Notes: generated by a model from the sequence alone, not told the origin. Shown: positions 1-15,848, counted from the first letter of the stretch. The stretch: DNA of 15,848 bases from Armatimonadota bacterium (GCA_043754515.1 JAYUUO010000066.1:1-15848); one strand, 5' to 3'. Made by a program: numbers and translations.

Positions 1-153
1 TGGAAAGAAATGAAAGCGCATTTACGTCGGGAAGAGTATCGGTACTACGCGACGTTGCGTCCGGGAATTGAGCAAGCCTTGACGGGAGTGACAGCCGAGC
101 AAATGCGAGCGTTTTACGAACATTGTGAATACTCGCGCGAGGAACAACTTTAA
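1..153 (+). CDS. IS630-family transposase, C-terminal fragment (5' partial; intact or decayed unknown)
   Basis: Not in the ORF track. Frame +1 from base 1 reads WKEMKAHLRREEYRYYATLRPGIEQALTGVTAEQMRAFYEHCEYSREEQL*, stop TAA at 151-153. This resembles the typical IS630 C-terminus (W..lK..LR.........L...I..AL..VT......w/f..HCGY) that follows the DDE 'NPIE' motif. The region is also AT-richer than its neighbours. Confidence 0.8.
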   Translation, partial: WKEMKAHLRREEYRYYATLRPGIEQALTGVTAEQMRAFYEHCEYSREEQL

Positions 154-167
154 TTGGATTTGCCATA
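1..167 (+). mobile_element. Right end of an IS630-family insertion sequence, with putative terminal inverted repeat and TA target
   Basis: After the transposase stop the sequence ends ...CTTTAATTGGATTTGCCA-TA (TA at 166-167). On the reverse strand this reads TA-TGGCAAATCCAATTAAAG, fitting IS630/Tc1 TA-flanked ends. The left end lies outside the window, so the TIR cannot be confirmed. Confidence 0.6.
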
Positions 168-182
168 TCACATTTCGGAGTA

Positions 183-2171
183 TCACTCCGCCGTCACCGT
201 CCGCGCCCCGCCTTCCACCGCTACTGTATATCGCTTGCCGTGATACCGGACGCCCCGGATCGTGAGCGACTTCCACGACGGCGGGAGCGCGACCGGCGAC
301 TTCGTCATCGCGGCCCAGTTATCGAAGTCAACGCCGCCGAAGCCGTAGATCACGCTCTGCAACACGCCGCCCGCGCCGGTCGCGAACTCGCACCGGTCGA
401 GGCTACGCTTCTCCGAGAAGAGCAGGAAAGGACCGCGAACGAACGGGCGGTACGAGTCGTGGAAGTAGGTCTCGGCGTCTTTCGCGCGGCCGAGCCGGGC
501 CGCGATCAGAGCGTGCATGGAGGCGGTCATCGCGGGGCCGGTTTTGATCGGGCGCGGCGCGTGCAGATCAAACGTCTTCTCCGCCGTTGCCGTGTCCATC
601 GCGAGGCGGGCGGGGTAAATTACCAGTTCGCCGTCGGCTTGCTTCGTAGAGCGCAACTCGTCGGCGTCGCGGGCGAGGTACGCGCCCCTCGTTTTGTCGA
701 ACGGCAACGCCATGTTTCTAGCGACATCCGCCCACCGCGCGTCCCCCGGTTTGCCGACTATTTTCGCCGCCTTGCCCGCCGCTTCCAGGCAGTATTTGGC
801 CAGCACATTCGTGTACGTGTTGTTGTCCACCTTGCCCCGGTTTTCGTCCGGCCCGAAAACGCCCTTTATCTCGTACTTGCCGGTCGCCGCGTTTCTTTTC
901 GCGCGGGACGCCCAGTGGTCCGCGACCGCCGACAGCACCGAGTAGCCGCGCTCCTTCAGCCACGCGGCGTCGCCCGTCGCCAGGTAGTATTGCCAGACGG
1001 CGAACCCGACACCCGCCGTGACGTGCCGCTCGGTCGAAAAGCCGCTCGGCGCGGTCTCCCTGCCGGTCGCCGCCGACTCCCAGGGATAATCTGCCCCCGC
1101 GAAGCCTTCGGCGCGGGCGATGGCGCGGGCTTGCTCCAGATGCTTGAAGCGGTAGTCGAGTAGATTCTTCGCCACATCCGGGTACTGCGCGAGTAGCGCG
1201 GGGAACATCCAGACGTCGGCATCCCAGAAGATGTGCCCCTTGTAGAAGTCGCCGCTCAACGCCTCGGGCGCGACGGAATCGTCCCCGCCGACGCGCACCG
1301 ATTGCAAAAGATCGAACGCCAATTTGTGGACGAGTTGTTGCGCCTCGGGGTCGCCGTCAATTGTGATGTCCGCCGCATCCCATCGCCGCGCCCATTCGAC
1401 TTCGTGCTCTTTGAGCAGGGTGCCGAAGCCGGAGGCGAGTCCGGTCTGTGCCGCGCCGTAGGCCGCTTCTTCGGCGACCGGCCCGGTCGCGCCCTCCGCG
1501 ACGGCGTGGACCGCCGTGTAGGAGTCGGTCGCTCCGGACTCCGCGCCGAACGCGAACTCGCCGCAGATGTAACGGGTGGGAACGCCTCCCGCGCCGGGTA
1601 CCGCTTCCGACTTGCCGAGTCGCTCGCCCGCGCTTGGGGTCATTTCGTCTTTGGTGGTGCCTTTGACATGGATGACAACGAGGTTCGGCCTGGCTGCCGA
1701 CACGAACGCGGTCACTGTGCGCCCGCCGTACTCGGTGATCAGCACGCCGCGCTTGAGATCCAGCGTTTGTCGGTAGGTCTCGCCCGGCTTCGGTTCCGGT
1801 AGGCTGAGTACATGCCCGACAAGGAGTTGCTTGAGCGTCTCCCGCTCGTTATAAACCCCGGCGCGGTAGACGACGCTGTTCTTGTCGCCGGTGCCGAGTT
1901 TGCCGAAGGTCGCGCCGATAGTCCCGTTCGCGAGGTAGATGCCGTGGTTGCCGCGCACCGCGTTCGTGTCGGTTGTCGTCAGTTGCCACGGGTCGGTGTT
2001 CTGGAACGCGCCGGTCGCGGCGAGGTTTTTCACGGGCCTCCCGGCGATACCGGGCGGGCCGCCGCCGTCCGGCGTGTCGGCAGCCAGTGGGTTAGCGCGT
2101 GGGCATCCGGCGAGTAAGGGGAGAGTGCAAAGGAGGGCGTGGAGCGCGGCTATTCGGGCGGTTTTCAACAT
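183..2171 (-). CDS. Glycoside hydrolase family 65 protein (hydrolase-type: alpha-1,2-glucosidase / PGGHG / acid trehalase-like), predicted lipoprotein
   Basis: GH65 motifs YKGHIFWDADVWMFP, GADYPWES, GPDE (catalytic acid), DNNTYTN, KQAD, GPAMT, FATGAGGVLQSVIYGFGG. N-terminus MLKTARIAALHALLCTLPLLAG-C is a lipobox signal peptide. Start is ATG 2171 or ATG 2186; the ORF-track start at 2312 overlaps the upstream gene. Confidence 0.9.
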   Translation of the reverse strand: MLKTARIAALHALLCTLPLLAGCPRANPLAADTPDGGGPPGIAGRPVKNLAATGAFQNTDPWQLTTTDTNAVRGNHGIYLANGTIGATFGKLGTGDKNSVVYRAGVYNERETLKQLLVGHVLSLPEPKPGETYRQTLDLKRGVLITEYGGRTVTAFVSAARPNLVVIHVKGTTKDEMTPSAGERLGKSEAVPGAGGVPTRYICGEFAFGAESGATDSYTAVHAVAEGATGPVAEEAAYGAAQTGLASGFGTLLKEHEVEWARRWDAADITIDGDPEAQQLVHKLAFDLLQSVRVGGDDSVAPEALSGDFYKGHIFWDADVWMFPALLAQYPDVAKNLLDYRFKHLEQARAIARAEGFAGADYPWESAATGRETAPSGFSTERHVTAGVGFAVWQYYLATGDAAWLKERGYSVLSAVADHWASRAKRNAATGKYEIKGVFGPDENRGKVDNNTYTNVLAKYCLEAAGKAAKIVGKPGDARWADVARNMALPFDKTRGAYLARDADELRSTKQADGELVIYPARLAMDTATAEKTFDLHAPRPIKTGPAMTASMHALIAARLGRAKDAETYFHDSYRPFVRGPFLLFSEKRSLDRCEFATGAGGVLQSVIYGFGGVDFDNWAAMTKSPVALPPSWKSLTIRGVRYHGKRYTVAVEGGARTVTAE

Positions 2172-2184
2172 GGTTGTCGCGGGC

Positions 2185-2190
2185 ATTTTA
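2185..2190 (-). promoter_or_regulatory. Putative -10 element (TAAAAT) for the GH65 gene
   Basis: Minus strand reads GCGCGA-TAAAAT-GCCCGCGACAACC-ATG(2171) with no Shine-Dalgarno. The same context occurs upstream of the trpG/pabA gene. Confidence 0.35.
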
Positions 2191-2229
2191 TCGCGCCTTG
2201 GCGGGGACGGGTAGCGGCTTGCCGACGCT

Positions 2230-2985
2230 CTATGGCTTTTCGGCGACGAACAGCAACCGGTCCGACTTCGGGCCTGGCGTTCGCTCGCCGTAGTTGCCGT
2301 ACACAGACACATTGATCAGGCCCGCCTCCGCTAGCATTTCGCGTAGTTCCGTGGTCGTATATGCCCGCTGGAGGTGCGTTTCGTGGAACTGGCGCGCCTC
2401 GCCCGTCTGTTCGTCGCGCAGGGTGAACGCCATCTCGACGCGGCAGATGCGCGACTCGCGATCCCAGAACGACTGCCAGACATGACGCAGTGGGCCCGAT
2501 TCGGCAGTCTGTGTGAACAGGTCGTGGGACAGCGCGTAGAGCGAGTTGACGTCGAACGCGAACACCCCGCCCGGGTGAAGGTGGCGGGCGATTCGCACGA
2601 ATGCCTGCGCCAGGTCGGCGGGGTCGGTGATGTAGTTGAGCGAGTCGAAAAGGCTGACCGCGAGATCGAAGCGCGCGGCACCCAGGTCCAGAGTCGCCGC
2701 GTTTTGCACCGTGTAAGCGATCTCGCCCGCGAACCCGCGCGCGTCCGCTTTAACTCGCGCGATCTGAATCATTGAGGCCGACAGGTCAATCCCGACCACG
2801 GGTCGGTAGCCGTGCTGGTACAGGAGTTCGGTCACGATGCCGGTCCCGCACGCGACGTCGAGGGCGGAACGGGGCGTCTTGCCGCGTCGGGCGCATTCTG
2901 ACTCGATCCGGCGCAACCAGATTTCGTGCGGCACGCCGCTCATCAGCGCATCATAGATCGGGGCGACTTCGAGGTAACTAGGCAT
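2230..2985 (-). CDS. Class I SAM-dependent methyltransferase
   Basis: 251 aa; N-terminal APIYDALM, motif I LDVACGTG, VVGIDLSASMI, FDLAVSLFDSLNY, HLHPGGVFAFDV, C-terminal ETHLQRAY. Confidence 0.92.
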   Translation of the reverse strand: MPSYLEVAPIYDALMSGVPHEIWLRRIESECARRGKTPRSALDVACGTGIVTELLYQHGYRPVVGIDLSASMIQIARVKADARGFAGEIAYTVQNAATLDLGAARFDLAVSLFDSLNYITDPADLAQAFVRIARHLHPGGVFAFDVNSLYALSHDLFTQTAESGPLRHVWQSFWDRESRICRVEMAFTLRDEQTGEARQFHETHLQRAYTTTELREMLAEAGLINVSVYGNYGERTPGPKSDRLLFVAEKP

Positions 2986-3044
2986 TGGTAGAGAACGGCA
3001 CCGCCGCGTCCCTCTTTCTATCGCATAACGCGCGACGAATCACT

Positions 3045-6000
3045 CTACTTGTCCCCACGCGCCGCGCCGACCGCCTCGTCGAATGTCATCGCCCGCCCCT
3101 CCGCTTCGGCGTGGGCGATCTCGGACGGCGACAGCACCTGACGCCAGCCATTCCCGCCAGCCGTGAGGGCGCGGTCGCGCACTTCCGTGGGCAACAACGG
3201 GGCACCGCTTTCGGCAACGATCCGATCCGCGGCGGCGAATAGGCGGACCGCCTGTGTAGCCTGCCCCTTGCGCGCGGCGACCGCCGCGGCGGTCGCGAGG
3301 AGGTTGGCAACGAGGCGCGGGTTCTCCATCGGCACGGCGATATCCAGGCCCTCCCGGATACGGACGAGAGCCTGATCCGGCGCGTTCTGCTGGAGCGCGA
3401 GCGTCGCCTGATTGAGCAGAATGCAAACCGCGCCGTAGCAGTCTTTTCCCGTAAGTAGCCATGGCAATGCCTCTTCGTAATGGTCGCGTGCTCGGTCGAA
3501 GTCGCCCTGCTCGTGGGCTACCGCGCCGAGGTTGAGTAGCGCGGTGCCGACAAATTCGTCCCGGTGCCATTCGCGGGCTAGCGTGAGGGCGCGCAGGAAT
3601 CGCGCGGACGCGGCGGCGAGATCGCCCCGCTCTAAGGCAACCGTGCCCCGCGTCCCCGCGCACCGCAGGGCTTTGACGCGCTCGCCCAGCGTCTCGAATA
3701 GTGCGCCCGCCCCGGCGAGTGCCTCGTCCGCCTCGGCCAGCCGCCCCAGCCGGTATGCCGTAAAACCCGATAGGTACAACGCTTCGGCGAGAACAAGAAC
3801 CGCCGCGTCATCCCCCGGCACTCCCCCCGCCGTGTCGTGATAGCGTACGATCCCCGCCGCTAATAACTGATTGATCGGTATGTGGAGACCGCGCCAACTC
3901 CAATACCCTTCCAGGCAGATCAATATCGTCAGGGCGGCGGTGGCGTTCGCCAGCGCATCCCCACCCGCGTCTCCGATGAGATGCGTAAACGCCGCCACGC
4001 AGTTCTCCTCGTCGGCGCGGAAGTGCGCCTGTGCCGCCGCGTCCGTGGCTTTGCCTCGCGCCTCGCGCGTCGCGGCGACGAAAAACGCGGCGTGTCGGTC
4101 CGCCGTCTCCCGCCGCGCCCGCGCGTCCTCCGCGAGTTTCTCCAGGCCCCATTCCCGGACCGGCTCAAGTAGGCGAAACCGCGCCGCGCGCTCGTCCGCC
4201 GACGGAACCTGCTGCACCAGGGAATGCTCCTGAAGGCGGGCCAGTGCGTCCGCGCTGTCTTCTTCGCCCGTTACCGCCTCCGCGGCCGCGAGCGTCCACC
4301 CCCCGCGAAACACCGAGAGTCGGGCGAGAAAGGGGCGTAGTTCCGGTTCCAGCAGTTCCCACCCCCACTCGAGCGCGGCACGCAGGCTACGGTGACGCGC
4401 GGGCAGGTCGCGGCGGCGGCTGTGCAGGTCATGGGAGCGACCTTCCAGACGCTCGACGATCTGCGCTGGCGCGAGGGTACGCACCCACGCACCGGCCATT
4501 TCGAGCGCGAGCGGCAACCCCTCCAGACTGCGGCAGATCGCGCAAACGGCGGTGGCATTGCCGACTGTTAGCACGAAGTCGGGTCGCACCGAGCGTGCCC
4601 GGTCGAGGAACAGGGCAACACTCGACACCTCCTCCAGCGTGCCAATAGCGAGGGAGGAGGGGTGCGCGGGCAATGTGGCGGGCGGCACGGCAAGCGGCGC
4701 GAGTGGGAACTCCTGCTCCCCCCCTATGCCGCAAACCCTGCGCGAGGTGGCGACAACCATCAGTCTCGGTAGCCGTTCGAGCAACAGGCGTAGCAACGCG
4801 GGAATCCTCCCCCCTTCCGGCGCGCCGCCGACCAGCAAATGCTCCAGATTATCGAGGATCAGAACGCCGTCCGTGCGTAACCGCTCCGCGCCGCTAGTAG
4901 GCGTAGACATCGCGAATGGGTCGTCCTCCGCGCCAATGCCGAGTGCCTGCTGGAGTAGCGGAAGGAAAAAACGTCCGTCAGAAACGTCCGCGAGCGGGAT
5001 GTAAAACAGTTCGCGGCGGGGCTTTGATGTCGCGAGGCGTTCGGCGAGTGCGAGGACGAACCGCGTCTTCCCGACGCCGCCGACCCCGGTGATTGTGATT
5101 AATCGGGGGCGGGCGGGCGCGTCGTCCTCCGGGTCGCAGAGCGCGGCGATCCGGTCGAGCTCCGCGTCGCGCCCCCAGAGCCGGTTCAGAGCCGGTGGCA
5201 CCGGGGGGAACCTTGTCGGCGTCATAGTAATCACCGTTTCCGCCGATGCCTCCGTCGGCGGCGCGGCGGGGTCGGGCACCGCTATCGGTTCGTCACCGCT
5301 CTGCCGGGCCATCTCGGGTAGGCGTTCGCGTAGCGCGACCAGGGCGCGCGACGGCCCGCACCCCAGTTCGCGCGTGAGGAGCACGGAGAACTTGTCGAAC
5401 ACCGCCACCGCCGCCGTGACCTGCCCATCCGCCGCGCGTAGTCGCATCTCGGTCTGGTAGGAAGCCTCGTTATACGGGTCCGCCTGCCGCGCCCGTCCTA
5501 TTGTCGCCAGTGCCGCCGCATCGTCCCCGGCGAGACGTTGCGCCTCGGCGAGCGCGGCGAGAGCGGTGTGACACCGCTCGCCGAGCCGCGCCTGCTCGCC
5601 GAGAACCCACTCCTCGTAGATGTCCGGCAAGAGCGGCGCGGGGTACAGCGCGATGGCGGCTTCGAGCGCGGCGCGGCGCGCCGTCGGCATGGGAGAGCGA
5701 GCATCGGGCGCATCGAGCAACCGCTCGAACGCCGCCACGTCCACCGACGTCGCGTCCGTATTGAGCCAGACCCCGGCGCGGTCCGCCAGCATGATTTCCG
5801 CGGACGTTCCGCCGCACGCCGTGCCTTGAGGCGCGAAATGACGGCGCAGTGACGACAGACAACCGCTCAGGTTGTCGCGCCCCGCGTCGAGGGGCAGATC
5901 GGGCCAGAACAGCTCGATCAGGGCCTCGCGCGCATGGCGGCGGGGGAAGAGCGACATATATGCCAGAAGTAGCGCGGTCTTCCGGGTGCGGAAGCGAGTG

Positions 6001-6134
6001 ACTACCGCTCCGTCCGGCGTGGTCACGCGCAAACCGTCGAACAGCGCGATTTGATAGCCGTTGTATTGAGGTCCGGTGGTTCCCGTATAGTCTTTTCTCT
6101 CACTCACATCTCTTATTTGCCCGTCGCGGGGCAT
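3045..6134 (-). CDS. AfsR/SARP-family transcriptional regulator: wHTH + BTAD + NB-ARC/STAND ATPase + TPR
   Basis: N-terminal IALFDGLRV...FRTRKTALLLAYM...REALIELFWPD (OmpR-type wHTH); BTAD (SVDVAAFE, EEWVLGEQARL, DPYNEASYQTEMRL, RELGCGPS); Walker A GVGGVGKT; Walker B LILDNLEHL; GLPLALEMA; C-terminal TPRs (ALLNLGAVAHEQGDFDRARDHYEEAL). Start is likely ATG 6134 or GTG 6107; the ORF-track extension to 6431 overlaps the divergent gene. Confidence 0.92.
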   Translation of the reverse strand: MPRDGQIRDVSERKDYTGTTGPQYNGYQIALFDGLRVTTPDGAVVTRFRTRKTALLLAYMSLFPRRHAREALIELFWPDLPLDAGRDNLSGCLSSLRRHFAPQGTACGGTSAEIMLADRAGVWLNTDATSVDVAAFERLLDAPDARSPMPTARRAALEAAIALYPAPLLPDIYEEWVLGEQARLGERCHTALAALAEAQRLAGDDAAALATIGRARQADPYNEASYQTEMRLRAADGQVTAAVAVFDKFSVLLTRELGCGPSRALVALRERLPEMARQSGDEPIAVPDPAAPPTEASAETVITMTPTRFPPVPPALNRLWGRDAELDRIAALCDPEDDAPARPRLITITGVGGVGKTRFVLALAERLATSKPRRELFYIPLADVSDGRFFLPLLQQALGIGAEDDPFAMSTPTSGAERLRTDGVLILDNLEHLLVGGAPEGGRIPALLRLLLERLPRLMVVATSRRVCGIGGEQEFPLAPLAVPPATLPAHPSSLAIGTLEEVSSVALFLDRARSVRPDFVLTVGNATAVCAICRSLEGLPLALEMAGAWVRTLAPAQIVERLEGRSHDLHSRRRDLPARHRSLRAALEWGWELLEPELRPFLARLSVFRGGWTLAAAEAVTGEEDSADALARLQEHSLVQQVPSADERAARFRLLEPVREWGLEKLAEDARARRETADRHAAFFVAATREARGKATDAAAQAHFRADEENCVAAFTHLIGDAGGDALANATAALTILICLEGYWSWRGLHIPINQLLAAGIVRYHDTAGGVPGDDAAVLVLAEALYLSGFTAYRLGRLAEADEALAGAGALFETLGERVKALRCAGTRGTVALERGDLAAASARFLRALTLAREWHRDEFVGTALLNLGAVAHEQGDFDRARDHYEEALPWLLTGKDCYGAVCILLNQATLALQQNAPDQALVRIREGLDIAVPMENPRLVANLLATAAAVAARKGQATQAVRLFAAADRIVAESGAPLLPTEVRDRALTAGGNGWRQVLSPSEIAHAEAEGRAMTFDEAVGAARGDK

Positions 6135-6168
6135 ATTTCCTACCGGATTCGGCCTGAACGGGAAAAAA

Positions 6169-6215
6169 TTGCTCGGAGTGTTGCTCGGAAATCGCTCGGA
6201 GTTGCCTCGTATCAT
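6169..6215 (+). promoter_or_regulatory. Putative SARP-activated promoter: three GCTCGGA direct repeats followed by a TATCAT -10 box
   Basis: GCTCGGA at 6171, 6183 and 6194 (TTGCTCGGA, TTGCTCGGA, TCGCTCGGA; period 12 then 11 bp), covering the -35 region. TATCAT at 6210-6215 lies 8-9 bp after the last repeat. It sits in the intergenic gap next to the SARP gene. Confidence 0.7.
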
Positions 6216-6262
6216 GTGCGCGGGGTGTCCGGCGGCAAATCCCGAGCACCGTGTACAACCCG

Positions 6263-6268
6263 AAGGAG
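6263..6268 (+). promoter_or_regulatory. Shine-Dalgarno (AAGGAG) of the PEP-CTERM gene
   Basis: AAGGAG lies 8 nt upstream of ATG 6277. Confidence 0.75.
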
Positions 6269-6276
6269 TAACCCAT

Positions 6277-7248
6277 ATGACATCACTCGTTTCCCATGCC
6301 AGTCCGCGTCTCGTGGTCGCTGTTCTTGCCGTCGCCCTTTCCGCCGCCACCGCGCGGGCGCAGACCACACTGTTCCAAACCGGCTTCGAGGCGACGCAAG
6401 GCTTTAGTACCACTGTCGCGAGACCGATCACTATTTACACCGCGACCGGAACTCCCGTCCTGTTCACACCTACCCCCGGAACACTGTACGATCAAGTCGC
6501 TCCGAACGATGTTTATGGGTTCTTCTCCCCGAACACGTCGAGTGCCACCTTACAAAGTGCCGTGAATGGCGTCCGCGTCGTCAGTAACTCGGCGGCGAGC
6601 GGCACCCAATCCGTGCTATTCGATGGCACCGTTCTCGGCGCGCAGGACGTGCGCTACTCTGAAGGGAAGAGTTACAGCGTCGGGACGAACGGCGTGTTCA
6701 ACGTCGGAGTGGACATGCGTGTCTCCAACCCCAGCGCGAGCTACGGGCAGTGGGGTATAAACCTGCTTTCGCAGAACACGGGCGGCGGTTTTACCAGTGT
6801 CGCATTGGGGTTCGTCGCCGGTAGTATGCTCGCCTCGCCCGACGGCGGTGCCAGCCTGTATGCCGCGCTCAATCCGAACACCGGTGCCCCTATTGCCGCG
6901 TCCTACGGCGTCTACAACAACTACGCGATCCAGATGAACTACGCGGCGCGTGTGTTCGGCGCGACCTTCAACGGTGCGCCGGTGGGTTTCGTGCCGGTGG
7001 ACGCGGGCGGCAATCCCATCGGTAACCCGGTCGCCGCGATCCCGTTTAGCCCCGCCGCCCTGAACCGCATAGATTATGTCTCGTTCGGTCAGGTGCTACC
7101 CCGCGGCACGAGCGAGTCCGCCAACTTTGATAACCTGCGCGTGTCCGGTACCAATGTCACTGTCGTTCCCGAGGCGGGAACGCTCGCCCTCGTATTCCCC
7201 GCGCTCGGCCTGATCGGTGCCGTAGTCGCCGCCCGACGCCGCGAATAA
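6277..7248 (+). CDS. Secreted PEP-CTERM (exosortase-target) surface protein with a probable beta-sandwich domain
   Basis: 323 aa from ATG 6277. Sec signal peptide ending ATARA/QTT; Gly/Asn/Ser/Thr-rich body with QTGFE near the start and FDNLRV near the end; C-terminal VPEAGT + hydrophobic helix LALVFPALGLIGAVVAA + basic tail RRRE. Confidence 0.88.
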   Translation: MTSLVSHASPRLVVAVLAVALSAATARAQTTLFQTGFEATQGFSTTVARPITIYTATGTPVLFTPTPGTLYDQVAPNDVYGFFSPNTSSATLQSAVNGVRVVSNSAASGTQSVLFDGTVLGAQDVRYSEGKSYSVGTNGVFNVGVDMRVSNPSASYGQWGINLLSQNTGGGFTSVALGFVAGSMLASPDGGASLYAALNPNTGAPIAASYGVYNNYAIQMNYAARVFGATFNGAPVGFVPVDAGGNPIGNPVAAIPFSPAALNRIDYVSFGQVLPRGTSESANFDNLRVSGTNVTVVPEAGTLALVFPALGLIGAVVAARRRE

Positions 7249-7292
7249 AGCCGCCCGCGTATTTCTACACCGACATACACAAAGGAAAACCT

Positions 7293-8216
7293 ATGATACT
7301 CATCGCTCACCCGATCTTTCGCCGCGTCAAGCACTCCGCTTTCACCCTGATCGAGTTGCTCGTCGTGATCGCCATTATCGCCTTGCTCGCCGCGATTTTA
7401 TTTCCCGTCTTCGCCCAGGCCCGCGAGAAGGCCCGCCAGACCTCGTGCGGCTCGAATGTTCGCCAGCTCGGAATTGCTACCCTCGCCTATGTGCAGGACT
7501 TCGACGAGACATACCCGCTCGCGAATTACACCCCGAACGGTGATATGACCGGTGCCAGCAACGCCACCTGGCAGGTTCTTGTCGATCCGTACATCAAGGC
7601 GAACTTCCCCGGTGTTGTCGCCTCCGCCACCCCGGATAAAGTCACCAGCATCTTCGCCTGTCCCAGCATTGACAACTCCGGGCGCGACAACGGCACGCCT
7701 AACTACCGCCCCGCGCTTTCTTACGTGGCGAACCGCTATCTGTTCGGTACCTATGCGCTGGATATATCGGACGCCCGGCGTAATCCGTCGCTGACGATTG
7801 GCGATGTGAGTGAGGTGACGCGAATGGTGGTGTTCGCTGAATCGCGCGGCAACTGTGTTTACACCGACGGGGTAGACAATGTGACGGACTTCAACGACAC
7901 ATCTCACGGACTGAACCCCGACGCGCAACCCTGCTCGGTGGAATACGTCACCGGGCGCGCCCGGCACAGCGGCGGCACGAACTACGGCTTTGCCGACGCA
8001 CATGTCAAATGGGTACGGGCACCAGGTAAGAACTTCGACGGCGACGCTAGGGCGACGATCACGCCGGGCAACGCCAGTGATTACGGCGCGATCACGCCGT
8101 ACCCCAACCCCAAAGGAGTGGTGTACCGCCAGTCGGAGTATCCGGGCGCGGTAGGATTCTTCGTGGAGGACGACGCGAAAGCGGTTCCCTCGCTTGTTGG
8201 CATTCCCCTCCTGTGA
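7293..8216 (+). CDS. Prepilin-type N-terminal cleavage/methylation domain protein, DUF1559 / H-X9-DG family
   Basis: RRVKHSA/FTLIELLVVIAIIALLAAILFPVFAQAREKARQTSCGSNVRQLG...YVQDFDE, IFACPS, C-terminal RHSGGTNYGFADAHVKW. SD-like AAGGA lies upstream. Confidence 0.93.
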   Translation: MILIAHPIFRRVKHSAFTLIELLVVIAIIALLAAILFPVFAQAREKARQTSCGSNVRQLGIATLAYVQDFDETYPLANYTPNGDMTGASNATWQVLVDPYIKANFPGVVASATPDKVTSIFACPSIDNSGRDNGTPNYRPALSYVANRYLFGTYALDISDARRNPSLTIGDVSEVTRMVVFAESRGNCVYTDGVDNVTDFNDTSHGLNPDAQPCSVEYVTGRARHSGGTNYGFADAHVKWVRAPGKNFDGDARATITPGNASDYGAITPYPNPKGVVYRQSEYPGAVGFFVEDDAKAVPSLVGIPLL

Positions 8217-8341
8217 TCGCGGACGCCGCGCTCTGGGCGCGGTTCGCGGCGTGGCCGACTCCGGGCTATGATCGTCTCGGCGAGTCCAGTCACCGGGTCA
8301 GGCCGGAACGCCGTCGGGGTGATTCGAGTATCATGAACTGT

Positions 8342-8373
8342 GGGCGGGAGGATGTGTATTGACTATCCCGCCC
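8342..8373. repeat. Inverted repeat GGGCGGGA-N16-TCCCGCCC upstream of the histidine kinase
   Basis: Perfect 8-bp arms at 8342-8349 and 8366-8373, enclosing TTGACT (8359-8364). Function unknown. Confidence 0.5.
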
Positions 8374-8529
8374 GCGTGATTATTTGACCACGGGGCGCGG
8401 GGATAAATACGCTATGTAAGCCGTCATCCTACGATAGGCGAATTCGGTGATTTTGCCGTATAGTGTACAGGTATACGAGGGCGGACTGACCTCCGTGGTC
8501 GTCTCTCTCTTTTAACCCTGCGAGTGTTT

Positions 8530-10002
8530 ATGACCGATAAGCCTTCTTCCCGACGGAGCGGAATTAAAACGGCCGTTCCCGCGTCCACCGCGACGCGTTC
8601 GGCGGGCGCGAGCACGCGCTCCAAGATCGAGCACGAGCGACGTGAGCGTCAAATCTCCGCGCTGTATGAGTTGTGGCGGGCACTGCCACAGACCGAGTCG
8701 TCGCGCCTTCTACAGATGGTCGCCGAACGCGCCACGGTGACGATGGACGCCCACACTTGCTCCCTCCTGCTTCGCGAGCGTGGCGGCGACACTCTGCGCG
8801 TGGCCGCGTCGGTTGGCCTTCCCGCCGACGTCACGGAATCGGTAACCATGCTCGTCGGCGAGAAGATCGCCGGGCGTGTCGCCGCGTCGGGACAGGGGAT
8901 TCTCGTCAACAAAGACCCGCGCCAGCACCCGGTTCTGCGCGAGGGCGGCGACGCGCCCGACATTACCCCGCGTCCGAACGTCGAATCCGCGCTCTGTGCC
9001 CCGCTCGTCGCCATGGACGGCGGCATCGTCGGCGTCTTATGTCTATCGCGCCACGCACCCGCCCTGCCCTTCACCGAAGGCGATCTGCGCATGTTCTCAT
9101 TGTTCGCCGCGCAAGCCGGTGCCGTGATCACGCAGACGCGCACCGTGGACGATCTTACCCGCGCGGGGCAAGAGAACGCGGACATGGAGCGCGAGGTGGA
9201 GCGGACGGCGAGTCTGGCGGCACTCGGGCAACTCGCCGCCTCGGTCGCGCATGAACTGCGCAACCCGCTGTCCTCGATCAAGGGCGCGGCGCAGTTCCTG
9301 CTGGCGGAGTTCGAGGACGAGGCCGCGCCGGTGACGTCGGAGCAGATCGGCACCCTGCGCGATTTCCTGGGGATCGTGGTGGAGGAGGTGGACGGCCTCG
9401 GCTCACTGACCACCGATCTGTTAGAGTTCGCGCGCCCGACGCCGCCCGAACGCGTCCGGCGCGACCTACGCGAGATCGTCCAGCACGAGATCGGGTTCCT
9501 AACCCCCGAACTGGAGCGGATGGGAGTGTCACGCATCGAGGAAGTGATCGCGCTGACGAACCCGGCGTGGGTCGAGGCGGACGGGGCGCAACTCGGCGGC
9601 GTGCTCCGCAACCTGCTCCTGAACGCGGCGCAAGCGATGACGAACTCGAGCGGCGTTTCCAGCAACAATGTCGTCACCGTCACCCTGCAACGCACGGCGG
9701 AAGGTGCGCAGGCGATGTACGCCGTGGTGGTCGAGGACAACGGGCCGGGGGTGCCCGCTCCGCTCCTCCCGCATCTATGGGAGCCGTTTTTCACCACGAA
9801 AGCCCGCGGGACCGGTCTCGGACTCGCGCAAGTGAAACGCGTCGTGACCGCGCACGGCGGTAGCGTGTCGGTCGAGAACATCCGTACGGGCGGCGCACGG
9901 TTTAAGTTCACCCTGCCCGCGATTGATGTCGGCCGCGAACCGCGTCCCGCGCTGTATCCATCCATCGCCGCCGCGCTGTCCGGAAGCGCGCCCGCCCGTT
10001 GA
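8530..10002 (+). CDS. Cytoplasmic GAF-domain sensor histidine kinase (GAF-HisKA-HATPase)
   Basis: GAF (CSLLL, GEKIAGRVAASG, SALCAPL, IVGVLCL, FTEGDLRMFSLFAAQA); H-box AHELRNPLSSIKG; N-box NLLLNAAQA; G1 EDNGPG; F-box EPFFTTK; G2 GTGLGLA. No transmembrane segment seen. Confidence 0.95.
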   Translation: MTDKPSSRRSGIKTAVPASTATRSAGASTRSKIEHERRERQISALYELWRALPQTESSRLLQMVAERATVTMDAHTCSLLLRERGGDTLRVAASVGLPADVTESVTMLVGEKIAGRVAASGQGILVNKDPRQHPVLREGGDAPDITPRPNVESALCAPLVAMDGGIVGVLCLSRHAPALPFTEGDLRMFSLFAAQAGAVITQTRTVDDLTRAGQENADMEREVERTASLAALGQLAASVAHELRNPLSSIKGAAQFLLAEFEDEAAPVTSEQIGTLRDFLGIVVEEVDGLGSLTTDLLEFARPTPPERVRRDLREIVQHEIGFLTPELERMGVSRIEEVIALTNPAWVEADGAQLGGVLRNLLLNAAQAMTNSSGVSSNNVVTVTLQRTAEGAQAMYAVVVEDNGPGVPAPLLPHLWEPFFTTKARGTGLGLAQVKRVVTAHGGSVSVENIRTGGARFKFTLPAIDVGREPRPALYPSIAAALSGSAPAR

Positions 10003-10035
10003 AATTACCGTCTTTAATTCCCGCGCGGGTGGGGG

Positions 10036-11484
10036 ATGGCGCAGGTAAACCAGACCACCGTGACGAATAGTAACTCCGTTATGGCAACAGTCCGCTCGAC
10101 CGCTCCCAGTCCTAGAGAACGAACTCCGGGTGTTACACCGCCCCGCGACAGGCCGTATCCGTTCGCCGCGTCGCCCGCGAAAGCGGCGGAGGAGGACGCC
10201 CCCCCGACCGCCCGCGTCGCCCCCGACCCCTTGTCTCCCACGGGTCCGACGGTGATGATAGTGGACGACGAGCCGAACATCCGTCGCGTACTCGCCGCTG
10301 TTCTCACCCGCGACGGCTACCAGGTGATCCTCGCCGATGGCGGCAAGGACGCGGTGAAGAAGGCGAAGAACGAGCCGATCCTAGATGTCCTGATTACCGA
10401 CTTCCTGATGCCAGATATGAACGGGCTGGAAACGCTCGAAGCCGTCCGCAAATACCACGGAGGCATCCGCGTTCTGTTCATCTCGGGCCACGGCACTGTT
10501 CGTTCGGCGGTCGAGGCGATGCGCCTCGGCGCGTTCGACTACATCACCAAGCCGTTCGATGTCGAGCAGGTCCGCGACGCGGTGAAGCGTGCGTTGAAGT
10601 CCGCGCCGCTCTACGCGCCCGCGCCGATTTCAGTAAAATTGAGTGACTCCACTTCCCCCGCGTCCGAAAGTGACACGCCCGGTGGCGAGGCGGAGGCACC
10701 AATTATTCTTCCCACATCTGTGTCCATGATCGGTGCCGCCCCGGCGACGTGCCTCCTGCAACGCCGATTGCTCGCCGCCGCCGCCTCCCGCGCCACGGTG
10801 CTACTGCTGGGGGAGTCGGGCACTGGCAAAGAGGTCGCGGCGAAGCTGATCCATGAGGCGTCGCCGCGTCGCCGGGGTCCGTTCATCGCGGTCTCGTGCG
10901 CCGCGCTCCCCGAAACCCTGCTGGAGTCCGAGCTATTCGGGCATGAGAAGTCCGCGTTCACCGGCGCGGCGAGTGCCAAGCCGGGCCGCTTCGAGCTTGC
11001 GGACGGCGGCACACTGTTCCTCGACGAAATCGGCGATATCCCGCACATCACCCAGGTCAAACTGCTCCGCGCCCTCCAGGAGCGGGAAATATCGCGCATC
11101 GGCGGGGTGAAAACGATCCGCGTTGACGTGCGCGTGGTCGCGGCGACGAACCGCGATCTGTGGCAGGCGGTGCAGGAAGGTTCGTTCCGCCTCGACCTGT
11201 ACTACCGGCTGCACGTCGTCCCTGTCACCCTCCCGCCGTTACGTGACCGTGCGGACGACATCCCCGCGCTAGCCGCGTTCTTCCTGAATTGCTCGGCGAA
11301 AGAGAACGATCGCGTGTTCCCTGGCGGCGTTTCCCCCGAGGCACTCGCCGTGCTCCGGGCGCACGACTGGCAGGGTAACATCCGCGAGCTACAGAATGCG
11401 CTCGAATACGCCGTGGTCATGTCGCCGCCGCGACGCCGCGCCATCGAGGCCGACGCGCTCCCCGACCGCGTCGCCGGACGATAA
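10036..11484 (+). CDS. NtrC/AtoC-family sigma54-dependent response regulator lacking a C-terminal HTH
   Basis: Receiver (VMIVDDE, ITDFLMPDMNG, ISGHG, YITKPF); AAA+ with Walker A GESGTGKE, ESELFGHEKSAFTGA, Walker B LFLDEIG, R-finger FRLDLYYRL, sensor II WQGNIRELQN. Ends at DALPDRVAGR*. Start could also be ATG 10081. Confidence 0.93.
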   Translation: MAQVNQTTVTNSNSVMATVRSTAPSPRERTPGVTPPRDRPYPFAASPAKAAEEDAPPTARVAPDPLSPTGPTVMIVDDEPNIRRVLAAVLTRDGYQVILADGGKDAVKKAKNEPILDVLITDFLMPDMNGLETLEAVRKYHGGIRVLFISGHGTVRSAVEAMRLGAFDYITKPFDVEQVRDAVKRALKSAPLYAPAPISVKLSDSTSPASESDTPGGEAEAPIILPTSVSMIGAAPATCLLQRRLLAAAASRATVLLLGESGTGKEVAAKLIHEASPRRRGPFIAVSCAALPETLLESELFGHEKSAFTGAASAKPGRFELADGGTLFLDEIGDIPHITQVKLLRALQEREISRIGGVKTIRVDVRVVAATNRDLWQAVQEGSFRLDLYYRLHVVPVTLPPLRDRADDIPALAAFFLNCSAKENDRVFPGGVSPEALAVLRAHDWQGNIRELQNALEYAVVMSPPRRRAIEADALPDRVAGR

Positions 11485-11656
11485 GCCCGTGGCGCGGAAT
11501 CCCTTTTCAAAACTATGCTTGAAGGGGAACCCGAGCACGCCGGACGCGGCTAATCACCGCTCCCACATCGTCCGTGGGGACGCCGCCGCGCCAGGGTGAA
11601 CACGGTCGGTTGAACGATGGTCTCGATACCAAGGGGATTTAACGGGATCGGGGCTT
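11483..11656. ncRNA. Candidate 6S-like rod-shaped non-coding RNA (~175 nt), strand unresolved
   Basis: Nested pairings that all centre on ~11568-11570: AAGCCC 11483-88 / GGGCTT 11651-56; AATCCCTTT 11498-506 / AAGGGGATT 11631-39; AACCCGA 11528-34 / TCGGTT 11606-11; CGCGGC 11545-50 / GCCGCG 11585-90; CCCAC 11562-66 / GTGGG 11574-78. A central bubble of ~20 nt per strand separates the outer and inner helices. Confidence 0.5.
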
Positions 11657-11658
11657 TT

Positions 11659-11678
11659 GCACGGTCGGAGCACCGTGC
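11659..11678. terminator. Hairpin GCACGGT-N6-ACCGTGC (possible terminator or processing signal)
   Basis: Perfect 7-bp stem directly beside the candidate ncRNA; only a weak tail (GTGTT) on the plus strand. Confidence 0.35.
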
Positions 11679-11683
11679 GTGTT

Positions 11684-11717
11684 CCCCGCCCGCCGCGGCG
11701 AGTCGCGGCGGGCGGGG
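11684..11717. terminator. Strong GC hairpin between convergent transcription units
   Basis: Perfect 14-bp stem CCCCGCCCGCCGCG / CGCGGCGGGCGGGG with a 6-nt loop, 9 nt beyond the stop of the minus-strand gene ending at 11727. No clear U-tract. Confidence 0.55.
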
Positions 11718-11726
11718 TTCGATCTG

Positions 11727-12521
11727 TCAGGGAGCTATCCGTAGTGCGCTGCCGTCGGCAACGAAACTCGGCTTCCGGACGGGAGCCGCGAAGACTACGG
11801 TGGTCCCCCCGGCGAGCGACAACTTGGTTCGCGCGATGCGCACACGCAGGTCGCGCCATACCTTCACGATGGCACCCGCGACGGCTGCCGATCCGATAGG
11901 GACCGGTCCGAGCACCAGCGTGTCCGTTCGCGCGTCGCGCGTTAGCACCAGCAGATCGCCCTCCCGAAATCCGGACTGCTCGATCAGGTTGCGTGGCACC
12001 GCGAGCGCGCCGTCGCGCCGGAACGCGCCCCGCGTCCGCGCCGGGGACGGCTTCCCCCACGCGGTCGCGCCGCTCCCGCCGATAACAGCCGCGCCGACCA
12101 TGCCCTGTAGCGCGGCTCCCGCGAGAGGGGACAGCGGCATCCCGGCGGGCACCACGTCGTCGAGCGGGCGGGCGCGATCCGTCGGCACCGGGGGCAGGGC
12201 GTTCTGCGCGTCCCCGACGTAGTCCGACGCCGTTTGCCCGATTTGTCGGTACAGGTACGCCTGCGCGGAGCCGTCGGGGGTGGAAACGGCGATCAGCTCG
12301 CGGGCGTAGCCGAACGCGGTCATGCCGCCGCCCGCGTATAGGCCGCGCACCACGGCGGATACTTCGCGGTGCCGCACGGGGAAACTCTTCGCCTTGAGCG
12401 TGTTGCTGATGTCGAGCGCGGTGAACGACTCGCCCGTGTTCATTTTCGACTCCATCGCGCTGGTGGCGAGTGTCAGAATCGCTTCGGATTCGGTCATGGT
12501 TCGTACGGTATACGGGTTCAT
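11727..12521 (-). CDS. Hypothetical protein: N-terminal wHTH-like region plus C-terminal AbrB/MazE/SpoVT-like repeats
   Basis: 264 aa with protein-like composition and GAGG 9 nt before ATG 12521 (alternative ATG 12497). N-terminal FTALDISNTLK...VRHREVSAVVRGLY; C-terminal RRDGALAVPRNLIEQSGFREGDLLVL (AbrB-like) and a second VKVWRDLRVRIARTKL segment. Confidence 0.7.
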   Translation of the reverse strand: MNPYTVRTMTESEAILTLATSAMESKMNTGESFTALDISNTLKAKSFPVRHREVSAVVRGLYAGGGMTAFGYARELIAVSTPDGSAQAYLYRQIGQTASDYVGDAQNALPPVPTDRARPLDDVVPAGMPLSPLAGAALQGMVGAAVIGGSGATAWGKPSPARTRGAFRRDGALAVPRNLIEQSGFREGDLLVLTRDARTDTLVLGPVPIGSAAVAGAIVKVWRDLRVRIARTKLSLAGGTTVVFAAPVRKPSFVADGSALRIAP

Positions 12522-12561
12522 AAAAGATAGCCTCTTGTAAGGTTTCGGTTACCAGAAGACT

Positions 12562-12577
12562 ACGCCCGCGCGGGCGT
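12562..12577. repeat. Perfect 16-bp palindrome ACGCCCGCGCGGGCGT in a divergent intergenic region
   Basis: Self-complementary over 16 nt, between the starts of the AbrB-like gene and the DUF2071 gene. Confidence 0.55.
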
Positions 12578-12647
12578 GAGCGGAAAAGGTTCCTTCGAGA
12601 AAATCGTGATATAAGCAGTTGCCTGATGATTGAGGGCGACGACCGAT

Positions 12648-13409
12648 ATGACCGAACCACTCCCGACCACAGACGACCGGATACGCCTCACCCGCCGCCC
12701 GGAAAACTCACCGGTGGTGATGCGGCAGGACTGGCGCGATTTGCTGTTCCTGCATTGGCGCGTGTCACAGGACGCCGTGCAAGCACTTCTGCCGCCGAAC
12801 CTTTCCGTTGACACATTCGGCGGCGACGCCTACATCGGCCTGGTGCCGTTCACGATGCGGAACGTACGTCCCACTGGTTTCCCCGCCGTGCCGTGGCTGT
12901 CGCACTTCCACGAGATCAATGTCCGGACGTATGTTCACGTAAATGGCGAACCGGGCGTCTGGTTCTTCTCGCTGGACGCCGCGAACCCGATCGCAGTCGC
13001 CATCGCCCGCGTGCTGTTCCACCTGCCGTACTACCAGGCGGCCATGCGACTTTTCCGGGGCGGAAACGAAATACGGTACGTCTCACAGCGGCGGCACCCC
13101 GGCGAGCGGAATGCCGAGAGTGTCATCCGATACACGCCGACCGGAACCGTGCGCCCCGCGACACCCGGCACGCTCGACTATTTTCTGTGCGAGCGGTACC
13201 TGCTCTACTCGGGGAACGGTGACCGGCTCTTCTCCGGGCGCGTCCATCACACCCCCTATCCGCTCCGCGCCGCTTCAATACATGACCTTTCCGACACCCT
13301 GATCGCGGCGGCTGGCTTCCCCGGCTCAGCCGATTCGCAACCCGCGCACATCGCCTACGCGAGCCATGTCTCCGTCGAGATTTTCCCCTTGGAGCTTGTG
13401 GTAACATAA
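12648..13409 (+). CDS. DUF2071 / YqjF-family protein
   Basis: MRQDWRDLLFLHW, DTFGGDAYIGLVPFTM, FHEINVRTYV, GVWFFSLDA, FHLPYY, FLCERYLLY and VHHTPYPL are characteristic of YqjF/DUF2071. GAGGG lies upstream of ATG 12648. Confidence 0.92.
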   Translation: MTEPLPTTDDRIRLTRRPENSPVVMRQDWRDLLFLHWRVSQDAVQALLPPNLSVDTFGGDAYIGLVPFTMRNVRPTGFPAVPWLSHFHEINVRTYVHVNGEPGVWFFSLDAANPIAVAIARVLFHLPYYQAAMRLFRGGNEIRYVSQRRHPGERNAESVIRYTPTGTVRPATPGTLDYFLCERYLLYSGNGDRLFSGRVHHTPYPLRAASIHDLSDTLIAAAGFPGSADSQPAHIAYASHVSVEIFPLELVVT

Positions 13410-13416
13410 ACGCGCT

Positions 13417-14178
13417 ATGTCGCAAGAGCCACAGAACATCTATGATGACCCGGTTTTCTTCGCCGGGTACGCGGAGTTACGGCAGAACCCGCTCTCCTGG
13501 AACATTATGGTGGTTGACCCGGCGCGGGACGCCCTGTTGCCACCGCTTGCCGGGAAGCGCGTCGCAGATCTGGGGTGCGGCACCGGCGGGTTCTGCCGCA
13601 AAGCGGTCGCTGATGGCGCGGCGGACGTGATCGGCGTGGACATATCCGAACGGATGCTGGACGCGGCACGCGCGGCCCCGGTCAACCCCGATAATACCCC
13701 CCGGCTCCGTTATGTCCGCGCTTCGCTCGATGCATGGGTTGCGCCCGCCGAAACCGCCGATGTCATAGTCTCAACCCTCGCGCTCCACTACTTGCAAGAC
13801 ATAACACCGGCTTTCGCTACCGTCGCGCACGTACTCGCCCCCGGTGGGGTATTTCTGTTCTGCGTGGAGCATCCCATCGTCACCGCGCGGCACGGGGACG
13901 CGAGCGGCTGGATCCGGGACGAGGCGCATGTCAAGGTCTACTGGGCTTTGGACGACTACGCGGACGAAGGCGAACGTGTCGGGGAGTGGTTTGTGCCAGG
14001 GATGCGAACCTACCACCGGACCTTAGCCACTTACCTGAACGCGGCCCCCGAAGTAGGACTGACAGTCACCCGCGTCGCGGAACCGCTCCCCGATGACGCC
14101 ACAATAGCCGTCTATCCTGCTTTCGCCGACTTACGACGTCGCCCCGCCTACCTCTTTGTCCGCGCCATAAAAGCCTAA
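13417..14178 (+). CDS. Class I SAM-dependent methyltransferase
   Basis: QNIYDDPVFFAGYAELR N-terminus, motif I VADLGCGTG, GVDISERML, STLALHY, LAPGGVFLFCVEHP, YHRTLATYLN. Starts 7 nt after the DUF2071 stop. Confidence 0.92.
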   Translation: MSQEPQNIYDDPVFFAGYAELRQNPLSWNIMVVDPARDALLPPLAGKRVADLGCGTGGFCRKAVADGAADVIGVDISERMLDAARAAPVNPDNTPRLRYVRASLDAWVAPAETADVIVSTLALHYLQDITPAFATVAHVLAPGGVFLFCVEHPIVTARHGDASGWIRDEAHVKVYWALDDYADEGERVGEWFVPGMRTYHRTLATYLNAAPEVGLTVTRVAEPLPDDATIAVYPAFADLRRRPAYLFVRAIKA

Positions 14179-14525
14179 ACGCCGGGAAGATCAGCATCCC
14201 CGTCGTCGCCCGGGATCGCATTATGTAAAGTCGGCACTACCGCCGTGTGCATTATCCGGTAGAACGACGCCGCGTGTGGCAGATCGCCGTTCTCGATGAT
14301 CGGCGCATCCTCCCGTAGTGCTACCGATTCCGGTACGAACGAGCGTGCCTCCTCGACAACTGCGTTATAAGTGCGAATCTGCTCCGGCGTAAGTAACGTG
14401 AGCGGGTTGGCATTCGCCAGTGACTCCAACGACTTCTCCAAATTGCCCGCGCGTTTGTACAGCGCGGCGAGCGGCGTGCCCGCGTTCTCCTCGACGCTCT
14501 GGTCTTTAATCAGTCCGAATAACAT
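14175..14525 (-). CDS. Hypothetical protein (116 aa, predicted helical)
   Basis: AAGGA upstream of ATG 14525 (MLFGLIKDQ...); protein-like composition; stop overlaps the convergent methyltransferase stop by 4 nt. No family recognised. Confidence 0.65.
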
Positions 14526-14591
14526 AGTCTGTTTCCTTATCTGATGTTTTGTTACCCACAACTGACCACGTTTGAAAATCATCCGCCGCGA

Positions 14592-14597
14592 TACAAT
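14592..14597 (+). promoter_or_regulatory. Putative -10 element (TACAAT) of a near-leaderless trpG/pabA transcript
   Basis: CCGCGA-TACAAT-GGTTCCACC-ATG(14607); no Shine-Dalgarno. Confidence 0.45.
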
Positions 14598-14606
14598 GGT
14601 TCCACC

Positions 14607-15182
14607 ATGATTCTGGTTTTAGATAATTACGACTCATTCACCTACAACATCGTGCAATACCTGGGCGAGATGGGCGAAACGCTCTCGGTACACCGGAATG
14701 ACCGGATTACCACGGATGAGATCGCCGCGCTCCGCCCCGACCGAATTGTGATCTCGCCGGGTCCTTGCTCACCGACCGAGGCAGGCATCTCCCTTGAGGT
14801 CGTCACCCGGTTCGCGGGGGAGATACCGATCCTCGGGGTGTGTCTGGGACATCAGGCGATCGGGCACGCGTTCGGGGGGCGCGTCGTGCGCGCGGGACGG
14901 CTGATGCACGGCAAAGTCTCGCCGATCTTGCACGACGGCAAGGGCGTGTTCGCGGGGATGCCGCGCCCGTTCCGCGCGACCCGGTACCACTCCTTGCTCG
15001 TCGAGCGCGACTCGCTCCCTGACTGCCTGGAGATCACGGCGGAAACGGCGGAGGGCGAGATTATGGGACTACGGCACAAGACGTTCGCGGTGGAAGGGGT
15101 GCAGTTCCACCCCGAGTCGGTTCTGACAGAGGACGGCAGGCGTCTGCTGGAGAACTTCACGCGCGGAGGAAACAGGCCATGA
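14607..15182 (+). CDS. pabA: Anthranilate / aminodeoxychorismate synthase component II (class I glutamine amidotransferase, TrpG/PabA)
   Basis: [35 protein letters not shown] (catalytic Cys), [19 protein letters not shown] (His/Glu). trpG and pabA cannot be told apart from sequence. Confidence 0.95.
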
Positions 15183-15682
15183 GAGGCGAGAACGAGGCAT
15201 ATGCGTCCCTGCTCTGCGGGCACCTGCGCCTGATGGAGCGGCGGCTACGCCAGATCCCGGCGGACAAGTTCGACTACGCCCTGACCCCGCCCGCGCCGAC
15301 ACCGCGTATACTGGCGGTTCACGCGTGGCAATGGCTGATCTGCGACCGATACCACATCTCCGAGCCGGACGCCGCGAAGCATTCCCGCGTCCCCGAGCCG
15401 CCGACCGACCAGGCCGCCCTCTGCGACGCGTTCGCCGCCGAGACGCAAGAGTGGCACACGCTCCTCCTCTCGCTGACACCGGAGCAGCTTGATACGGTAC
15501 GGCACCAGTTCAACAGGCCAGACGCCGAAATGACCGTGCGCGGCTTCGTCTGCCACATGATCCAGCACTGCGTCTACAAGAGCGGGGAATTGGCGACGAT
15601 CTACTTCGCCCTCGGATTGGACGGCGACGCGCCGTTCACCGCGCCGTTCCCGAACCCGATCTACGAGGAACTGTTCGGGTAG
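15179..15682 (+). CDS. DinB/YfiT-like four-helix-bundle protein
   Basis: 167 aa; [11 protein letters not shown]...[42 protein letters not shown] match the DinB pattern. ATGA overlap with the upstream stop, with GGAGG upstream. Confidence 0.75.
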
Positions 15683-15693
15683 GCGCGGCGAGC

Positions 15694-15848
15694 CTATAGG
15701 ATGCTTTTCCCATCGGCCTCCAATCGCTCCGTTAAAAGTTTGGTCGCCATATCTCGTTCGCGCACGCGGCTGTTGGCGCGGAGCGCATCGGTGAGCGCGA
15801 GTAGTTTATATAGACGCGGGTTTTGCAGTGCCGCTTTCGGCGCGGCGG
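15694..15848 (-). CDS. C-terminal fragment of a conserved hypothetical protein (putative antitoxin/regulator usually linked to a nucleotidyltransferase), 5' partial
   Basis: Not in the ORF track. Minus frame from 15846 reads AAPKAALQNPRLYKLLALTDALRANSRVRERDMATKLLTERLEADGKSIL*, resembling the recurrent C-terminus 'vP.AA..d..LYeLLAL.DAlR.gr.RER..A...L..rL'. Confidence 0.65.
   Translation of the reverse strand, partial: AAPKAALQNPRLYKLLALTDALRANSRVRERDMATKLLTERLEADGKSIL

Follow-up and report, generated by a model that had tools for sequence, protein, structure and literature searches.

A predicted AfsR-type SARP/STAND regulator beside a repeat-bearing promoter of surface-protein genes in an inserted block of an Armatimonadota genome

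Within a 15,848-nucleotide stretch of an Armatimonadota bacterium (JAYUUO010000066.1:1-15848, GCA_043754515.1; hereafter the window, its genome being G000), a gene for a large regulator diverges from genes for a PEP-CTERM-type and a DUF1559 prepilin-type protein, which raises the question of whether the regulator controls its neighbours and whether the three genes belong together. The layout agrees with that given in the preliminary description, a regulator head-to-head with a two-gene unit, with intergenic gaps of 142 bp and 44 bp. The shorter gap carries a ribosome-binding site and, as had also been described, no hairpin: a terminator-like site was not found in it and its fold stability is not unusual (z -1.1).

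2986..8300, no strand: approximate extent of the insertion, from the methyltransferase gene (2230-2985) to the histidine kinase gene (8524-10002); its ends are not sharp
3045..6134, minus strand: large SARP/STAND regulator, 1029 aa, wHTH-BTAD-STAND ATPase-TPR; ATG at 6134, alternative GTG start at 6107
6263..6268, plus strand: ribosome-binding site AAGGAG of the PEP-CTERM-type gene
6277..7248, plus strand: exported PEP-CTERM-type protein, 323 aa, with a signal-like N-terminus and a VPEAG-TM-RRR tail at 7165-7245
7249..7292, plus strand: 44-bp spacer with ribosome-binding site AAGGA at 7282-7286
7293..8216, plus strand: DUF1559 prepilin-type protein, 307 aa, with an SA|FTLIE site and an H-X9-D-A motif

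The three-gene arrangement is not an assembly artefact, because near-identical contigs of four other studies bridge both junctions (that between the regulator and PEP-CTERM-type genes in three runs, that between the PEP-CTERM-type and DUF1559 genes in one). The methyltransferase and kinase genes flanking the block adjoin each other directly in three relatives (G001, G002 and G014), and we therefore interpret the block as an insertion. All three genes are absent together from this empty site, which bears out the earlier view of a self-contained cassette. A search of the insertion ends for a target-site duplication or an att-like repeat found none. The kinase/NtrC-type pair at 8524-11484 was considered as a part of the module and rejected: it belongs to the ancestral locus and is of sigma-54 type.

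The regulator contains the following elements.

5841..5882, minus strand: winged-HTH recognition helix (predicted) at residues 85-98, GRDNLSGCLSSLRR, placed by alignment with relatives (helix H57-75 of the model)
5322..5744, minus strand: BTAD domain, residues 131-271 (Pfam PF03704, E 7e-16)
5064..5087, minus strand: Walker A GVGGVGKT, residues 350-357
3195..3797, minus strand: TPR region, about residues 780-980 (TPR_12 863-933, TPR_MalT 780-890)

Profile and modelled fold assign it to the SARP family with an N-terminal OmpR-type winged HTH. A profile built from 93 relatives hits both AfsR and EmbR (E 1e-26 to 4e-28, positions 2-3 to 246-252), and the modelled N-terminal 255 aa superpose on both with TM values of 0.77-0.79; searching the PDB with its sequence alone returned nothing but designed TPR proteins. 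BTAD scores 59 bits (cut-off 22) and TPR_12 exceeds its Pfam cut-off, the TPR_MalT match being weak. The Pfam models NB-ARC (PF00931) and Trans_reg_C were unmatched at E<=0.01, and NACHT, AAA_16 and AAA_22 all fell under their cut-offs. Reading the central region with Walker A, Walker B, sensor-1 and GxP(LA) patterns, which we take to mark STAND motifs, places Walker B (VLILDNLE) at 424, sensor-1 (VVATSR) at 460 and GLPLA at 539 after the Walker A, so that the set is intact and is accompanied by C-terminal repeats. The SARP-BTAD-NB-ARC-TPR architecture proposed earlier is thus recovered by Pfam for BTAD and TPR and by the model for the SARP fold, whereas NB-ARC is a label by motif only, because its Pfam model is unmatched while the STAND motifs are intact. 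The recognition helix would correspond to alpha3 of AfsR (PMC10936776, section 7), and the TPR region is, by analogy with other STAND proteins, the predicted sensor.

The promoter facing the PEP-CTERM-type gene carries a conspicuous repeat.

6170..6203, plus strand: SARP-type box of three GCTCGGA repeats (units 6170-6180, 6182-6192 and 6193-6203)
6210..6215, plus strand: predicted -10 hexamer TATCAT, 6 nt past the last box unit

The three direct repeats follow an 11-12-bp pitch. In PMC10936776 (sections 4 and 7), the afs box consists of two 11-bp direct repeats at -40..-19, 6 nt ahead of the -10; since the window repeats are of the 11-bp type and likewise end 6 nt before the -10, the box has the AfsR geometry, and this promoter shows the layout expected of SARP targets, direct repeats of 11/22-bp pitch immediately ahead of the -10. 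Among the 4414 promoters of G000, it ranks third by a trained score (3/4414) and joint first by an untrained one (2/4414), and none of 5000 dinucleotide shuffles reached its score. The GCTCGGA tandem occurs at a single place in G000, the window promoter. Of 70 other genomes, three contained a match, about the frequency of the reversed control (three); the first match falls within coding sequence, another precedes an unrelated gene and the third has no gene call. A matrix built from 18 promoters of the DUF-linked clade scored the window box poorly (2.3, about the 90th percentile), and we therefore regard the box as recognised by its geometry and not by a family consensus. That matrix gave no strong site in G000 and was set aside for sequence-free scores.

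On the observed basis of the genes, the modelled SARP fold, the STAND motifs, the repeat register, the genomic uniqueness and the empty site, we consider it likely that the predicted AfsR-type regulator binds the adjoining GCTCGGA repeats and turns on the PEP-CTERM-type gene, and probably the DUF1559 gene as well, within the inserted block; that the regulator drives the divergent promoter, as the preliminary description had put forward, is very likely in view of the AfsR-geometry box there. For AfsR, PMC10936776 describes an autoinhibition relieved by inducer and nucleotide, and an isolated SARP domain that is active without the sensor. If the analogy holds, the TPR/ATPase part would hold the window regulator inactive in the absence of inducer and ATP; once released by them, two SARP domains would occupy successive 11-bp repeats across the -35 region and recruit RNA polymerase. 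The PEP-CTERM-type and DUF1559 genes would share one transcript, and the regulator may autoregulate, since the box lies 36-69 bp before its own start.

Some related regulators show the same kind of arrangement. At a score >=9.2, a box was present at the adjacent promoter of 25/99 regulators, against 5/330 other promoters of the same loci; the boxed promoters were 22/67 of those downstream and 3/53 of the divergent ones, and 20 of the 25 targets are DUF1559 or signal-peptide proteins by heuristic calling. An adjacent box was absent from 74/99 regulators in the order and, at the strict cut-off, from 36/37 in other families. DUF1559 genes lie directly downstream of 18/87 regulators, an enrichment contributed largely by one clade. 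Relatives carry variable, mostly exported cargo, as had been anticipated for paralogues; the co-phylogeny of regulator and cargo, proposed there as a check, is weak when computed (rho 0.27, p 0.09).

Box similarity tracks recognition-helix similarity (rho 0.57, n=27, 0/5000 permutations; partial rho 0.52 after removal of ATPase-region identity), with permutation values that overstate the significance because the relatives are not independent. Boxes are not more alike within a genome than across genomes (3.75 vs 4.02). A helix rule pairing R6 with ..CG and S6 with ..AG/GG fits 5/5 boxed regulators from other families, and the window regulator has S at helix position 6 and the box CTCGGA. An advance prediction on TGTAACG boxes came out in part: both adjoining regulators have R6 and one has S4, and neither is the one closest to the predicted owner, the C254 regulator of G000. 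In other families, one xSLRVAL regulator lies beside TGTAACG and one beside GTAGCG; five census regulators with similar helices have no such box. Box sequences appear predictable from the regulator protein sequence; predicted regulator/box pairs besides that of the window include L097 with TTGGGAG, L090 with GTTAGGA and L212 with TGTAACG.

The PEP-CTERM-type protein has a predicted ConA/lectin-like beta jelly roll, an N-terminal signal peptide, assigned by visual inspection, and a tail of the variant usual in G000 (genome-specific HMM, E 2e-9). Its earlier designation as an exosortase target is supported by the tail, the signal, homologues named as PEP-CTERM sorting proteins (two of which carry PF07589) and genomic exosortases (three PF09721 matches above cut-off), but not by the curated models, as PF07589 and TIGR02595 were unmatched; NF038126 matched weakly (E 0.006). 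Closer homologues (P0011-P0014) are 43-71% identical. The three homologues found in 70 other genomes, all of one genus (Armatimonas-type), are each divergent from a SARP-type gene; there the neighbouring regulator has 463-482 aa, its ATPase/repeat part being a gene of its own, and the boxes score low (3.0 by the repeat score, 1.2-7.5 by the matrix). Scans of metagenome and genome contigs for further contexts returned no protein or distant ones only, with a SARP neighbour in 0/8 metagenome loci read. The ESM Atlas returned unnamed clusters plus DUF6645 and DUF6772, which serve as leads only.

The DUF1559 protein exceeds the cut-offs of DUF1559 (PF07596), N_methyl (PF07963), TIGR02532 and TIGR04294. 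Described earlier as an H-X9-DG prepilin-like protein, it fits by these models and by its class III signal, though its motif ends in A instead of G; G000 also encodes a prepilin peptidase. Its nearest relatives sit in ssuD/ssuA/ssuC sulfonate operons, and the sequence comparison indicates that it derives from sulfonate-uptake operons; a close ssuD or ssuA was absent from G000 (best 28-29%). In view of the lectin-like cargo and the uptake-operon origin of its DUF1559, our best guess at the signal, a tentative one, is a cytoplasmic nutrient fragment, for example a sugar or sulfonated sugar.

A somewhat less plausible signal is a threat: the regulator could be an NLR-like sensor whose TPRs detect phage, predators or envelope damage and whose output remodels the surface, a reading that is compatible with the wiring proposed above and differs in the signal only. 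Avs/NACHT systems are STAND immune sensors. The regulator family has expanded and diverges rapidly, with up to 33 matches in a genome and 41% identity to the best relative, and exported proteins with a thioredoxin domain accompany the DUF-linked clade (8/8 tested). STAND proteins as a whole include immune sensors (PMC10936776, introduction). We nevertheless hold this unlikely, as the fold and origin of the cargo suggest nutrient capture and defence genes were not seen in the block, in a scan that left out the PADLOC library.

The preliminary description had treated the PEP-CTERM and DUF1559 proteins as partners in a recurring module, for which the tight 44-bp spacing with its ribosome-binding site and no terminator-like site, the joint absence of the three genes from the empty site and the persistence of the junctions in near-identical strains of other studies would speak. 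The arrangement does not recur, however: the triad was found beside 0/99 related regulators (and 0/37 in other families), and a divergent PEP-CTERM gene beside 1/92, which does not exceed background (p 0.32). The partnership fares no better, with a DUF1559 gene following 1/53 PEP-CTERM genes in G000 against a background of 48/4234. Downstream of the three Armatimonas-type homologues lie further PEP-CTERM genes or genes of unrelated kinds, and the window DUF1559 protein clusters with three ssu-operon proteins (support 0.997), outside the SARP-linked DUF clade. A conserved three-gene module is thus improbable; the two cargo genes may instead have been joined recently, in which case contact between their products would not be required.

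It is slightly more doubtful that a regulator from another locus, OmpR/PhoB-type or a SARP paralogue, reads the repeats, with the neighbour a bystander or acting at a distance. OmpR/PhoB-type proteins yield the same 11-bp geometry, and G000 offers apparent precedents for action in trans: TGTAACG repeats precede six genes without an adjacent regulator, TTAACA repeats precede several other DUF1559 genes, and the box of the C213 regulator also occurs at two distant genes. Against this, the window repeat is single in the genome and lies within the inserted block beside the regulator, and L090, whose helix is closest to that of the window regulator, also has the most similar box among the eight nearest helices (6/9). 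Chance adjacency of three expanded families without a regulatory link (G000 has about 10 such regulators, 60-70, about 67, PEP-CTERM genes and 70-80, about 77, DUF1559/prepilin genes, and divergent PEP-CTERM genes are not enriched) is highly improbable given the box, its register, its single occurrence in G000 and the empty site of the three relatives.

Regulation of the adjoining unit by the window regulator would represent a large-SARP/STAND activator variant serving surface-protein genes in Armatimonadota-like bacteria. A broader proposal, which we rate at somewhat under even chances, is that the Armatimonadota surface proteome is largely run by an NLR-like SARP-STAND library with its own 11-bp boxes and helix code, acting in cis or trans on mix-and-match PEP-CTERM, DUF1559 and lipoprotein cargo. 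If so, DUF1559/PEP-CTERM regulons and their inducing conditions would become assignable from sequence alone, and the library would be a natural source of orthogonal regulator/box pairs and orphan TPR sensors. In these bacteria the DUF1559 and PEP-CTERM families belong to the largest that lack an explanation, and a dedicated activator with a readable site would provide a direct handle on them. A full-text literature search, covering few subscription journals, found no paper tying BTAD/SARP regulators to PEP-CTERM or DUF1559 genes.

Several known systems share features with this locus. OmpR/PhoB-type boxes, such as the pho box, have an 11-bp pitch over the -35 region and are bound by two-component response regulators. 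The window box also has an 11-bp pitch and overlaps the -35 region; an OmpR-type receiver gene was not found in the window. In the XrtA/PEP-CTERM system with PrsK/PrsR (TIGR02915), a PEP-CTERM box upstream of the genes accompanies joint control of sigma-54/NtrC type. The likeness is a repeated upstream element at PEP-CTERM genes, whereas here the boxes are 11-bp tandems at sigma-70-like promoters with predicted SARP readers. E. coli MalT is ligand- and ATP-gated via a TPR-like sensor and carries a C-terminal LuxR HTH. MalT and LAL-type activators resemble the window regulator as STAND proteins (PMC10936776) and through the weak TPR_MalT match. The DNA-binding domain of the window regulator is, in contrast, an N-terminal OmpR-type wHTH with BTAD.

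EmbR of Mycobacterium tuberculosis (PDB 2FEZ) shares the wHTH and BTAD fold (TM 0.79). The preliminary description saw here a different use of SARPs, and the exported or surface cargo and the lack of biosynthetic genes in a scan of 13 window proteins, as it had stated, agree with this, but embCAB, the target of EmbR, already consists of non-antibiotic, cell-wall/envelope genes. AfsR, too, is a global and not a pathway-specific regulator, and EmbR ends in an FHA domain where the window regulator has a STAND ATPase and TPRs (for AfsR and the FHA domain, PMC10936776). SARPs occur mainly in actinomycetes according to the same source, and the predicted AfsR-type activation would extend well outside them. 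AfsR of Streptomyces coelicolor (PDB 8K60/8HVR/8JKE) is like the window regulator in its SARP-NOD-TPR architecture (993 vs 1029 aa), SARP fold and 11-bp direct repeats whose last unit stops 6 nt short of the -10 (PMC10936776). It differs in its phylum, with about 21% identity, in that the predicted targets here are exported or surface proteins and not afsS or antibiotic control, and in that window-type regulators form many paralogues, each with its own box.

The three frames, their strands and both gaps of the preliminary description were borne out by the gene layout.

3045–6134, minus strand, AfsR-type SARP/STAND regulator (1029 aa)
6170–6203, SARP-type box of tandem direct repeats at 11–12-bp pitch
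6210–6215, TATCAT, predicted −10 hexamer
6277–7248, plus strand, PEP-CTERM-type gene
7293–8216, plus strand, DUF1559 prepilin gene

BTAD and TPR_12 matched the regulator above the Pfam cut-off, in agreement with the domains first proposed, whereas NB-ARC, like Trans_reg_C, had no Pfam match; the STAND motifs are intact (Walker A GVGGVGKT at residue 350, Walker B at 424, sensor-1 at 460 and GLPLA at 539). A profile from 93 N-terminal regions detected AfsR and EmbR (E 4e-28 to 1e-26), and the AlphaFold model of the regulator (pLDDT 94.5) aligned with both (TM 0.77–0.79). The PEP-CTERM protein carries the VPEAG–transmembrane–RRR tail typical of the genome holding the window (G000) but passes none of the curated models, four of which are passed by the DUF1559 protein. 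The model of the PEP-CTERM protein (pLDDT 80) shows a jelly roll of the ConA/lectin type. It aligned best with TtX122, Cip1, legume lectins and polysaccharide lyases, but only at a TMq of 0.3–0.43, which supports a fold assignment and no function. Exosortases and a prepilin peptidase are encoded in G000. Homologues bear the name Armatimonas, which points to an armatimonad as the source of the DNA.

The block is an insertion. In three of the five relatives searched (G001, G002 and G014), the methyltransferase and kinase genes that border the block directly adjoin each other; in G003 they lie on separate contigs, and in G011 the kinase had no match at cut-off. Both junctions inside the block, regulator to PEP-CTERM gene and PEP-CTERM gene to DUF1559 gene, are spanned by near-identical contigs from four other studies, and no target duplication was seen at the insertion ends. 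The methyltransferase (region 2230–3044) has been cut off by the insertion from the intergenic region found ahead of it in relatives; its start now lies 59 bp beyond the stop codon of the regulator, and read-through from there may transcribe it. Elsewhere in the window, an NtrC-type regulator (10036–11484) has receiver and sigma-54 ATPase domains and no HTH_8 match at its C-terminus, ending at residue 482 right after the AAA lid, and a 264-aa protein (11727–12521, minus strand) has no Pfam or NCBIfam match.

In the 142-bp divergent gap, GCTCGGA stands three times in tandem, with a pitch of 12 and then 11 bp, and the last 11-bp unit is separated from TATCAT by 6 nt. The afs box consists of two 11-bp repeats (−40 to −19) that extend over a weak −35 element (PMC10936776), the same register as here. 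We scored the pattern 'tandem 11-bp unit, 5–8 nt, TANNNT' over 300 bp upstream of 4414 G000 genes, using our own rough gene calls, and the window promoter ranked third (17.2; 99th percentile, 9.2). Because the hexamer weights of this score came from 18 promoters of relatives, we rescored the repeats untrained with a fixed spacer, which placed the window promoter joint first. None of 5000 shuffles reached its value by either score, and the GCTCGGA repeat has no second occurrence in G000. PEP-CTERM genes were enriched among G000 high scorers (7/59 versus 39/4355, p = 2e-6); DUF1559 genes were not (1/68).

The regulator family is widespread and expanded, occurring in 39 of 41 genomes with up to 33 matches each; across the phylum, 113 of 121 genomes have a BTAD match above cut-off, and seven G000 regulators share the SARP N-terminus. 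Our census covered 98 regions fetched from 150 listed of 612 matches, chiefly regions whose match began at the N-terminus, and yielded 99 regulators; two regions picked for a PEP-CTERM homologue were excluded from the counts. The proposed conserved cassette of regulator, divergent PEP-CTERM gene and DUF1559 gene recurred at none of the 99. Among the matches listed, a divergent PEP-CTERM gene accompanied 1 of 92 regulators with a visible upstream gene (background 17/4270, p = 0.32) and a divergent DUF1559 gene 2 of 92, and DUF1559 lay directly downstream of 18 of 87 (background 48/4234). All 18 are found among the 62 regulators closest to that of the window, and a single clade (support 0.99) accounts for 15 of them, so the arrangement reflects a few events. 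An exported thioredoxin-domain protein and DUF2283 usually follow the regulators of this clade. The SARP-STAND gene, box, DUF1559 and exported thioredoxin-domain protein and/or DUF2283 are conserved at L070, L072, L076, L078, L089, L096, L097, L107, L108, L109 and other fetched regions, and this module is present in both families of the order.

The recurring feature is instead the pairing of regulator and box. Among the matches listed, 25 of 99 regulators have a box scoring at least 9.2 at an adjacent promoter (22 of the 62 closest, 3 of the 37 more distant), against 5 of 330 controls, two of which are tandem DUF1559 genes inside a regulator's own cluster; the untrained score recovered 13 of 18 DUF-linked promoters versus 8 of 330 controls. 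Fifteen of the 25 boxed targets are DUF1559 genes, five more have a signal peptide by heuristic, and a few of the remainder look like chance matches. The repeat unit varies between regulators and tracks the predicted recognition helix (rho 0.57, partial 0.52, n = 27, with kin non-independent). Where position 6 of the helix is Arg or Lys, the unit contains ACG or ATG; where it is Ser, Asn, Cys or Thr, the unit contains GG or GAG. The exceptions are two weak low-complexity cases, L161 and L171; the rule fits the window regulator (Ser, CTCGGA) and its sister on G000 contig C213 (Arg, CTCACG). In other families, where 37 regulators were called in 40 regions, one passed the strict cut-off (controls 2/137) and five passed 7.5, all five fitting the rule. 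A prior prediction for TGTAACG-adjacent regulators held in part (Arg at position 6 in 2/2, Ser at position 4 in 1/2), and one of the two, L212, is a further regulator–box–PEP-CTERM unit. Neither was closest to the paralogue named in that prediction.

The cargo genes of the window form a new combination. Of 70 other genomes, three, which belong to one other genus, were found to encode homologues of the PEP-CTERM protein; all three homologues diverge from a SARP-type gene of different build (463–482 aa, then a separate ATPase/repeat gene), and DUF1559 follows none. At these loci (L175, L176, L181) the short SARP-ATPase gene precedes a 1017–1042-aa ATPase with a predicted membrane helix and repeat tail, inverted TTGCCTTAAA repeats adjoin the regulator start codon, and the PEP-CTERM genes of L175 and L176 stand in runs of three to four. 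The three closest relatives of the window DUF1559 protein (48–60%) are members of ssuD–DUF1559–ssuA–ssuC operons, and it groups with them (0.997) outside the SARP-linked DUF clade; no regulator or box was found near the three loci, nor a close ssuD or ssuA in G000. Placed within ssuD–ssuA–ssuC–ssuB sulfonate operons in three genomes (L178, G001:C445; L179, G003:C508; L180, G010:C70), these genes offer a direct lead to the function of one DUF1559 subfamily. The co-phylogeny of regulator and cargo was weak (rho 0.27, p = 0.09, 17 pairs).

Boxes also occur elsewhere in G000. Besides that of the window, one of the seven SARP-type regulators, C150, faces a divergent gene that encodes a PEP-like tail, with a weak box. 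The box that follows the C213 regulator (C213:13535) recurs at C28:1706 and C287:10124, ahead of two remote genes, one for an exported protein and one of PEP-CTERM type, which suggests action in trans. A tandem TGTAACGNTGC box (C15:12456, C168:1986, C216:15024 and 18146, C229:22135, C254:6854) precedes four PEP-CTERM and two lipoprotein-like genes, none of which adjoins a regulator gene; the C246 or C254 regulator is its candidate owner. Within the order, 17 of 71 genomes have the pattern, versus 4 for a reversed control, often upstream of similar exported proteins. At C169:7740–8762, a GTTAGG tandem box lies downstream of a regulator, and after it come a gene for an exported peptide of 79 aa and a 229-aa gene whose tail looks LuxR-like by eye. 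Tandem TTAACA repeats at 11-bp pitch (C30:13097, C51:4065, C51:5718, C112:20311, C218:2499, C180:161) lie upstream of five DUF1559 genes and, at C180, of a sixth by position only. They resemble Bacillus-type Pho boxes, and these pilins are possibly a phosphate-starvation set.

The window regulator probably acts at the repeats beside it to drive the divergent promoter. In AfsR, the SARP domain is kept inactive by the NOD and TPR regions and is released when ATP binds (PMC10936776). By analogy, the window regulator would likely remain inactive as long as no inducer occupies its TPR region; after induction it would bind the repeats and bring polymerase to a promoter that lacks a good −35. Exosortase would sort the exported PEP-CTERM protein, and prepilin peptidase would process the DUF1559 protein. 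Our best guess for the inducer, a tentative one, is a nutrient fragment; the main alternative, a threat or envelope signal, is somewhat less likely.

The window regulator shares the structural and promoter features of the large SARPs and, by analogy, would work like AfsR. The AfsR paper places SARPs mainly in actinomycetes (PMC10936776), and PMC10663231 treats them within biosynthetic clusters. The window regulator controls no biosynthetic cluster and lacks a Pfam NB-ARC match. Our full-text literature search found no account of such a use. As a variation on large-SARP activators, the single locus is of modest value; the valuable part is the proposed family-wide code linking recognition helix and box.
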